Shown: positions 1 through 64,000 of the stretch, piece after piece
How positions within the stretch are numbered: position 1 is the first letter of the stretch
How the letters are laid out: each line of letters begins with the position of its first letter
Assembly: GCA_963781935.1 (NCBI GenBank)
Contig: CAWAHX010000006.1
Location: 4,481-68,480, forward strand
Direction of reading: 5' to 3'
DNA from: an uncultured Solirubrobacteraceae bacterium
GTDB taxonomy: Bacteria > Actinomycetota > Thermoleophilia > Solirubrobacterales > Solirubrobacteraceae
DNA length: 64,000 nucleotides
Position numbers and translations under genes: made by a program
The notes under the pieces: generated by a model
The model's input: the letters and a program-made list of their open reading frames with translations, nothing else
The model's database searches: none
What the model was told of the DNA's origin: nothing

Positions 1-550
1 GGCGGGTGGCCAGCAGGCCCGCCGAGACGTAGGGAACGTCGCGCACGTACCCCAGCACCGGTGCGCGTGGGTCTGGCGAGCCCTGGCCGAAGCCGGTGAT
101 GCTGCCGTCGGCGAAGAGCACCCCGCCGGCCTCCTCGACCGCCCCGTCGGCGGTGAGCAGCATTCCGCCCACGACGCCGGCGTCCGGCGTGTCGCGGAGC
201 GTGCGGACGAGCGGCCTCAGCCAGCCGCGCAGCAGGCGCGTCCTGTCGTCGACGATGACGAGCAGCTCACCGCGTGCGGCCTCGGCACCGCGGGTGATCG
301 CGCCGATCGCGCCCGTGGCGGCATCCGCCCGGATGTGCGTCAGCCTGAGGTGCTCCGACCAGGCGCCGGCGACTGCGGCGGCCGCGTCCGTCGTTCCCGC
401 GTCGGCGATGACGATCTCGATCGCATCGGCGACGGGCGTCGTCTCCGCGATGGAATCGCAGGCAGCCGTCGAGCTGCTGCTCGCGTCGTCGGCCGTGGGG
501 ACGACCACGGAGACCTCCGGGTCTCGTGAGAGGCGCGAGCCCGCAACCAC
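1..550 (-). CDS. Family-2 glycosyltransferase, 5' part only (gene continues past the left window edge)
   Basis: Reverse-strand translation from a GTG near 550 reads SRDPEVSVVVPTADD...IEIVIADAGTTDAAAAVAGAWSEH...GELLVIVDDRTRLLRGWL...GGMLLTADGAVEEAGGVLFADGS. This is the usual GT-A/GT2 N-terminal layout. It is absent from the ORF track because it has no stop inside the window. Confidence 0.55.
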   Translation of the reverse strand, partial: MVAGSRLSRDPEVSVVVPTADDASSSSTAACDSIAETTPVADAIEIVIADAGTTDAAAAVAGAWSEHLRLTHIRADAATGAIGAITRGAEAARGELLVIVDDRTRLLRGWLRPLVRTLRDTPDAGVVGGMLLTADGAVEEAGGVLFADGSITGFGQGSPDPRAPVLGYVRDVPYVSAGLLATR

Positions 551-873
551 TCGACCGTCACCGCGCCGTTCCTCGCCCAGGTCACGACGGCGTCGCGGGC
601 GACCCTGCGGGCCTCGGTCAAGGTCGCGACCGAGGGGTTCTCGTCGAGGACGACGACGTGAACGCCGCGGTCGGGGTGCGACAGACGCTCGCCGGCGGGC
701 CCGAAGATGACGGTGTTGCGCGCAGGCGCGTCAGGGCGCTCGTCACGGACCGGAGCGTCTGTGATCCGGGGCCTCACCCGCATCGTTCCGGTCCAGTCGA
801 GCAGCGACGGATCCTCGATCCCGAAGCGCCAGCGGTAGAGCTCGAGGAGGTCGTCGAAGGCCTGCTCGTGCAC
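340..873 (-). CDS. Hypothetical protein; only the first ~115 codons (873 down to ~530) look coding
   Basis: The protein starts MHEQAFDDLLELYRWRFGIEDPSLLDWTG...VVVLDENPSVATLTEARRVARDAVVTWARNGAVTVEWL with normal composition. It turns Arg/Pro/Ser-rich where the GT2 frame of feature 1..550 begins. GAGAGG lies 8 nt before the GTG start. Confidence 0.4.
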   Translation of the reverse strand: MHEQAFDDLLELYRWRFGIEDPSLLDWTGTMRVRPRITDAPVRDERPDAPARNTVIFGPAGERLSHPDRGVHVVVLDENPSVATLTEARRVARDAVVTWARNGAVTVEWLRARASHETRRSPWSSPRPTTRAAARRLPAIPSRRRRPSPMRSRSSSPTRERRTRPPQSPAPGRSTSG

Positions 874-910
874 GGTCGGAGCCTCTCACAGGCGGGATAC
901 ACTCGCGAGA

Positions 911-2268
911 ATGTCGGGGTCCGAGCTCCTCAGCGTCGTCACCCCGGTCTCGCGTCCCGCGCTTCTGCCCCTCATCGCACCCTCGGTCCCGGTCGGCGCC
1001 GAATGGATCCTCGTCACCGACGGGCCCCACGAGATCCCGCCCGGTCTGCTGGGCCGACGCGGATGTTCGGCTGATCGAGGGTCCCGCCACGCGGCGCTGG
1101 GGTGACGTCCAGCGTCAGATCGGCCTCGAGGCCGCCGGCCGTCCGTTCGTCACCTTCCTCGACGACGACAACGTGATGCTGCCCATGCTCGCGGAGCTCG
1201 TGATCCCGGCTCTCGACGCCTCGGGTCAGCGCCGGCGCCCTCTTCGGTCTGCTGCTCCGTCACCCGGGCGGGTTCTACATCTGGCCGCCACCTTCCAGGA
1301 TCGAGCGCTCGCAGGTGGACACCGCCATGTTCCTCGGGCGGACCGACGCCGCCCGCCGTGTCGGCTGGCCCGATCTGAGCGGCGGCGAATGGCCGGGGCT
1401 CGACGACCAGCGCTGCGGCGACTTCGTCTTCATCCGGGCATTCGACGAGCAGGAAGGCCTGCTGCGGATGCCGGCCATCTACGGCTTTCACGACGGCCTG
1501 GCGGTGATCCGGGAGTTCGCGCCCGACATCCATGCCGGGCTGGAGTGCGGCGAGCCCGTCGGCGATCGCCTGCTCGCGATGCTGCACGGCCACATGTCCC
1601 AGGCGGACGCGCCACCATGGTGGAAGGGCCGCGAAGCCGAGCCGGAGCACGTCGGGACGCCGGGTTCCGTGAGTCAGGAGCTCCTGGAGCTCGCCGGATC
1701 GTCACGTGAGGGGAGCTCGGTGCCCGCGCAGCGAGCACACTTCCAGGCGTGCGTCCGTCGTCTTGCCACGGACCGGCCCGGCCAGCCCGTCCACGTGCTG
1801 GAGATCGGGTTCAACGCAGGTCTCGGGTCGGCGGCCTTCCTCGAGGCGACGCCGCAGGCGCATGTCGTGAGCTTCGACCTCGCCGAGGAGCCGTACGTCG
1901 CCGCCTGCGCGGCGCACCTTCGTGCGCGGTATCCGGACCGGTTGCACCTCGTGATGGGCGACTCCCGTGTGACCTTGCCGCAGTTCGCCGCGGAGGCGGG
2001 CGCGGGCGTCGACCTCGTTCTGATCGACGGCGGGCACGACGAGGCGACCTGCCGGGCGGACGTGCTCAACGCCCGCGCGGTCGCGGCGCCCGGCGCACTG
2101 GTGATCGTCGACGATCTGATGCCCCACAAGGCGTACGGCGCCGGCGTCACGAGAGCATGGGAGGCGCTGCTCGCACGATCAGGTGCTCGCCAGCCCCGAG
2201 ATCTGGTGCTCGAGGCCGGGAGCGACGACGGCGGAGGCGGACACGGGGGAGCCCCCGGAGGGGTGTGA
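911..2268 (+). pseudogene. Glycosyltransferase-like N-domain fused to a class I SAM O-methyltransferase; two frame breaks (~1040 and ~1230)
   Basis: Three frames join colinearly: MSGSELLSVVTPVSRPALLPLIAPSVPVGAEWILVTDGP, then ADADVRLIEGPATRRWGDVQRQIGLEAAGRPFVTFLDDDNVMLP, then ALFGLLLRHPGGFYIWPP...VHVLEIGFNAGLGSAAFL...VDLVLIDGGHDEATC...GALVIVDDL. The last segment carries the SAM-binding fold motifs. A TACACT box lies 7 nt before ATG 911. Confidence 0.55.
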
Positions 2269-2337
2269 GCGGCGCTGGGGCCTGGCGCGGTATGGGGCGC
2301 TCTGAGCCCGCCCGAGCCGCCGCTAGCCTCGAGGCAC

Positions 2338-3625
2338 ATGAACGTCGGAGCACAGATCGCCGCGCCGCGGGGCAGCGTCTACGAGTTCGCGACGGAAGTC
2401 GCGCGCCTGTCGGGCGCCACGAGGATCCTCGACGTCAAGGAGGGCCTCGCACACCGCCGGCTCGAGCTTCCTCGCGCTGTCGTCGCGGACTCCGTGGTCG
2501 TCGCCGACGGCGTTCTGGGCCGACGCGTCGATGCGAACGGGTTGCTGGACGGTCATCGCGCAGCTCGCAGACGACGCCCCGGCCGTGGTGGTGTCCGTGC
2601 CCGGCAATGGTCGCGCGCTCGACGACCTCGTCGCAGTGCTCGAGCGGGCGGGGATGCCACCGACGTTCGCCGGATACACCGTGGACGATTCGCGTGGCCG
2701 GCGGGAGCCGACCACGCTGGCGGTGATCGAGCCACCGGCCGACCGGGTGGCGACAACGCCCCCGAGCGACTTTCGCGTGACCGCGGTGCTGCCGGTGTTC
2801 AACGAAGCCGACATCGTCGAGGCGGCGATCACCAAGCTCGTCGACGGGGGCGTCGACGTCGTCCTCGTCGACAACTGGTCGACCGACGACACGGTCGCCC
2901 GCGCGCAGGCCCTGGGCCTGGGCGAGCGCCTGACGCTGGAACGGTTCCCGCCCAGCGGGCCGACCGGGACCTTCGACTGGCAGGACCTGCTGCACAACAG
3001 CGAGGCGATCGCCGAGCGCCGCGGTGGCTGGATCACGCACCAGGACGTCGACGAGGTCCGCCAGCGGTCCTTGGCCGGGGCTCGGGCTGCGCGACGCCCT
3101 CTGGCAGGTGCACCGCCGCGGGATACAACGCGGTGAAGTTCACGTCTCTGGTGTTCCAGCCCGTGGACGACGGGTTTCAGCCCGGGGACGACTTCGAGCG
3201 GTACTTCCGCCACTTCGAGTTCGGCGATCGCCCGATGCACTTCGTGCAGGTGCGGGCCTGGAACGCCGACGCCGGTCGCGCGGACCTCGCTGGCGGGCGG
3301 GCACGACGCGCGTTTCCCGGGCCGGCGCGTCTTCCCGTACAAGTTCCTGCTGAAGCACTACCCGATTCGCTCTCAGGCACACGGCGAACGGAAGGTGTTC
3401 CGCGAGCGTCAGGCACGCTGGAACGCGGAGGAGCGGGCGCGTGGCTGGCACGTGCACTACGACGGGTTCGAGCCGGAGACGACCTCGTTTCTTCGCGACC
3501 CGGCCGGCCTGCTGGTCATGGACGAAGCGTTCGAGCGCCGCTACCTGACGGAGCGTCTCGCCGGCGTGGGCATTCCGCGTGAGGCGCCGGTCACGCCGCG
3601 GACGACGCAGGAGAGCGCGTCGTAG
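2338..3625 (+). pseudogene. Family-2 glycosyltransferase with N-terminal extension; about four frame breaks (~2525, ~3062, ~3115, ~3300)
   Basis: Segments in different frames are colinear: FRVTAVLPVFNEADIVEAAITKLVDGGVDVVLVDNWSTDDT...GGWITHQDVDEV, then PWPGLGLRDALWQVHRRG, then YNAVKFTSLVFQPVDDGFQPGDDFERYFRHFEF, then RRVFPYKFLLKHYPIRSQAHGERKVFRERQARWN...stop at 3625. A TAGCCT box lies 8 nt before ATG 2338. Confidence 0.55.
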
Positions 3626-4772
3626 CGGCGGGGCGGGGCGCCGGCTCGGCGGCGGGCGTGCCTGCTGCGCTCCACACCCAGAGCAGGGCGACCCAGCTGC
3701 AGGTCGCCATCACGACGTGCACCCACACGAGCCCGGTCGGGAGCTTCAGGGAGTACTGGATGATCCCCAGAAGGCCCTGCAGCGCGAGCAGCACGCCGAC
3801 GGTGGCGATCGGGATCAGCAGGCGGCCGGAGGCGTTGCGGAAGTAGGCGATCGCGAATGCAGCGATCGTCATCAGGCCGAGGATCACGGCGACCGTGCTG
3901 TGATTGCCCACCGCCCAGTCGAGCGTGTCCGAGCCCTTGACGTAGAGCCGCTTGATCAGGTCGTGCGTGCCCTTGCCGCCGCCGTGAGGGCCCGCCGCCG
4001 AGGCGGCGGTGCCGGCAATGACGACGACCGCGCCGACCGGGAGCAGCGCCCGCGCCGCCCACATCGTCAGGCGATCTTCGGCGCCGGCCGCGATGGCCCC
4101 GTCCTCCCACCCCGGCTTGGAGCGCCAGTACAGGGCCCAGGCGGCCACGATGATGAGCAGCGACAGGCTGTAGTGCCCCATGACGAAGCCGGGGCGCAGC
4201 TCGTACAGCACCGTCAGGCCGCCGAGCACCGCCTGCGCGACGACGCCGAGCGGCAACAGGACCGCGAGGACACACAGATCGCGCCGCCGCGGCACGCGGA
4301 AGAAGCTGAAGAACGCGGCCGCGAACGCCGCCAGGCTGACGGGGAACGTGAAGAGCCGGTTGCCGAACTCGATGAATCCGTGCAGGCCCGACGGGTTGTA
4401 GAGGCCCGTCTGCGAGCACTTCGGCCATTTCGGGCACCCCAGGCCCGAGCCCGTCACGCGCACGGCGGCGCCCGTGAAGACGATCACGACGAGCAGGACG
4501 AGCGCCGCCGTGGCGATCTGGTGGTACCGCTCGGGGCTGGTCTGGAGGCGTTGCGCGCATCGCCGTGCATGATGGCGGATCGCGGTCGCGAAGGGCTCAG
4601 GCGGGGCAGGTTCGAACGCGCTGCTGCGCAGCGACGTACAGATGCCAGTCCACACCGGGGGCCTTGTCGCGCACGGTGCGGACGATGGCGCTGCCGGGGG
4701 CCGCAATCGGCGTGGGAGTGACGGTGAACCGCTCGGCGAACCGACGCAGCTGCACGCCGACCGGAGAGCCAC
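3591..4772 (-). CDS. ctaA: Heme A synthase (COX15/CtaA family)
   Basis: Polytopic membrane protein with VRVTGSGLGCPKWPKC and conserved His-containing helices (GHYSL, VGNHST, VWVHVV). The start is uncertain. ORF start 4772 overlaps the upstream gene by 176 nt. There is no in-frame start between 4597 and TM1. An ATG at 4570 lies in another frame, so a 5' frame break is possible. Confidence 0.8.
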   Translation of the reverse strand: MALRSACSCVGSPSGSPSLPRRLRPPAAPSSAPCATRPPVWTGICTSLRSSAFEPAPPEPFATAIRHHARRCAQRLQTSPERYHQIATAALVLLVVIVFTGAAVRVTGSGLGCPKWPKCSQTGLYNPSGLHGFIEFGNRLFTFPVSLAAFAAAFFSFFRVPRRRDLCVLAVLLPLGVVAQAVLGGLTVLYELRPGFVMGHYSLSLLIIVAAWALYWRSKPGWEDGAIAAGAEDRLTMWAARALLPVGAVVVIAGTAASAAGPHGGGKGTHDLIKRLYVKGSDTLDWAVGNHSTVAVILGLMTIAAFAIAYFRNASGRLLIPIATVGVLLALQGLLGIIQYSLKLPTGLVWVHVVMATCSWVALLWVWSAAGTPAAEPAPRPAATTRSPASSAA

Positions 4773-6336
4773 GGCCCGTCGTCACGGACACCGAGTCTCC
4801 GGGGTGGATACGCACCACGAAGGACGGCGCTCCGGAGCCCGACGGTGTGAACGTGATGCAACGCCCGGCTTGCGCGAGGGCACCGCCCGTCGGCTCCTCC
4901 ACCGTCAGGACGGCGCCAGCGGCTGCCGCGTTCTGGGGCCCGTTTGCCGGGGCGAGCGGCACGATGCCCTCTGCACGGGCGACAGCCGCGTCCGCCGCTT
5001 GCCGACGACTCTCCGGCGCCTTGCCGGCGAGCCAACCGAGGCCGCCTGAGGCGCTCCCGAAGCGGCGCGTGGCCGCCAGGTAGGACCCGATCCGAAGGAT
5101 CTCCGTCGCGCGCGGGTCGACGAGGAGATCCGCGCGCGACGCTGCGCCCCCGACCTCGATTCCGGCCAGCTCGCCTCGCAGCGGCTCCCAGATCCCGCGC
5201 AGGAATCGCGTTGAGTCCCGCAGATGGAAGAGGTTCCCGAACGTCAGACCGACTACCACGACCACTGCCGTGGCGGTCATCCACGGTGTCCACCGCTGAG
5301 GCGCGGGCAACATCTCGGCCGCAACCAGCATCAGCACAATCGCTCCGAACGAGATGTAGCGGGGCGCACCAGGCTCGTGGAACTGTGCCCTGGTCACGGC
5401 CGTCAGCGTCCAGAAGCCGAGCCCGGCGACAAGCAGTGCCGCCAGCCTCGGCGACGGAAGTGGCGCACGGGCGTCGCCACGACGCAGGATGGCGACTGCG
5501 CCGATCCCTCCGGCGAGGATCACAGGTCCGTAACCGGCGGCCAACCCGGTGATCCCGGCCGCGGCCGCCGACGCCGCGTCGACGACATACTGAACCGCGT
5601 ACTGAACGTTGCTCCCGATCGCGTCGCTCCCGTCGCTGTATCCAGCCCTCCAGAGCAGGTACAGCCCGAGCGGAACGGCGAAGATCCACCAACGCCTCCG
5701 GCGACCCGGTTCGAGGAGCACCTCAACCGCCACTCCGAGCAGGATCGGAATGCCCATTCCCGCCGTCGCCAGCGACGCAGTAATGAGAATGCAGGCCCAG
5801 ATGTCGCGGCGTTTGGATGGCTGGTCGAGCAGCACGAACGCTCCCAGCCCGAACGCGAGCGCGCCGACCTGGCTGAGCTGGAAGGGGAGCAGAATGTTCT
5901 CTGCGCTCGCTGACATGAACAGCAGCAGGAACGCAGGGATCAGCGCCGCCCAGCCACCGAGCCGGCGACGGACGAGCACGTAGACGAGCACCACGCAGGC
6001 AAGGTGGGTGATGAGCACGGAGAGCCGATACGGCCAGTAGTGCCCGAGGCCGACGGTCGACCAGAGCGTCTTGTAAACCAGCACGGGGATCAACGAGAGG
6101 TGACCGTTGTGTGGTCGCAGGTAGGTATCCAACCCGCCCCCTTGGCGCACCGACAGGAACGTCCACTCGTCCCCGTAGAAACCGAGTGGACGGCCGAGCC
6201 AGAGGATCCCGATACCGCCGACCACGACGGCCGCCACGAGGATCGCAGTCTGGATACTGATCCGCCCTGCGATCAGGCGCGTCGGGGCCGCCGCCCGGCC
6301 GGTTGTCTCTGGGGAAGCGGCCTCAGCGGACATCAC
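4597..6336 (-). CDS. Large polytopic membrane protein, GT-C-like (putative polyprenol-phosphate-sugar dependent glycosyltransferase) with C-terminal extracytoplasmic domain
   Basis: Intact 579-aa ORF with many hydrophobic spans. An acidic motif, FYGDEWTF, follows TM1 directly, as in the first loop of GT-C enzymes. There is a soluble beta-rich C-terminus. The likely start is ATG 6333, with TAGCCT 7 nt upstream. Confidence 0.55.
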   Translation of the reverse strand: MMSAEAASPETTGRAAAPTRLIAGRISIQTAILVAAVVVGGIGILWLGRPLGFYGDEWTFLSVRQGGGLDTYLRPHNGHLSLIPVLVYKTLWSTVGLGHYWPYRLSVLITHLACVVLVYVLVRRRLGGWAALIPAFLLLFMSASAENILLPFQLSQVGALAFGLGAFVLLDQPSKRRDIWACILITASLATAGMGIPILLGVAVEVLLEPGRRRRWWIFAVPLGLYLLWRAGYSDGSDAIGSNVQYAVQYVVDAASAAAAGITGLAAGYGPVILAGGIGAVAILRRGDARAPLPSPRLAALLVAGLGFWTLTAVTRAQFHEPGAPRYISFGAIVLMLVAAEMLPAPQRWTPWMTATAVVVVVGLTFGNLFHLRDSTRFLRGIWEPLRGELAGIEVGGAASRADLLVDPRATEILRIGSYLAATRRFGSASGGLGWLAGKAPESRRQAADAAVARAEGIVPLAPANGPQNAAAAGAVLTVEEPTGGALAQAGRCITFTPSGSGAPSFVVRIHPGDSVSVTTGRGSPVGVQLRRFAERFTVTPTPIAAPGSAIVRTVRDKAPGVDWHLYVAAQQRVRTCPA

Positions 6337-6404
6337 GCTCAGGCTACCTCAGCAACTCAATGCCGTCCTCGCGGGCGCGCAGGACCGCCGATAGGGTCCG
6401 GGAG

Positions 6405-7187
6405 ATGCCCCCCGCCGCGCTCTACGCCGAACCGATCACCGTCGACGACATATCGGAGTGCTTCTTCTACCACGTCATGGACGTACCCGGCGGCGGTGTC
6501 GTGGGCTACAACGAGGTCAAGGCGTCCTTCGATCTTCGGGGCCATGAGGCCGAGTATCTCGGCCACGTGGCGTTTGACGGGCGGCGAGTCCTGGAGATCG
6601 GCCCAGCCAGCGGGTTTCTGACTTTTGCGATGGAGTCGATGGGCGCCGAGGTGGTCGCGGTAGAGCTCGGCGAAGACAACGAGTGGGATGTCGTGCCACA
6701 CGCCGAGCTCGACCTCGCCGCCATCCAGAACGGACGCCAGGACATGTTGCGGCGGCTGCGCAACGGCTTCTGGTGGGCGCACGCCCGCACGGACAGCAGA
6801 GCGAAGGTGCACTACGGCGACGTCTACGCGCTCCCCGGCGAGCTCGGCCGCTTCGACGTGGCGGTCCTTGCGGCAGTCCTCCTTCATACCCGCGAGCCGC
6901 TGCGCATCATCGAGGGCTGCGCGGGGCTGAGCGACCGAATCGTGATCACGGAGATGTCATACCCGGAGCTGGGCAGCACGGCGGTGACCCGCTTTCACCC
7001 GCAGGCCGGGTCAACCAAGTGGGACACGTGGTGGGACTTCACACCCGAGTACCTCGTCCGGTTCCTCGAAGTCCTGGGCTTCCGCCGTTTCGCCGTCACG
7101 CACCACACGCAGCGTCTCGTCGTCCCTGGCGGGGAACACGAGATCCGGATGTTCACCGTGGTGGCTGATCACGGATCGGTCAGCTGA
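6405..7187 (+). CDS. Class I SAM-dependent methyltransferase
   Basis: Motif I is RVLEIGPASGFLTFAMESMGAEVVAVE, with a later DVAVLAAVLLH. The start is taken at ATG 6405 because it is preceded by TAGGGT at 7 nt. The ORF-track start 6303 would overlap the divergent gene. Confidence 0.6.
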   Translation: MPPAALYAEPITVDDISECFFYHVMDVPGGGVVGYNEVKASFDLRGHEAEYLGHVAFDGRRVLEIGPASGFLTFAMESMGAEVVAVELGEDNEWDVVPHAELDLAAIQNGRQDMLRRLRNGFWWAHARTDSRAKVHYGDVYALPGELGRFDVAVLAAVLLHTREPLRIIEGCAGLSDRIVITEMSYPELGSTAVTRFHPQAGSTKWDTWWDFTPEYLVRFLEVLGFRRFAVTHHTQRLVVPGGEHEIRMFTVVADHGSVS

Positions 7188-10100
7188 CGCGATTGATCTC
7201 GACCAACTCCGGGTTGCACCGGTAGTACTCGAAGAACGCCTCCACCGCGGCCGGGGGTGCCAGGTCGACCCCGCGGATGCGAAACGGGCGTCCCCCGCCG
7301 GCGACGACCTGAGGGCCGAATCGCAGATCGAGCGCCTGCACGTGGTTGGCGTGCAGTGGGTAGAACGTCGAGGAGAGGAACTCGTCGACGCCCGGCGCCC
7401 TCGGCGCCCTTCCAGTCGGCAGCCCCAGCAACGCCAGCGCCTCGTCGGCCATGTAGCCGAGCAGGACGTCGGTCGGGTGATTCATCGTGAAGAACAGCAG
7501 CTCTTCGCGGAAGCGCTCCTCGATGTAGGACGTGACCTGGACGTCGCAGCCCTCCCCTCGAAGGGCCAGCTCAGCGGTCGCAGCATTCGCCCACGCGACG
7601 GCATCCGACGGGCGCGCGGGGTCGGCCAGCCGCGCGCATGTCTCCTCGACGCCTGCGCCGTCGACGAAGGCCTGCAGGATCACGCGGTCGTGGTAGTCGA
7701 ACGGGCCGTCGACAACGGGGCGCCCCTCCGCGTCACGCAGGTAGAACATGTCCGGCACGTAGCCCGCCCAGAACGTGCTGGGCCAGCGAACGACGGTCGC
7801 CGATCCCGCGATTGCCGCCAGCTGCGCCGTGCCCAAGCCGATGCCGTCGCGATACCCGTCGTCGACCTTCTGCAGGAGCGCCACGGAGGCGCCTTCCACG
7901 GCGCGGTGGAGCTCGGGGATCTGCTCGTCGGGAATCTCGTGCACCGCCGGAAAGGACACGAGCTCGAACCGTTCGGCGAACGCCTCGTTCATCGAGAGAA
8001 GCGTCTCCAAGCCGATCGCCTGGCAGTTGCCGACGACGATGGCACGCTCTCGGACGCGGCGCCCGACGGGAGGAGTGTCGGGTGCCGACGAGCCCACCAG
8101 CCGCTCGAGCGCCGCTCGCTGCGCCTCAGGCGAGCACTCGCGCCGCACGATCTCCTGACCCTCTTCGGAGAGGCGCGCCCACAGATCGGCGTCTCGGTGC
8201 AGCTTCACGATGCGCGACGCGAATCCCGCCGCGTCGTCGCCGATCAGCAGGCCTTCACCGTCCGTGGCGCCGAGGCCTTCGGCTCCGAGTGTCGTCGTGA
8301 CGACCGGGAGGCCGGCGGCGAGCGCCTGCGTGACCTTGCCCTTGACGCCCGCGCCGTAGCGCACCGGGGCCGCGGAGACGAGCGCACCGCGCAGCAGAGG
8401 GTCGAGATCCGCCACCCACCCCGCGACCACGACGTTCGGCGACTCCAGCTCGGTGACCGCGACCGGCGGATTGGAGCCGGCGATCGTCAGGGCGACGTCC
8501 GGCAGCTCCTGCCACACCAGGGGCATGACCTCCTGCGCCAGATAGCGCACCGCGTCGATGTTCGGCTCGTGCTCGAACCCGCCGACGAACAGCACGCCAT
8601 GACGTGACCCGCGGCCGGGGACCGTCGGCCACACCTCGTTGGCGAGCGGAACGACCGCCGCCGCGGCACCGGTCATCGACTCGACGAGCTCCTGCTCCTC
8701 ACGGCTGACGACGAGTGTCACGTCCGTCGCTCTGGCCAGGCCCAGCTCCACGTGACGGAACGCGTCGGACACCCGGCTTGCGACATCGCCCGCGTGCTCG
8801 CTGCGGCGCCGCTCGCGGAGGAAGTGCAGATCGACCGTGTCGTAGGCGAGGATCGCATCAGGCGCGTGACGGCGGACCAGATGCAGGTAGCGCGGGGCCA
8901 CCTCCGGGCGACTCAGGATCACGAGCCGCAGGCGGGGCGAGAGATCCTCGAGGAGCCGGCGGATGTCGGTCGCGCCGACGAGGACCTCGATGCCCATCCC
9001 CTGGAGCTCGCCCATGTACGGCTCGGCAGGTTCGAGGTTGTCGGGGAGGAACGTGACGCGGTAGCCCATCTCCACGAAGTTCTTCAGGAGATGGAACATC
9101 CGCAGTGAACCCGCATCGTGATCGGCGCGCGGAATCCGGTAGTCGACGACGAGGACGCTCGAGCCGCGGCGCCGGTCGGCCGCGAACGCGGCCAGCTCCT
9201 GCGACGGGCCGGCGACCTGCTCGGCCAGCTCGGCCCGCCACTTCTCCGCGAACTTGGGCTGGTTGAGCACCTGGTGGCGCTTGCCGCCGGCGGACTCGTC
9301 GGTGCCCATTGATCCGCCCTCGAGATGGATGACGAGCGACCGCGGCTCGTACATCACCTCGAAGCCGCGGGCGCGCGCTGCGAAGCAGAGGTCGACGTCC
9401 TCCCAGTAGCCCGGGGAGAAGCGCTCGTCGAATCCACCGATCTCTCGCCAGAGATCGGCGCGGATCAGCAGCGCCGCCGCCGAGCCGTAGTCCACCGGGC
9501 GGGCGAAGTTGTAGACCGGCGCTCCCATGTCGCCCCCGCGACCGTAGTTCCACGCCGTGCCGTCCTGCCAGACGATCGAGCCCGCCTCCTGCAGCGTTCC
9601 GTCGGCGTACACGAGCTTCGCGACGGCGACCCCGACCGTCGGAGCGGACTCGACCCGATCGATCAGTGCCTGCAGCCAGCCGAGCTGGGGCTGGGTGTCG
9701 TTGTTGAGCAGGACGATGTACCGCCCGCGGGCCTCCGCGGCCCCCCGGTTGACGCTGTGCAGGAAGTTCAGGTTCGCCTTGTTGACGATCACGCGGATGC
9801 CTTCGACGCGCGCGAGCAGGGCCTTCGTCTCGGCATCGGCGGCGTCATCCACCACGATCACCTCGTAGGCCACGTCGCCTGACGCGTGCAGGATGCTGCT
9901 CAGGCACTTCTCGGTGATCGCGGCGTCCGAGTGGACGGGCACGACGATCGAGACGTCGGGCCGGTCGAACAGCGGCAGCGTCAGCAGCGGCTCGAGGGGT
10001 TGCGGCGCCGCAGGCGCGACCGGCTCCGGGGAACGGGCGGCGCGCAGCCTGGCACCCGCGCGCCCGAGGGATCGCAGCCCGGCACTGAGCGCCCGGGACG

Positions 10101-11187
10101 GTGCCGAGCGGTCGCCGCCCATGAGCCCGTAGACCTTCATGCGGATCGTCATGAAGATCCGCCACATGACGGATTCCTCGACCCGGGCGAGCGCGCGCCG
10201 AGTCTCCGCCATCTCGGCCTCGCGACGACTCAGCTCAGCAGCCGTCTCGTCGATCAGGCGCTCGTTGCGCCGCCGCGTCTCGTCAGCCAGCCGTGCCATC
10301 CGGGTGGCCTGGGCGACCGCATCTTCACGACGGGACCGAGCCTCCTCAAGCTCAGCCGCGATGACCCGCCGCGCCTCACTGCGTTCGTCGTCGTCGTCGC
10401 GCTGCTGCTCGCGAAGGAGCCCGAGCCCGACGTCCGACAGCGTCGACTCGGACGGCACGTCGGGCAGCGCTTCACGCGCCGCGATCATCAGGACGTACAA
10501 CACCGGCGGCGCCCCAGCGACCCGCCAACCGTCTCCGTCGCGCTCGATCCGGAACGAGCGCGCGTCGCCACGCTCGCCCTCAAGCGCTTCGATCCGAGAG
10601 CCCTCGATCGTGTGCTGCGAGAAGATCCGCCGGTGCGTGAAGCGCGCTCCGACGAGGGCTTCGAATTCCGGCCGCGAGAGCTCGCGCGCGTGGAATGGAT
10701 TGGGAGGGACCCCACGCTCGGCGTAGGCGTCGCGGTCCGGCGTCGAGATGATCAGGAGGCCGCCGGGCGCGAGCACACGATCGAGCTCGGCGAGGACCCG
10801 CTCCTGGTCGTCGATGTGCTCGATCACCTCGAGGGCGACGACGGCGTCGATCGAATCGTCGGCGACGGACGAGAGGTCCAGCGCCGAGGCCACGCGAAAC
10901 TCCAGATTGCCGGCCGCATAGTTCGCGCGCGCGTGGTCGATGGCATCGGACGCGATGTCGATCCCCACCACCGAGGCGGCCTCCTCCGCCAGCAGCGCCG
11001 CGCCGAAGCCCTCGCCGCTGCCGACGTCCAGGACGCGACGGCCCGCCACCAGCGCCTGCGCCCAGAGATAGCGGTGGTAATGCTCGTAGACGACGGCGAT
11101 ATCCGGCGCCCAGGGCACGCAGCGCTCGCCCGTCCACTCGATGAGGCGGGGCGCTCCCGCGGGACCTTCCGGCATCAGTCGTTTCAT
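7180..11187 (-). CDS. Five-module glycan assembly protein: SAM methyltransferase, coiled coil, GT2, GT4, WcbI-like C-terminal domain
   Basis: One uninterrupted ORF. It reads IEWTGERCVPW...VLDVGSGEGFGAALLA...LEVIEHI (methyltransferase). Next comes a charged heptad-rich stretch, EARRVIAAELEEARSRREDAVAQATRMARLADETRRRNERLIDETAAELSRREAEMAETRRAL. Then DVSIVVPVHSD...YEVIVVDDAADAE...VLLNNDT...YWEDVDLC (GT2). Then VLFVGGFEHEPNIDAV...GAGVKGKVTQALAAGLPVVTT (GT4). It ends with IVVGNCQAIG...FFTMNHPT (WcbI-like, from memory). The start is taken at ATG 11187. Confidence 0.8.
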   Translation of the reverse strand: MKRLMPEGPAGAPRLIEWTGERCVPWAPDIAVVYEHYHRYLWAQALVAGRRVLDVGSGEGFGAALLAEEAASVVGIDIASDAIDHARANYAAGNLEFRVASALDLSSVADDSIDAVVALEVIEHIDDQERVLAELDRVLAPGGLLIISTPDRDAYAERGVPPNPFHARELSRPEFEALVGARFTHRRIFSQHTIEGSRIEALEGERGDARSFRIERDGDGWRVAGAPPVLYVLMIAAREALPDVPSESTLSDVGLGLLREQQRDDDDERSEARRVIAAELEEARSRREDAVAQATRMARLADETRRRNERLIDETAAELSRREAEMAETRRALARVEESVMWRIFMTIRMKVYGLMGGDRSAPSRALSAGLRSLGRAGARLRAARSPEPVAPAAPQPLEPLLTLPLFDRPDVSIVVPVHSDAAITEKCLSSILHASGDVAYEVIVVDDAADAETKALLARVEGIRVIVNKANLNFLHSVNRGAAEARGRYIVLLNNDTQPQLGWLQALIDRVESAPTVGVAVAKLVYADGTLQEAGSIVWQDGTAWNYGRGGDMGAPVYNFARPVDYGSAAALLIRADLWREIGGFDERFSPGYWEDVDLCFAARARGFEVMYEPRSLVIHLEGGSMGTDESAGGKRHQVLNQPKFAEKWRAELAEQVAGPSQELAAFAADRRRGSSVLVVDYRIPRADHDAGSLRMFHLLKNFVEMGYRVTFLPDNLEPAEPYMGELQGMGIEVLVGATDIRRLLEDLSPRLRLVILSRPEVAPRYLHLVRRHAPDAILAYDTVDLHFLRERRRSEHAGDVASRVSDAFRHVELGLARATDVTLVVSREEQELVESMTGAAAAVVPLANEVWPTVPGRGSRHGVLFVGGFEHEPNIDAVRYLAQEVMPLVWQELPDVALTIAGSNPPVAVTELESPNVVVAGWVADLDPLLRGALVSAAPVRYGAGVKGKVTQALAAGLPVVTTTLGAEGLGATDGEGLLIGDDAAGFASRIVKLHRDADLWARLSEEGQEIVRRECSPEAQRAALERLVGSSAPDTPPVGRRVRERAIVVGNCQAIGLETLLSMNEAFAERFELVSFPAVHEIPDEQIPELHRAVEGASVALLQKVDDGYRDGIGLGTAQLAAIAGSATVVRWPSTFWAGYVPDMFYLRDAEGRPVVDGPFDYHDRVILQAFVDGAGVEETCARLADPARPSDAVAWANAATAELALRGEGCDVQVTSYIEERFREELLFFTMNHPTDVLLGYMADEALALLGLPTGRAPRAPGVDEFLSSTFYPLHANHVQALDLRFGPQVVAGGGRPFRIRGVDLAPPAAVEAFFEYYRCNPELVEINRVS

Positions 11188-11233
11188 AGCAGGATCGGCC
11201 CGCGTCGGAGGACCGCATCGTCGGAGCACCCAG

Positions 11234-11239
11234 TACGTT
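11234..11239 (+). promoter_or_regulatory. Candidate -10 box TACGTT, 9 nt upstream of the wzt ATG (leaderless-type)
   Basis: TANNNT hexamer in a 61-bp divergent intergenic region. There is no purine-rich SD at proper spacing. Confidence 0.4.
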
Positions 11240-11248
11240 GGAGTACTC

Positions 11249-12502
11249 ATGAGCGCCGTGCAAGAGGCCTACAGCGCACGCCAGGACGACCTCGCCGGCG
11301 CCGGCGTGGCGGTCAGCGTCGACAACCTCACCAAGACCTTCCGCCTGCCGCGTCAGCAGGTCAACACGCTCAAGGAGCGTGTCATCCATCCTTTGCGCTC
11401 GCGTGAGTACGACGAGTTCGCGGCGCTGAAGGACATCACGGTGGACATCGCCCGGGGAGAGTTCTTCGGGATCGTCGGTCGCAACGGCTCGGGAAAGAGC
11501 ACGCTGCTCAAGTGCCTCGCCGGCATCTACCAGCCCAACCACGGCTCGGTGCAGGTGAACGGCGGCCTCTCCCCGTTCATCGAGCTCGGCGTCGGGTTCA
11601 ACCCTGACCTCGCGGCCCTGGACAACGTCATCATCAACGCCGTGATGATGGGCATGTCCCGATCGGACGCTCGGGAGCGATTCGACGAGGTGATCGCCTT
11701 CGCCGAGCTCGAGGAGTTCGTCGACCTCAAGCTCAAGAACTACTCCTCGGGGATGGCGGTCCGCCTGGGGTTCGCCACCGCGATCCAGGCCGAGGCGGAG
11801 GTGCTGCTCGTCGACGAGGTCCTCGCCGTGGGAGACGCCGCCTTCCAGCAGAAGTGCTTCGAGGAGTTCAAGCGTCTGAAGGACGAGGGACGGACGATCG
11901 TCTTCGTGACGCATGACATGGGCGCCGTGCAGAGGTTCTGCGACCGTGCACTCCTGATCGAGCGCGGCGAGATGCGGGCCCTCGGCGATCCGCGCGACAT
12001 CGCCCGCGAGTACAACGAGCTCAACTTCGGGCGGCTCGTGCACGACAGCGTCGAGGAGAGCGGCCGCTACGGCGACCATGCCGCCGCCGAGATCGTCCAG
12101 TCGTGGGTCGAGAACGACAAGCGCGAGCGCGTGAACGACATCGCCCAAGGTCAGCGGCTGACGCTGGCCCTCGCGATGAACTTCCACGAGCAGATCGACG
12201 AGCCGATCTTCGGCTTCGCGCTGCGCAACGCCATGGGCCACACCGTCTTCGCCACGACGAGCGAATGGCAGGACGACTCCGTCGGGACGTTCTACGGCGG
12301 GCAGGGCGTCATCGTGCGCGTCAGCTTCGACGTGTGGCTCGCGCCCGGGCTCTACAACCTCACGCCGTCCGTGGCCCGGCCGGGCTCGGGCGCCAACGCG
12401 CTCGATCTGCGCGAGGACCTCGTCCAGTTCTACATACACGCGGTTCGCCAGACCGGCGGCGTCGTCGACCTCCCCCACACGTACGAGGTCGAGATCCTGT
12501 GA
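11249..12502 (+). CDS. wzt: O-antigen/teichoic-acid type ABC exporter ATPase with C-terminal glycan-binding domain (Wzt-like)
   Basis: Walker A is GRNGSGKST, the ABC signature is YSSGMAVRLGF, and Walker B is VLLVDEVLAVGD. An extra ~150-aa C-terminal module (IVQSWVENDKRERVNDIAQGQRLTLALAMNF...GLYNLTPSV) has the alternating pattern of Wzt_C beta-sandwiches. The stop overlaps the next start (GTGA). Confidence 0.85.
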   Translation: MSAVQEAYSARQDDLAGAGVAVSVDNLTKTFRLPRQQVNTLKERVIHPLRSREYDEFAALKDITVDIARGEFFGIVGRNGSGKSTLLKCLAGIYQPNHGSVQVNGGLSPFIELGVGFNPDLAALDNVIINAVMMGMSRSDARERFDEVIAFAELEEFVDLKLKNYSSGMAVRLGFATAIQAEAEVLLVDEVLAVGDAAFQQKCFEEFKRLKDEGRTIVFVTHDMGAVQRFCDRALLIERGEMRALGDPRDIAREYNELNFGRLVHDSVEESGRYGDHAAAEIVQSWVENDKRERVNDIAQGQRLTLALAMNFHEQIDEPIFGFALRNAMGHTVFATTSEWQDDSVGTFYGGQGVIVRVSFDVWLAPGLYNLTPSVARPGSGANALDLREDLVQFYIHAVRQTGGVVDLPHTYEVEIL

Positions 12503-13376
12503 CCGACGTCCTCGAGAAGCCGAAGCCCGGGAAGAAGCCTCGGAGATCGCCGGCCGTTTCCCTCCCCGACATGGGCCAGCTGGGCCGCAGCGCCGAACTG
12601 CGCCGGATCGGCACGCTCACGTGGACCCTGGCCATCACCGACTGGCGGCTGCGGTTCTACGGCTCGGTACTCGGGATCCTGTGGACGCTCGTCAAGCCGT
12701 TCGCGTTCTTCGGCGTGATCTACGTCGTCTTCACCCAGATCGCCAGCCTCGACACGAACGTCGAGTACTACGCCCCGTACATCCTCTTCGCGATGGTGCT
12801 GTTCAACTTCTTCGGCGAAGTCACCGGCATGTCGGTGCAGGCCTTCCCCTTCCGCGAGAACCTGCTGCGCAAGATGCATTTCCCGCCGCTCGTGATCCCG
12901 CTGTCGATCGCCGTCACCGCGCTGCTGAATCTCGGCATGACGCTCGTGGCGGTCGTGATCTTCGCGCTGATCAGCGGCGTGACGCCGACCTGGACATGGC
13001 TCGAGTTTCCGTTCCTGATCATCCTGCTGACGACGCTCGCGCTGGGGATCGGCATGTCGCTGAGCACGCTGTACGTGCGTTTTCGTGACATCCAGCCGAT
13101 ATGGGACGTCGTCGGGCAGATCCTCTTCTACATGTCAGCCGTGCTGTACGTCGCCACCTCGGTGCCCGGGAAGTACTTCCAGGCATTCCTGTGCAACCCG
13201 CTGGCGGCGATCAACACGGAGATGCGCCACGTGCTGCTGGACCATTCGGCACCGTCGATCTTCGAGGCCATGCCGAACGGCAAGTGGCTCATACCCTCGG
13301 GGTGATCATCTTCTTCTTCGTCAGCGGGGCATGGATCTTCGCCCGCGAGAGCCCTCGCGTCGCCGAGAACCTCTGA
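12499..13376 (+). CDS. wzm: ABC-2 type polysaccharide exporter permease (Wzm-like); single frame break near 13285
   Basis: Multiple TM spans follow GTG 12499 (LRFYGSVLGILWTLVKPFAFFGVIYVVF...). The last TM and tail, LGVIIFFFVSGAWIFARESPRVAENL, lie in the frame of ORF 13101..13376. One extra C in the CCC run near 13285 would restore a continuous frame. Confidence 0.75.
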
Positions 13377-13399
13377 GAAGCAGACCCGCGCCGCCCTAC

Positions 13400-15319
13400 T
13401 CAGCTCTTCGGGACCAGGAGCTGCCAGGGCCCGACCTGCGCGGCAGGTGTGAACTCGTTGAACAGATATCGCAGCGCAGGCCCGTTCGGTACCGGGCGCC
13501 CCTGCAGCCAGAACTGAGCCTGCTGATCGTTACGGAAAGCGCACGGTCGGGGCGAAGCCCTGAGCTGCTTGACGACTCTGCGTTGGGTGGCGTCATCGAG
13601 CTGGACGTACCACGAACCGGGAAGGGTGGGGATCGGATCGTCGATGTGCGCCCAGAGATAGAGGCTGTCCAAGCCGGGGTAGCTGATCAGCGTGGTGCAT
13701 CCGTTGTCCCGTAGCGCCTTCACCAAGCCCGTGTATGTGTCGCGCTCTGCCACCGAGAGCCTGAGCCGCGATGCCTCGGGGAATGGGAGGGGTTTGCGGT
13801 CTCCGTAGCTGATGCCGGAGGCGATCACCGGACGGAGGACCAACGACCACAGAGCCAGCACGACAAGAGCCCCCAGCAACACCCTGGCGACGTAGGACGA
13901 CCGGTCAGCGGCCACGCCGCGCTCGAGCAACCCTGCCCTCAGCGCGTGCCAGCCGTCGGCGATGCACAGCGCGCCGACGGGGCCGAACATGATCGTGGCG
14001 GCCGCCACCTGCGTCCCGGCGACGGGATACACCTGCAGGACCTCCGCAACCGCGAGCGCCGGGAACAGCACGCGGATCAGGCGCCCTCGCGGCGTGAGCG
14101 TGATGCCACTGGGCGGCACCGCCGCCACCCATGCAAGCGCCATCGGGATCATAAGCGGCGGGCCGCTGGCCGAGGCCCATACGGGGCCGAACTTCGCCGC
14201 CGCGAGCCAGATCGACACGCCGGCGCCGATCCGCAGCACCCCTGCCACCATGGCTGACCCGGGGCCGAGACGAACCGTGAGCAGGGCGCCGCTGAGCCCG
14301 GCCACCGCGCACAGGACCGACGACGACGGGAGGGCGAACGGGATGCTGAAGACATCCGCCTGTTCGAGAGCACGACCGATGATGCCGTTGTAAGCGTCGC
14401 CCAACGACGCGCCGGTGACCAAGAGTACGGCGAGCGTCGCGATGACCAAGGCGACGAAGCCGACGATGGTCCCGAGCACCCATCGGCTGAGAGCGCCGTC
14501 GTCCTCTCCGCTGGGTGGACGGAGGGATCTCGCGGCAACCACGACCGCAGCGAACCCGAGCGTCGCCCAGACGATGAGGTCACGGATGTAATCGTGTCGC
14601 GCGTGGCTGTAGGTGAGGAGCAACGGGAGCGCGATGAAGAACCCGAGCACGAGCCGACGCAGGCCGGCCCGCCGGTGGAGCCCGCTACAGGTGCAGACCG
14701 CAGCGGCCGCGACGGCCGCGACGGCGAACAGCCCGAGGTTGACCTTCGTCAGGACCAGAGCCCCGAGGAGCGCACCGGTCAGGATGCCGAGCAGCAGCCC
14801 GCGGTGCTCCGGAACAGTTACCAGTACCAGCGCGAGCGCGGACAGCAGCAGCACGCACAGACCAACCGGATGCATCGGCTCGTTGACCAGCGCGTAGAGC
14901 TCGTTGAACGCCACGGCGGCGGCGACGAGGCCGAGGCTCAGGCGCCCCGTCAGGCGCATCGCGGTCACGCCGAGCATCACGCTGGCCGTGACCCAGATGA
15001 CCGCCACGATCGAGCGGCTGGCATCGTTGGTGATCGACCTGCCGGTCAGCGCGAAGAGCCCGCCGAACACCTCGTAGTAGAACGGCCCGTACTGTGAGAA
15101 GACGTCCCGGTAGAGCGTGTGGCCGTCGACAAAACTCTTGAGTGTGACCAGGAGCGTGCCCTCGTCATCCCAAGGTGCGAAGAACGTGAAGACCGCCCAA
15201 TACGCGCCGACCGCCGCAACGACGGCGAAGGCGCTGAACGCACTGAAGGTGACGGCACGTGGGTGCCCCCGCAGTGCGGAGCCGACCTTCGACAAACGAT
15301 CTGTCGCCGCGGCGCCCAT
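13400..15319 (-). CDS. Large polytopic membrane protein, GT-C-like, with C-terminal soluble domain
   Basis: The real start is ATG 15319 (MGAAATDRLSK...), overlapping the upstream stop (TAATG). FAPWDDEGTL follows TM1 directly, and more than 10 hydrophobic spans follow. The N-terminal 236 aa of track ORF 13400..16027 is a shadow of the epimerase gene. Confidence 0.6.
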   Translation of the reverse strand: MGAAATDRLSKVGSALRGHPRAVTFSAFSAFAVVAAVGAYWAVFTFFAPWDDEGTLLVTLKSFVDGHTLYRDVFSQYGPFYYEVFGGLFALTGRSITNDASRSIVAVIWVTASVMLGVTAMRLTGRLSLGLVAAAVAFNELYALVNEPMHPVGLCVLLLSALALVLVTVPEHRGLLLGILTGALLGALVLTKVNLGLFAVAAVAAAAVCTCSGLHRRAGLRRLVLGFFIALPLLLTYSHARHDYIRDLIVWATLGFAAVVVAARSLRPPSGEDDGALSRWVLGTIVGFVALVIATLAVLLVTGASLGDAYNGIIGRALEQADVFSIPFALPSSSVLCAVAGLSGALLTVRLGPGSAMVAGVLRIGAGVSIWLAAAKFGPVWASASGPPLMIPMALAWVAAVPPSGITLTPRGRLIRVLFPALAVAEVLQVYPVAGTQVAAATIMFGPVGALCIADGWHALRAGLLERGVAADRSSYVARVLLGALVVLALWSLVLRPVIASGISYGDRKPLPFPEASRLRLSVAERDTYTGLVKALRDNGCTTLISYPGLDSLYLWAHIDDPIPTLPGSWYVQLDDATQRRVVKQLRASPRPCAFRNDQQAQFWLQGRPVPNGPALRYLFNEFTPAAQVGPWQLLVPKS

Positions 15320-16278
15320 TACTCGTTCGACTCCGCGTATCGCGCGCCCGCGGACGGGCTTCCGCGCAGCCACTCTGCCAGCCTGCGCAGGCCCTCGGGC
15401 AACAGCGTCGATGCACTCCACCCCAACTCGCGTCCGGCCCGCGTCGGATCGGCGACCCACGTCGTCGTGTCCCAGCCGCGCGCGTCCATCGTCCCCCAAG
15501 CCGGTGTCGCGACGACACCGAAGACATCCTGCACGGTACCCACCAGGTCCTCGAGGGACGTCTGCGTCCCCGTACCGATGTTGAACACCCCCCCAGGCTC
15601 GACGTCGTCGGCCGTCGCCGCGCGAACGAACGCATCGCAGACATCGCCCACCCAGACATAGTCGCGCGCGATCGTCCTGTCGACCAGGGGAGGCCAGCGC
15701 CCCTCGAGCGCGCGCGCCACCAGCCTCGGCATCAGGCGACCGGGCTCCTCCCAGGGTCCGTACACCGAGTACAGGCGAAGCGTCACGGCGCGCTGGGCGT
15801 GTTCGGCGGCGGCAAGCCGGCAAAGATGCGTTGCGGCGGCCTTGGCCACCGCATAGTGGGAGTTCGGCTCGACGCGCTCGTCCTCCCTCGGGGCGTGGTC
15901 CACGTACCCGTACTCGGACGACGAGCCCGCGTTGACGACCACCGCGCCGATGTCGCGCGCGGCGACCAGGAGCGCCTCGGTGGCCGCGACATTGATTGCG
16001 AGGATCTGTCTGAAGTCCGTCTGCCACGAGTAGGCGCCATGGGCGGCGAGGTGAAACACCCAGTCAGGATGCTCATCGACCAGGATTCGGCGCACCTCTC
16101 CGGCATCCTCGACGTCGACCGCGGCGAGGCGCACCTCGCGTGGGCGGCTCCCGTCCAGCCGCCACGGCTCCCTGCCGGGCCGGTGGGTGGCGACGACATC
16201 GTGGTCCAGTGCTGCCAGGTGCCGAACCAGGTTCGCCCCGATGAACCCGTCCCCGCCGGTCACCAGTGCGCGCGCCAT
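15319..16278 (-). CDS. NAD-dependent sugar epimerase/dehydratase (SDR)
   Basis: Rossmann motif in MARALVTGGDGFIGANLV, then SSSEYG and YAVAKAAA (catalytic S...YxxxK). GGAG lies 10 nt before ATG 16278. Confidence 0.8.
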   Translation of the reverse strand: MARALVTGGDGFIGANLVRHLAALDHDVVATHRPGREPWRLDGSRPREVRLAAVDVEDAGEVRRILVDEHPDWVFHLAAHGAYSWQTDFRQILAINVAATEALLVAARDIGAVVVNAGSSSEYGYVDHAPREDERVEPNSHYAVAKAAATHLCRLAAAEHAQRAVTLRLYSVYGPWEEPGRLMPRLVARALEGRWPPLVDRTIARDYVWVGDVCDAFVRAATADDVEPGGVFNIGTGTQTSLEDLVGTVQDVFGVVATPAWGTMDARGWDTTTWVADPTRAGRELGWSASTLLPEGLRRLAEWLRGSPSAGARYAESNE

Positions 16279-16324
16279 CAGGTGCACGCTCCGGTGCAGG
16301 CGCCGAGGCTTGTCGATCGGCCTG

Positions 16325-17267
16325 TCACCGCGGCGACGAGAAGGCCCCGAGCCGGCCGGACTCGAGGAAGGTCTCATAGCCGAAGACCTCGAGGTACTGC
16401 CACGCACGGGTACCGATCTCCCGCTGCTCCTCGTCCGAGAGCTCCGCCGCCGTCGCAACGTTCGCCTGCGGCGTGGCAGCCCGGATGGTGCCCCAGGGGT
16501 AGACCTCGTCCAGCACCTTGGCGTTCCAGCTCGGGCCGGCGAGGCTGTCAGCCGCTCGCAGGCCGAGTTCGGCGAGCAGCGCCCCAAGGGTTCCGGCCGG
16601 ATCGGCCATGACGTCCTCGATGCGGACGATGTGAACACGCCCGGGATGGCGTTCGCGCTCGAGAAGCGCATAGTGCTGATTGATGTTCCAGCGCAGGATG
16701 TATCCCTCGAGGCTCAGCGGGACGGGCCGCTTCTTCGTGTCGGCGTACGCCGACCAGGGATTGCGAACGACGTGCAGGACGTGCGCCTCCGGAAGGTCCG
16801 CGACGATCTGCGCGGCGTCGACGTGATGATCGGGCTGTAGCCGACGTATACCTGCTCCGTCGCCCCGTGACGCTCGCGTCCTTCCATGCTTCGAACGTCG
16901 CGCGGAAGAACGCGGCGACGTTGTCTGCTCGTGACCGGCCGCTCTGCTCCGATGATGCGCGCGATAGATCTCGCAGCGCTCGTCGTCGTCCATGTCGAAC
17001 GGCTCGTGACGGAACTTGCAGACGTTGGGCGTTCTCGATCGGACCTTGCCCTCCTCGTCGATGATCGCCTCGATAGTCCTGCTCAGGCGTCGCATCCAGC
17101 AGCGAACACCGGCCATCGGTACTTCGACCGGGAACATCGCACTGAAGCCGTCGGTGACGTGCCGCGTGCCGATCTGCGACTCGAACGGGTAGACGTAGCA
17201 GCTGCGGGTGGCCGTCGAGGAAGCGGTGCGTGGTGTTCCCGCCGTTCTCGTACATCGCGCCGATCAT
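16325..17267 (-). pseudogene. Sulfotransferase-family protein, at least 3 frame breaks (~17195, ~16945, ~16850)
   Basis: Colinear pieces alternate between two frames: MIGAMYENGGNTTHRFLDGHPQL, then FPVEVPMAGVRCWMRRLSRTIEAIIDEEGKV...YRAHHRS, then ADNVAAFFRATFEAWKDAS, then AQIVADLPEAHVLHVVRNPWSAYADTKKR...HPGRVHIVRIEDVMADP. The assignment rests on general resemblance to bacterial sulfotransferases, recalled from memory. Confidence 0.45.
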
Positions 17268-17285
17268 CAGGAGGCGGAATCGGAT

Positions 17286-18393
17286 TCATGAGTTTCGGTC
17301 TTCTCCCAGCTCGTATTCGAACGCGTACGAACAGCTGCTCCGCAACACCGCAGGACGCCCGCGTTGCCGACCTCTTGGGGAAGCCGCCAGGTGAACGAGG
17401 CATCCACGCTTCGACCGCGAAGACCTGGTTGCCCTCGGGCCAGACGAGACTCCCGAGCAGCACGCCACTCCTCGCATCGACCGCGTGGACGCCGCACACG
17501 CTGCCGTCGACGTCGAGACCGGGCGCATAACTGCGGAAGCGAGGTATGACCCGCGACGTGCCGACGAACATCAGATCGCCGTGCGAAGCACAGACCCGCG
17601 TGTCCAACCCGGCAAGCCGCGCCACCGGCCGGAAACGACCGTCCTCGACCAGCCCGACCTCGCCGTAGCCGCTGTTGTCCACCCACAGCTGGCTCCCGTG
17701 GAGCCGGGCCGAGTGCGGGCGCGTCAGCCCGGTCGCGACGGGCTCCCGCGTCGCGCCGGAGAAGATCACCCCGCGTCCGTCGACCGGGAAGTTGCGGTGC
17801 CCCGGCCGTCGCGGACCGATCGTGGCGGCCGAGGCCGAGAAGTACGACGCGCCGAGGTCGCGACCCGCGGCGATCGAGTTGAGCTGGAGATGGTTGCGCG
17901 AGAACACCGGCCCGCATCCGTCTCGATCGCCCGCGGCCACCAGACGCGCTCGACACGTCCGTCTCCGGGCAGGGCGACGACCGCGTTCTCGCCGACGGCG
18001 TTGGCGTGCAGGACGCCGTCGATCAGCGCGAGATCGTGCAGGTACAGAGCGCCCGGGCAGGAACTGCGAGCGAGACGCGGCACCAGCGGCCTGCCGTCGG
18101 GCACGCGACCCGGCCGATCCAGTCGCTCGCGAAGGGCGCACGCGGGAACGAAGGTGTAGACCTGGTTCGGGTTGCGCGTGCTGGCGATGTACACGCGGCC
18201 GCGGGCTGCGGTCGACCGCGAGTCCGGACGGATGCGGCATCGAGAGGTACGTCATGAGCGGCCGGCCCCTGGGCGCGACAGCGCCAGGACGAGGTGCTCG
18301 TACTCGCGCGTGACGAGCAGCGTGAGCCGACCGCTCGGCCAGGAGATCCCAGAACCTCCCCTCTGCGCGGCTTCGCAGGAGCACGGGGTCCAC
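17286..18393 (-). pseudogene. TIGR03032/DUF4915-like beta-propeller protein of unknown function, at least 4 frame breaks
   Basis: Pieces alternate between three frames: VTLLVTREYEHLVLAL, then VYIASTRNPNQVYTF...LYLHDLALIDGVLHANAVGENAVVAL, then FSRNHLQLNSIAAG...RGVIFSGATREPVATGLTRPHSARLHGSQLWVDNSGYGEVGLV...GDLMFVGTS. The PHS.R and NSG.GE motifs match my recollection of that family. Confidence 0.4.
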
Positions 18394-18495
18394 CGGCCCT
18401 GCAGGCTCCCACTGCGCGACGATCTGCGCGGGGTCGCGGAGCGCGCGACCGTGTCCCTCCCAGCGTCGTTCGCGCGGCGTTGGGCCGCCCGCGCT

Positions 18496-19191
18496 TCACC
18501 GTGCGAGCCCTCGCCGGACCCTGAACGCGCCGCGGTACATCCGGACCGCCGACCAGTACCCGGTCGTCGACCGGCCCCCCAGCCGCTCGGTGCTCAGGAT
18601 CGGCACCTCGAGAACGGGATACCCCGCCTGTTGGCACACGACGCTGAACTCGAGATCGATCAGGTCGTCGTCGTGCTGCAGCGCGAGAAGGCGATCGAAC
18701 GAGCGTGGAAAGACCTTCGGAGTCCCGTTGATGTCCCACCACGCGAGATCGAAGAGCGCGCGCGCCTGCAGGTTGTAGAGCAGCGACCCGAGCCGGCGAC
18801 GACGGCTGTCGCGGATCTTCCGATTGGCCTTCAGCACGACCTGCGGATACGCCCGCGCGTAGGCGACGTGAAGCGCGAGAACCTCCGTGGAGGTGCGAGC
18901 CGAGTTCGTGTAACAGAGCAGGTCGCCGGCGGCCTGGCGAAGCCCGAAGCGCACGGCACGGCCCCAACCGCCGGCGGGCAGGTCGAATGCGCGGACACCG
19001 CTGTGCTCGGCGGCGAGCCGCTGTGCGACCGCGGGCGTCGCATCCCGGCAGCCGTTGCTCACGAGCAGGATCTCGTACGGCCACCCGAGCCGCTCGAGCA
19101 TCTCACGATGCCCCAGCACGACCCTTTCAAGGTGTTCCGCCTGGTCGTGCACGGGCAGGACCAGCGAGAACATGCTCTCGCTCGACGTCAT
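18496..19191 (-). CDS. Family-2 glycosyltransferase
   Basis: Intact 231-aa ORF: FSLVLPVHDQAEHLERVV...YEILLVSNGCRDATPAVA...INGTPKVFPRS. Confidence 0.8.
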   Translation of the reverse strand: MTSSESMFSLVLPVHDQAEHLERVVLGHREMLERLGWPYEILLVSNGCRDATPAVAQRLAAEHSGVRAFDLPAGGWGRAVRFGLRQAAGDLLCYTNSARTSTEVLALHVAYARAYPQVVLKANRKIRDSRRRRLGSLLYNLQARALFDLAWWDINGTPKVFPRSFDRLLALQHDDDLIDLEFSVVCQQAGYPVLEVPILSTERLGGRSTTGYWSAVRMYRGAFRVRRGLAR

Positions 19192-20123
19192 CCGGTCGAC
19201 GTGCCGCTGAGACTGAGCGCGCTCGCGACCCTCGCGGCCAACCGCCCGGGGCTGAGGCCGAAACGGTCCTCGAGAAACGCCTGCGAGCCCGCCTGGGCGA
19301 CCGGCATGGCGTCGACGGCGGCCCGGTGCAGTCGCGCCCGCAGTCCGCGCTCCGCGATCAGCTCGGCGACCGCGGATCCGAGCCCTCCGTTACGGTAGTG
19401 CGACTCCACGGTCAGGGCCACCGGGATGTCGGCGAGCAAATCGGCGAGGTCGTCGGCGGGCTCCGGGTTCAGCGAGGACACGACGGCGACGGTCGTGGCT
19501 ATCCCCTGCTCGGTCAGCAGCTCGCGGGCAGCGACAGCCGCGTGCCCGATCGACCCGATCGCGATGATCGCCGCATCCTTGCCGTCGCCGATGAGCTCGG
19601 CTCGCCCGTGCCGGAACCGCTCGCCGAGCCCCGGCAACGGCGCCCCCACCTTGCTGATGCGGAAGTAGAGCGGGCCGGCGTGGTCGGCGGTCGCGTCGAT
19701 CGCCGCTCGCGCCTGGGGGCCGTCGGCCGGCGCGATGACGCCGATCCCGGGCTGCGTCCGCATCACGGCGTAGTCCTCGAGCGCAAAGTGCGTGATCCCG
19801 TTGTGGCCATAGTCGAATCCGCCCCCGACGCCCACGATCCGCACCGGCAGGCGGTGGAGCGCCGCACCATTGCGGATGAACTCGTATGGCCGCAGGCTTG
19901 CGAAGGTGGCGATTGAATATGTGAAAGGGACCATCCCCGCCTCCGCCAGCCCCGTGGCGACCCCGGTCATGTTCTGTTCTGCGACGCCGCAATTGACGAA
20001 CCTGTCGGGAAAGCGCTCGGCGAACGGCTCGAGGACCGAGAACCCGAGATCGCCGGTGAGGAGCATGACGCGCTCATCGCGGGCGGCGAGCGCCACGAGC
20101 GCGTCCAGGAACGCCCCTCTCAC
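19188..20123 (-). CDS. Transketolase C-terminal (pyrimidine-binding) subunit
   Basis: FLDALVALAARDERVMLLTGDLG...FVNCGVAEQNMTGVATGLA...ATFASLRPYEFIR...GITHFALEDYAVMR. GTG 20123 overlaps the upstream stop (GTGA). Confidence 0.8.
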   Translation of the reverse strand: MRGAFLDALVALAARDERVMLLTGDLGFSVLEPFAERFPDRFVNCGVAEQNMTGVATGLAEAGMVPFTYSIATFASLRPYEFIRNGAALHRLPVRIVGVGGGFDYGHNGITHFALEDYAVMRTQPGIGVIAPADGPQARAAIDATADHAGPLYFRISKVGAPLPGLGERFRHGRAELIGDGKDAAIIAIGSIGHAAVAARELLTEQGIATTVAVVSSLNPEPADDLADLLADIPVALTVESHYRNGGLGSAVAELIAERGLRARLHRAAVDAMPVAQAGSQAFLEDRFGLSPGRLAARVASALSLSGTSTG

Positions 20124-20980
20124 GCCACCGTCTCGGCTGTCGCGGTGGCGAGCTCCGAGAGCGCCTGACGATATTGGTCCTGGTCGAGCGGGAGATAGTG
20201 CCACTCGATTCGCGACTCCATGAATGACACCCCCTTCCCGAATGTGGTCTGGGCCATGATCGCGTGGGGCTTGCCGTCGCGAGCCGATGCCCTCTTCAGC
20301 GCCTCGGCGAGCAACTCGTGATCGTGACCGTCGACGACCTGGACGTCCCATCCGAAGACAGAGAAGCAGTCCTCTGCGGCTCCGAGATCGATCACGTCCT
20401 TCGTGTATCCGAGCGCCTGCTGCCCGTTGATGTCGAAGATCGCGACGAGGCTGTCGAGGTGATGGTGGGCGGCGAACATCGCGGCCTCCCAGACCGATCC
20501 CTCGTTGAGCTCGCCATCGCTCGCCAGCACGTAGGTGCGCCGCTCGGACCGCTGCACGCGGGCGGCGAGCGCCGCGCCGGCGCCGATCGACAGACCGTGG
20601 CCGAGTGAACCGGTGCAGAAGTCGACACCCTCGAGCTCGCTCTCCGGGTGGACGCCCAGGAGGGTGCCGTCGGCGCAGAACTCGTCTAGGTCAGCCTCCG
20701 GGATGCGGCCGGTGCCGGCGAGCGCGGCGTACAGCGCCAGAGCGGCATGTCCCTTGGAGAGCACGAAGCGATCGCGGTCCGGGCCGTCGGCCAGCAACGG
20801 ACCCGCGTAGAGCGCGCCGATCAGATCCGCCACTGAAAGTGCTGAGCCGATGTGGCCGACGTTCGCCCGGCGTGACTGCTCGATCACCGCACGCCTGATG
20901 TAGTCGGAGAGACCAGCGGGGTCGGGGTTGTGCACTGCGATGGCAGGATACAGTCTCAGGACCGCGTCGAGGACGCCCAC
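20120..20980 (-). CDS. Transketolase N-terminal (ThDP-binding) subunit
   Basis: GHIGSALSVADLIGALY...VLSKGHAALALYAAL...GSLGHGLSIGAG...LASDGELNEGSVWEA (ThDP motif GDG-like...NE). An alternative and probably better start is GTG 20935, which has TATCCT 9 nt upstream. Confidence 0.8.
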   Translation of the reverse strand: MGVLDAVLRLYPAIAVHNPDPAGLSDYIRRAVIEQSRRANVGHIGSALSVADLIGALYAGPLLADGPDRDRFVLSKGHAALALYAALAGTGRIPEADLDEFCADGTLLGVHPESELEGVDFCTGSLGHGLSIGAGAALAARVQRSERRTYVLASDGELNEGSVWEAAMFAAHHHLDSLVAIFDINGQQALGYTKDVIDLGAAEDCFSVFGWDVQVVDGHDHELLAEALKRASARDGKPHAIMAQTTFGKGVSFMESRIEWHYLPLDQDQYRQALSELATATAETVA

Positions 20981-21222
20981 CGGTAGAAACCCGCAGACTG
21001 CTACGACACCGATGTGGTCGGGTCGGAAACCGGCGGTATAGAGGGCTATCGACGGCCCGACGCTCCTGCGATGGGACCGCCTTGATGTTCTTCCGGCGGC
21101 CAGCCGCGAGGAGAACCGCGCGCCTCATGGATGAAGGCGCGATCTCACCCCATACGGCAGTCCGGGCTTCCTCGTCGTGCCACGAAGGCGGAACCGGCAG
21201 AGGCGTGCGTCGTTCATGTTCC

Positions 21223-22069
21223 CTACGGTCCTCCCGCTTCGGGGGGACGGTCTGCGGGCGCGCTCTTCGGAGTGCCTGCCCGCCAGCCGCCGCGCTCGAC
21301 GTCAGCACGCCGGTAGTCACCGCGGCTCATGTGGTGTTCCATCCAGACCATCAGCACGATGTACAGGTAGCGGCTACCCATCTCCTGCAAATGAAGCTTG
21401 CTCTCGCCGCTGGTCCTGTTCGTCCAGGAGATGGGGACCACCGCGTACGAGTTACCTCGCACGACGGCCTTCAGCGGCAGTTCCACGGTCAAATTGAAGT
21501 GGTTGGAGACCAGCGGCTGTACGGAGTCGATGACCTCGCGCCGGTAGGCCTTGAAGGCGTTCGTCGTGTCGTTGTACCCGTGACCGAACAGCAGTCGGAT
21601 GAACACGTTCACTCCCCGGTTCATGAGCAGCTTGAACCGCGGGTAGTCGGTGACGCGTGAGCCGGTCATGAACCTCGATCCGAATGCGCAGTCATAGCCC
21701 TCCCGGAGCACGTTGTAATAGGCCACCAGGTCCTCCGGGGCATCGGAGAGGTCAGCCATCGACGATCGCCACGGCGTCGCCGGTGTAGGCCGCGAGTCCG
21801 GCGCGCACGGCAAAGCCAAAGCCGTTCGGCCCGTTGTTGCGTACGCAGCGAACCCCGGAGTCGGAGTCCGCGAGCCGCCCCACGATCGCACCGGTCGCAT
21901 CGGTCGATCCGTCATCGATGACGAGGATCTCGTAGTCGATCCGCTCCTGTGCAAGCCGCTCGGCGAACGCCGTCACGGTGGCCTCGATCGAGCCCTCCTC
22001 GTTGTGCGCAGGTATGACGACCGACAGGCGCAGCGACTCTCGCTGGGTCAGCGCGCCGTGGTCAGCCAC
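21223..22069 (-). CDS. Family-2 glycosyltransferase (DPM1-like); one frame break near 21760
   Basis: [20 protein letters not shown]...[18 protein letters not shown]...[10 protein letters not shown]...GDAVAIV is continued in another frame by [15 protein letters not shown]...[13 protein letters not shown]...[10 protein letters not shown]. Confidence 0.65.
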
Positions 22070-23121
22070 TGATCGACGTTGTGATCGTGGATCTGCTGCA
22101 GCACGTCCTCGATACCGAACGTAATGTCCCACCCCGGGTGATCGCGCTTGAACGCTGCGAGGTCGCTGATCCACCAGCGGTGATCGCCGACCCGCGCCTC
22201 TTCGGACAGCGTGTAGTCGAGCTCGCGACCGGCGATCCGCTGGCAGATCTCGATCGCCTCGAGCATCGACACGTTGCTCCGGCGCCCGCCTCCGAGGTTG
22301 TAGACCGCTGCGGGCTTGGGATTGGCATGGAACGCCTCGAAGGCGCGCACTACGTCGCCGGCGTGAATGTTGTCGCGAACCTGCTTGCCGCCGTAGCCGA
22401 AGATCGTGTAAGGGGCGCCGGTCACGGTGCAGCGCATCAGATACGCCAGGAAGCCGTGGAGCTCTGCACCGGCGTGCTGGGGACCGGTGAGGCAGCCGCC
22501 CCGGAAGCAGACGGTCGGCATGTCGAAATATCGGCCGTACTCCTGGACCAGCAGATCCGCGGCGACCTTGGAGACGCCGAACAGTGAATGCGTGCAGGTG
22601 TCGATCGACATCTCGAGGTCAACGCCGCCATACCAACGGTGGTCTTCGGGCAGCTCGAGCCGTGTCGCGTGGTCCTCGAGCGGCAGGAAGTTCGGGCGGT
22701 CGCCGTAGACCTTGTTCGTCGAGGTGAAGATGAACGTCGCGTCGGGGGTGTGCTCGCGCGCGGCCTGGAGCAGGTTCAGCGTCCCGTTCGCATTGACGGT
22801 GAAGTCCGTCTGCGGGTCGGACGCGGCCCAGTCGTGCGAGGGCTGCGCTGCGGTGTGGACGATCAGCTCGATGTCCTTGGCGTGCTCGGCGAAGATCGCC
22901 GCGACGGCATCGGTGTCGCGAATGTCGATGTCCGTGGCACGGAACGTCTCGAGGTCCGCCTGCAGCGCCGCCGTGACGTGCCGAGTGGACGCCTCCGGTC
23001 CGAAGAAGGCGGACCGCATGTCGTTGTCGATCCCGACGACGTCGAACCCCAGTTGGGTGAAATGCCGCACGGCCTCGGATCCGATCAGGCCACCGGATCC
23101 GGTGATGATGGCGATGGGCAT
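22048..23121 (-). CDS. NAD-dependent sugar epimerase (CDP-paratose-2-epimerase-like SDR)
   Basis: [38 protein letters not shown], and the long insertion [25 protein letters not shown]. The start is ATG 23121, and the upstream part of the track ORF is a shadow frame. TAACCT lies 10 nt upstream. Confidence 0.8.
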
Positions 23122-23131
23122 GACCACGATC

Positions 23132-23137
23132 AGGTTA
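23132..23137 (-). promoter_or_regulatory. Candidate -10 box TAACCT for the epimerase operon (10 nt before ATG 23121)
   Basis: TANNNT in the 56-bp divergent intergenic region, with no SD. Confidence 0.4.
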
Positions 23138-23162
23138 GAGACTCCCAGCCCTGCAGCGCTCC

Positions 23163-23168
23163 TAGACT
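23163..23168 (+). promoter_or_regulatory. Candidate -10 box TAGACT (9 nt before GTG 23178)
   Basis: TANNNT in the same 56-bp divergent region, with no SD. Confidence 0.4.
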
Positions 23169-23177
23169 GACGTCTCC

Positions 23178-24239
23178 GTGGCCCAGCACACCCAGGAGCG
23201 TCGACGGATCCGGCGATTGGCCGGGCTCGCGATCTCCCTCGTCTCGCTCGCCGGCGTCGTCTGGTGGGCTCTGCGGCAGCCGACGCCGAAGTTTCCGAGC
23301 GACGCCGGCGGCTGGGCGATCGTCGCCGCAGCCGTCGTCCTCTACGGCGTAGCGACGGTCGCACGCGGGTGGCGCTGGCATGTGATCCTGCGCCATGCCG
23401 GGATCGGGCACAAGACCGTCGACGCGATGGGGATCACCACAATCGGCTATATGGGGAACACCGTCCTCCCAGCTCGCGGCGGCGAGGTCCTGCGCATCAT
23501 CGTGATGGGCGAGCACTCCACCGGGCGGCGGCGGGAGGTCCTCGGCTCGATCGTTCCCGAGCGCATCCTCGATGCAGCGGCACTGGCGGTGCTGTTCGCG
23601 ATCCTGACCTTGATCGAAGCGGACAGGTCGCCGACAGGCCCGGCCACGGGCGTGATCGCGGCCGCGGCTACGGTGGCCGGAGCCGTCGCGCTCTTCGTCT
23701 ACCACCGCCTGCGTGTGGCCGGGCATTTCGAGCGGTTCGCCACCCGGGTCAGGCCCGTGGCCGGCGCCTCACGGCTGCTGATCACTCCTTGGGGCTTTGC
23801 GCTGTTCGTGCTCACGGCGGTCGTCTGGCTGCTGGAAGGCACCATCTTTGTGCTGTGCGCGCGCTCGTTGGACGTACACCTGAGCCTCATCGAGGGCTTT
23901 CTGTCGGTCGTGCTCGCGAGCTTCTTCTCTCTGATCCCGGCGGCGCCGGGCTACGTCGGCACCTACGACGCCGCAGTGCTCTTCGCGCTGAAGGCGGCCG
24001 GCGTGACCGGATCGGCCGCGCTCGGCGTGACACTGCTCTTCCGCTTCGTCATCTTCGTGCCGATCACCGCCGTCGGCTTGGTCCTGCTGCTCACCCGCTA
24101 CGGCGGCATCGCGATGCTGCGTTCAGCCGAGCGCGGAGAGAACGACGGCTTCGTTGTCCCGGATCCAACGGACGATGTCCTCGAGGATGACGCGGGGACT
24201 GCGGCGCGGGCGCCAAGCGGTGTGGGCGAACAGCGCTGA
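23178..24239 (+). CDS. Flippase-like membrane protein (lysylphosphatidylglycerol-synthase TM-region / UPF0104 family)
   Basis: Polytopic, with RGWRWHVIL...[19 protein letters not shown]...[16 protein letters not shown], typical of that family. The 3' end overlaps the convergent epimerase gene by 117 nt, so the last ~35 codons may not be genuine. Confidence 0.65.
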
Positions 24240-25184
24240 GCAGTCCGACAGGTACACAGGTACGTCGCCGGGACGGGTCTCGGCGACGCTGTCGATCTCC
24301 ATGTCGATGCCGGTCAGCTCGCGGCAGATCGCTGTCGTCTCCAGCAGCGAGAGGCTGCCTTCGCGTCCGCCGCCGACGTTGAACGTCGTCCCATCCCAGT
24401 GCTCGGCGCGCTGTACCTGGTCCTCGATCAGGTCGACCAGGTCGTCGACGTGGATCAGGTCGCGCACCTGCTTTCCGGTGCCGCCGTAGCCGATGTACGA
24501 GAGCGGCCGGCCGAGGACGAAGCTCAGCATCCAGTGTGTGAAGACACCCTGGTCCACCTTCCCCATCTGCCAGGGCCCGGCGACGACGCCGCAGCGATTC
24601 GTCACCGTCCGAATGCCGTGCGCGGCGGCGCACTCGGTCACGAGCAACTCGGCGGACAGCTTTGTCGCGCCGTAGAGCGTCCGCGCACCGGCAAGTGGGA
24701 AGTCCTCAGCGATGCCGCGCGACGACACGCCGGTGAACGGCTGTTCGTCGAGCAACTCGAAGCGGGTCTCCGCTTCCCGCAACGCCAGAGCCTCCTGCGC
24801 AGCGACGGGATACACCCGGCTCGTCGAGAGGAAGACCACCTGGGCGCCGTGGCGCGCAGCGAGCTCCAGGCAGTGATGTGCGCCGACGAGGTTCGTCTGG
24901 ACGAGGTAATCGCTGCCGCCGTCGACTGAGGCCATCACGGATGGCTCGGCGGAGCACTCGATCAACACGTCCATTGCGCCGATGGCGGCCAGCTCCCCTG
25001 GATGTCGCACATCGGCGTGAACGAAGGAGACACCAGCCGCCCGCAACCGCGGGAGGTTCAGCTCGGACCCGCGCCGGTAGAGGTTGTCGGCCGCGACGAT
25101 GTCCCACTCGGGATGACGCGCGGCGAACGCCAGCGCGATCGATGAGCCGATGAAGCCGGCTCCCCCGGTGATGAGAATCCGCAC
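24123..25184 (-). CDS. NAD-dependent sugar epimerase (second CDP-paratose-2-epimerase-like SDR)
   Basis: MRILITGGAGFIGSSIA, LSTSRVYP, YGATKLSAELL, CGVVAGPWQMGKVDQGVFTHWM. Intact 353-aa ORF. Confidence 0.8.
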   Translation of the reverse strand: MRILITGGAGFIGSSIALAFAARHPEWDIVAADNLYRRGSELNLPRLRAAGVSFVHADVRHPGELAAIGAMDVLIECSAEPSVMASVDGGSDYLVQTNLVGAHHCLELAARHGAQVVFLSTSRVYPVAAQEALALREAETRFELLDEQPFTGVSSRGIAEDFPLAGARTLYGATKLSAELLVTECAAAHGIRTVTNRCGVVAGPWQMGKVDQGVFTHWMLSFVLGRPLSYIGYGGTGKQVRDLIHVDDLVDLIEDQVQRAEHWDGTTFNVGGGREGSLSLLETTAICRELTGIDMEIDSVAETRPGDVPVYLSDCSALFAHTAWRPRRSPRVILEDIVRWIRDNEAVVLSALG

Positions 25185-25206
25185 GTGCGGGAGCCTAGCC
25201 CGCGAG

Positions 25207-25765
25207 CTAGAACGGAAGCTGAGGCGCGAACTCCGCCAGGGTCGGAGCGTCGGCGTCGCGCTCGGAGAAGATCAGCTCGGCATCCGGAAGTGGCCACTGC
25301 ACGCCAATGCCGGGGTCGCGGAAGGAGATCCCGCGCTCGACGTCGGGGCTGTAGTACGGCGCTCTGCTTGTAGAGCACGTCGGCGACCTCGCTCGTCACG
25401 CAGAAGCCGTGCGCGAAGCCGATCGGCGCGTACAGCACGCGCATGCTGTCGTCGCTCAGCTCGAACGCCTCCCACTCGCCGTAGGTCGGCGAGGCGCGCC
25501 GCAGGTCGACGAGGACGTCGATGATCGTGCCGCGCCCGCAGCGCACGAGCTTCGCCGCGCCCGCGCCGATCTGGAAGTGCAGTCCGCGGACCGTGCCGTA
25601 GCGCGAGCGGGAATGGTTGTCCTGGATGAACTCGTCGGCGATTCCCAGTTCGGCCAGCGCATCCTGGCGGTAGGTCTCGGCGAAGAAGCCGCGATCGTCC
25701 CCGAACACGGCGGGGACCAGCAGCAGCGGGCCCTGGAGCCGCGTCGGAACGATCTCGAAGCCCAT
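25207..25765 (-). CDS. rmlC: dTDP-4-dehydrorhamnose 3,5-epimerase family cupin; one frame break near 25372
   Basis: LLLVPAVFGDDRGFFAETY...QDNHSRSRYGTVRGLHFQ...AKLVRCGRGTIIDVLVDLR...APIGFAHGF...DVLYKQS is continued in another frame by APYYSPDVERGISFRDPGIGVQWPL, ending at TAG 25207. GGGAGG lies 8 nt before ATG 25765. Confidence 0.7.
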
Positions 25766-25833
25766 CGGGCAATCCTCCCAGATGACACCGCAGCCCGACG
25801 TGCACCTCACCTGAATCGCTACGCTTGACCGAC

Positions 25834-26097
25834 ATGACGGACGACCCGCGCGACGCCGAGATCGCCCGCCTGAACGCCCGTGTCGAGCAGCTTCACGGAG
25901 AGCTGCTCGAACAGCAGCGCCGGACGAACGCCGTCGTGGCCGACGCCCAGGAGCAGCTCTACTGGCTCGAGCGCTGGCACATCGACCTGAACGACCTGAT
26001 GGCCCGGCGCGGAGCGAACACGTTCCGCGAGATCGTCAGGTTGGCCCGCGGCGTGTTTCGCCGGATTCGCAGCTGGAAGCGACGGCTGACCGGCTGA
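25834..26097 (+). CDS. Small (87 aa) coiled-coil protein, translationally coupled to the following glycosyltransferase
   Basis: MTDDPRDAEIARLNARVEQLHGELLEQQRRTNAVVADAQEQLYWLERWHIDLNDLM. TACGCT lies 8 nt before ATG 25834. The stop overlaps the next ATG (ATGA-type junction at 26095-26099). Confidence 0.5.
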   Translation: MTDDPRDAEIARLNARVEQLHGELLEQQRRTNAVVADAQEQLYWLERWHIDLNDLMARRGANTFREIVRLARGVFRRIRSWKRRLTG

Positions 26098-28226
26098 TGA
26101 CTCGCAGCGTCTCCGTCGTCGTCCCGGTCAAGAACGGCGAGCGCTACCTGCAGGAGCTCCTCACGGCGGTCAGCGGCCAGGCCGCCGACGCCGAGAGCCT
26201 CCAGATCCTCGTCATCGACTCCGGGTCGACCGACTCCAGCGTGACGATCGCACGCGCCGCCGGCGCCGACGTCGTGGAGATCGACGCGGAGACGTTCTCG
26301 CACGGCAGCACGCGCAACCTGGGGGCCGAGCAGACCACCGGGGAGATCATCTGCTTTCTGACGCAGGACGCGACGCCCGTTCCGGGGTGGCTGCAAGCCG
26401 TGCAGGACAGCTTCGATCTCGATGATCGCGTCGGCGCGGTCTACGGCCCGCATCTCGTGCGCCCCGACACGTCGCCGATGATCGCGCGCGAGCTCACGGA
26501 GTTCTTCGCCGGCCACGCGCGCAACGGTGGCGCGACCGTGCAGCGCGCCGGCGACGAGCCGTTCCTGTCCAATGTCAACGCGGCGTACCTGCGCAGGTGC
26601 TGGGAGGAGATCCGCTTCGACGACGTCCCGTACGCGGAGGATCAGGCCTTCGGCAGGGCGATGCTCGCGCGCGGATGGGCGAAGGTCTTCAACCCTCAGG
26701 CGGCGGTCCTGCACGCGCACGACTATCCACCACTGGAGTTCATGCGGCGCTACTTCGACGAGTACCGCGGGCTGCGCGAGACGACCGGGCACGTCGAGGC
26801 GTTCGGCCTGCGGTCCGGCGCCGGGCACGTTCGCTCCCTCGTCGCCCAGGACCGCCAGTGGATGCGTGCTCAGGGGTTCGGCGATCGCGAGGTCGCCCGG
26901 TGGACGGCCCGGTCGGCGATCCACCACGCCGGACGGCGCGTGTTCTCGGCCGCGGGCTCGCGTGCGGAGCGCCTGCCCTCGCCGGTTCAGCGCCGGCTCT
27001 CGCTCGAGGGCCGCGGAGCCGCCACCGGAGCCACCACGACCGCGGCAGGCGGCCCGCCGACCACCGAGCAGCGCCCGGCGATGATCGACCGCCCGGTCTA
27101 CGCCGACATCGTCGACTACCTGCGCAACGGGTCCGCACCGCTGCTCGATCCCGTGCCGGGGATGGCGGAGAGCGAGGCCCTCCATCTCGCCTTCGTGATT
27201 CCGGAGTTCCGTCGCGGGAGCGGCGGGCACAACTCGATCTTCCAGCAGATCCTCGAGCTCGAGCGGATGGGCCACACGTGCTCGATCTGGGTGCACGACT
27301 CCGTCGGCCTGCACAAGCACGAATGGGACGCCGTCCTGCGCCACGACATCCGTGAATGGTTCGCGCCCGTTCAGGCCCCGGTGCGCAAGGGCTTCGAGCA
27401 CTGGATCGGCGCGGACGTCGTACTCGCGACCGGCTGGCAGACCGTGTACCCGATGCTCCAGCTGCCCGGGTGCCGTGCGCGTGCGTACCTCGTCCACGAT
27501 CACGAGAACGAGTTCTACGCGACGTCGGTCGAATCGCGATGGGCGCAGGACACCTACCGGTTCGGTCTCTACTGCATCGCCGGGAGCCCGTGGCTGAGCG
27601 ACCTGATGACCGGCCTCTACGGCGCACAGGCCAACGTGTTCCCATTCGGGGTCGATCACGAGGTGTACTTCCCACGCCCGATCGAGCGTGAACCGGAGAC
27701 GGTCGTGTTCTACGGCCGCGGCGTCACCCAGCGCCGGGCGGTCGCGCTGGGGATGCTGGCGCTGGACGAGCTGAAGCGCCGGCGCCCTGGCCTGCGCGTC
27801 GTGATCTTCGGCGACCCCGACCCGCCGCACACGAGCTTCCCTTACGAGCACGCGGGTGTGGCGACCCCCGAGGAGCTGGCGTTCCTGTACTCGCAGGGCA
27901 CCGTCGGGCTCGTTCTGTCGCTGACGAACTACTCGCTGATCCCGCAGGAGATGCTCGCCTGCGGAATGCCCTGCGTCGACCTCGCCGGCTACAGCAGCGA
28001 ATCCGTCTTCGGATCCGATGGCCCGGTCGAGCTTGCGGAGTTCGATCCTGGTGACCTCGCCGCGGCAATCGAGCGGCTGCTCGACGATCCTGAGCGCTGG
28101 GAGCGGGACTCGGCGCGCGGCATCGAGTTCGTCCGTGACCGGACGTGGAGAGCCGCGGCGGAGGCGGTCGACGCCGGCGTGCGCAAGGCGCTCTCGCTGC
28201 GCGAGCAGGATCCGGCCGCGTCGTGA
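26097..28226 (+). CDS. Bifunctional glycosyltransferase (N-terminal GT2, C-terminal GT4/WsaF-like)
   Basis: Intact 709-aa ORF: SVSVVVPVKNGERYLQELL...LVIDSGSTDSS...CFLTQDATP (GT2), then LHLAFVIPEFRRGSGGHNSIFQQILELERMGH...VFYGRGVTQRRAV...LIPQEMLACGMPCVDL (GT-B). Confidence 0.8.
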   Translation: MTRSVSVVVPVKNGERYLQELLTAVSGQAADAESLQILVIDSGSTDSSVTIARAAGADVVEIDAETFSHGSTRNLGAEQTTGEIICFLTQDATPVPGWLQAVQDSFDLDDRVGAVYGPHLVRPDTSPMIARELTEFFAGHARNGGATVQRAGDEPFLSNVNAAYLRRCWEEIRFDDVPYAEDQAFGRAMLARGWAKVFNPQAAVLHAHDYPPLEFMRRYFDEYRGLRETTGHVEAFGLRSGAGHVRSLVAQDRQWMRAQGFGDREVARWTARSAIHHAGRRVFSAAGSRAERLPSPVQRRLSLEGRGAATGATTTAAGGPPTTEQRPAMIDRPVYADIVDYLRNGSAPLLDPVPGMAESEALHLAFVIPEFRRGSGGHNSIFQQILELERMGHTCSIWVHDSVGLHKHEWDAVLRHDIREWFAPVQAPVRKGFEHWIGADVVLATGWQTVYPMLQLPGCRARAYLVHDHENEFYATSVESRWAQDTYRFGLYCIAGSPWLSDLMTGLYGAQANVFPFGVDHEVYFPRPIEREPETVVFYGRGVTQRRAVALGMLALDELKRRRPGLRVVIFGDPDPPHTSFPYEHAGVATPEELAFLYSQGTVGLVLSLTNYSLIPQEMLACGMPCVDLAGYSSESVFGSDGPVELAEFDPGDLAAAIERLLDDPERWERDSARGIEFVRDRTWRAAAEAVDAGVRKALSLREQDPAAS

Positions 28227-28987
28227 GGCCTCGTCTGGGCCTGGGGCTCGGCCGGCCGGTGATCAGGCTCCGTCAGGCATTTCGCGCCCGCATCGTCGGC
28301 TCGTCGCCGATCCCGGACACGGTTCGGCGCGACGTGGCGCTGCGCTATCTGCGCGGCTCGGGAATCGAGATCGGGGCGCTGAACCGCCCGATGCGCGTCC
28401 CCTCCTCGGTCGGCGTCCGCTACGTCGACCACGAGCGGCGCGACAGCCTGATAGCGCGCTATCCGGAGTTCGCGGGCCAGCCGATCGTGGAGCCCGACAT
28501 CCTCGACGACGGCGCCACCCTTGTGACCCTGCCGGACGGCTCCGAGGACTTCGTGATCGCGAACCACGTCATCGAGCACCTCGAGAACCCTGTCGGCGCG
28601 TTGCGCGCATGGCTGCGCGTCCTGCGACCCGGTGGCGTGATCTTCATGTGCGTCCCCGAGAAGCGCCGGACGTTCGACGCGGAGCGCCCCTCGACGCAGG
28701 TCGAGCACCTCCTGCGCGACGACGCTGACGGCCCGCAGTGGTCGCGCCGCAGCCACTACGAGGAGTGGGCGCGACTTGCCGAGCATGTCCCTGAGGCGGA
28801 CGTGCCCGAGCGCGTCGCGCAGCTCGAGGGCCAGAGCCGTGACGTGCACTTCCACGTATGGGCGTTCGAGGACATCGCCGCCACTCTGGTGGCGCTCCGG
28901 GACGGCCCGAACGGGTTGCCGTTCGACATCGAGCTGCTGCAGGCCAACTGGAACGAGACGATCTGCGTGCTGCGCCGCGTGGCCTGA
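28223..28987 (+). CDS. Class I SAM-dependent methyltransferase
   Basis: IEIGALNRPM...DFVIANHVIEHLENPVGALRAWLRVLRPGGVIFMCVP. GTG 28223 overlaps the upstream stop (GTGA). Confidence 0.7.
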   Translation: MRPRLGLGLGRPVIRLRQAFRARIVGSSPIPDTVRRDVALRYLRGSGIEIGALNRPMRVPSSVGVRYVDHERRDSLIARYPEFAGQPIVEPDILDDGATLVTLPDGSEDFVIANHVIEHLENPVGALRAWLRVLRPGGVIFMCVPEKRRTFDAERPSTQVEHLLRDDADGPQWSRRSHYEEWARLAEHVPEADVPERVAQLEGQSRDVHFHVWAFEDIAATLVALRDGPNGLPFDIELLQANWNETICVLRRVA

Positions 28988-28991
28988 GCGG

Positions 28992-31412
28992 TCAGCTGGG
29001 GCGGACGACCTCGAGCCAGTCGAGCGGCCGGTCACAGAGCGAACGCCACTGCGCCACGGGCACCGTCGTCAGCTGCGAGCCCTCGCCCTGAGTCAGCACG
29101 ATGCGATCCAGCCACGCCGGCGCACCGTTGCCGGGCTCGAGCCCGCCGCCAAGGCGGACCAGCTCGATGACGTGGCGCCCAGGGGAGAGCCTGACGTCGA
29201 GTGGCGTTGCGTAGTTCCCCTCCCCGCCCGTCTGCTGCGCGACCGAGCCGATCTGGCGGCCGTCGACGCTGACGTGCACCGCACGCGTGATCTGACCCTT
29301 CAGCCAGACCCGCCAGAGCCCCGCGCGCGGGACGTTGACGCGAGCCGTGAGGCGCCCGGGGCCAAGCAGCGACACCGCCCCACCCTGAAGTTCCCCCCAC
29401 GCGGGGCTTCTCGGCTGACGGCTTGGCCTGATGACGACCGGCTGCGGGCGAACGGCGGCGAGCAGCCCCCCGCCGGCCCTGCGCGCGAGAGCCGCCGCCG
29501 ACGCCACCTCGGAGCAGCGCGCGATCCCCGTCGCAGAGGCATCCGACTGCAACCCGACATGGCGCAGGATCATGTGAGCCCGAGCCGGATCGCGCTCCCA
29601 GACGTCGTAGTAGGTGCCGCGGCGCACGAGGCGGTAGTTACTCGGCGGCCGGCTGGCCTCCGCGGAGCGCCGCACGACGATCAGCCGCTGGTTGCGCAGG
29701 CTCGCGGCCGGAACCTGGTCCAGATCGACCGATTGCCCGTATCCGGCGCCGCCGCCACCGACGAGCTCCTTGAAGTTCCCCGGCCCGAAAGCGAACCCCG
29801 GGCCGGTCGCGCTGGAGTCCTTCAGCGCGTAGAACGCGAACTCGTCGAAGTCCGGAAGGTACGTGGCACCGCGGTGGGCGAACTGCTTGCCGATCGAGAT
29901 GAGCTCGTTGTAGCGCGCGGTGGGCGCGCGATTCGTGTCGTGGTACAGGAGCGCGTCGGACCACAGCACCCCGGTCGCCAGCACGACCGTCAGGACGACG
30001 GCCTCCAGCCGGCGTCGCGTGGTGACCAGGGACGCGACCCCGGACCAGGCGAACACGGCGAGGACCGGGGAGGTCAGCATCACGAGCTTCGCGTCGGTCC
30101 ACGTCGTGCCGCGATCGGTGAGCACCTTCCAGATCAGGAGCAGCCCCACGAGCCACGCGAGCATCACCCAGGCGTTGCGACGGACGAGCTGCACCCCGCC
30201 GAGCGCCACGGCGATGAGCACGGCGCCGATCAGCGCGAATGTCATCCACAGGTGCTTGGGCGGATCGACGCGGTACTGGCCGTGCAGCCAGACGCCCAGC
30301 GCCTGCACCGCATGGAGCGGCTGCAGCAGATTGCCGGGATCGCTGGCGAACGCGGTGTTGTCCTGTGACAGGCCGCTGGCGAGCCGGTACATCGATGTTG
30401 CGTCCAGCACGGTAGGGAGCGCCGCGAGGGCGGCCGCCGCCGCCGTCGCGACAACAAGCCAGGCGACGTTGGCCACGGTGATCCGGCCGGCGCGGACGGC
30501 ACCCACGAGCAGCACGGCGAGGATGGCGAGGGCGACGGCGATCCACGCGGCGAACGCGATGCCGATCGCCGCCAGCCCCGCCGCCGCGACGACCGCGAAG
30601 GGGATGCCCGTGCGCCACCCGCGTAGGAGCCACAGCCGGTGCTCGACCAGGAGCGCGCCCAGCAGGCAGATCAGCGGAAGCGCCGTGATCTCCTTGATCG
30701 ACCCCTGCAGCGTGTAGGCGTACACGAGCGCCGGCGTTGCGCACAACACCGCCGCCACGGCACCCCACGACGCGCCGAGCCCGGCTCGGCGGACCAGCAC
30801 GTACAGCGACGGGACGCTGAGTGCCACGAGGGTGGCGAGCAGCGGCTGATAGAGCCAGATGAGCGACTCGGAGAACAGGCCGCCGAGGCCGCCGAGCAGC
30901 GTGTGCCCGCCGGACGGATAGCCCAGGCCGAAGTACCCGTGGAGATACTGCGCGTAGGACGAGTCGTTGCCGAGCGACCCGAGGCCGCGACCGTACTCGA
31001 CGATCCGCTCAGCGCCCGCGAGGTGCGTTCCCGTCGTCGTGTCGAGGAGATACCCGGGGACGGTCACGCGACCGCCGAAGAGCACCGGCGCGATCACCAG
31101 GACGTATGCGCCCACAGTGCCGATCGCCACCGCGCGCGCACGGTGCACCCCATGCCAGAGCTCGACGACGCGTCCCCGGCGAAGCAGATACCCGGCGATG
31201 CCCGCGACAGCCAGGACGAACGGCGTCAGCGGAGCGGAGAACCCCCATCGCGTCGTGATCTGGCTGAGGCAGATCAGCCCGCCGATGCCCACCAGCGCCA
31301 GCAGGATCCCCCGGATCCGCCAGCCCCCTGCGGCCTCGAGCAGCAAGCCCACACCGAGGGCCAGCCCGACGACGACCGCCGGGAAGACGACCGTGGCGAC
31401 GATGAGGCTCAA
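28992..31412 (-). CDS. Large (806 aa) polytopic membrane protein with C-terminal carbohydrate-binding-module-like domain
   Basis: Intact ORF. About 14 hydrophobic spans are followed by a soluble region ending GLWRVWLKGQITRAVHVSVDGRQIGSV...VRLSPGRHVIELVR, a beta-sandwich-like pattern. The TTG start overlaps the upstream stop (TTGA). Confidence 0.6.
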   Translation of the reverse strand: MSLIVATVVFPAVVVGLALGVGLLLEAAGGWRIRGILLALVGIGGLICLSQITTRWGFSAPLTPFVLAVAGIAGYLLRRGRVVELWHGVHRARAVAIGTVGAYVLVIAPVLFGGRVTVPGYLLDTTTGTHLAGAERIVEYGRGLGSLGNDSSYAQYLHGYFGLGYPSGGHTLLGGLGGLFSESLIWLYQPLLATLVALSVPSLYVLVRRAGLGASWGAVAAVLCATPALVYAYTLQGSIKEITALPLICLLGALLVEHRLWLLRGWRTGIPFAVVAAAGLAAIGIAFAAWIAVALAILAVLLVGAVRAGRITVANVAWLVVATAAAAALAALPTVLDATSMYRLASGLSQDNTAFASDPGNLLQPLHAVQALGVWLHGQYRVDPPKHLWMTFALIGAVLIAVALGGVQLVRRNAWVMLAWLVGLLLIWKVLTDRGTTWTDAKLVMLTSPVLAVFAWSGVASLVTTRRRLEAVVLTVVLATGVLWSDALLYHDTNRAPTARYNELISIGKQFAHRGATYLPDFDEFAFYALKDSSATGPGFAFGPGNFKELVGGGGAGYGQSVDLDQVPAASLRNQRLIVVRRSAEASRPPSNYRLVRRGTYYDVWERDPARAHMILRHVGLQSDASATGIARCSEVASAAALARRAGGGLLAAVRPQPVVIRPSRQPRSPAWGELQGGAVSLLGPGRLTARVNVPRAGLWRVWLKGQITRAVHVSVDGRQIGSVAQQTGGEGNYATPLDVRLSPGRHVIELVRLGGGLEPGNGAPAWLDRIVLTQGEGSQLTTVPVAQWRSLCDRPLDWLEVVRPS

Positions 31413-32529
31413 CGGTCGCGGCGCAGGCCGATGATGCTCAGCAGGAACGACGAGAAGAAGATCTGGATCCCGCAGATGATCAGCGTCGCGGCGGCGAGCG
31501 CCAGGCGCTCCTCAGAGAGCTCACCGAAGCCGCGGCTGATCCATTGCACGACGATCACGGTCGAGCAGATGAGGCCGATGAGCGTGATGACGCCACCGAG
31601 CATGAGGCCGTGCTCGAGCCGGAAGCGCGCACGCATGCGATCGAACCACGGGTCCTGCTCACCGAGGAAGTACGTGCCGTAGGCGTGTGCGCACAGCCCG
31701 AGCGAGACGACCTGCGTGCCGACGATCACGAACAACGCGCCGGCGATCTCCGCGTGGATGCCCCACGGTCGCCCGATGAAGTTCACCTGCACGAGCGAGG
31801 TGAGCATCACGAGCGCGCCGAACACGGTCATCACGAGCCCGGGGATCAGGAACAGGTGGTTCGGGCTGTGGACCAGCAGGAACCGCAGGTGGCGCCAGCC
31901 GTCGCGGAAGGTCGAGAGCTTCGACTCGCCGCCGCGCGGGTGGTACTCGATCGGGAACTGGCGGATGTCGAGCCCGCGCTTGCGCCGCCCGGATCACCAT
32001 CTCGGAGGCGAACTCCATGCCCGGGCGTGCGCAGGTCGAGGACCTCGAGCTTCGAGCGGCGCACCGCGCGCATGCCGCAGTGGACGTCGCGCACGCCGGT
32101 CTTGTAGAGCAGGTTGAGGAAGCCCGACAGGATCGGGTTGCCGACGTACCGGTGCAGCCACGGCATCGCGCCCGGGCTGGATGTTGTCCATCCGGTCGCC
32201 CATCACGAGGTCGGCGCCGTCGTCGAGCTCGCGCGACGAAGTTCGGGATCTCGGCGAAGTCGTAGGTGAGGTCGGCGTCGCCCATCACGATGTACGTCCC
32301 GCGCGCCGCGGCGAACCCGGCGAGGTACGCGCTGCCGTAGCCGCGGCGCGGCTCGGTGACGACGCGCGCACCGGCCGCCGTGGCGAGCGCGGCGCTGTCG
32401 TCCGTCGGAGCCGTTGTCGGCCACGACGACCTCGCCCGAGATGCCCGCGTCGGCGAGCGCCTCGAGCGCCGCGTGGACGCACTCCTCGATGTTCTCGGCC
32501 TCGTTGAGGCACGGGATCACGACACTCAC
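31409..32529 (-). pseudogene. Polyprenol-phosphate glycosyltransferase (GT2 with C-terminal TM helices, GtrB/ArnC-like); about 5 frame breaks
   Basis: Colinear pieces in three frames: MSVVIPCLNEAENIEECV...GEVVVADNGS, then VVTEPRRGYGSAYLAGF...MGDADLTYDFAEIPNFV, then MGDRMDNIQPG, then MPWLHRYVGNPILSGFLNLLY...VHCGMRAV, then GMEFASEMVIRAA, then KRGLDIRQFPIEYHPRGGESKL...four TM helices...LRRDR. Breaks are near 32405, 32235, 32165, 32010 and 31975. Confidence 0.6.
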
Positions 32530-32734
32530 GAGGAACGCGTCCTCGTGGTGGCAACGGGCGCGGCGGGACGTGTCGTCTGCTCGAGGGTGCTCATGCCGAG
32601 TGAGGCCGTTGCGGTGCGGCCCGAGAGCTACAACGCGCGGCCCGGGCGAAAGTTACGCCCGGTGGGGGACGTCGAGGATAGCCCGCGAGCGCCGCGCGGC
32701 GAGCGCGCGCGGCGTTGTCAGGAGACTGATCGCC

Positions 32735-33899
32735 GTGCGCGTCTGCCTGGCCTACGACTGCCTCTACCCGTGGACGGTGGGCGGCGCCGAGCGCTGGTAT
32801 CGCAGCCTCGCCGAGCGGCTCGTGCGGGAGGGCCACGAGGTCACGTACCTCACGCGCCGCCAATGGGACGCGGGCGACGAGCCGCAGATCCCCGGGGTGC
32901 GGGTGGTCGTGGTGTCGCGCTCCGACGAGCTCTACGGGCCGGACGGCAACCGCCGCGTCGGCCCGCCGGTGCGGTTCGGATGGGGCGTCCTGCGTCACCT
33001 GCTGCGCCACGGCCGCCGCTACGACGCGGTGCATCTGTGCTCGTTCCCGTACTTCTCGGTCCTCGCCGCCGCCGCCGCGCGGCCGCTCGGGCGCTACCGG
33101 CTGGTGGTCGACTGGTTCGAGGTCTGGAGCGCCGGCTACTGGCGGGAGTACCTGGGCCCGGTCGGCGGCCGCATCGGCCGTGCCGTCCAGCTTCTGTGCG
33201 CCCGCGTTCCCCAGCAGGCCATCTGCTTCTCACGCCTGTTCGCGGCCCGGCTTCAGGCGGAGGGTCTGCGGCGGCCGCCGCAGATCGTCGGCGGGTTGTA
33301 CGGCGGCGACCTGACCGCGCCCGAGCCGCATGCCGCTGAGCCGCTCGTCCTCTTCGCCGGCCGCCAGATCGCGGAGAAGCGCGCGCCGGCCGTGGTGGCC
33401 GCGATCGCTCGCGCGCGAGCCCGTGGCCTCGATGTCCGTGGGCTGATCCTCGGCGACGGCCCCGAGCACGCGCTCGTCAAGGCGGAGATCGCCGCTCACG
33501 ACCTCGAGGGGGTCGTCAGCGCCCCCGGGTTCGTCGACCACGACAAGCTCGAGCAGGCGATGCGCGATGCGCTGTGCCTGTTGCATCCGTCGACCCGCGA
33601 GGGCTACGGCCTCGTCGTGATCGAGGCCACGGCGCACGGGACGCCGGTCATCGTGGTCGCCGGTGAGGACAACGCGGCGGTCGAGCTCATCGAGCCTGGC
33701 GTGAACGGCCTGGTCTGCGCGTCGGCGGACCCGGACGACCTCGCCGACGCCCTCCTGGCTGTCCACCGTGCGGGCCCGGCGCTGCGCGAGAGCACGTGCC
33801 GGTGGTTTGCGGCCAACGCCCCGTCGCCTGTCGATCGAGACGTCGCTCGACCTGGTCGCCGCAACCTATGCGGGCGACCCGCCGACCGCGCGCACGTAG
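32735..33899 (+). CDS. GT4-family glycosyltransferase; one frame break near 33825
   Basis: VRVCLAYDCLYPWTVGGAERW...LVLFAGRQIAEKR...LHPSTREGYGLVVIEATAHGTPVIV (EX7E region). AGGAG lies 8 nt before GTG 32735. The last ~24 codons (SIETSLDLVAATYAG...) are in another frame and end at TAG 33897-33899. Confidence 0.7.
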
Positions 33900-35002
33900 C
33901 TCGCCGCCGTCAGCTCGGCCGTCCGCTCCCAGGTGAACGCGCGCGGCCTGCCGGACGCCTGCCGCTCCGAGCCGCTGCGCGAGCTGCGGGTCCCCCAGGA
34001 CGCGCTCGAGCGCATCACGCAGTCCGGGCGCATCATCCGGATCGACCAGCAGCGCGGCGTCGCCGGCGACCTCCGGAAGCGATGACCGGTTCGACGTCAC
34101 GACCGGGACGCCGCGCGCCATCGCCTCCAGCACCGGAAGGCCGAAGCCCTCGTAGCGGGAGGGCAGCGCGACCACGTCGGCGAGCGCGTAGAGGCCCTCG
34201 AGGTCGGCCGCGTCGAGCCACGCAGGGAAGCACACGCGATCGTGGAGGCCCAGCGCGTCGGCACGGCCACGCAGCTCCTCGTCGTACGCCGTCCGGTATC
34301 CGGGGACCACGAGCGCCGGCCGCTGCTCGGCCGGCATCAGGGCGAGCGCCTCGAGCACGGCCGTGAGGTTCTTGTGGGGTCGCCGCGCCCCGGGGCTGAG
34401 CACCACCCGTCCGGCCGGGATGCCGAGCCGCCTGCGCAGCTCGGCGGCGTCCGTGGCGATCTCGGGCCGCGGCGGCGCGGCGGCCAGCGGGACCACGTCG
34501 ATGCGCTCGCGCGGCACGCCCAGCTCGCCCACCAGGTCGTCCGCGGTGGACGCGGCGTCGACGATCACGCGCCGCGAGCGGCGGGCCGCCGCCGGCACGA
34601 GCACGCGCATCCCGAGCGCACGCAGGCCGAAGTGCGCCTCGGGCACCTTGCAGGTAGTTGAGGTCGTGGATCGTCGTCACGCGCACCTGCCTGCCCGCGC
34701 AGCGGCGCCGTGCTCGCGAGGCTGTGGATCACGTCCGCGCCGACCCGCGTCGCGATCCGCGGGACGTACTGCTGCTCCCCGCGCACCCATTCGATGCGGT
34801 TGCGCGCGCGGACAGGGACGACCTCCATCGGACAGACCTCTCCCCAGGGTCCGTCGCCGGCCTCGGCCGCCTCCCGGTTCACGAGGCAGGTGATGCGCAG
34901 ATCGTCGCGCGCCGCCAGGCGCGGCACGAGCTCGCGAGCGTAGACCTCCATGCCTCCGACCTCGCCGGGAACGAGGTAGACGAGGTTCAGGGCGACGTGC
35001 AT
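33866..35002 (-). pseudogene. GT4-family glycosyltransferase; two frame breaks (~34670, ~33950)
   Basis: MHVALNLVYLVPGEVGGMEVYAREL...ADVIHSLAST, then VTTIHDLNYL...VLSPGARRPHKNL...ALPSRYEGFGLPVLEAMARGVPVVTS, then FTWERTAELTAASYV. It overlaps the convergent GT4 gene by 34 nt. Confidence 0.65.
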
Positions 35003-35035
35003 AGGAAGGTGTGGCGAGGGGGCGACCGGCACGCC

Positions 35036-35041
35036 TAACCT
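35036..35041 (+). promoter_or_regulatory. Candidate -10 box TAACCT, 9 nt before GTG 35051
   Basis: TANNNT in the 48-bp divergent region. Its complement gives TAGGTT for the opposite strand. Confidence 0.35.
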
Positions 35042-35050
35042 ACTACCCGC

Positions 35051-35977
35051 GTGCCGGCCTCCGACCTCGTCTCAATCGGGATACCGACCTACGGCCGAGC
35101 GGACCGCCTCGAGCGCGCTGTGCGCTCGGTCCTGGCCCAGGACCATCGCGAGCTCGAGCTGATCGTCGCCGACGACGCGTCGACGGACGACACGCCGCAG
35201 ACGTGCGCACGCCTCGCGGCCGAGGACTCGCGCGTGCGCGTCGTGCGGCACGAGCGCAACCTCGGCCACGCTCGCAACTTCCGCTGTGTGTTCGAGCTCG
35301 CGACCGGGCCATGGTTCATGTGGCTCTCCGACGACGACTGGATCGATCCGCGCTACGTCTCGCGCTGCCTCGGCGTCCTGCAGACCGACCCGGGGGCCGT
35401 GCTCGTCGGGGGCCGCGCGCGCTACTACGACGGTGAGCGCTTCGTCGCCCAGGAGCGCGCGACGAACCTGCGCAGCCCGCGCGCCGCCGCGCGCGTCGCG
35501 CGCTACTTCGCCCGGGTCGACCTCAACGGCCCGCTCTACGGCATCGCGCGGCACGAGACGCTGCGGCGCGCGCCGTTCGAGGCGGTGATCGGCGGCGACT
35601 GGCTCGTCGTCGGGCAGCTCGCCGCGCTCGGCACCGTGCAGACGCTCGAGGACGTCCACGTGAACCGCTCGGCGACCGGCCTGTCCTCGGATTCGCACGC
35701 GCTCACGAGCGGCGAGTTCGGCCTCACCGGCTTCGATGCGCGTCAGCACCACGTGCTGATCGCGCGCACCGTCGCCGGGCGGATCGTGCGCGGCGAAGGC
35801 ACGTTCGGCGCCATCGGCCGGGCGCCGCTGCGCGCGCTCGTGGCGCTCGTCTCCGCGGGCGCGATCCTCGCCCGCTTCTCGCTGCTGGGGATCGTCCGCC
35901 GCGGGCTCGATCGCTTCGGTCTGCTGCCCGCCGCGCGCCGGCTGATCGCTCCGCTGCGGGCCGCCCGCCACCGCTGA
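35051..35977 (+). CDS. Family-2 glycosyltransferase
   Basis: LVSIGIPTYGRADRLERAVRSVLAQ...LELIVADDASTDDT...FMWLSDDD. Intact 308-aa ORF. Confidence 0.8.
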   Translation: MPASDLVSIGIPTYGRADRLERAVRSVLAQDHRELELIVADDASTDDTPQTCARLAAEDSRVRVVRHERNLGHARNFRCVFELATGPWFMWLSDDDWIDPRYVSRCLGVLQTDPGAVLVGGRARYYDGERFVAQERATNLRSPRAAARVARYFARVDLNGPLYGIARHETLRRAPFEAVIGGDWLVVGQLAALGTVQTLEDVHVNRSATGLSSDSHALTSGEFGLTGFDARQHHVLIARTVAGRIVRGEGTFGAIGRAPLRALVALVSAGAILARFSLLGIVRRGLDRFGLLPAARRLIAPLRAARHR

Positions 35978-35986
35978 GCGCCGGCT

Positions 35987-36757
35987 TCAGGCGCGGCGCA
36001 GGACGAACGTCATCGCCTCGCCGCGCCCGAGCGCCGCACTGATCGGCGACTGCACCTTGTAGACGACGTCCTTGACGCTCGCGGGCCGGCCGATGACGTA
36101 GTTCGTCGTCTCGAAGTCGAGCAGCTCGAGGCCGAGCGGCTCGATCGCGTGCAGGAACGACTCGCGGGTGAACTGCCAGTAGTGCTCGTGCGGATGCAGC
36201 GAGACCCAGTGCTCGCGCCGCAGCCGCGCCATCCAGGAGCCGAAGTTCGGCACGCCGACGACGAGCAGCCCGCCCGGCCTCAGCCGCTCGGCGCCGTAGC
36301 GCAGGTCGCCGACCGGATCGAGCAGGTGCTCGACGACGTGGTTGAACACGACGACGTCGTACTGCGCGGTCGCGGGAACGGCGAAGACGTCTCCGGCCAG
36401 CACGTCGAGCCCGAACTCGTCGCGTGCGTGACGCGCCGCGTCCGGCGAGATCTCGACGCCGGCGACGGTCCACCCGCGCTGCTCGGCGGCGGTGAGCAGC
36501 AGTCCGCTGCCGGTCCCGACGTCGAGCAGACGGCCCGGCGGCGTGTGGCGCTCGATCAGGTCGAGCAGGTCGTTGAAGACCGCGAGGAACTCGTCACGCC
36601 GCTCGTAGTAGCTCTGCGTCGCCGTGAAGTAGTCGAAGGAGTACTCCGGGGGCTCAGCGATCTCGATGCGGACCTGCCCGCACGGGCAGCGGACGACCGG
36701 GGCCCCGGCCGCCGTGAAGAGCACGTCGGCCTGCTCGCTCCCGCAGATGCACTTCAC
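35987..36757 (-). CDS. Class I SAM-dependent methyltransferase with N-terminal Cys-rich motif
   Basis: VKCICGSEQ...VRCPCGQ (zinc-ribbon-like), then RLLDVGTGSGLLLTAAEQRGW...VVVFNHVVEHLLDP...LRPGGLLVVGVP. GTG 36757 overlaps the upstream stop (GTGA). Confidence 0.75.
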   Translation of the reverse strand: MKCICGSEQADVLFTAAGAPVVRCPCGQVRIEIAEPPEYSFDYFTATQSYYERRDEFLAVFNDLLDLIERHTPPGRLLDVGTGSGLLLTAAEQRGWTVAGVEISPDAARHARDEFGLDVLAGDVFAVPATAQYDVVVFNHVVEHLLDPVGDLRYGAERLRPGGLLVVGVPNFGSWMARLRREHWVSLHPHEHYWQFTRESFLHAIEPLGLELLDFETTNYVIGRPASVKDVVYKVQSPISAALGRGEAMTFVLRRA

Positions 36758-37602
36758 CTTCCGGCTCCGCTGCCGGGTCGCTCGAGCTCGGCCTCGAGCT
36801 CCGCGTAGCGCTCGCGCACGGCATCGCCCTGCTGAAGCTCCCACAGCATCGCCTGCGCGGAGAACAGCGCGAACGGCTGGAAGATCGCCTCGATGATCCC
36901 GGGCATCCCGTCGCGGAACCCGGTGCGCCGGACCATCCGCCGGCCGAAGTCGAGCGCCATGACCTTCGTGAACGTCCATGCGGTCACCGGCGGCGCCCCG
37001 GCGGCGTGGAGGGCGGCGGCCTGGAGCTGCCCATAGCGGATCGCCTTGACGAGGTTCTCCTGCATCGAGCGGTGCGAGAAATGCCAGCGCTCGGCCCGCA
37101 GCTCGGCGATCCGGTCCGCCGGAACGTCGAGCTGCTCGTGGACGCTGCCGTGGTAGCGGGCGTGGTCGCGGCGGACGATCTTGACGTGGGTCTCGACCCA
37201 CCCGCCGTGCTCCATCCGCACGCCCCAGAAGAAGTTCACGGTCGGTGAGCGGTACGCGAGGATCCGGCCCTCGTCGCGGGCGAGCGCCTGCTGGAGCTCG
37301 GCGGCGAGCGCCGGCGTCACACGCTCGTCGCCGTCGCAGTAGACGATCCAGTCGCCGGTCGCCGCATCGACGCCCGCATTCTTCAGCTGCGCGTAGTCCT
37401 CGAACGGCACCACGAGCACTTTGTCGGTGTACCGCCGCGCGACCTCGGCGGTCCCATCCTCGGTGCGGTCGTCGACCACGACGACGATCTCGTCGCAGAA
37501 CGCCAGCAGGCGCAGCGCACCGTCGAGCATCGCCGCCTCGTCGCGCACCGCCAGCACCGCCGAGATCGTCGAGCGCCGTGGCTCGGAGGGAGTCTCAGAC
37601 AC
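36754..37602 (-). CDS. Family-2 glycosyltransferase
   Basis: TISAVLAVRDEAAMLDGAL...EIVVVVDDRTEDGT...VYCDGDERV...HFSHRSMQENLVKAIRYG. Intact ORF. Confidence 0.8.
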   Translation of the reverse strand: MSETPSEPRRSTISAVLAVRDEAAMLDGALRLLAFCDEIVVVVDDRTEDGTAEVARRYTDKVLVVPFEDYAQLKNAGVDAATGDWIVYCDGDERVTPALAAELQQALARDEGRILAYRSPTVNFFWGVRMEHGGWVETHVKIVRRDHARYHGSVHEQLDVPADRIAELRAERWHFSHRSMQENLVKAIRYGQLQAAALHAAGAPPVTAWTFTKVMALDFGRRMVRRTGFRDGMPGIIEAIFQPFALFSAQAMLWELQQGDAVRERYAELEAELERPGSGAGR

Positions 37603-37612
37603 CGGCCGGAGT

Positions 37613-39118
37613 CTAGGCGCGCCGACGGGCGAGCATGCCGCCGAGCCGGCTGCGGACGGCGTGCGTCATCTCCGGCGGCACGAGCCGCAAGGCGAGCACC
37701 AGGCCGATGTAGACGGCGGCGGCCAGGACCGCGAGGACGATGTCCGGCACCCCCGGAACAGCTGCGACAGCCGCGGCCGGGACCGCCGCGAGCGCCGTCA
37801 GCCCGAGTTGGCGGAACGGCAGGTCGCGCCCGGGGCCGGCCCTCCAGAGGGCGACGAACGCGGCGAGCGCGTACGCGAGGTCTCCGGCGACGGCGGCGAA
37901 CGCGGCGCCCTTCGCCTGATGCAGCGGGATCAGGATCAGGCCCGCGACGAGCAGGGTCAGGAGCCCGGTGCCGACGGCGATCGCCAGGTCCCGCGCGCGA
38001 CCGAGGCCGATCAACGTCGGGATCCAGGCGGCGACGAGGAAGATCGTCACCGCCGCGAGGCACTGGATCTGCAGCACCGGCACGGCCGGCTCGTACTCCG
38101 GGCCGCCGAGCACGAGCACGATCGGCTTGGCCGCGATCGCCAGCGTGAGCGCGAGCAGCACACCACCGATGGCCATCACCTCCGTCGTGCGCCCGGTCAT
38201 GTACCGCAGGCGCTCCAGGTCGTCGCGGGCGGCGACGCTGAGCACCGGGAGGACGACGGAGATCAGCAGGAACGGCAGACCGGCGAGGATCTCCACGACA
38301 CGCGTCGACGTCACGAAGTAGCCGACCTGGTCGGCGTTCCCGGAGACGACGGACATCAGGATCACCAGCAGGCGGATGTAGAGGATCCCGAGGACGCTCG
38401 CCAGCGCCACCGGCAGGCCGACCGTGGCGAGCGCCCGCAGGCGCTCGCGCCCCCAGCGGGGCGCCACGAAGTGGTGACGGGCGAGCAGCAGCGGCGTCAC
38501 CGCGATCAGCACGACACCCACGAGCACCGAGGCGCCGAAGAACGGCAGCAGCCCCGCGCCGGCCACGGCGAGCACCACGAACGCGAGGAACAGCACGGCC
38601 TGCCGCAGGACCTCGTTGGCCGCGATCGTCCCGTTGCGCAGCTCGACGCTCAGCGGCAGCAGCATGGCCGCCTGGACGCTGGCGAGGAAGATCCCGATGC
38701 CCGCGATCAGCGTTCCCAGCACGAGCTGATGGTCGTATCCCGCGACGACGGCGAAGACGACCGCGACGACGACCCCGATCCCCGTGAGCACGATCCTCAG
38801 CCCCAGGATGTGCGAGAGCAGCTCGCGCCGCGCCGCGGCGTCGTCGAGCAGGGCGAGCTCCCGCGACCCGGTCAGGCTCAGCCCGGCATCGCTGATCCCG
38901 TACACGATGCTGACCAGCGCGAGAACCGTGCCGTAGCGGCCGAAGTTCGCGACGCCGAGGTAGCGCAGCAGGATGATCGCGCCGGCCGCGGTGAGCACGT
39001 TCGCGATGACGAAGCCGGCGACGCGCTGGGCGCCGCCGCGGACCACGCGCCCGCCGACCTGGTCGTCGGCGAGGACATCAGGTGGGCGGAGCCCAGCGTC
39101 AGCTCCTGCGTCGGCCAC
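37613..39118 (-). CDS. wzx: Polysaccharide/oligosaccharide flippase (MOP superfamily, Wzx-like)
   Basis: Intact 501-aa ORF with about 12-14 TM spans. The N-terminus RVVRGGAQRVAGFVIANVLTAAGAIILLRYLGVANFGRYG is typical of polysaccharide biosynthesis (PST) flippases. TACGCT lies 6 nt before GTG 39118. Confidence 0.7.
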   Translation of the reverse strand: MADAGADAGLRPPDVLADDQVGGRVVRGGAQRVAGFVIANVLTAAGAIILLRYLGVANFGRYGTVLALVSIVYGISDAGLSLTGSRELALLDDAAARRELLSHILGLRIVLTGIGVVVAVVFAVVAGYDHQLVLGTLIAGIGIFLASVQAAMLLPLSVELRNGTIAANEVLRQAVLFLAFVVLAVAGAGLLPFFGASVLVGVVLIAVTPLLLARHHFVAPRWGRERLRALATVGLPVALASVLGILYIRLLVILMSVVSGNADQVGYFVTSTRVVEILAGLPFLLISVVLPVLSVAARDDLERLRYMTGRTTEVMAIGGVLLALTLAIAAKPIVLVLGGPEYEPAVPVLQIQCLAAVTIFLVAAWIPTLIGLGRARDLAIAVGTGLLTLLVAGLILIPLHQAKGAAFAAVAGDLAYALAAFVALWRAGPGRDLPFRQLGLTALAAVPAAAVAAVPGVPDIVLAVLAAAVYIGLVLALRLVPPEMTHAVRSRLGGMLARRRA

Positions 39119-39154
39119 GGCCTGAGCGTACCCCCGACGCAGGAGCGCCGGGCG

Positions 39155-39934
39155 CTACGTGCCCGACCCGACGGTGACGGCGTAGTTCCCGCTGCCCTTC
39201 GGCTCGAGCAGGCGCTGGGGCCCGAGACCGCCGAGGAACGCATCGGGGTCGACGCCCTGCCGACGCAGCTCGGGCTCGTGGACCTCGAGCACGAGCGTCC
39301 GGACGCGCCGCGCGACGTCGCTGCCCCCCAGCGCCGCGGCCTCGCCACCCTCGATGTCCACCTTCATGACGTTCGGCTCGAAGCCGAGCCGCTCGCAGAC
39401 CCCGTCGAGCGTCGCCATCTCGACCTCCACCTCGCCGTCGCTGGCGATGTGCCCCACGGAATCGCCGCTGGCGGCGAAGCGCACGGTGCCCTCATGGTCG
39501 CCCAGGGCGATGGGGAGCACGGTGACGTTCGTGGCCCCGTTGGCCTCGATGTTGCGCTGCAGCAGGCTCCGGGCCCGCGCGTCGGGCTCGAAGGCGACGA
39601 CCCGCCCGTCCGGCCCGACCCGGCGGGACGCGAGGAGGGTGTAGGGCCCGACGAAGGCACCGACGTCGAAGAACACGTCACCCGGCCGAAGCGCCCCGGT
39701 GAGCTCCTCGACCATCGGCCGCTCCCACGTCCCGCGGTGTGCCGCGTGCGCCCACCAGACCAGCTCGGGCCGGTCGGCCTCGGCGAAGACGAACGTCTCC
39801 GGCCCGATGGGCAGCGAGGCACTGCCCCTGAGCTTCCAGAGCGGCCAGGGCCACCGGTGAAGGTGCGCCCAGCCGACTGCGAACTGCAGCCCGCGGCGTA
39901 CGCGATGCCCCCTGGACTCTGCGGGTGAGTTCAC
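39155..39934 (-). CDS. FkbM-family methyltransferase
   Basis: VFFDVGAFVGPYTLLASRRV...VVAFEPDARARSLLQRNIEANG...VMKVDIEGGEAAAL. Confidence 0.75.
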   Translation of the reverse strand: MNSPAESRGHRVRRGLQFAVGWAHLHRWPWPLWKLRGSASLPIGPETFVFAEADRPELVWWAHAAHRGTWERPMVEELTGALRPGDVFFDVGAFVGPYTLLASRRVGPDGRVVAFEPDARARSLLQRNIEANGATNVTVLPIALGDHEGTVRFAASGDSVGHIASDGEVEVEMATLDGVCERLGFEPNVMKVDIEGGEAAALGGSDVARRVRTLVLEVHEPELRRQGVDPDAFLGGLGPQRLLEPKGSGNYAVTVGSGT

Positions 39935-39942
39935 GGCGGAGC

Positions 39943-39948
39943 ACTCTA
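39943..39948 (-). promoter_or_regulatory. Candidate -10 box TAGAGT, 8 nt before GTG 39934
   Basis: The 37-bp divergent intergenic region holds two back-to-back TANNNT boxes. There is no room for a 5'UTR or SD. Confidence 0.45.
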
Positions 39949-39956
39949 ACGAGCGC

Positions 39957-39962
39957 TAGCCT
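39957..39962 (+). promoter_or_regulatory. Candidate -10 box TAGCCT, 9 nt before the gmd ATG 39972
   Basis: The same CTAGCCT-N8/9-ATG arrangement recurs at 2324, 44789 and 50979. Confidence 0.45.
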
Positions 39963-39971
39963 GTCGCCGCG

Positions 39972-41985
39972 ATGCCCAAGACCGCACTCATCACCGGGAT
40001 CACCGGCCAGGACGGCTCATACCTCGCCGAGCTGCTGCTCGAACAGGGGTACGACGTCCATGGCATGGTCCGCCGCTCGTCGACCGAGAAGTTCGACCGG
40101 GTCGAGCACATCCGCGACCGCATCACGCTGCACCAGGGCGACCTGCTCGACCAGCGCTCGCTGGTCGACACACTGCGTGCCAGCAAGCCGGACGAGATCT
40201 ACAACCTCGCCGCGATGAGCTACGTCGCCGCGTCATGGGTCCAGCCGACGCTGACCGCGGAGTTCACCGGCGTGGGCGTCACGCGGATCCTCGAGGCGAT
40301 GCGCGAGGTCTGCCCCGAGGCCCGCTTCTACCAGGCGTCCTCGAGCGAGATGTTCGGCAAGGTGCTCGAGATCCCGCAGACCGAGAACACGCCGTTCTAC
40401 CCCCGCTCGCCGTACGGCGTCGCCAAGGCCTACGGGCATTTCATCACGGTGAATTACCGTGAGTCATACAATTTGCACGCGACGTCCGGAATTTTGTTCA
40501 ATCACGAGTGCGTGCGTTCCACGACGCCCCTGCTGGTGCGCGAGCGCGGGACGGTCTCCGTCAGGACCGCCGCGGACCTTGCGCCGTACAGGCCCAAGGG
40601 CCCCAGCACCCAGTCGTTCGAGCTGCCGAACCTGACCGAGGTCTGGGACGGCGCAGACTGGACGCCGATCACGGCGGTCACGGCCACCCGCCGTCGCAGC
40701 ACGGACCCAGACCACCGCCTGCTCGCGGTGGAGACCCGGGCGGGCGTCGTCGAGGTCACGTCGCATCACCACATGCTCGATGCCGACCACGAGCAGGTCG
40801 TCGCCGGCGACGTCGCGGAAGGTGACCGGCTCGCCATCTGGGGTGAGGGCCCGTTCCTCGAGGACGCGACCCCTGACATCGCGCCGTGGACCGCAGTCAC
40901 CCCACAGCTCGCGGAGCTGCTCGGGTTGCTCGCGGCCGATGGGCACGTCGGGACCGACGGACGCCACGTCCAGTTCACGAACAACGACGAGACGCTGCGA
41001 CTGCGGGTATCCGAGCTGTGGTCCCGCTGCTTCCTGGGCAGCTCACGTGGCTGGAGCGGCCAGTCGGGGTTCAGTGACGCGGCGGTCGGCCAGCTTGGCC
41101 TGACCGGAGCGCCGGGGGCCGCGCCGTGGCTGCGAGACCAGCTCTACACGAAGCGCAGCCTGAAACAGGTTCCGCCGATCGTGCTCAATGCGGACCCGGT
41201 GGCCCACGAGGCGTTCCTCGCCGGCTATTACGCGGGCGATGGCCTCAAGCGGGGGAAGGGAGCGTCGATCAAGACCAACAGCCCCGTCCTGGCGCTCGGC
41301 CTCACGTGGCTCTATGCGCTGCGTGGCCAACAGGCCACCGTGTACGCCGAGCATCGCGACAACCGGACGTACTACCAGCTGAACCTCGCATCCTTGGATC
41401 GGGTCGGCGCAAAGGGTCAGCACCTGCGCAAGGATCCCGCCGAGGTGCGCCGCATCATCGAGCTCGAGGCCACCGTTGACGACGACTTCGTGTTCGACAT
41501 CGCGACGGAGAGCGGCGTGTTCGCGGCCGGTGTCGGGCGCGTGATCGTCCACAACTCGCCCCGCCGCGGGCTGGAATTCGTGACACGCAAGATCACCTGG
41601 CACGCCGCGGCGATCAAGCTCGGCAAGCGCGAGCGAGCTCGGGCTGGGCAACCTCGACGCCGAGCGCGACTGGGGCTACGCGAAGGACTACGTCGAGGCG
41701 ATGTGGCTGATGCTCCAGCAGGACGCGGCCGAGGACTACGTGATCGCCACGAACAACACGAACTCCGTGCGCGAGTGCGTCGAGATCGCGTTCGACGAGG
41801 CGGGGCTCGGGAGCTGGGAGCCCTACGTGGACCTCGACCCGAGCATGGTCAGGCCGGCCGAGGTCGACCAGCTGATCGGGGACTACTCCAAGGCGAAGGC
41901 CGACCTCGGGTGGGAGCCGAAGACCACCTTCGAGGAGCTCATCCGCCTGATGACGCGGGCGGACCTCGAACTGCTCTCACGATGA
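39972..41985 (+). CDS. gmd: GDP-mannose 4,6-dehydratase interrupted by an intein; the C-extein also carries a 1-nt frame break near 41634
   Basis: N-extein 39972..40508: [16 protein letters not shown]...ASSSEMFG...[10 protein letters not shown]...GILFNHE. C-extein 41556..41985: [14 protein letters not shown]...AIKLGK, then in the other frame [29 protein letters not shown]...[23 protein letters not shown]. The rest of track ORF 39972..42725 is read-through in a wrong frame. Confidence 0.85.
40509..41555 (+). mobile_element. Class-1 intein (349 aa) with LAGLIDADG homing-endonuclease domain
   Basis: Cys1 in [10 protein letters not shown] (block A), [12 protein letters not shown] (block B), [15 protein letters not shown] and [13 protein letters not shown] (dodecapeptide motifs), and [23 protein letters not shown] followed by Ser+1 (blocks F/G). 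It is in frame with the N-extein. Confidence 0.85.
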
Positions 41986-42725
41986 ACGAGCGCGCGTGGA
42001 CGAATGAGGCGGCCGACGTCGCCGGAGGCAATCAGGGCCGCATCCACGGCAGCGACATCAACCTGCGCTCGCGCCCGCAGATGGCCGAGTACGAGGCGGC
42101 CGCCGACCGCATCGCCCGCGCCGGGCACCGCAAGGTGCTCGACTGGGGTTGCGGCTACGGGCAGCTGACGCGGATGCTGCGCGATCGCGGCGTGGACGTG
42201 ACGTCGATCGACTGGGACCCGGAGGTCGACGGCGTCGTCACGCGGCCGCTGCCGGCCTTCCCCGGGCTCGATGCACTGGCCACGAGCGACCCGGTGCTGC
42301 TGCCGTTCGAGGACGCGAGCTTCGACGCGGTGCTCTCGATGGGCGTGCTCGAGCACGTGCACGACCCGGGCGCGAGCCTCGACGAGCTGCGACGCGTCCT
42401 CGTGCCCGGTGGGACGGTCTACTGCTACAAGCTGCCGAACGAGCACTCCTACCTCGAGGCGATCGCCCGCCGCAGCGGCATGTACCACCACGGGCAGCTC
42501 GAGAACGACCGGCTCTACACGGTGGCGAGCGCCCGGGAGCTCTTCGAGCGTCACGGCTTCGAGGTTCTCGACGTGCGCCGAGCGAACATGCTGCCGCTGA
42601 CGCTGCCGGGCCGCGCGGCGACCGCCGCCGCACCGCTGATCTGGGGCGCGAACCGCGCGCTCGCCGCCGTCCCCGGCCTCAACGGGGTCGCCACGAACGT
42701 GCAGATCGTCGCCCGCACGCGCTGA
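41982..42725 (+). CDS. Class I SAM-dependent methyltransferase
   Basis: ATG 41982 overlaps the gmd stop (ATGA). [23 protein letters not shown]...[16 protein letters not shown]...[10 protein letters not shown]. Confidence 0.75.
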
Positions 42726-42740
42726 CCCGGGCCATCGCCC

Positions 42741-43499
42741 TCAGTGGGCGAGGAAGTTCCAGATCGGCTCGCTGAACACCGCCTCGAACTGCGTGCGCGT
42801 GTACGGACCGACGCCGGCCAGGTCGAAGATCCGCAGCGCACAGTCGCCCACGAGCAGGTCGTGGAGCTCGCCGGGGGTGCCCCCGTAGTGCTCGATGCCA
42901 CCCTGCCCGTGCTCGAAGACCACGAGCGGGCGGTGCCGGGCGAGCGTCTCGCGGGCGCCGCGGAAGACCTCGAGCTCGGCGCCTTCGACGTCCACCTTCA
43001 CGAACGCCGGAGCCAGCCCGGCCGGCAGGGCGTCGTCAAGGCGCTCGGTGCGCACGCCGATCTCTCGCACCTCCTCCTCGCCGGGCAGGTCGCGCAGGCG
43101 CAGGCCGCTGTAGCCGGGGGACGACACCACGTGCTGGAAGGTCGTCTCGCCCGCCTCGTTCGCGAGCGCCGCACACCGCAGCTCCACGCCGCCGATCCCT
43201 CCGAACTCACGCTCCAGCCCTGCGAACAGGTCTGGAAGCGGCTCGTAGGCGAGGTGGCGACCGCCGGGCGAGAGACGCACGATCTCGCGCAGGAGCTCAC
43301 CGGTGTGCGCCCCGACCTCCACGGTGTCGGAGTCGGGACGCAGCCGTGCGGCCACGAGCAGCTTCATCGCCGCGTGATCGCGCAGGTCACGGCGCAACCC
43401 CGCGTCGGTGAGCGCGTGAAGACGCTTGACGTGCTCCTCCACGCCGAAGCGCTCGGCGGTGGTCATGATGGCGCGGCGCGCGCGGGCGGTGGACGGCAT
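42741..43499 (-). CDS. FkbM-family methyltransferase
   Basis: VEVGAHTGELLREIVRLSP...LAYEPLPDLFAGLEREF...FVKVDVEGAELEVFRGA. Confidence 0.75.
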   Translation of the reverse strand: MPSTARARRAIMTTAERFGVEEHVKRLHALTDAGLRRDLRDHAAMKLLVAARLRPDSDTVEVGAHTGELLREIVRLSPGGRHLAYEPLPDLFAGLEREFGGIGGVELRCAALANEAGETTFQHVVSSPGYSGLRLRDLPGEEEVREIGVRTERLDDALPAGLAPAFVKVDVEGAELEVFRGARETLARHRPLVVFEHGQGGIEHYGGTPGELHDLLVGDCALRIFDLAGVGPYTRTQFEAVFSEPIWNFLAH

Positions 43500-43508
43500 C
43501 CCCGCAGC

Positions 43509-44729
43509 CTAGATGCGCAGCCAGCGTTCGAGGCTGGCGTGCATCACCCGGGCCATGGCGGACCAGTCGTACCGGGCCAGCACCCGCTCGCGGCCACTGG
43601 CCGCGAGGCGCTCCGCCAGCTCGCGATCCTCCAGGAGCCGCACCACCGCTCGGGCGAACTCGTCCGGGTCGCCGGCGACGAGCAGGTCCGTCCCCGGGCG
43701 AACGTCGATCCCGGCGGCCGCCAGCGGGGTCGCGACGAGCGGACGGCCGGCGGCGAGCGCCTCGACGACCTTGAGGTTCGTGCCGCTGCCCGAGCGGATC
43801 GGGGCGATCGACACGGCCGTCCCGGAAAGCCGCGGTCGCAGGTCGTCGACCCAGCCGAGGACCTCGATGGCGGGGTCCTCGGCCAGACGCGCGACGGCCG
43901 GCGGGGCGCCGCGACCGACGACCGAGAGGCGGACGTCCGGGCGGCGAGCGCACACCAGCGGCAGCACCTCGCGCACGAACCAGCTCACCGCCTCGGCGTT
44001 CGGGGGGTAGGACATCGTCCCGGTGAACAGCAGGGTGTCCGGCTCGCCGCCGGCGATCGGCAGATCGCCGAAGTGTGCGCCGTCCACACCGTTCGGCACG
44101 ACGTCGACCGGGAGCCCGGGCAGCATCGCGGCGATCTCGTCGCGCTCGGGGTCGGACATCGCCCAGCCGTGCGAGTAGCGCGGGGCGTGCCGGTGCACCA
44201 GGCGCTGGAAGCGGCGCTCCTCGGCCGCCAGGCGAGCGGCGGTGAGGCCGCGCGCCCCGGCCCGGCGGTTGCGGTAGTAGGTCCACTGGGTGTTCTGGAA
44301 CACGAGCCCGGCCGGAAGCCGGGGCGGGAGCCGCCCGGCCCAGGCCATCGCGAAGTCGTGCTCGACGATCACGCCGTCCAGGCCCCCGCGGTCGAGCACG
44401 TCGGCGACCGTTCCGGCGATCTCCCCCCAGAACACCTCGGCCTGCCAGCTGAGCCATGGAAGCCGTGCGGCGGCCAGCGTCAGCCCGGGGCGCCGCAGGA
44501 CCGCACGCGCCGCCTCGCTGACGTGACCGTCGGGCCGGCGCACGAGCCGCAGCGTGACGCCGTCGTCAAGCAGGCCGGCGGCGCGCTGCGCCTGATCGTC
44601 GTGGGCGGGCGCGACCACGGTGAGCTCGACCCCCAGCCGGGCCAGACCCGCCACCTGCTGATGAAGACGCATGCCACCGCCCGTCCCACCCGGATCGGGC
44701 GCCTCAGGCGTCAGCCAGAGCAGTCTCAT
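43509..44729 (-). CDS. GT4-family glycosyltransferase
   Basis: MRLLWLTPEAPDPGGTGGGMRLH...LLFTGTMSYPPNAEAV...GSGTNLKVVEALAAGRPLVAT. Intact 406-aa ORF. Confidence 0.8.
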   Translation of the reverse strand: MRLLWLTPEAPDPGGTGGGMRLHQQVAGLARLGVELTVVAPAHDDQAQRAAGLLDDGVTLRLVRRPDGHVSEAARAVLRRPGLTLAAARLPWLSWQAEVFWGEIAGTVADVLDRGGLDGVIVEHDFAMAWAGRLPPRLPAGLVFQNTQWTYYRNRRAGARGLTAARLAAEERRFQRLVHRHAPRYSHGWAMSDPERDEIAAMLPGLPVDVVPNGVDGAHFGDLPIAGGEPDTLLFTGTMSYPPNAEAVSWFVREVLPLVCARRPDVRLSVVGRGAPPAVARLAEDPAIEVLGWVDDLRPRLSGTAVSIAPIRSGSGTNLKVVEALAAGRPLVATPLAAAGIDVRPGTDLLVAGDPDEFARAVVRLLEDRELAERLAASGRERVLARYDWSAMARVMHASLERWLRI

Positions 44730-44788
44730 CCGCCGGGCACGTCGGGCACCGGCCGCACTCTAGATCGAAGTCGCGCCACGTGGCGGGC

Positions 44789-44794
44789 TAGCCT
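44789..44794 (+). promoter_or_regulatory. Candidate -10 box TAGCCT, 9 nt before ATG 44804
   Basis: GGCTAGCCT-N9-ATG, with no SD. The opposite strand carries TAGAGT at 44761-44766. Confidence 0.4.
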
Positions 44795-44803
44795 CTGCCG
44801 CGC

Positions 44804-45889
44804 ATGCCCGTCCCGCTCTTCGACACGCGCACGCCGCTGCTCCCACTGCGCGCCGAGCTCGACGCCGCCATCGCCCGCGTCATCGACTCGGGCATGTTCA
44901 TCCTCGGCCCCGAGGTCGCGGCCTTCGAGCAGGAGTTCGCCGCCTACTGCGGCGTCCCACACGCCGTCGGCGTGGCGAACGGCACCGAGGCGCTGACGAT
45001 CGCGCTGCGCGCGCTCGGGGTCGGGCCCGGCGACGAGGTGATCGTCCCGTCGTTCACGTTCTACGCGACCGCCGAGGCGGTGCCGCCGACCGGCGCGCGC
45101 CCGGTGTTCTGCGACGTCGATCCCGACACGATGTGCGTGACCGCCGACACCGTGCGCGCAGCGCTGACGCCGCGCACGAAGGCGGTCGTCGCGGTCCACC
45201 TGTTCGGGAACATCGCTCCGATCGCGCGAGATCGCGGCGCTCGGCCTGCCCGTGATCGAGGATGCGGCTCAAGGCGCGGGCAGCACCAGCACGGCCGGCC
45301 GCCCCGGGCTCGCTGGGGACGATCGCCACCTTCAGCTTCTTCCCGTCGAAGAACCTCGGCGCGTTCGGCGACGGCGGGGCGATCACCACGAGCGACGGCG
45401 ACCTCGCCGACCGCGTGCGGATGCTGCGCTTCCACGGCTCGTGGGACAAGGTCACCTACGAGCACGTGGGCTACAACTCGCGCCTGGACGAGCTGCAGGC
45501 GGCGATCCTGCGCGTCCAGCTCCCCCACCTCGACGCATGGGCGGACGGACGCCGTGCCGCCGGCCGTCACTACGAGCAGGCGGGCCTCGGCGACCTGGTC
45601 GACCTCCCCGTGCCGGCGCCCGGCTCGCAGCCCGCCTGGCATCTCTACGTCGTGCGCAGCCGGCGCGCCGACGCGCTCGCCGACGCGCCTCAAAGCCGCC
45701 GGGCACGGCGCGAAGGCCTACTACCGCACGCCGGTGCACCGCCAGCCCGCGATGCTCGAGTACGCCGCCGGGGCGGAGCTGCCCGTCACCGACGAGCTCG
45801 CCCGCACGCACCTGGCGATTCCGATGAGCCCCGTGCTCAGCGCGCAGATGGCCGGCGAGGTCGTCGCCGCCGCCCGCACCGCCGGGTAG
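44804..45889 (+). pseudogene. DegT/DnrJ/EryC1/StrS-family PLP sugar aminotransferase; three frame breaks (~45228, ~45308, ~45690)
   Basis: FILGPEVAAFEQEFAAYCGVPHAVGVANGTEALTIAL...VIVPSFTFYATAEAV, then IAALGLPVIEDAAQ, then SLGTIATFSFFPSKNLGAFGDGGAITT (catalytic Lys), then AKAYYRTPVHRQPAM...LAIPMSPVL. Each break can be repaired by removing a single C. Confidence 0.7.
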
Positions 45890-45940
45890 CACGAAGGGGC
45901 GGTTGCCCGCCCTTTCCACCTCCAATGTATATCCGACAGG

Positions 45941-45959
45941 GGGGCTTGAAACAAGCCCC
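45941..45959. promoter_or_regulatory. Perfect 8-bp-arm palindrome GGGGCTTG-AAA-CAAGCCCC, resembling the rifamycin-associated element (RAE)
   Basis: It lies 60 nt upstream of the Rox-like monooxygenase ATG, in the only clearly A+T-richer intergenic stretch of the window. CATAAT (45971-45976) follows, and AGGAG precedes the ATG. Confidence 0.5.
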
Positions 45960-46018
45960 GGGTCGTGCCGCATAATCGCCCGCCGCATCCCAGAACCCAC
46001 GGAAAAGGCAGGAGCGAC

Positions 46019-47522
46019 ATGACGACCGAGCATGCGGTGGTGATCGCCGGAGGCGGTCCGGCGGGGATGATGCTGGCGGCTGAGCTGGCGTTGGCGAAGG
46101 TCGACGTCGCGGTCGTCGAGCGGCGTCCCGATCACGTGCTCGTCGGCTCACGCGCCGGCGGCTTTCACTCGCGCACGATCGAGGTGCTCGATCAGCGTGG
46201 GGTCGCTGATCGGTTCCTCGCAGAGGGTCAGGTGGCTCAGGTCGCGACGTTCGCCACCACCGCGCTGGACATGAGCGATTTCCCGACACGTCATCCGTAT
46301 TCGCTCGGGATCTGGCAGAACCAGATCGAGCGGATCATGGCCGCCTGGATCGCCGAGCTGCCGGTGCAGATCCGTTACGGGACCGAGGTGACGGGCTTCG
46401 CGCAGGACGACAGCGGCGTCGACGTCCACCTGTCAGACGGTCGCTCGCTGCGGACGCACTACCTCGTCGGATGCGACGGAGGACGCAGCGCCATCCGCAA
46501 GGCCGCCGGCATCGAGTTCCCCGGGTGGGATCCGACGACCAGCAACCTGATCGCCGAGGTCGAGATGACCGAGGAGCCGGAGCTGGGCATCCGCCGCGAT
46601 GACAAGGGCATACACGGACTCGGCAGACTGGGATACGAGATCCGCGACGGCGAGGTGGTCTACATGGACGGCGGGCCTGTGCGGGTCATGGTCACCGAAC
46701 GGCACCTCGGACCTGCCGGCGAGCCCACCCTGCGCGATCTGAGCGAGGCACTCATCGACGTGTACGGCACCGACTTCGGAGTCCACGATCCGACGTGGAT
46801 CTCGAGGTTCACCGACATGACCCGTCAGGCGGCCACCTACCGCGCGGGACGAGTCCTGCTCGCCGGCGACTCGGCGCACGTGCAGTACCCGGCGGGTGGA
46901 CAGGGCCTCGGCCTCGGTGTGCAGGATGCGGTGAATCTGGGATGGAAACTGGCCCAGGTGGTCAACAGCGACCTCCCCGGCGAGCCTTCTGGACACCTAC
47001 CAGGACGAGCGCCACCCGGTTACCGCCCGCGCGCTGCGGCACACCATGGCTCAGGCCGTGCTCCAGCGCCCCGACGAGCGCATCCAGGCGCTGGCCGCTG
47101 TCATTTCGGAGCTGGCGATCATGGACGAGCCTCGCAAAAGGCTCGCCGGGATCATCTCCGGGCTGGACATTCGGTACGACCTCGGCGAGGGACATCCGCT
47201 GCTCGGACGCCGGATGCCCGATCTGGACCTCGTGACCGCCGACGGCCCGCTGCGGGTGTTCACCCTGCTGCACGATGCCCGGCCGGTGCTGCTGAACTTC
47301 GGTGAGCCCGGCGGCTTCGACATCGCGCCGTGGGCGGACCGGGTTCCGTTGATCGATGCCGACTACGCCGGTGAGTGGGAGCTCCCGGTACTTGGCGCGG
47401 TCACCGCTCCCACCGCCGTGCTGGTCCGGCCCGACGGATACGTCGCGTGGGTGGGAGACCTGGGCGACGAGGTGCTGCCCGTCGCGCTCACCACCTGGTT
47501 CGGACAGCCCTCTGCGGCGTAG
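46019..47522 (+). CDS. Class A FAD-dependent monooxygenase (PheA/TfdB family, Rox/rifampicin-monooxygenase-like); one frame break near 46963
   Basis: HAVVIAGGGPAGMMLAAELALA (GxGxxG), YLVGCDGGRSAIRK, VLLAGDSAHVQYPAGGQGLGLGVQDAVNLGWKLA. It continues in the frame of ORF 47046..47522: LLDTYQDERHPV...IRYDLGEGHPLLGRRMPD...AVLVRPDGYVAWVG. Confidence 0.7.
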
Positions 47523-47540
47523 GCGTAGCGTGCCGCTGAC

Positions 47541-48371
47541 ATGGAGCGCGCCTTCCCCAGACCCGCCGCCGCCGACGCGGCGGGAGTGACCGAGCTCGTC
47601 GCGGCACTCGAGTCCCTGCTCTACGGACAGAGCACGTTTTCGCAGGCCGATCTGGAGGACGAGTGGTCGGACCTCGACCTCGAGCAGAACGCAGTCGTCG
47701 TCCGCGACGGCGACCGGATCGTCGCCTACGGCGCGGTGCGCGAGGCAGGCGAGCTGTGTCAGGCCGAGGGGTATGTCCACCCCGACGCACACGGGCAAGG
47801 AATCGGGAGGCTGATCGCGACCGGGCTCGAGGAGGACGCGGTCCGCCGCGGCGCGCGCAGGGTCCACAACCGCGTCTACGAGACCGACACCGCCGCCCGC
47901 AGGCTGCTCGCATCGCTCGGCTATGGCGCCGTGCGCGTCTTCCGCGAGATGCGCATCGAGCTCGAGGCGCCGCCGCCCGCACCCGCGTGGCCGGACGGGC
48001 TGCGCGTCGTCCCCTTCGACCCGCAGCATGATGCGCTCGAGTTCCACGCCGCGCACCAGGAGGCGTTCGCGGACCACTGGGAGTACGCGCCACGCGACTT
48101 CGAGTCGTGGTCGAACTGGTACCTGGGGAGCGAGCGCTTCGACCGGACGCTCTGGTGTGTCGTCCGCGCCGGGGACGAGATCGTCGCCGGGACGATCTGT
48201 ACGGGCGACACATACGGCGGCGGTTTCGTCCACGTGCTCTTCACGCGCCGCCCGTGGCGCAACCAGGGTGTCGGCGCGGCGCTCCTCGGCGACTCGTTCG
48301 GGCGCTTCTGGGAGCGCGGCGAGCACAGCGTCGGGCTCGGCGTCGACGCGGCGAGCGACACCCCCGCCTAG
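47541..48371 (+). CDS. GNAT-family N-acetyltransferase (two GNAT-like halves)
   Basis: VHPDAHGQGIGRLIATGL and FTRRPWRNQGVGAALLG are acetyl-CoA binding Q/RxxGxG/A motifs. TAGCGT lies 9 nt before the ATG. Confidence 0.75.
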   Translation: MERAFPRPAAADAAGVTELVAALESLLYGQSTFSQADLEDEWSDLDLEQNAVVVRDGDRIVAYGAVREAGELCQAEGYVHPDAHGQGIGRLIATGLEEDAVRRGARRVHNRVYETDTAARRLLASLGYGAVRVFREMRIELEAPPPAPAWPDGLRVVPFDPQHDALEFHAAHQEAFADHWEYAPRDFESWSNWYLGSERFDRTLWCVVRAGDEIVAGTICTGDTYGGGFVHVLFTRRPWRNQGVGAALLGDSFGRFWERGEHSVGLGVDAASDTPA

Positions 48372-49078
48372 CGCCAGCGCTCGAGCAGCTCGTCGTCGCG
48401 GACGTCGCGGACCTTGCGCGCCGGCGTGCCGACCATGAAGGCGCGCGGCTGGACGTCCTTCGTCACGATCGCGCCGGCGGCGATGAACGCCTCCTCGCCG
48501 ATCTCGACGCCCGGCGTCAGCACCGCGCCGCCGCCGACCCTGCACGCGCGCCGCAGCGTCGCACCGCGCATCTCGTAATCCGGCCCGCAGCGCGCCATCG
48601 TGTCGTCGTTCGTGGTCATCGCTCCGGGCCCGACGAAGACGTCGTCCTCGACGACCGAGTGGCCGGTCACGTAGACGTTGGTCTGCAGCTTGACGCGCGC
48701 GCCGATGACGACCTCGTTGTCCACCATCGTGCCGCGGCCGACCACCGTGCCCGCACCGATGCTGCTGCGCTCGCGCACGGTCGACTGGTCGCCGACGATC
48801 GCCTCGTCCCCGATCGTGGTGCCCGCGTAGATCACGGCTCCGGTGCACACCGTCACGCGCGCGCCGATCCGCAGCGGCTCCAGCGCGTCACGAGAAGCCG
48901 TCGACGAGCGCGCCAGGCGCGGCGTCTTCCCGAGCACCGCGCCCGGCTCGATCACGCAGCCCTCACCGATCACGGTGCCGTCGAAGACCACGACGTTCGG
49001 CCCGAACAGCGTCCCCTCGCCGATCGTGACGCCCACGCCGAGCGTCAGGTTCACCGCGTCGCCGACGCCGAGCAGCAT
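48368..49078 (-). CDS. Left-handed beta-helix (hexapeptide-repeat) sugar N-acyltransferase
   Basis: Repeated [LIV]-G-x-x-x-x hexads: VTIGEGTLFGPNVVVFDGTVIGEGCVIEPGAVLG...IGDEAIVGDQSTV...IGAGTVVGRGTMV. Confidence 0.8.
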   Translation of the reverse strand: MLLGVGDAVNLTLGVGVTIGEGTLFGPNVVVFDGTVIGEGCVIEPGAVLGKTPRLARSSTASRDALEPLRIGARVTVCTGAVIYAGTTIGDEAIVGDQSTVRERSSIGAGTVVGRGTMVDNEVVIGARVKLQTNVYVTGHSVVEDDVFVGPGAMTTNDDTMARCGPDYEMRGATLRRACRVGGGAVLTPGVEIGEEAFIAAGAIVTKDVQPRAFMVGTPARKVRDVRDDELLERWR

Positions 49079-49081
49079 CGT

Positions 49082-50059
49082 TCAGGTCCCCTCTGTCGCG
49101 GCCAGCTCGGCCAGGTCGAGCTGCACCATCTCGCCGATCATCGCCTCGAAGGAGATCGCGGCGTCCCACCCGAGCACGCGCCGCGCCAGCGACGGGTCGC
49201 CGACGAGCGGCACCGGCTCGCGCGGCCGCACGAACTCCGGATCGACGCGCACGTGCCGCTCGACGCCGCCCGTCACGCCGGCGGCGGCGAATGCCGTCTC
49301 GACGAGGTCGCGGACCGTGTGGCCGATGCCGCTGGCCAGCACGTAGTCGCCGGGCGCGTCGGCCTGCAGCGCGAGGTGCGCGCCGGCGACGATGTCGCGC
49401 GCGTCGGACCAGTCGCGCACCGCGTCGAGATCGCCGAGGACGAGCTCGTCCTGGAGCCCGAGGGCGATCGCGGCCGCGCCGCGCGTGACCTTGCGGGGCA
49501 GGAAGTGCGGCGGACGGCGAGGCGACTCGTGGTTGAACGTGATGCCCGAGCAGGCGAACAGGCCGTGGCGCTCGCGCAGCGTCCGCACGAGGCCGTGGGC
49601 GGCGAGCTTCGCGACGCCGTACGGCGTGCGCGGGCGCATCGGCGATCCCTCGTTCTGCGGACTCGTGACGGCGTCCCCGAACAGCTCGCTCGACGTCGAC
49701 ACCCAGACGCGCGGACGCTCGTCCAGCGCCAGCGCGGCGGCGAGCACGGTCGCTGTGCCGCCCGCGATCGCGGCGACCGTCTCGGTCGGGTCATCCCATG
49801 AGTCCGGCACGAACGTCGGCGCGGCCAGGTGATAGAGCTCGTCCGGGCGGGCGTCGGCGATGCTGCCGCGCAGCGAGTCGGGCTCGCGCAGGTCCACGGC
49901 GACGAACGCCACCTGGTCCCGGATCGCCGCGATGTTCGGCGCCTGATCGGTCCCGGCACGGTCGAGCCCCGTCACCTCATAGCCCGCGGCAAGCAGGCGC
50001 TCCGCGAGATATGACCCGTCCTGCCCCGCGATTCCGGTGATGAGCGCGCGTCGTGGCAT
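49082..50059 (-). CDS. GDP-mannose 4,6-dehydratase family, second divergent paralogue (intein-free)
   Basis: [73 protein letters not shown]. Intact 325-aa ORF. TAGGCT lies 9 nt before ATG 50059. Confidence 0.8.
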   Translation of the reverse strand: MPRRALITGIAGQDGSYLAERLLAAGYEVTGLDRAGTDQAPNIAAIRDQVAFVAVDLREPDSLRGSIADARPDELYHLAAPTFVPDSWDDPTETVAAIAGGTATVLAAALALDERPRVWVSTSSELFGDAVTSPQNEGSPMRPRTPYGVAKLAAHGLVRTLRERHGLFACSGITFNHESPRRPPHFLPRKVTRGAAAIALGLQDELVLGDLDAVRDWSDARDIVAGAHLALQADAPGDYVLASGIGHTVRDLVETAFAAAGVTGGVERHVRVDPEFVRPREPVPLVGDPSLARRVLGWDAAISFEAMIGEMVQLDLAELAATEGT

Positions 50060-50068
50060 CGGCGCCGG

Positions 50069-50074
50069 AGCCTA
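50069..50074 (-). promoter_or_regulatory. Candidate -10 box TAGGCT, 9 nt before ATG 50059
   Basis: TANNNT in the divergent intergenic region 50060..50149, with no SD. Confidence 0.4.
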
Positions 50075-50149
50075 CCCGGGCCCACCCTCACGACCGCGAC
50101 TTCTTCGGTTCTCCTGCGTTTCTGCTGCCATAGTTCGTAGGACCTCCCC

Positions 50150-50981
50150 GTGACCGCCCACCCTCAGACTCCGGGCCCCGCCCCGCGCGCCGATCGCGCC
50201 AAGCCGACGCTCCCCGCCAGCGTCGAGCTGCTGGGCGTGCCGCTGGCGCTGATCGATTACGACGGCGTGCTCGACTGGATGGACGCCTCGATCGACGCCG
50301 GCGCCCGCGAGTACGTGTGCGTCGCGGCCACGCACACCGTCATGGCGTGCGACGAGGACCCGCAGCTGCGGGAAGCCGTGCGCGGGGCGAGCATGACGGT
50401 CCCCGACGGGCAGCCGCTCGTGTGGGCGCTCCGGGCGCTCGGCCGCGGCGACGGGCTCGACGGCCGGGTGTACGGCCCCGAGCTGATGGCGCGAGCGTGT
50501 GAGCGCGCCGCCCGGACGGGAACGAAGATGTTCCTCTACGGCGGGCGCAACGAGGGGACGCTCGTGCAGCTCACGCTGAACCTGCGCCGCCGCTATCCGG
50601 GCCTCCAGATCGTCGGCGGCCACGTTCCGCCGTTCCGGCCGCTGACCGATGACGGAGGAGGTCGCGGTCATCCGTGAGATCGACCGCTCCGGCGCCGACA
50701 TCGTCTGGGTCGGGATCGGCGTTCCCAAGCAGGAGAAGTGGATGGCGCGGATGCGACCGCGCCTGCAGGCGCCGGTGCTCGTGGGCGTGGGCGCCGCGTT
50801 CGACTTCCACGCCGGCCTGGTGCCCCAGGCACCCAGGTGGATCCAGTCCGCCGGCCTGGAATGGGCCTACCGGCTGGCCCGTGAGCCGCGCCGGCTCTGG
50901 CGGCGCTACCTGCGCTACAACCCGCGGTTCGTCATCGGTTTCATGCGTGAATACGTGCGCTACCGGCGGGGCACGCACTAG
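50150..50981 (+). CDS. WecB/TagA/CpsF-family (GT26) glycosyltransferase; one frame break near 50650
   Basis: VELLGVPLALIDYDGVLDWM...TVPDGQPLVWAL...MFLYGGRNEG...GGHVPPFRPLT is continued in another frame by EEVAVIREIDRSGADIVWVGIGVPKQEKWM...GVGAAFDFHAG. Confidence 0.7.
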
Positions 50982-50993
50982 CCTGAGACCCGT

Positions 50994-52262
50994 ATGGACT
51001 ACGACGTAGCGATCATCGGCTGCGGGCGGGTCGGGCTGCCGCTCGCGCTCTCGTTCGCCGACCACGGCCTGCGCACGCTCGGCATCGACAACGACGCCGC
51101 CCGCCTCGACGCCGTCCGTGAGGGCCGGATGCCGTTCGACGAGCCCGGCGCACCCGAGGTGCTGGCGCGTGTCGGGCAGGCCGGGACGATCGCCTGGTCG
51201 GACCGCGTGGCCGACGCCGCCCGTGCGCGCAGCATCGTGATCACGCTCGGCACCCCGTCGCACTCGCACATCGAGATCGACCTGAGCCACATCCGCTCGG
51301 TGCTCGACGACCTGATGGGGGTGCTGGGGGAGGGTCAACTGCTGGTGCTGCGGTCCACCATCGCGCCCGGGACGACCGCATTCGTCGCCGGGTACATCGA
51401 GAAGCACCGCGGCCTGGTCGCCGGGCGCGACATCAGCGTCGCCCACGTCCCCGAGCGGATCGCCGCCGGAAAGTTCTTCGCCGAGATCGACACGCTGCCG
51501 TGCATCGTCGGCGGCATCGGGGAGCGTTCCGGTGAGGCCGCGGCGGCGCTGTTCGAGACACTCGGCGCGCCGATCGTGCAGACGACGCCGATCGACGCCG
51601 AGCTCGCGAAGATCTGGACGAACATCCTGCGCTACGCGACCTTCGCGCTCCCGAATCGCCTGATGGTCGAGTGCGAGCAGTACGGGGCGAACGTCTACGA
51701 CGTGATCGACCTGATCAACCGCGACTACCCGCGCGGCGGGATCGCACTGCCCGGCATGACCGCGGGAACCTGCCTGCGCAAGGACTTCGCCTTCAGCGAG
51801 GAGCGCTCGAACGCCCCCGGCATGCTGCTCGCGGTCTCGCGCGTCAACGAGTCGGTCCCGCTGTTCCTCGTCGACGGCCTCAAGCGCCGACTCGGGTCGC
51901 TGAACGGCCGCAAGGTCGCCGTGCTGGGCCTCGCCTTCAAGGCGGACACCGACGACGAGCGCGACTCGCTGTCGCACAAGCTGATCCGGCTGCTCGAGCG
52001 TGAGCTGGCCGACGTCGCCGTCCACGACCCGCTCGTCGCGACGCCGACACAGTCGTTCGAGGAGGCGATCCTCGACGCGGACGCAGTCGTCGTCGCAACG
52101 AACCACTCATGCTTCCGCGGCCCCGGCACCCTGCGAGCGATCGCCGACAGCGCGCACACCGGCGCCGTCATCGCCGACCCGTGGAACACGTTCGACCAGG
52201 GTGAGATCTTCGGCGAGGCCGGCGCCCTGGTCGCATCGTCGGCCACGGGCCGCCCGGCCTAG
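50994..52262 (+). CDS. Nucleotide-sugar 6-dehydrogenase (UDP-glucose/GDP-mannose dehydrogenase family)
   Basis: VAIIGCGRVGLPLALSFA (NAD fold), catalytic Cys in GGIALPGMTAGTCLRKD, VAVLGLAFKADTDDERDS. Intact 422-aa ORF. Confidence 0.85.
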   Translation: MDYDVAIIGCGRVGLPLALSFADHGLRTLGIDNDAARLDAVREGRMPFDEPGAPEVLARVGQAGTIAWSDRVADAARARSIVITLGTPSHSHIEIDLSHIRSVLDDLMGVLGEGQLLVLRSTIAPGTTAFVAGYIEKHRGLVAGRDISVAHVPERIAAGKFFAEIDTLPCIVGGIGERSGEAAAALFETLGAPIVQTTPIDAELAKIWTNILRYATFALPNRLMVECEQYGANVYDVIDLINRDYPRGGIALPGMTAGTCLRKDFAFSEERSNAPGMLLAVSRVNESVPLFLVDGLKRRLGSLNGRKVAVLGLAFKADTDDERDSLSHKLIRLLERELADVAVHDPLVATPTQSFEEAILDADAVVVATNHSCFRGPGTLRAIADSAHTGAVIADPWNTFDQGEIFGEAGALVASSATGRPA

Positions 52263-52295
52263 CAGGTCTTGCCCGGCGCTACCCTCCGCAGCGCC

Positions 52296-53273
52296 ATGTC
52301 ACGCGTCCTCGTCACCGGCGGTGCCGGCACCATCGGTCAGGCCGTGGTGCGCCGTCTTCTTCGCGATCCGGACTTCGAGGTCCGCGTCTCCGATCAGCGC
52401 GAGGCACCAGGATGGATGCGCGAGGGCTGCGAGGTCCACACCGGCGACCTGCGCGACCGCGCCGAGGCCGGGAAGGCCACGGCGGGCTGCTCCCACGTGA
52501 TCCACCTGGCGGCGATCGTCGGTGGGATCGCGAACTTCCACAAGCTTCCCTACACGCTGACGGACGTGAACTCGTCGCTCTACAACGGCGTGGTCGGTGC
52601 CGCGATCGAGCACCACGTCGAGCGCTTCGTCTACGTGTCGTCCTCGATGGTGTTCGAGAACGCCACGCAGTTCCCGACGCCGGAGAGCCACGTGCGGGAA
52701 TGCCCGGTGCCCCGATCGGCCTACGGCTTCAGCAAGCTCGCCGGCGAGTTCTGGGTGCGCGCCGCGCACGACGAGCACGGCCTGCCGTACACGATCTGCC
52801 GCCCGTTCAACGCGTACGGCCCGGGCGAGATGCCCGAGGACGAGCCGGGCATCGCGCACGCCGTCCCCGACCTGATCAAGAAGTGCCTCGCGCTGCCCGA
52901 GGGCGCGCCGCTGCCGATCTTCGGTGACGGGACCCACACCCGCACGCTGACCCACGTCGACGACATCGCCGACGGCATCGTCACCGCGACCGGCGCGCAG
53001 GCGGCACTGAACGAGGACTTCAACGTCTCCGCCTCCGACGAGCTGACCGTCGCAGAGATCGCCCGCGTCATCTGGGAAGCCTGCGGCCGCGACCCCCAGG
53101 CATTCGCGCTCGAGCACCTCCCGAGCTTCGAGGTCGACGTCGTGCGGCGCTGGCCGGACGTGTCAAAGGCCCGAGAGGTGCTCGGGTGGGAGGCGCAGAT
53201 CGATGTGCGGGATGGGGTGGCGGCGACGGTGGAGTGGCTGCGCGGGGTTGCGCCCCCCGGCGGGGCGGGCTGA
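52296..53273 (+). CDS. NAD-dependent sugar epimerase/dehydratase (SDR)
   Basis: MSRVLVTGGAGTIGQAVV, VSSSMVFE, YGFSKLAGEF. ATG 52296 is preceded by TACCCT at 10 nt. Confidence 0.8.
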   Translation: MSRVLVTGGAGTIGQAVVRRLLRDPDFEVRVSDQREAPGWMREGCEVHTGDLRDRAEAGKATAGCSHVIHLAAIVGGIANFHKLPYTLTDVNSSLYNGVVGAAIEHHVERFVYVSSSMVFENATQFPTPESHVRECPVPRSAYGFSKLAGEFWVRAAHDEHGLPYTICRPFNAYGPGEMPEDEPGIAHAVPDLIKKCLALPEGAPLPIFGDGTHTRTLTHVDDIADGIVTATGAQAALNEDFNVSASDELTVAEIARVIWEACGRDPQAFALEHLPSFEVDVVRRWPDVSKAREVLGWEAQIDVRDGVAATVEWLRGVAPPGGAG

Positions 53274-53642
53274 GGGACGGTTTGTGGAGGGACGTCCTGT
53301 GGTGGGCGCTGAGACTGATCAGAACGCGCCTGCGGCGCGTTCTGTCCTGCCAGGGGGCGTTACAGAGTGACTCGGTGCACCCCTTCGGGGCGCCCCGAGG
53401 ACATCCTTGGCTGGCCTGGGTCGTCCCACCAGCGGCCGGCCCGCAGCACCCGGCGGCTCGAGAGGCGGCCTGGTCGTCCCGCCGGCGGCCACGCCCGCAG
53501 CACCCGGCGGCTCGAGAGGACTGCCCGCAGGGCAGTCCTCTTCAGTCCGTGGTAACGCCCCCTGGCAGGACAGGAATGCCCGCAGGGCATTCCTGATCAG
53601 TCTCACGAGCCCTCCACAGGCCGTCCCTCCACAGGCCGTCCC
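53274..53642. repeat. 369-bp imperfect palindromic element: ~90-bp inverted arms (53274-53363 / 53552-53642) around a 188-bp core
   Basis: The inner 53 bp of the arms are GAGACTGATCAG-[8-bp stem]-TGC-[stem']-CTGTCCTGCCAGGGGGCGTTAC (53311-53363) and its reverse complement (53552-53604). They are identical except for the 8-bp stem cores (AACGCGCC versus GAATGCCC), which are each self-complementary. The outer arms are GGGACGGTTTGTGGAGGGACGTCCTGTGGTGGGC versus the complement of GCCCTCCACAGGCCGTCCCTCCACAGGCCGTCCC. Confidence 0.75.
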
Positions 53643-53667
53643 CCAACGTCGTCCCACCACCAGCCAG

Positions 53668-53779
53668 GCCCGCAGCACCCGGCGGCTCGAGAGGACTGCC
53701 CGCAGGGCAGTCCTCTTCAGTCCGTGGTAACGCCCCCTGGCAGGACAGGAATGCCCGCAGGGCATTCCTGATCAGTCTC
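53668..53779. repeat. Exact 112-bp direct duplicate of 53493..53604 (period 175 bp)
   Basis: The read-out of both copies is identical: GCCCGCAGCACCCGGCGGCTCGAGAGGACTGCCCGCAGGGCAGTCCTCTTCAGTCCGTGGTAACGCCCCCTGGCAGGACAGGAATGCCCGCAGGGCATTCCTGATCAGTCTC. A third partial copy of the first 27 bp lies at 53439-53465. Confidence 0.8.
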
Positions 53780-53796
53780 CGACGTCCCGCCACCCC

Positions 53797-54750
53797 TCAG
53801 GAGCCGGCGGCGGCCTTGAGGTGCTCCAGCACCGCCCGCATCCCATCCTCCAGCCGCGTGTCCGCCGTGAACGCGAGCTCGGCCCTCGCGCGCGAGACGT
53901 CGAGTGAGCTGCGCTGGAGCTCGCCGAGGCGCTCGGGCTCGAAGTCTGCGGAGAAGGTCGCTTCGTCGACGCCGGCGGCCTCGCGCAGCGCGTCGATGAC
54001 GTCGAGCACGGAGGACTCGACCCCGGTGCCGATGTTGTAGGCACCGTGCGCCTGTGGGTGGGCGGCGGCGGCGAGGTTCGCCTGCACGACGTCGCCGACG
54101 TAGGTGTAGTCGCGCAGCGCGCGGCCGTCCCCGTAGACGATCGGGCGCTCCGACTTCAGCAGGCGACCGGCGAAGATCGCGATCACGCCCGCCTCGCCCG
54201 CCGGGTCCTGCCGCGGCCCGTAGACGTTCCCGTAGCGCAGCGTGACGGTCGACAGGCCGTACAGGCGCGAGTACCAGGCGCAGTAGAGCTCGGCGCACTG
54301 CTTGCTCTGGCCGTAGGCCGCCATCGGGAACGGCGTCTCGGTCTCCGGGGTCGGCATCACGTCGGTCTCGCCGTAGATCGCGCCGCCGGTCGACGTGTTC
54401 ACGAGCCGGCGCACGTCGTGCGCGCGCGCGGCCTCGAGCACGTTGATCGTTCCGACGACGTTGATGCCGGCATCCCACGCGGGATCCTCGATCGACTTGC
54501 GCACGTCGATCTGGGCGGCCATGTGAAAGACGGCGTCGGGGCGCTGTGCGGCGAACACCTCGCCGACCGTCTGCGCGTCGCGGATGTCGACCTCGTGCAG
54601 TGAGGCCCCGCGCGTCAGCGCCTGGGAGAGGTTCTCCCGCCGGCCGCTCGACAGGTCGTCGATGACCGCGACCTCGTCCCCGCGGTCGAGGAGGGCATCC
54701 ACGAGGTTCGAGCCGATGAAGCCGGCACCGCCGGTGACGAGAGCGCGCAT
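53797..54750 (-). CDS. UDP-hexose 4-epimerase-like SDR
   Basis: MRALVTGGAGFIGSNLVDALL, NTSTGGAIYG, YGQSKQCAELY. Intact 317-aa ORF. TAGCAT lies 9 nt before ATG 54750. Confidence 0.75.
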   Translation of the reverse strand: MRALVTGGAGFIGSNLVDALLDRGDEVAVIDDLSSGRRENLSQALTRGASLHEVDIRDAQTVGEVFAAQRPDAVFHMAAQIDVRKSIEDPAWDAGINVVGTINVLEAARAHDVRRLVNTSTGGAIYGETDVMPTPETETPFPMAAYGQSKQCAELYCAWYSRLYGLSTVTLRYGNVYGPRQDPAGEAGVIAIFAGRLLKSERPIVYGDGRALRDYTYVGDVVQANLAAAAHPQAHGAYNIGTGVESSVLDVIDALREAAGVDEATFSADFEPERLGELQRSSLDVSRARAELAFTADTRLEDGMRAVLEHLKAAAGS

Positions 54751-54769
54751 AGGGTCGTGATGCTAAGGG

Positions 54770-55891
54770 TCAGCCGTCGTAGACGGCTCGCAGCGCCCGG
54801 GCGACGGCCGGCGGCGACGCCAGCGCCCTCGATCCGGGCGGCGTTGGCCGCACCGGCGGCCGCGTCGCCGTAGCGGCGCGCCGCGAGCTCCGCCAGGCCC
54901 TGGACGTCGCCGGGCGCGGCGAGGTCCTCGTCGCCCAGCAGGTCGGTCAGCGCTCCGACGCGCATGCCCACGACCGGCAGGCCGGCGGCCATCGCCTCGG
55001 CTGCCGACAGGCCGAACGTCTCCGCGAACCGCGACGGCACGATCGCCAGCGCGGCGCCGGCGCGCAGCGCGGCCAGCTCGGCCTCCGGAACGCGGCCGGC
55101 GAACCGCACGTCGGCACCCAGACGGGTCGCGAGCGCCCGCAGCGCGGTCTCGTCGGGGCCGTGACCGGTGACCACGAGTGGCAGTCCTGCGCAGCGCGCA
55201 GGCCTCGATGGCGAGGTCGACGCCCTTGTCGGGCGCCAGGCGCGCGGAGACGATGGCGTATGCGCCGGCCGCGGGCTGTGCGCGCACGGCGGCCGCGGGC
55301 ACGGGGTTGGCGATGACCGTGACCTCACGGCCCTCGAGCGGCGCCCCCATCGCCCGCAGACGGTCGACGGTGAACGAGCTCGGCGTCACCAGCGCGTCCG
55401 CCTGCTCGACCAGCCGGCGCGACCACAGCGGCAGCGCGGCGCCGTAGACGGCCGCCTCCGCGAGCGACCCGCGGCAGCGCAGCCGCACACCCGGCCGCGT
55501 GTCGCGCCCGTGGCAGCGCGTGCAGTCCTGCCCCGGCGGGATCCAGGCACGTGCCGACCGCGCACACGAGGCGGTACTGGTGGAGGTGCAGGACCGTGCG
55601 CGCCCCGGCGTCGCGCGCGGCGGCGAGCGAGCGCCACCCGAGCGCCGGGTTCACGTTGTGTGCGTGGACGACGCGCGCGCCGGTCCGCCGCACCGCCGCG
55701 GTGATCTCGCCCGGGTCCAGGCCGCCGCGCAGCAGACCCGCCGCGGCGCTCCCGCGCGACAGCGCCGCGCTGTCGCGCTCGAGCAGCTCGACGTCCTCCC
55801 CGAGCTCGCCCGGGAGCAGCCTGAGCAGCTCGTCGACGACGCGTTCCTCGCCCCCGAGCGTGCGGTAGCGGTTGTGCAGGAGCAGGATCAC
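54770..55891 (-). pseudogene. GT4-family glycosyltransferase; about 3 frame breaks (~55520, ~55190, ~54830)
   Basis: ILLLHNRYRTLGGEERVVDEL...VVHAHNVNPALG, then DCTRCHGRDT-like Cys-rich piece and ADALVTPSSFTVDRL...AIVSARLAPDKGVDLAIEA, then LPLVVTGHGPDE...IVPSRFAETFGLSAAEAMAAGLPVVG, then ALASPPAVARALRAVYDG followed by stop 54770. Confidence 0.6.
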
Positions 55892-55902
55892 GGGGCCCGG
55901 CC

Positions 55903-55912
55903 AAGGTACCGT
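55903..55912. promoter_or_regulatory. Overlapping divergent candidate -10 boxes (TACCTT on minus, TACCGT on plus) sharing a GGTACC core
   Basis: The 30-bp divergent intergenic region lies between GTG 55891 (minus) and ATG 55922 (plus). The gaps to the starts are 11 and 9 nt. Confidence 0.35.
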
Positions 55913-55921
55913 GAACCGCCG

Positions 55922-57578
55922 ATGCCGCTGGCCACCGCCGTCATCGTCCCGACGCGGGACCGTCCGCAGTACCTCGATGTCGCGCTCGCGTCGATCATGC
56001 CCCAGGCGGCGGAGCTGGGCGCCGAGGTGCTCGTCATCGACGACGGCCCGTCGGCGCCGACGCGCGAGACGGCCGAGCGCCACGGCGCCCGCTACGTCGC
56101 GCACGAGGCCCCGCGGGGACTCAACGCGGCGCGCAACACGGCGATCGCGCAGACCACCGCCGACCTGCTCGTGTTCGTCGACGACGACGTCGCCGCGGCG
56201 CCCGGGCTGGCTGGCGGCGCTGGTGGACGCCGCCGGGCGCCTGCCCGAGGAGGCCGGCGTCCTGACGGGCCCGATCGTGCCGCGCATCGAGGACCATCGG
56301 TTCCGCGCCTGCGGGCGGGAGGGCGGCCCGGTGACCGGGCAGGACTTCGGGCCCGCCGAGACCGACTGCCCGCACGCCTGGGGCGCGAACATGACGATCC
56401 GCCGCTCCGCGATCGAGCGCGCCGGGATGTTCGATGCCGCGCGCGAGCTGTACGGCGACGAGCAGGAGTGGCAGGCGCGCTGGAAGGCGCTGGGCGGCCG
56501 CATCCGATTCATCCCGGCGGCCGCGGTGGACCATCGCCGGGCCGGCGACGATGCACGGCTGCGCTCGCTCTGCCGTGCCGCCCGAATGCGAGGCCGGGCG
56601 AGCCGGCGGTTCGACGAGTTCAAGGGGACGGCTCCGAGCCTGCGCGCCGAGCTGCGCACGCTCGCCGGCTGCGCGCTGCATGGGCCGCGACGCCGCTGCG
56701 CGATGGGTCCGGTGATGACGTGGCACAGCATCGGGCGCCTCGAAGCGCTCTTCGCGCCGCCTGTGAGCCCGGCGCTGCGCGAGGGCGACGACCCGTTCAC
56801 CTCGGGCGCCGGCGGCACCGTCGCGGGGGTTCGGGGCCTGGTGCTGCGAGGTCGTGATGGGGCGCTGGATCTGCGCGAGACGCTGTCGGGGCGCCGGCGC
56901 CGGCTCGACCGCGCGGCGCGCGAGACGCCGCCCCGGCGCCGTGTCCTCGTGCTCGCCGTCGAGCGTCTCGACGTCCCCTCGCTGCTCGCCGGCGCGCGCG
57001 CCGAGCTGGCTCGTTCACGCCACGACGTGCGCATCCTGACGCGCGAGCCGGGCGACCTGGGCAAGTTCGAGAACCTCAACGCGCTGCTCGCGGGTGAGGA
57101 CCTGGCCGGTGAGGACTGGGTCCTCGTGCTGGACGACGACGTGACGCTTCCGCGCGGCTTCCTGGACCGCTTCCTGCACGTCGCCGAGCACGCGGACCTC
57201 GCGCTCGCGCAGCCCGCCCACCGCCTGCACTCACACGCCGCGTGGGACGTCACCTACCGCGTGCCCGGTGCGATCTGGCATGAGACGACGTTCGTCGAGA
57301 TCGGCCCCGTCACCGCATTCCGGCGCGACACGTTCGCGGCGCTGCTGCCGTTCCCGGACCTGCGCATGGGCTGGGGACTCGACAGCCACTGGGCCGCGCT
57401 GGCGCGCGAGCACGGCTGGCGCGTCGGCGTCGTCGACGCGACGCCCGTCGGCCACACCCTGCGCCCCCCGGCGGCGACCTATCCGCGCGAGGCGGCGCTG
57501 GCCGAGGCACGAGCGTTTCTGCAGGACCGCCCATACGTGCGGCGCGACGAGGTCCGCACGCTGGCGGTGCATCGGTGA
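55922..57578 (+). CDS. Protein with two GT-A (GT2-like) domains; one frame break near 56203
   Basis: ATAVIVPTRDRPQYLDVAL...VLVIDDGPS...LLVFVDDDV, then in the frame of ORF 55872..57578 WLAALVDAAG...AWGANMTIRRS. The second domain reads RVLVLAVERLD...WVLVLDDDVTLPRGFL...EIGPVTAFRR. Confidence 0.65.
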
Positions 57579-58747
57579 AGGTCGCCGTCGTCGCCGAGTT
57601 CTACCCGCGTGCCGGCGACCCCGTCCTCGGGATCTGGGCGCACGAGCAGGCACGGGCGGCGCGGGCGGCCGGCGCGGACGTGCGCGTCATCGTCCTGCAC
57701 CGCATCGTCCCGCCCGCCGCGACTGCGCGGCGCGACCTGGCGGGCGCCGCCGTGCGCCTCGCGCGCCAGCCGCGCCGCGCCGTCCTGGACGGCGTCCCCG
57801 TCGAGTACGTCCGCTACGTCTCCCCGCCGAAGGGTCGTTCGTACGCCTCCTGGGGCTCATGGGCCGCGCCGGCGCTCACGCTTGCGCTGCGCCGGCTGCG
57901 GCGGCACTTCGCGTTCGAGGTCGTCCACGCGCACAACGCGGTTCCCGCCGCCGACGCGGTCCTGCGCGCACGCGCCGGCGCACCGCTGGTGATCTCCGAA
58001 CACGGTGCCGACGTCTTCCACACCGCGATTCGGCACCCCACGGGCCGGCGCGCGATCGAACGGGCATTCGGCGAGGCGCGCCTCGTGCTGGCCAACAGCG
58101 GAGGGATCGAGCGCGCCGCGCGGGAGCTGGGCGCCCGCAACACGCGCATCGTGCATCTCGGCACCGACCTGCCGGCGGCGCCGCTGCACCATCCGCTGCA
58201 CGCCACGCTGGTCACCGTCGCCCACCTGGTCCCGCGCAAGCGTCATGCCGACGTCATCCGCGCGCTCTGGGTGCTGCGCGAGCGCCACCCGGATCTGCGC
58301 TACGTCGTGATCGGCGACGGTCCGCAGCGCGAGCCGCTGGAGCACCTCGCGGCGACGCTCGGGCTGCAGGACCGCGTGACCTTCACCGGCCAGCTGCCGC
58401 ATGCCGAGGCGCTCGAGCAGGCCCGCGCCTGCTCGCTGTTCGTCATGCCGAGCGTGGACGAGGCGTTCGGCGTCGCGTACGTCGAGGCGATGGCCGGATG
58501 CCTGCCGGCGATCGGCGCTCTCGGCGAGCCGGGCCCGGCCGAGATCACGCGCCTGGGGGACGGTCTGCGCCTCGTGCCGCCGGGCGACGTCGGCATGCTC
58601 GCCGAGGCGATCGACGTGCTCACCGCCGACCCGCGCTTCCTCGACGAGCTCGGACGGCGCGCACGGGCGACCGTCGAGCGCTCGTTCACCTGGGAGGCGT
58701 GCGGGCGGGCGACGGTCGCCGCCTACGAGGAGGCGCTGCGGCGGTGA
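57575..58747 (+). CDS. GT4-family glycosyltransferase
   Basis: MKVAVVAEFYPRAGDPVLGIW...VVHAHNAVPAA...LVTVAHLVPRKRH...VMPSVDEAFGVAYVEAMAGCLPAIG. The GTG overlaps the upstream stop (GTGA). Confidence 0.8.
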   Translation: MKVAVVAEFYPRAGDPVLGIWAHEQARAARAAGADVRVIVLHRIVPPAATARRDLAGAAVRLARQPRRAVLDGVPVEYVRYVSPPKGRSYASWGSWAAPALTLALRRLRRHFAFEVVHAHNAVPAADAVLRARAGAPLVISEHGADVFHTAIRHPTGRRAIERAFGEARLVLANSGGIERAARELGARNTRIVHLGTDLPAAPLHHPLHATLVTVAHLVPRKRHADVIRALWVLRERHPDLRYVVIGDGPQREPLEHLAATLGLQDRVTFTGQLPHAEALEQARACSLFVMPSVDEAFGVAYVEAMAGCLPAIGALGEPGPAEITRLGDGLRLVPPGDVGMLAEAIDVLTADPRFLDELGRRARATVERSFTWEACGRATVAAYEEALRR

Positions 58748-59828
58748 GCGACCGGCCCGTCCTGTTCGTCACGAACCACGTCCCGCCGGACCGCGTCGGC
58801 GCATTCCAGGCGCTGCACGAGGCCGAGGGCATCGAGCTCGCGCTGTTCGGCGGACGCCTGCATCACGCGACCGCGGGCGTGCGGGACCCCGGCGTGCCCC
58901 ACTCGCCACATCACGCCAGCGCGAAGCCCATTCGCTGGCGGCGAGCGGCCGGCACCGGGCGGTGATCGCCTCGAGCGCGGGGCGCGTCGCGCTGCCGGCG
59001 ACGTACGCGGGCGCGCGCCGCGCACACGTGCCGTTCGTCTACTGGACCGGCATCTGGGCGCAGATCCGCACACCCGCGCACATCGCCGCGATCCCGATGG
59101 TGCGCACGATCGAGCGTCGCGCCGACGCCGTCGTCACCTACGGCACGCACGTCAGCGACTACGTGACGAGCCATGGCGCCCGCAACGTGCACGTCGCGCC
59201 GCAGGCGGTCGACAACGACTTCTGGAGTGCACCGGCCGACGCGCTCGCCGCGCGTGAGGCGTGTCGTACCGACGGCTTCCTGGCGCTCTACGCGGGGCGC
59301 CCGGAGCCCGCCGGCAAGGGGCTCGCGGTGCTGCTCGAGGCGTGGCGGCACGAGCGACCTCGCCGCCGCCGGCGGCCGTCTCGCCCTGGCGGGCGTGCCG
59401 CCCGGTGCGTGCACCGCGCAGCCGGGCGTCATCGCCCTCGGGAGCCTCGACCCCCCACAACTGCGCAACTTGTACGCCGCCGCCGACGTTCTCGTGGTGC
59501 CGTCGATACCGACGGCCGACTTCCGCGAGCCGTGGGGACTCGTCGTCAACGAGGCCATGAACCAGCGCACACCGATCATCGCCACCGACGCCGTCGGCGC
59601 CGCCGCCGGCGGCCTGGTGCGCGACCGCGTCACCGGACTGGTCGTGCCCGCCGGCGACGTTCCGGCGCTGGCGACGGCCCTGTGCGAGCTGCACGCGGAC
59701 TCCGGCGCTGGCCTCGCGCCTGGGCGATGCCGGCGCTCACGCGGTCGCGCCGCGCGACCTATGCGGCCTGGGCGCAGGGCTTTTCGCGAGCGCTGGCAAC
59801 CGTCTCGGCAAGCCGGGGCTCCTGCTAG
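58744..59828 (+). pseudogene. GT4-family glycosyltransferase; at least 3 frame breaks (~58905, ~59355, ~59710)
   Basis: VSDRPVLFVTNHVPPDRVGAFQAL, then AVIASSAGRVALPATYAGARRAHVPFVYWTG...ADAVVTYGTHVSDYV...FLALYAGRPEPAGKGLAVLLEAW, then VLVVPSIPTADFREPWGLVVNEAMNQRTPIIATD, then YAAWAQGFSRALATV followed by stop 59828. GTG 58744 overlaps the upstream stop. Confidence 0.55.
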
Positions 59829-59829
59829 C

Positions 59830-60423
59830 GTGCCGCGAGTGCCGACAGCCCTGCTGCGCCGCGCACTCGTGGCCACGGCGATGCTGCTGTTCCTGCTCGT
59901 CCCCGCCGCTGCGCACGCGAACTACAAAGATCTCCTCAAGGACGCCTGCCGTGACCAGAAGGTCAACGGCACGTACAGCCAGAAGGACTATCGCGACGCG
60001 CTGGACAACCTGCCGGCGGACGCGGACCAGTACACGGACTGCCGCGCGGTCCTGCGTGCGGCGCAGCTGGCGGCCGCCGGCGCGCAGGGATCGTCCGGTG
60101 GTGGCGGTGGTGGCGGCGGCGGGTCCAGCCAGCCGAGCTCCGTGCCCGCCGCCGGCGGCGATCCGCTCGCGACCGCGACGCCGGCCGAGAAGGCCGCGGT
60201 CGCGACGGCCACCAAGCAGGCCGCGCAGACCAGCCACGGCCCCGTCGAGGTCGGCGGCGTGCGGATCGAGCCGAGCGCGCTCGGAGCCGGGCGACCCGTG
60301 GCGGCATCGATCTCCGATCTCCCCGCCCCGCTGCTCGCCGCGCTCGGCCTGCTCGCGCTCGCCGTGCTCGCCGCCATCGCCCTCGTCGTGATACCGCGTG
60401 TCCGCGCCCGTCGCGATACCTGA
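59830..60423 (+). CDS. Small exported protein: signal peptide, Cys pair, Gly9 run, Ala/Ser/Pro/Thr-rich linker, C-terminal TM anchor
   Basis: ALLRRALVATAMLLFLLVPAAAHA (signal-like), ...ACRDQKV...DCRAVL..., SSGGGGGGGGGSSQPSSVPAAGGDPLATATPAEKAAVATATKQAAQTS, ...LLAALGLLALAVLAAIALVVIPRVRARR. The start may be GTG 59839, with TAGCGT 7 nt upstream. Confidence 0.5.
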   Translation: MPRVPTALLRRALVATAMLLFLLVPAAAHANYKDLLKDACRDQKVNGTYSQKDYRDALDNLPADADQYTDCRAVLRAAQLAAAGAQGSSGGGGGGGGGSSQPSSVPAAGGDPLATATPAEKAAVATATKQAAQTSHGPVEVGGVRIEPSALGAGRPVAASISDLPAPLLAALGLLALAVLAAIALVVIPRVRARRDT

Positions 60424-62542
60424 TCTGGCGCCGGCCGGCGCCTTCCACGGCGGCGATGTCGCGGGGCCCGCGCCCCGCGGCTCGCGCCTGGCGCTGGTCA
60501 CCGGGCCGCTGCTGACGCTCGCCTTCGCCGGCGCGCTCATCGCCGTCGCGCTCAGCGCGGGCGGCGGCCTGCAGCTGCAGCCGCTGACGAGGACGATGAT
60601 CGCGATCGACCTCGCGGCCGGCGCGCTGTGCGTGGCAGCGATCCTCGTGGGGCGACCGGTACGCAAGGCGTGGGGCTCCGGGACGCTGACACTGTTCGCG
60701 GCGTTCGCGGTGCTCACCGGCCTGTCGATCACCTGGGCGATCCAGCCCTCGGGCGCCTGGGTGGAGGCGAACCGCACGCTCTCGGCGTTCGCCGCGATGG
60801 CCGGCGGTGTCGCGCTCGTGCGCCTCGCACCGGGCCGCTGGCGATCGCTGATCGGCGGCGTCCTGATCGCCACGGTCGTGATCAGCGCCTACGCGCTGCT
60901 GACCAAGGTCTTCCCCAAGGAGCTCGCCCCGGACGAGACGTACGCCCGCCTGCGCGAGCCGTTCGGATACTGGAACACGGTCGGCCTGATCGCCGCGCTC
61001 GGCGTTCCTCCGGCGATCTGGCTGGGCGCGCGCCGCGACGGCCATGCCGGCCTGGCGGCGCTCGCCTACCCGGCGCTCGGGGTGCTGATCACCGCCATCC
61101 TGCTCGCGTACTCGCGCGGCTCGCTGCTCGCCGCCGGCCTCGGAATGGCGGTCTGGTTCGCCGTCGTGCCCCTGCGCCTGCGCGGCGCGACCGTCCTGAT
61201 CCCGAGTCTCCTGCTGTCGCTGATCGGGGGCTACTGGGCGTTCCACCAGGACGGGCTGAGCAAGGATCAGGCCGCCATCGCGCTGCGCGTGAACGCCGGG
61301 CAGGAGCTCGGCGTCCTGCTGGTCGTCCTGATCGTCGTGCTGGCGATCGTCGGCCTGCTCGCAAGCTTCCTGCGCGACCGGCGCGTCTGGCCCGAGCGCA
61401 CGCGCCGCGCCTGGGGCATCGCGTTGATCGTCGCACTCGCGCTGTGCCCCGTCATCCTCGCCGGCGCGCTCGCCACGACCGACCGCGGCCTGAGCGGGAG
61501 CGTCTCGCACGCCTGGACGTCGCTGACGGACCCGAATGCCAACACACCCGCGAACGACCCGAGCAGACTCACGGCGATCGGCAGCGTCCGCTCGCGCTAC
61601 TGGCGCGACGCGATCGCGGTGTTCAAGGCGCGTCCGGTGGTCGGTGTCGGCGCGGGCGGCTACGCCACCGCGCGCCTGCGCTTCCGCAAGGACGACCTCG
61701 ATGTCCTGCATGCGCACGGCTACCTCGTGCAGACCGCGGCCGACCTCGGCATCGCCGGACTCGCGCTGACGCTCGCCCTGCTCGCCGCGTTCCTCGCGGC
61801 CGCGATCCGCACCACCGGGCCGTGGCGCGGCCCGCAGGCGCGGCCGCCGACGGCGGAACGGGCCGGGCTGCTGACGCTCCTGTGCGTGGTCGTCGTCTTC
61901 GGCATCCACTCGCTGGTCGACTGGACGTGGTTCGTACCCGGGCCGCTGACACTGGCCCTGCTGTGCGCCGGCTGGCTCGCCGGACGCGGACCGTCGCTGG
62001 AAGTTCCGTCGCCTGATGGCGGCGCACGAGCGCGGCTGCACGAGCGCGTGCGGTCGCCTGCCCGCGTCATCACCTGCGTCCTGGTGGTCGCCGTCGCGAT
62101 CACCGCGGCGTACTCGGCGATGGGGCCCCAGCGGGCGGTCGACCAGATCGACGAGGCGCTCGTCGCGCTCGCAGACGGCAACACGGCCAAGGCGCGCACG
62201 CTCGCCCAGGAGGCGCGCGACACGAACCCGCTCTCCATCGATCCACTCTTCACGCTCGCGACGATCGAGAACGCCGCCGGCCGCAACCCCGCGGCGCTCA
62301 CGGCGATCCAGAGCGCCGTCAAGCTGCAGCCGGCGAACGCGGACACGTGGGTCCGGCTGGCACAGCTGGAGCTCGGCCCGGAGAACGACCCGCAGGCCGC
62401 GCTGCGCGACATCGGCCCGGCGCTGTTCCTGGACCCGCGCTCGTTGACGGCGCAGGCGACGTTCCTCGCCGCCTACCGCCAGCAGGCCGCGGTGCAGGCC
62501 AAGAGGGCGAAGACCAAGGCGAAGGCCAAGAGCTCGAAGTAG
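60398..62542 (+). CDS. Wzy_C-domain membrane protein (O-antigen ligase / polymerase / O-oligosaccharyltransferase family) with C-terminal TPR repeats
   Basis: About 12 TM spans. The Wzy_C signature region is LLAYSRGSLLAAGLGMAVWF...AHGYLVQTAADLGIAGL. The C-terminus has TPR-like repeats: NTAKARTLAQEARDTNPLSIDPLFTLATIENAAGRNPAALTAIQSAVKLQPANADTWVRLAQLEL. Confidence 0.75.
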   Translation: MSAPVAIPDLAPAGAFHGGDVAGPAPRGSRLALVTGPLLTLAFAGALIAVALSAGGGLQLQPLTRTMIAIDLAAGALCVAAILVGRPVRKAWGSGTLTLFAAFAVLTGLSITWAIQPSGAWVEANRTLSAFAAMAGGVALVRLAPGRWRSLIGGVLIATVVISAYALLTKVFPKELAPDETYARLREPFGYWNTVGLIAALGVPPAIWLGARRDGHAGLAALAYPALGVLITAILLAYSRGSLLAAGLGMAVWFAVVPLRLRGATVLIPSLLLSLIGGYWAFHQDGLSKDQAAIALRVNAGQELGVLLVVLIVVLAIVGLLASFLRDRRVWPERTRRAWGIALIVALALCPVILAGALATTDRGLSGSVSHAWTSLTDPNANTPANDPSRLTAIGSVRSRYWRDAIAVFKARPVVGVGAGGYATARLRFRKDDLDVLHAHGYLVQTAADLGIAGLALTLALLAAFLAAAIRTTGPWRGPQARPPTAERAGLLTLLCVVVVFGIHSLVDWTWFVPGPLTLALLCAGWLAGRGPSLEVPSPDGGARARLHERVRSPARVITCVLVVAVAITAAYSAMGPQRAVDQIDEALVALADGNTAKARTLAQEARDTNPLSIDPLFTLATIENAAGRNPAALTAIQSAVKLQPANADTWVRLAQLELGPENDPQAALRDIGPALFLDPRSLTAQATFLAAYRQQAAVQAKRAKTKAKAKSSK

Positions 62543-62551
62543 CTGGCCGCC

Positions 62552-63160
62552 TCAGCGCGCGACGGCCTGCAGCGCCCGGCGAGCCGGCGGCAGGCCCCCG
62601 GCCGCGCGCACGACGACGTCCGCGAACCCGGCGTCGGTCAGAACGCCGCGCAGGGTGCGCGCGGTGAAGAAGCGCAGGTGGTCGCCGCGCGGATCGAGCC
62701 GACGCTCCAGCGGCGCGCCCCTGAGCGCCTCGGCGGCGAGCGTCAGGCGTGCCTGGTTGGGCGTCGTCACGAGCGCCGTGCCGCCCCACCGCAGGACGCG
62801 CCGGATCTCCGCCAGCAGCCCCACCACGTCGGCGACGTGCTCCAGCGTCTCGCCCGCCCAGACGACGTCGAAGGCATCCTCCTCGAACGGCAGGGGCGCA
62901 CCTTCGACGAGCTTCTGGATGCGAGCCTCCGGGGCGCGCGCCGCCGCCCGGCGACACGCCTCGGCGGCGACGTCCGCCGCTACGACGTCTGCGCCCGCGG
63001 CGGTCAGGGCGGCGGCGAACGCTCCGTCGCCGCAACCCAGGTCCAGGACGCGGTCGCCGGCGGAGACATGGCCGAGCAGGAAGTCCCGGCGCTCGGCGAA
63101 GCGCTCGGGCCGGGCGTCGTCCGGGACGCCGGCCCAGACCGCCTCGCGCCAGTCGTCCAC
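62552..63160 (-). CDS. Class I SAM-dependent methyltransferase
   Basis: RVLDLGCGDGAFAAALTAAGADVVAADV...FDVVWAGETLEHVADV...LRWGGTALVTTP. Confidence 0.75.
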   Translation of the reverse strand: MDDWREAVWAGVPDDARPERFAERRDFLLGHVSAGDRVLDLGCGDGAFAAALTAAGADVVAADVAAEACRRAAARAPEARIQKLVEGAPLPFEEDAFDVVWAGETLEHVADVVGLLAEIRRVLRWGGTALVTTPNQARLTLAAEALRGAPLERRLDPRGDHLRFFTARTLRGVLTDAGFADVVVRAAGGLPPARRALQAVAR

Positions 63161-63170
63161 CGGCGCGCGG

Positions 63171-64000
63171 CTAGAAGGCGCCGCGGCCTCGCAGGACCGC
63201 GGGGATCGTCTTCACGAGGATCGAGAGGTCGAGCGAGACCGACCAGTGCTCGAGGTACAGGAAGTCCAGGCGCACCAGATCGTCGAAGTCGAGCTCCGAG
63301 CGGCCGGAGACCTGCCACAGGCCCGTGATCCCGGGCAGCACGAGGTAGCGCTTGCGGTGCCAGTCCTCGAGCTGCTCGTAGTCGCGCTGGGGCAGCGGCC
63401 GCGGTCCGACGAGCGACATGTCGCCGCGCAGGACGTTCCACAGCTGCGGCAGCTCGTCGAGCGAGAACCGGCGCAGCAGACGGCCCACCGCCGTCACGCG
63501 CGGATCGTCGCGGATCTTGAACAGCGCGCCGTCGGCCTCGTTGAGGATCTCCAGCTCGTCCTGGCGCTCGTCGGCGTCGGTGAACATCGTGCGGAACTTC
63601 ATGCACGGGAACGGCTCCCCGCCGATCCCGGGCCGCCACGAGCGATAGATCAGCCCCCCGCGCGAGGTGGTCGCGACGGCGATCGCGCAGGCGGCCAGCA
63701 GCGGGCTCAGCACCAGCAGGAGCAGCCCGGAGCCCAGCACGTCGAACGTCCGCTTGACGGCGAAGTCCAGGCCCTCGAACTGCGGTGAGCGAAGCTCGAA
63801 GAGCGGCACGGCCTCGCCGGGAACGAAGTCGGCGCGATGGATCAGGACCTCCATCGTCGACGGGGCGACGCGCACCCGAACGCCACGCTGATGACAGGTG
63901 TCGACGAGATCGACGGCCTGGCGCTGGGGGAAGGCGGGGTCGGCGATGATGACCTCGTCGATGCCCTCGCGCTCGATGACCTCGGGCAGATCGTCCAGTG
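63171..64000 (-). CDS. Polyprenyl-phosphate glycosyl-1-phosphate transferase (WbaP/exopolysaccharide initiating sugar transferase), 3' part; gene continues past the right window edge
   Basis: KRTFDVLGSGLLLLVLSPLL...GGEPFPCMKFRTM...DPRVTAVGRLLRRFSLDELPQLWNVLRGDMSLVGPRP...PGITGLWQVSGRS. The upstream frame stays open to position 64000 (IDEVIIADPA...). Confidence 0.85.
   Translation of the reverse strand, partial: LDDLPEVIEREGIDEVIIADPAFPQRQAVDLVDTCHQRGVRVRVAPSTMEVLIHRADFVPGEAVPLFELRSPQFEGLDFAVKRTFDVLGSGLLLLVLSPLLAACAIAVATTSRGGLIYRSWRPGIGGEPFPCMKFRTMFTDADERQDELEILNEADGALFKIRDDPRVTAVGRLLRRFSLDELPQLWNVLRGDMSLVGPRPLPQRDYEQLEDWHRKRYLVLPGITGLWQVSGRSELDFDDLVRLDFLYLEHWSVSLDLSILVKTIPAVLRGRGAF

Follow-up and report, generated by a model that had tools for sequence, protein, structure and literature searches.

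A predicted rifamycin-associated element with an A/T centre precedes a PRK06834-clade flavin monooxygenase gene in a Solirubrobacteraceae glycan gene cluster

[quoted passage not shown] This question is raised by a locus in a stretch of 64,000 nucleotides (the window) from an uncultured Solirubrobacteraceae bacterium (GCA_963781935.1, contig CAWAHX010000006.1), for which an initial annotation proposed a RAE-like palindrome upstream of a monooxygenase of the Rox/RIFMO branch. The RAE of Actinobacteria was defined by Spanogiannopoulos et al. 2014 (as cited in 10.1101/2021.05.10.443488); induction by rifamycins depends on it, and its sequence overlaps the -35 region of promoter 2 (10.1101/2021.05.10.443488, 10.1101/2021.05.10.443476, PMC10719064). 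As queries for this element, GGGGCTTGCGGCAAGCCCC and its variants with GGGC/GGCC have been published (bioRxiv 10.1101/2025.08.06.668190); all four 19-mers have CGG as central triplet. The features of the locus are collected in Table 1.

Table 1. Features of the RAE locus and its surroundings, in window coordinates.
Feature	Position	Strand	Basis
2.48-kb segment with hairpin, RAE cassette, monooxygenase and GNAT genes, absent from a close relative	45885..48360	+	empty site in G068:C12
G+C-rich hairpin, 10-bp stem, 4-nt loop, opening the conserved cassette	45893..45916	+	folding and locus comparison
TACATT, TAnnnT (putative -10-like), mirror position of the forward -10	45924..45929	-	conservation over 73 modules
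RAE (predicted), 19-bp palindrome, published RAE arms, centre AAA	45941..45959	.	exact match and flank matrix
-10 hexamer CATAAT, 11 nt 3' of the palindrome	45971..45976	+	module consensus and spacing
Conserved 5' leader, including AGGAG ribosome-binding site (46010-46014)	45977..46018	+	module comparison
FAD monooxygenase, N-terminal part, 316 codons, FAD_binding_3	46019..46966	+	PF01494 7.6e-69; NF005303 539.6 bits
One-base frame break zone	46964..46968	+	one base more than nine orthologues and L150
FAD monooxygenase, C-terminal part, next frame, Rng_hyd_C, stop 47520-47522	46968..47522	+	PF21274 3.1e-28; NF005303 297.2 bits
Two-domain GNAT acetyltransferase, 18 nt downstream of the monooxygenase, co-directional	47541..48371	+	PF00583

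The palindrome, GGGGCTTGAAACAAGCCCC, is a perfect one of the 8+3+8 type, as had been described. When it is aligned to the published RAE, its arms, GGGGCTTG and CAAGCCCC (G/C variation is allowed at arm position 4), are those of the query 19-mers, and the consensus that the initial annotation had given agrees with these queries, as does its statement that the arms are identical and the centre is different, AAA here versus CGG in the published element. The flanks were scored on their own with a matrix trained on 44 canonical CGG/CCG modules, all from other genomes; the window site reached 71.7 bits, and the runner-up among 6,627,542 genome positions only 1.1 bits. [quoted passage not shown] It differs from them in having AAA in place of CGG or CCG and in its host, which belongs to a Thermoleophilia-type lineage outside class Actinomycetes. 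Judged by these comparisons of sequence, the palindrome is a genuine RAE inside a full conserved RAE promoter module, so that the regulatory half of the original reading gains from the flank score more support than had been claimed for it, and the enzyme half, as detailed below, stands only in part. No second exact-arm site was found in the 3.3-Mb assembly, which is 65% complete.

The module around the palindrome is conserved on both sides. Upstream, it opens with a hairpin of -18.2 kcal/mol (z = -3.6 in folding), the arms of which vary in sequence among loci while their complementarity is kept; a hairpin ending 24-25 nt before the palindrome is present at 39 of 70 module loci, and it is at this hairpin that the DNA matches between the window and its relatives start. 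The most conserved flank positions over 73 modules are -17, -13 and -12, which can be read as T-A-n-n-n-T on the reverse strand only. In the window this motif is a minus-strand TACATT that lies 11 nt from the palindrome edge, the same distance as that of the forward hexamer, and it may be a -10-like hexamer. Extension of the palindrome stem into its flanks was also considered, and was unconvincing, with just 4 bp of complementarity in shifting registers; the sole Rfam match at 45700-46200 is a chance miRNA (E 0.52).

On the downstream side, the forward -10 consensus across modules is cAtAAT, in which A2, A4 and T6 are conserved, and the spacing in the window equals the 11 nt that separate the RAE from CACAAT in the M. 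smegmatis arr promoter (PMC7882622). The CATAAT and AGGAG motifs and the ATG at 46019 were all located where they had been annotated. A scan for consensus promoters and terminators found nothing at the locus; the best -35-like hexamer, TTGAAA, is 19 nt from CATAAT, outside the 16-18 nt range of the promoter scan. The leader GCCG.A.CCAGAACC.ACGGAAA..GGAG is common to modules that precede genes for monooxygenases, Rph, HelR, Rgt-like proteins and Arr; in the window, GAACCCAC takes the place of its conserved word GAACCTAC. A candidate antisense -10 (TAGGTT) within this word was set aside, the window having GAACCCAC and the ungapped alignment being poor beyond +40. The uORF that is a glycosyltransferase relic in two other loci (L005 and L149) is absent from the window leader.

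A centre other than CGG is not an oddity of this genome. In 301 Solirubrobacterales genomes, 26 exact-arm sites were found, 22 with all-A/T centres, two with CAA/TTG and two with CGG. Orthologous loci have perfect arms and the centres TAA, TTT, TTT and CGG; the one on a syntenic metagenome contig (L150), 89.6% identical to the window over 4.77 kb, has TAA. A cultured relative, the Conexibacter isolate of locus L040, carries an A/T-centred RAE too. Since 24 of the 26 sites in the order are non-CGG, and mostly A/T, the A/T-centred RAE is the normal form in Solirubrobacterales-type Thermoleophilia, and since close relatives also have TAA, TTT or CGG, the central triplet of the element is not under constraint in this lineage. 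Relative to the gene, AAA is the rarer orientation among sampled sites (one, versus ten with TTT). Because of this orientation, and because GAACCCAC replaces GAACCTAC in the leader, the window copy could be regulated atypically. The RAE itself is already known; its A/T-centred variant is new.

The genes that follow this module were sampled in 185,579 species genomes through at least 120 exact-arm sites; about 90 of these sites carry the module. Among the matches listed, the first downstream open reading frame codes for a FAD monooxygenase in 47 cases, Rph in 18, HelR in 10, a Rgt-like protein in five and Arr in three, and true Rox is also among the gene classes. The clade of the window enzyme (PRK06834) accounts for 33 of 41 sampled RAE-linked monooxygenases and is, within this sample, the gene that follows RAE modules most often. 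Palindrome and monooxygenase occur together in unrelated genomic contexts; module and gene have spread across phyla, the cassette being present in at least seven. Rph genes of Solirubrobacterales bear a relic of the PRK06834-clade N-terminus and monooxygenase leaders bear a relic of a glycosyltransferase N-terminus; therefore, these genes exchange a single common cassette. Neither Rph nor HelR was found in the 65%-complete assembly of the window.

The gene downstream of the palindrome had been annotated as a class A FAD monooxygenase, and this is borne out by its two Pfam matches: FAD_binding_3 with the GxGxxG, DG and GD motifs, followed by a C-terminal aromatic-ring hydroxylase domain. All the motifs that had been taken to fit Rox/RIFMO are present in the protein; the placement in that branch did not hold. 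The two pieces of the window enzyme give 320.7 and 119.0 bits (about 440 together) against the rifampin monooxygenase family NF033145, for which the curated cut-off is 800 bits; intact clade members give 458-467 bits, and a true Rox-clade protein of S. scabiei (L013) gives 814.5. Against NF005303 (PRK06834, named "hypothetical protein", cut-off 625 bits) the pieces adjoin, covering profile positions 2-306 and 307-487, and their rough sum is 837 bits, with intact members of the clade at 850-887. In the tree, the window protein falls into a 100/100 clade of 33 RAE-linked monooxygenase rows, and Rox (5VQB) and RIFMO (5KOW) fall into a separate 100/100 clade of seven rows. The window clade, OxyS and the true Rox clade form an unresolved three-way split, so that the relationship to Rox/RIFMO that had been proposed survives as one of neighbours.

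The enzyme resembles Rox (S. venezuelae, 5VQB/6BRD) and RIFMO (N. farcinica, 5KOW/5KOX), the proteins of NF033145, in class, in length, in the order of its domains and in the position of its gene behind a RAE, but its clade is only 44-45% identical to them. Of 14 rifampicin-contact residues listed for RIFMO in PMC11375879 (after Liu et al.), five are kept (His46, Val71, Phe256, Pro283 and Gly285); among the changes, Arg201 is Gly, Phe69 is Ala and Phe74 lies in a gap. A full-length orthologue matches OxyS slightly better (383 bits, its best PDB match) than RIFMO (370) or Rox (354). OxyS, PgaE and CabE (4K2X, 2QA1, 2QA2) share the fold, with 46%, 43% and 42% identity, but they are biosynthetic tailoring enzymes within polyketide clusters, unlike the window gene, which stands alone behind a resistance promoter and without biosynthetic neighbours. 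On sequence, the enzyme is thus best described as a PRK06834-clade FAD monooxygenase of class A, which neighbours Rox/RIFMO but is not their orthologue. Its intact relatives of about 499 aa number more than 100, are 87-92% identical and bear generic names; the clade is a "hypothetical protein" at NCBI and is called after unrelated hydroxylases in other sources. No close paralogue was found in the 65%-complete assembly, and the literature searched contained no experiment on an A/T-centred RAE or on any enzyme of the PRK06834 clade. Deletion of M. abscessus Rox homologues that have no RAE gave no rifamycin phenotype (PMC8370238), which makes homology alone a weak predictor.

The initial annotation had the locus interrupting a cluster of sugar genes, and a close relative supports this with an empty site: at positions 8184/8189 of G068:C12, the ends of the DegT gene (93% identity) and of the hexapeptide-transferase gene (97%) abut with nothing in between. 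Contig L150 has the same insertion. Cassette, monooxygenase and GNAT genes therefore form one indel in the glycan gene cluster. The GNAT gene lies inside the segment in both the window and L150. It was examined as a gene cut by the indel junction, relatives being about 303 aa long, and this was rejected: in L150 the ends are the same and the product is 300 aa long, the difference being internal. No matches to the GNAT, DegT or hexapeptide genes were found beside the monooxygenase in 48 other loci, so that the conserved unit does not include GNAT; no DNA homologue of this gene was found in 44 genomes of the genus, and relatives of its protein occur commonly in metagenomes of Solirubrobacteraceae, in different contexts. 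The spacer had also been called the only A+T-richer one of the window, which is incorrect: its G+C is 0.636, and 197 of the 3194 segments of 129 nt that were compared have the same or a lower value. The G+C of the monooxygenase gene, 0.686, is unremarkable.

Taken together, the locus is most readily read, with a probability of about 0.7, as an A/T-centred RAE cassette of about 125 bp (upstream hairpin, conserved box, RAE, 11-nt spacer, CATAAT, conserved leader, AGGAG and ATG) that drives a PRK06834-clade enzyme inactivating rifamycins. The identity of the cassette, the clade to which the enzyme belongs, the indel and the presence of the break in the assembly are established from the sequence. 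By analogy with tested RAEs, the cassette would keep the gene nearly silent and raise its transcription under sub-inhibitory rifamycin, and inducibility in this organism is presumed on the same analogy. The monooxygenase would most likely oxidise, and thereby inactivate, rifamycins, which are its probable substrate because the clade is the commonest passenger of RAE modules and the other passenger classes all have known rifamycin-resistance functions. Cassette, monooxygenase and GNAT would have been gained here, or lost elsewhere, as a single segment, and the break in the reading frame would be an artefact.

This last point bears on whether the gene is alive. A one-base break near 46963 had been annotated and is indeed present in the assembly, where the ATG frame passes to the next frame. 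It is not within a long homopolymer, and could be real, making the locus a recently inactivated, rifamycin-inducible pseudogene behind a genuine cassette. Decay of this gene does occur: a relative (G015, contig C20) has a second copy that is interrupted by a TGA stop and frame shifts and is preceded by a degenerate palindrome, and the gene is patchy in the genus, being present in about six of 44 other genomes. However, the same assembly (10 contigs, marker completeness 65%) also splits the essential rpoC over two frames, and likewise gmd, 5 kb from the monooxygenase, and for this reason the break cannot be read as gene decay. Scattered single-base indels separate the window from L150, the monooxygenase gene of which has different single-base indels and lacks the extra base. 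Third-codon-position G+C is high in both parts of the gene (0.84 and 0.87), and the remaining reading frame and the entire cassette are intact. We consider a dead locus unlikely, and the break is probably an assembly indel.

A living gene might still act on something else. The cassette could respond to rifamycin or to general RNA-polymerase stress while the enzyme modifies another aromatic, polyketide-like compound; the clade is as near to OxyS as to Rox/RIFMO, nine of the 14 contact residues differ, and the merely generic names of the relatives fit this as well. Against it, the remaining gene classes behind the module (Rph, Arr, HelR, Rgt-like and true Rox) are rifamycin-specific, and the N-terminal relics carried by Rph genes and by monooxygenase leaders show one exchanged cassette, which leaves a different substrate doubtful. 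Far less probable is that the palindrome is a terminator or a chance G+C-rich hairpin after the DegT gene, unrelated to the monooxygenase. It does fold stably (-17.9 kcal/mol) in the spacer after that co-directional gene, and some unrelated exact-arm matches (L017 and L030) are terminator-like and followed by T runs, but no T run follows it in the window and the terminator scan was empty. Its travelling with the monooxygenase, the orthologous loci and the flank-only score refute this explanation for practical purposes.

How a RAE might work without a regulator is a more tentative matter. Within the rifamycin-inducible cassette that we favour, the RAE could be not an operator but a -35 region that two promoters, placed back to back, have in common, rifamycin being sensed through RNA polymerase; we regard this as a rather speculative proposal. 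The -35 of each strand would be TTG plus the central triplet, and on each strand a -10-like hexamer follows exactly 11 nt past the palindrome. If true, it would explain why the arms stay fixed but the centre can vary, with a bias in orientation, why the upstream hairpin lies where the backward transcript would start, and why the entire cassette is portable among at least seven phyla. The AAA centre of the window gives TTGAAA towards the gene and TTGTTT away from it, the reverse of the usual form in the order, and this flipped centre would predict higher basal expression and weaker induction. A parallel may be found in the dual convergent-promoter rifampicin alarm of Bacillus subtilis helD and pps (PMC12802891), in which a rifampicin-responsive promoter before resistance genes needs no dedicated regulator. 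The RAE module shares with it two -10-like hexamers on opposite strands, the minus-strand one putative, and a spread across phyla along with the gene; unlike the B. subtilis promoters, which converge and have no RAE, the window hexamers would diverge around a shared palindrome.

The finding bears on how widely this type of resistance is thought to be distributed. A 2025-26 survey with exact CGG-centre 19-mers found the RAE to be "largely constrained" to class Actinomycetes (bioRxiv 10.1101/2025.08.06.668190). Such surveys miss 24 of the 26 copies in soil actinobacteria of Solirubrobacterales type, and the range of rifamycin-inducible resistance is therefore underestimated; both the RAE switch and the monooxygenase family are wider in distribution than present searches recognise. 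Invariant arms with AAA, TAA, TTT or CGG centres among 90%-identical relatives offer a ready-made mutagenesis series for reporter assays. Moreover, the commonest RAE-module gene in the sample is not Rox but an uncharacterised clade, sister to it, and if this clade inactivates rifamycins, catalogues of resistance genes miss a major family of wide occurrence across phyla.

The palindrome upstream of the monooxygenase gene (GGGGCTTGAAACAAGCCCC) is part of a rifamycin-associated element (RAE) module. The initial annotation had given an RAE consensus and described an 8+3+8 palindrome with the arms of the RAE and a different central triplet. That consensus agrees with the 19-mers used as queries in a 2025 survey of Actinomycetota (GGGGCTTGCGGCAAGCCCC, GGGCCTTGCGGCAAGCCCC and two mixed 19-mers; 10.1101/2025.08.06.668190), the palindrome is present as described, and its arms match the published ones exactly, the centre being AAA instead of CGG. 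It is the sole match to GGGGCTTGNNNCAAGCCCC in the window with up to three mismatches, and the sole site of the 3.3-Mb, 10-contig assembly when a looser pattern with up to one mismatch is used. In oligonucleotides of the Mycobacterium smegmatis arr promoter, the RAE occupies -74 to -56 and is followed 11 bases further on by CACAAT (PMC7882622); the window has the same 11-nt distance, but its hexamer reads CATAAT. The arms with a free centre were also scanned in one genome per species (185,579 species), which yielded at least 120 sites, and about 90 of the 120 matches listed have long conserved flanks in common, cctTTCCACtTCCAAcgTATAgCGCACcGG upstream and GGGTcGTGCCGCAgAATCGcCGGCCG downstream. 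A position matrix of these flanks, with the palindrome excluded, was trained on 44 modules with CGG/CCG centres, none of them from this lineage. The window site scores 71.7 bits, versus 1.1 bits for the runner-up among 6,627,542 positions of its own genome. Therefore, its identity as an RAE module is established on evidence independent of the palindrome.

The anatomy of the cassette was derived from 73 aligned modules and then transferred to the window.

Features of the monooxygenase locus (window positions)
Feature	Position	Strand	Detail	Basis
Hairpin	45893-45916		-18.2 kcal/mol	folding
TACATT hexamer (pattern TAnnnT)	45929-45924	-		conserved upstream positions read in reverse
RAE palindrome	45941-45959		perfect 8+3+8, centre AAA	sequence reading
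CATAAT hexamer	45971-45976	+		sequence reading
AGGAG	46010-46014	+	5' of ATG at 46019	
Monooxygenase gene	46019-47522		stop 47520-47522	
GNAT gene	47541-48371		two acetyltransferase domains; weak MshD-like match, 51 bits	

The hairpin ends 24-25 nt 5' of the palindrome in 39 of 70 loci; the sequence of its arms varies among loci, the 5' arm staying purine-rich and the 3' arm pyrimidine-rich. Conservation in the flanks peaks upstream at A-17, T-13, A-12 and C-8, and downstream at the A, A and T of cAtAAT. The minus-strand hexamer lies 11 nt off the palindrome edge, as a mirror of CATAAT, which, like the AGGAG and the gene behind it, is located where it had been reported. According to the literature, the -35 of promoter 2 and the RAE overlap, and a sense promoter 1 has its start about 20 bp upstream (PMC10719064, PMC12802891). 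Judging from conservation, the two hexamers could be back-to-back promoters with the palindrome in common. Module and gene occur together in records labelled Chloroflexota, Myxococcota, Pseudomonadota, Acidobacteriota, Eremiobacterota, Dormibacterota and Vulcanimicrobiota, and this spread argues that little is needed beyond RNA polymerase. The description of the spacer as the only A+T-richer one of the window does not hold: its G+C content is 0.636, a value matched or undercut by 197 of the 3194 windows of 129 nt.

The A/T centre is the standard RAE form of this lineage. Orthologous loci of the same genus have perfect arms with the centres TAA, TTT, TTT and the canonical CGG, and the centre is also TAA in L150, a syntenic metagenome contig (89.6% identity over 4.77 kb). 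When 301 genomes were sampled evenly across the order, 26 exact-arm sites were obtained from 25 genomes, with the centres AAA/TTT (12), AAT/ATT (7), TAA/TTA (2), ATA/TAT (1), CAA/TTG (2) and CGG/CCG (only 2); the control, with the pattern read backwards, matched one genome. Among the matches listed worldwide, CGG/CCG is the majority centre (63/120). Nearly all named records combining an A/T centre with the module flanks are metagenome-assembled genomes (MAGs) labelled Solirubrobacterales, Solirubrobacteraceae, Conexibacter or Thermoleophilia, labels that the nearest relatives of the window protein also carry; therefore, the organism is of the Solirubrobacterales/Thermoleophilia kind. Counted relative to the gene among the matches listed, which are related sequences and do not constitute a statistical test, the centres are CGG 34/CCG 15, TTT 10/AAA 1 and ATT 5/AAT 1, the AAA of the window being the rare orientation. 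Altered forms were also observed. A genus relative (G015:C20, about 4436-6075; L009/L139) carries a second cassette and gene copy, with 89% DNA identity to the window, a TGA stop, frame shifts and a palindrome that is now GGGGCCTTCATGAAGCCCC, with shortened arms and one extra base. L149, the contig with the closest protein relative (92% identity), shows at the RAE position (3381-3398) an imperfect 18-nt palindrome, GGGGCTTGATTAAGCCCT; either the RAE has decayed there or this long-read metagenome contig contains a sequencing error.

The protein motifs quoted in the initial annotation are present but split between two frames: the ATG frame (to about 46966) holds GGGPAGMMLA, CDGGRS and GDSAH...GGQG...QDAVNLGWKLA, and the next one SLLDTY...DIRYDLGEGH...VRPDGYVAWVG. 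They had been taken to fit the Rox/RIFMO branch, but the whole enzyme group has them. Pfam detects FAD_binding_3 (7.6e-69) and, C-terminally, the aromatic-ring hydroxylase domain (3.1e-28). The best NCBIfam model is NF005303 (PRK06834, "hypothetical protein", cut-off 625), to which the two pieces score 539.6 and 297.2 bits, versus 320.7 and 119.0 bits to NF033145 (rifampin monooxygenase, cut-off 800). Intact relatives reach 850-887 bits on NF005303 and 458-467 bits on NF033145, and an RAE-linked Streptomyces scabiei enzyme 814.5 bits on the latter. A maximum-likelihood tree was built from 41 RAE-linked monooxygenases and five PDB sequences (as given in alignments). In it, Rox (5VQB), RIFMO (5KOW) and five Actinomycetes sequences form one clade (support 100/100), the window protein falls in a separate clade of 33 (100/100), and a third has three members. 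The proposed relationship with Rox stands in that the window clade, the Rox clade and OxyS group together versus PgaE/CabE (87/84) as a three-way split, but the protein lies outside the Rox/RIFMO clade. The read-through protein, used for alignment only, shares 46% identity with OxyS, 45% with RIFMO and 44% with Rox, and keeps 5 of the 14 rifampicin-contact residues listed for RIFMO (PMC11375879); the best PDB match of a full-length orthologue is OxyS (383 bits; RIFMO, 370). By scores, tree, identities and contact residues, the enzyme is a neighbour of Rox rather than a member.

The reported 1-nt frame break near 46963 was borne out, since the window has one base more than nine orthologues within about 46964-46968, and it is quite likely an assembly artefact. 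More than 100 relatives of about 499 aa (87-92% identity) are intact. Between L150 and the window, single-base indels are scattered throughout the coding sequence; the extra base is absent from L150, whose own breaks lie elsewhere. A second one-base break lies within 5 kb upstream, in gmd, where the frame changes at 41633-41635 with no residues lost (paralogue residues 166-204 correspond to frame 1, residues 205-320 to frame 2). Outside the window, the essential rpoC is split over two overlapping frames (G000:C5:1879691-1879924, same assembly), a sign of single-base assembly errors, which probably also explain the 65% marker completeness of this ten-contig genome.

Monooxygenase and GNAT genes interrupt the glycan cluster, as had been noticed: in the relative G068, four bases separate the DegT end (93% identity, 1585 nt) from that of the convergent hexapeptide-transferase gene (97%, 540 nt), and 45885-48360 is absent. 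L150 has the same insertion as the window. The 2.48-kb segment was either gained here or lost in G068; at its ends no target duplication or terminal repeat was found, only CCGCC-like microhomology. In other relatives, DNA similarity extends from the hairpin to the monooxygenase stop codon, and the neighbours differ elsewhere; therefore, the conserved unit is hairpin, cassette and gene. GNAT is part of the inserted segment here and not of that unit. No DNA homologue of GNAT was found in 44 genomes of the genus. Its product is 24-27 residues shorter than relatives of 300-303 aa, which are frequent in metagenomes of Solirubrobacteraceae, where they occur in unrelated contexts.

Different genes exchange one RAE cassette. 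Many leaders of HelR, Rph and monooxygenase genes hold a relic of a glycosyltransferase N-terminus (MRVLLSTYGSRGDVEP...). Rph proteins of Solirubrobacterales MAGs (L034, L047, L055, L090, L091) have MGTEEHAAVVAGGDP at their start, left over from the N-terminus of PRK06834-clade monooxygenases (MTEHAVVIAGGGP); the cassette has therefore passed from a monooxygenase gene to rph, first codons included. The glycosyltransferase relic is of the Rgt type (ATGCGTGTGTTGTTGTCGACGTAT..., MRVLLSTY...) and was seen in L005 (about 1440-1500), L149 (3460-3505), L131, L059, L076, L014, L109, L120, L058 and L118. In L005 and L149 it is a 14-codon uORF that ends in a TGA overlapping the ATG of the monooxygenase (ATGA), suggesting translational coupling. 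The window lacks the relic, and its ATG occupies the would-be relic ATG position. Complete modules with resistance-type genes were also observed in MAGs and isolates with non-actinobacterial labels: Chloroflexota (L027, L031, L042, L052, L064), Myxococcota-type (L036, L043, L114), Pseudomonadota (L066, L118, L081), Acidobacteriota (L032), and also L128, L092, L063 and L110. Their monooxygenases form short branches within the window's clade, an indication that gene and promoter crossed phyla together. MAG binning errors may play a part, though the genome of Minicystis rosea (L114) is complete and comes from an isolate.

Among the matches listed, the first ORFs behind module-positive sites fall into five groups: 47 monooxygenases, the window's clade being the commonest, and proteins of about 880 aa (18), 716 aa (10), 405 aa (5) and 145 aa (3). 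Representatives were identified as Rph (1536-1571 bits, cut-off 999), HelR (1270-1281, cut-off 750), Rgt-like (401-532, short of its cut-off, 800) and Arr (187-192, cut-off 130). Rifamycin is the likely substrate of the window's clade by association, because all identified passengers are rifamycin-resistance functions, this clade is the most frequent and the cassette is exchanged among genes. No assays of PRK06834-clade enzymes were found in the literature searched; in M. abscessus, deletion of Rox homologues without an RAE changed nothing (PMC8370238). The locus thus has a genuine RAE cassette, in a form particular to its lineage, placed before a Rox-neighbour monooxygenase on a 2.48-kb indel of the glycan cluster, and the clade of this enzyme is very common behind RAEs, yet uncharacterised.

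Follow-up and report, generated by a model that had tools for sequence, protein, structure and literature searches.

The 523-bp gap between the stop codons of two convergent sugar-epimerase genes in an uncultured Solirubrobacteraceae bacterium holds three copies of a structured unit of ~53 nt, and we read it as probably, if by no means certainly, a compound cluster of a new, lineage-specific, REP/MITE-like non-autonomous interspersed repeat that inserts in one orientation after TAG. Copying of the units is well supported by the comparison of loci presented here, and the mechanism that would carry it out is deduced from that comparison. The cluster lies in a window of 64,000 nucleotides, the whole stretch of DNA that was analysed, which corresponds to C6:4481-68480 of the host genome (G000), a MAG of 3.3 Mb in 10 contigs with 71.5% G+C whose closest relative is G060 (MFD05942.bin.3.275). 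Unprefixed coordinates refer to the window and those prefixed C1 to C10 to contigs of the host genome. Kilobase-scale duplications between contigs of this MAG (C9/C10, C4/C3 and C7/C3, 93-99% identity, e.g. C9:7682-15386 and C10:123075-130780) and a broken ychF frame suggest strain mixture and residual long-read errors.

Repeat architecture of the intergenic gap

The two flanking genes both end in TGA, at 53271-53273 for the upstream gene and, read as TCA on the + strand, at 53797-53799 for the convergent one. The features of the locus are as follows:

52269..53273, + strand: upstream NAD-dependent epimerase/dehydratase gene (Pfam PF01370, E = 4.7e-47)
53274..53310, - strand: GGGAC/GTCCC-type 15-mer tail of unit 1, pairing with 53609-53645 at 86%
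53311..53363, - strand: unit 1 with hairpin A (core AACGCGCC, hairpin 53320-53344); covariance model R1, 78.3 bits, E = 5.6e-29; equals C6:57791-57843
53364..53551, strand not assigned: interior of the inverted doublet, 188 nt; identity with the C10 and C5 copies 93-96%
53371-53399: hairpin C (CTCGG..TTC..CCGAG), in the doublet interior
53438-53465 and 53492-53519: two 28-nt direct repeats, in the doublet interior
53515-53541: hairpin E with a 12-bp stem, in the doublet interior
53552..53604, + strand: unit 2 with hairpin B (core GAATGCCC, hairpin 53571-53595); R1, 77.2 bits
53605..53647, + strand: GTCCC-rich tail of unit 2, with the tandem 15-mer CCCTCCACAGGCCGT twice (53610-53639; repeat finder)
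53648..53779, + strand: tandem copy of 53473-53604 (period 175 nt), 132 nt at 96% identity with the last 112 bp exact, containing the third 28-mer
53690-53716: second hairpin E, within the tandem copy
53727-53779, + strand: unit 3 with hairpin B (53746-53770); R1, 77.2 bits
53780..53796, + strand: short GTCCC-containing tail of unit 3 (CGACGTCCCGCCACCCC), reaching the stop of the convergent gene
53797..54750, - strand: convergent NAD-dependent epimerase/dehydratase gene (Pfam PF01370, E = 8.5e-64; ORF list)

The first-pass annotation of this DNA, made from the letters alone, had described the gap as built throughout from nested palindromic repeats, with no evident coding capacity. Its six points on the architecture were all borne out, and no coding capacity is evident. 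The inverted arms, which it had put at about 90 bp, were resolved by the repeat finder into an inner pair (53310-53363 vs 53552-53605, 54 nt, 81% complementary) and an outer pair (53271-53307 vs 53609-53645, 37 nt, 86%), the inverted repeat starting at 53271 and hence enclosing the TGA stop of the upstream gene in its outer arm. The inner 53 nt of the arms differ solely in an 8-nt stem core, AACGCGCC vs GAATGCCC, each core being accompanied by its own complement, and all five 25-nt hairpins have perfect 11-bp stems closed by TGC or GCA loops. The 112-bp direct repeat is exact (53493-53604 = 53668-53779) and is surrounded by a looser one of 132 nt with 96% identity and a period of 175 nt (repeat finder); a 27-mer occurs three times (53439, 53493 and 53668), and the palindromes TGATCA and CTCGAG are present. 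By their arrangement, units 1 and 2 are a REPIN-like inverted doublet.

Folding, one of the checks that had been proposed, gave z scores, relative to dinucleotide shuffles, of -15.3 (+ strand) and -13.0 (- strand) for the 523 nt, and the architecture is therefore far beyond chance. An Rfam search of the region yielded as its only match a sub-threshold Guanidine-II riboswitch (53386-53432, - strand; 17.8 bits vs a gathering score of 32, E = 0.87), which we rejected as a chance match on hairpin-rich sequence. No terminator-like site or T-tract was found in 53000-54100, and the putative role as bidirectional terminator that the first-pass annotation had put forward thus draws no support from a T-tract.

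Anatomy and folding of the unit

BLAST of the parts combined with inspection defined a basic unit of ~53 nt (range 49 to 54 nt) composed of GTAACGSCCCCTGSCAGGACA, a variable perfect hairpin and TGATSAGTCTC. Its 5' module, G(T/C/G)A(A)CGG, is joined by a mini-hairpin of 3 bp (G-S-C / CCCT / G-S-C) and the spacer AGGA to a main hairpin that is perfect over 9-12 bp, begins CAG...CTG and has an interior free to vary. The 3' module, GAT(C/G)(A/G)NTCTC, often has at least one GTCCC-containing 15-mer beyond it: GTCCC occurs within 20 nt downstream in 29 of 117 units, mostly 2-5 nt past the unit end, vs 2.8% of control windows, and these tails explain the 15-mer "outer arms" of the window. Rfam searches of six related loci returned no matches.

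The unit was modelled as a covariance model (R1) with 53 positions and 14 pairs. Across 48 distinct sequences, 98.5% of stem cells are paired, vs 74% in shuffles, both-sided changes occur in 10 of the 11 main-stem pairs, and the mini-hairpin has as its middle pair CG in 34 cases, GC in 10 and AU in 2; the alignment thus shows covariation of both stems. The 105 distinct units carry 68 distinct hairpins, and orthologous loci of different species have different stems with clean compensatory changes (L170/L185, L122/L149). The fully compensated stem differences remarked upon in the window therefore represent a true, family-wide covariation. Wobbles on the strand running from GTAAC to GTCTC are distributed unevenly, with 12 G:T or T:G pairs vs a single A:C or C:A pair, and 10 of the 12 belong to a single stem pair, spread over five or more distinct stem contexts. 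The excess of G:T over A:C identifies the GTAAC-to-GTCTC strand as the strand that folds, as RNA or as single-stranded DNA.

Two variants of the unit were also observed. At C1:74930-74971, a full unit is preceded by two hairpin-less mini-units, GTAACGCCCCCTGGTCTCC and GGGAACGCCCCGTGGTCTCC, which consist of the 5' module fused to the terminal GTCTC, as though the main hairpin had been precisely deleted. The 13-nt 5' module (GCACGGCCCCCTG) is often tandem-duplicated between a TAG stop and a full unit, as seen at many loci (L182, L169, L172, L185, L174 and, in the host genome, C10:101110-101130).

Copy number, range and insertion history

Searches with R1 detected ~20 full units at 11 loci of the host genome and 2 to 87 matches in each of 15 of the 45 genomes of the same GTDB genus, the largest number being found in G014. 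The units of the host genome and the matches of G014 all lie outside long ORFs. A scan of 150 further genomes of the order (147 from the other 54 genera and 3 congeners), run with stricter Infernal filters, produced no match with R1, no report on repeats in this bacterial group was found in the literature searched, and Rfam holds no such family. Judged by these searches, the unit family is previously undescribed and limited to one group of soil Solirubrobacteraceae.

The count of copies by BLASTN that had been suggested for the terminal unit revealed a dispersed, extragenic, hairpin-forming repeat of the REP/BIME/MITE kind, and not a mere local duplication. Arm versions A and B are each found with 100% identity at other loci (BLAST), with identical copies of unit 1 at C10:300556 and C5:1318927. 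The doublet, made up of unit A (-), a 130-nt interior and unit B (+), measures 237 bp in its simplest copy (C10:300373-300609) and is 92-100% identical at three loci; it is present at three loci of the host genome and in G060, and the other congeners sampled contain mostly single units. A subfamily with at least five near-identical copies occurs in G015 and G059. The whole compound of the window, in the order doublet, 15-mers, half interior and second unit B, is found again at C5:1319098-1319537 (BLAST; 80% identity, query positions 36-509) and also in G060. The proposal that the element has partly duplicated is thus upheld as regards the 175-nt tandem copy, which is present, and has to be revised in that this copy is not private to the locus: given the compound at other loci, the partial duplication is either older than the block or was copied along with it.

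Comparison of orthologous sites bears on the history of these insertions. Four syntenic relatives (L024, L026, L030 and L033) carry the same two convergent genes with just 17-40 bp between their stops, and the cluster was therefore inserted. At the orthologous site, G060 has a cluster of ~525 bp that is differently arranged. A 172-bp block, consisting of an extra inverted unit and a GTCCC-rich tail, is present at C5:1318928-1319099 and missing in G060, with flanks ~96% identical, and many units of other genomes correspond to orthologous sites that are empty in the host genome. Comparison of the host genome with G060 uncovered no case in which a single unit next to a TAG had been cleanly gained or lost. 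Taken as comparative evidence, these data show that the family is dispersed, with near-identical copies at non-homologous loci and a presence or absence that differs among close relatives.

Several further repeats were noted in the course of this survey. Unit-derived tandem arrays occur in the host genome at C5:478043-478400 (68-nt period, ~5.5 times) and C10:101126-101263 (43-nt period, 3 times), both with the 5' module in the first copy only; array copy number differs in G060, a VNTR-like behaviour. A segment of ~1.47 kb beside the ychF unit (C3:213498-214970) is absent from G060 (L138) and is bordered by a second copy of the unit 3' end and flank (GTGATGACTCTCAAGGCGCCCACCCAAGCTCAGCGAGC). 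A second structured repeat of ~100 nt, which we call element B, consists of GGTCGCGGATCTCGTGGCGCC, a long covarying hairpin and CCACGATCTCTCGCTCC and has no Rfam match. Its copies follow closely upon gene stops and immediately upon tRNA genes, at C5:83850-83955 (+), C5:1190400-1190505 (-), C3:143515-143552 (+) and C5:1337560-1337655 (-) in the host genome, as well as at loci L187-L191, L194, L112 and L126. Element B forms the 5' end of a multi-copy element of 330-400 nt in G015, G059, G046 and G008; this longer element starts 2-10 nt past a TAG stop and terminates in another hairpin and the 53-nt unit.

Placement after TAG stop codons

The placement of units was analysed on a sample of 117 units from ten genomes. 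A TAG ends exactly at the unit 5' end in 37 of them and within 15 nt in 11 more, TAG being present in 2.1% of control 16-nt windows, and 37 of the 117 start 0-1 nt past the stop of a co-oriented upstream gene. For 54 units, a long, high-GC3, co-oriented ORF ends between -20 and +4 nt of the 5' end, and the stops of these ORFs (TAG 46, TAA 5, TGA 3) can be set beside a genome-wide usage of TGA 57%, TAG 41% and TAA 2%. Convergent-gene stops at the unit 3' end match the background (TGA 20, TAG 9). These counts show that, across the family, the unit 5' end abuts the TAG stop of a co-oriented gene, and this oriented placement is what most distinguishes the family. The window's own units do not follow the typical order of TAG and then sense unit, and further units of the host genome lie antisense to the nearest gene or in divergent-promoter gaps (C10:300373, C5:478043 and C1:74972).

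Unit-free sites provide information on the order of events. At ychF, the same codon is a TAG stop in the majority of ~30 unit-free orthologues taken from other Solirubrobacterales; at this locus, therefore, the TAG predates the unit. Among 13 empty orthologous sites in the host genome, the stop is TAG in eight and TGA in five; the five TGA sites mean that TAG as target and a unit that brings or selects TAG are not separated. A hairpin following ychF in other genera (CTGGCACGGCGCCAGG) was considered and set aside, since it is not a dispersed repeat and its counts equal the control pattern. In another Solirubrobacteraceae MAG (L232, CAVUNG010000001.1), a different tandem hairpin repeat, GCCGGCACGGAGCGCCGGCCGTCCCTCCAGATC, is located just after ychF, from the TAG stop onwards, and shares the GTCCCTCC motif with the 15-mers of the window.

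Target-site duplications, which the first-pass annotation had advised looking for, are not visible as direct repeats at the flanks of the three doublet copies or of single units. An IS630-type CTAG/TA target was discarded: the 3' junction has no TA, and the composition of the base preceding TAG is that of third codon positions. A read-through peptide was likewise discarded, since with unit lengths of 49 to 54 nt no frame is kept, as was an attC/integron origin, there being no GTTRRRY/RYYYAAC pair and the units following core genes scattered over the genome. At two or more relatives' loci (L157, L153) the unit sits between the stop and the gene's own hairpin and T-rich terminator, which argues that the unit is not itself a terminator.

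This placement also bears on an alternative to which we assign a low probability, namely that the units are functional 3'-UTR RNA modules, selected for their effect beside a UAG stop, with mobility being secondary or extinct. Candidate roles for such modules would be mRNA 3'-end protection or the modulation of RF1-dependent termination or ribosome release, and an influence on termination or ribosome release has been reported for REPs near stop codons in E. coli. An RNA-level role would fit the TAG link, with units co-oriented with the upstream gene and starting 0-1 nt past its stop in 37/117 cases and a stop-codon bias confined to the 5' side, and it would fit a wobble asymmetry that points to the sense strand, the persistence of units at orthologous loci across species with compensatory changes, and their location within the transcript, upstream of the gene's own terminator. 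The same role fits poorly with the antisense arrangement of the window and the antisense and promoter-gap units listed above, and it would be odd for a needed function to be represented by anything from 0 to 87 copies in congeners whose genomes are alike in size; moreover, identical copies at unrelated loci would still call for a copying mechanism.

Search for a mobilizing enzyme

A RAYT or TnpA(REP) partner had been named as a candidate to look for. Six-frame searches for the Y1/RAYT domain (PF01797) in all 45 genomes of the genus, with control genomes detected correctly, found none in 13 of the 15 unit-bearing genomes, which are MAGs with an estimated completeness of 56-96%, and no match in the host genome or in five high-copy congeners. 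The matches in the genus are a strong one in the unit-free G047 and a weak fragment in G059, neither of them near a unit. The TnpB zinc-ribbon (PF07282) is absent from the host genome, the sole genome searched for it, and the reverse transcriptase domain RVT_1 (PF00078) is absent from all unit-bearing genomes.

Nor did the searches retrieve a parent insertion sequence with matching ends, as BLAST of the arms finds short elements only and self-BLAST of the host genome reveals almost no IS elements; self-BLAST repeats longer than 1 kb were rejected as IS, since they are either strain-duplicate contigs or paralogous genes. A single transposase-like gene was detected in the host genome; it belongs to the IS110 family (C5:~1995070-1995890; PF02371, 83 bits, truncated DEDD domain), with a 267-bp fragment of it at C10:284947-285213, and has no unit nearby. 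IS110 (PF01548, PF02371) was rejected as a partner, its presence in the genus not tracking that of the units: G014, with 87 units, lacks IS110. A 403-aa ORF bracketed by units in G060 (L133), examined as a candidate autonomous element, encodes a collagen-repeat protein and not a transposase.

Comparison with known systems

Among described elements, the closest in form are the REP/BIME/REPIN elements of Enterobacteria and Pseudomonas, which are associated with a RAYT transposase (PMC3116915, PMC3337134, PMC5581495). The RAYT gene of such a genome is usually flanked by the repeats, and inverted doublets (REPINs) are the form that replicates. The unit family resembles them in consisting of short extragenic palindromes that are lineage-specific, number tens of copies per genome and usually lie just after genes, in forming inverted doublets with a spacer (in G000 and G060), and in building BIME-like clusters with other motifs. 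It differs in that no RAYT was found with it, in its greater unit length of 53 nt, which accommodates two hairpins and a conserved flank of ~30 nt that is not palindromic, in a main stem that is perfect and widely varying (68 hairpins in 105 units) whereas a REP is an imperfect palindrome, in its head, G(T/C/G)A(A)CGG plus mini-hairpin and not of GTAG type, and in the anchoring of its 5' end on TAG stop codons.

It is very improbable that we are dealing with an ordinary REP/REPIN family whose RAYT, a domesticated Y1 transposase, was missed in incomplete MAGs. Genomes that are 56-96% complete leave room for such a gene, and extragenic palindromes, the doublets of G000 and G060, and orientation-specific placement with no target duplication are what such a family would present; yet among the 45 genomes of the genus PF01797 was detected only in G047, which has no units, and in G059, where a weak fragment lies near no unit; the control genomes were detected correctly, the conserved 5' motif is not GTAG, and the stems are perfect and highly variable instead of following one master sequence.

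The ends of IS200/IS605 elements and their gene-less derivatives (PATEs), which move by single-strand "peel and paste" transposition (PMC3201880, PMC5027513), share with the unit a single folding strand, a hairpin with conserved flanks and placement, with constant orientation, immediately 3' of a short fixed sequence, the exact junctions of the unit being putative; terminal inverted repeats are not needed and target duplication is not seen. On the other hand, the apparent target of the unit would be of 3 nt (TAG) vs the reported 4-5 nt of IS608 (TTAC), one hairpin of the unit would have to serve both ends, and no TnpA(Y1) was found in unit-bearing genomes, the weak PF01797 fragment of G059 aside, with TnpB absent from G000, the sole genome searched. 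Because the defining enzyme is absent, membership in IS200/IS605 or REP is not claimed.

MITEs such as Correia/NEMIS and those of Coxiella (PMC5896051) provide a third comparison. The 237-bp doublet is MITE-like in being non-coding and multi-copy, with 53-nt terminal inverted repeats and stop codons at its ends; its arms of 53-54 nt are 81% complementary, and the single unit is without terminal inverted repeats. It departs from MITEs in that the searches revealed neither a target-site duplication nor a parent IS sharing its ends, and in that the single 53-nt unit is the commonest form in congeners. The unit also recalls an intrinsic terminator, as a GC-rich hairpin just past a stop codon, but it is without a T-tract, its conserved flanks are common to unrelated genes, and in relatives it is followed by a separate hairpin and T-rich terminator. 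The MIRUs of mycobacteria are direct repeats without a long perfect hairpin, located inside operons with overlapping stop and start codons. The two families are alike in being actinobacterial, with gene-oriented intergenic units of 40-100 nt that touch stop codons and form variable-number tandem arrays (in the unit family, at C5:478043 and C10:101126), and MIRUs have no sequence similarity to the unit.

It is also very hard to sustain the notion of an array of double-stranded DNA sites bound by a host protein (nucleoid, gyrase or regulator; BIME-like) in which the hairpins are incidental. The putative sites would be the palindromes CCTGSCAGG and CTGATCAG and the GTCCC 15-mers; short palindromes are indeed conserved on both sides of the variable stem, and the GTCCC tails are repeated in iteron fashion. 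Set against this, the strand-asymmetric wobble and strict stem covariation show that intrastrand pairing is what is kept, and a double-stranded site needs neither TAG adjacency nor a fixed orientation to genes. A purely local palindromic duplication unique to the locus, of which the 175-nt tandem copy is the type of rearrangement to be expected, is refuted by the copy census, which places units, and also the compound in its entirety, at many other loci and records units in 14 other genomes.

Proposed origin of the cluster

The reading that we prefer, a compound cluster of a copied, non-autonomous interspersed repeat, can be set out as a sequence of putative steps. The block would have been inserted into a former spacer of 17-40 bp between the two convergent epimerase genes, with two inverted units around a 188-nt hairpin-rich interior making up the doublet and a third unit arising through tandem duplication (175 nt) of the right half of the doublet. 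Units may be copied, now or in the recent past, by a trans-acting enzyme that recognizes the folded single strand and inserts them immediately 3' of TAG, always in the same orientation and with no target duplication, at junctions whose exact position is putative. Such a process would be formally like IS200/IS605 or REP single-strand transposition, and its enzyme would not be a Pfam-recognizable Y1 transposase. Clusters would then grow through adjacent insertion and slipped or unequal recombination between units. Transcription from either side would be predicted to place very stable RNA hairpins in both 3' UTRs, and these would probably, as a side effect, impede read-through and 3' exonucleases. 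Weighing against this reading are the failure of the searches to find a mobilizing enzyme, the five empty sites that end in TGA and the atypical order of the window's own units; the perfect stems, moreover, could also be maintained through template-switch correction of palindromes, without selection.

A stop-codon-anchored new class of element is also conceivable, and we deem it rather doubtful. An unrecognized enzyme, other than a Y1 transposase, TnpB or a reverse transcriptase, would insert a sense-strand-folded unit specifically after TAG, or the module would be kept at such stops alone through an effect on RF1-dependent termination or on the fate of UAG-terminated mRNA; in either case the identity of TAG would belong to the biology of the element and would not be a by-product.

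Implications

Small structured repeats shape bacterial intergenic space, and they are well understood in few Proteobacteria only, where RAYT copies them. For genome annotation, clusters such as the one described here are to be treated as repeats, not as genes or riboswitches; they break assemblies and create tandem arrays of variable copy number. The present family is unusual in several respects: its recent copying, of which the signs are clear, takes place in uncultured soil Thermoleophilia whose genomes are otherwise nearly free of mobile elements, with no recognizable transposase, reverse transcriptase or parent IS; its link to stop codons is strictly orientation-specific and concerns TAG, not TGA; and its structure is conserved in a strand-specific manner. 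If the TAG link reflects insertion chemistry, a single-strand mechanism with site specificity that has not been described before would be indicated; a functional basis of the link would tie a repeat family to release-factor-specific termination.
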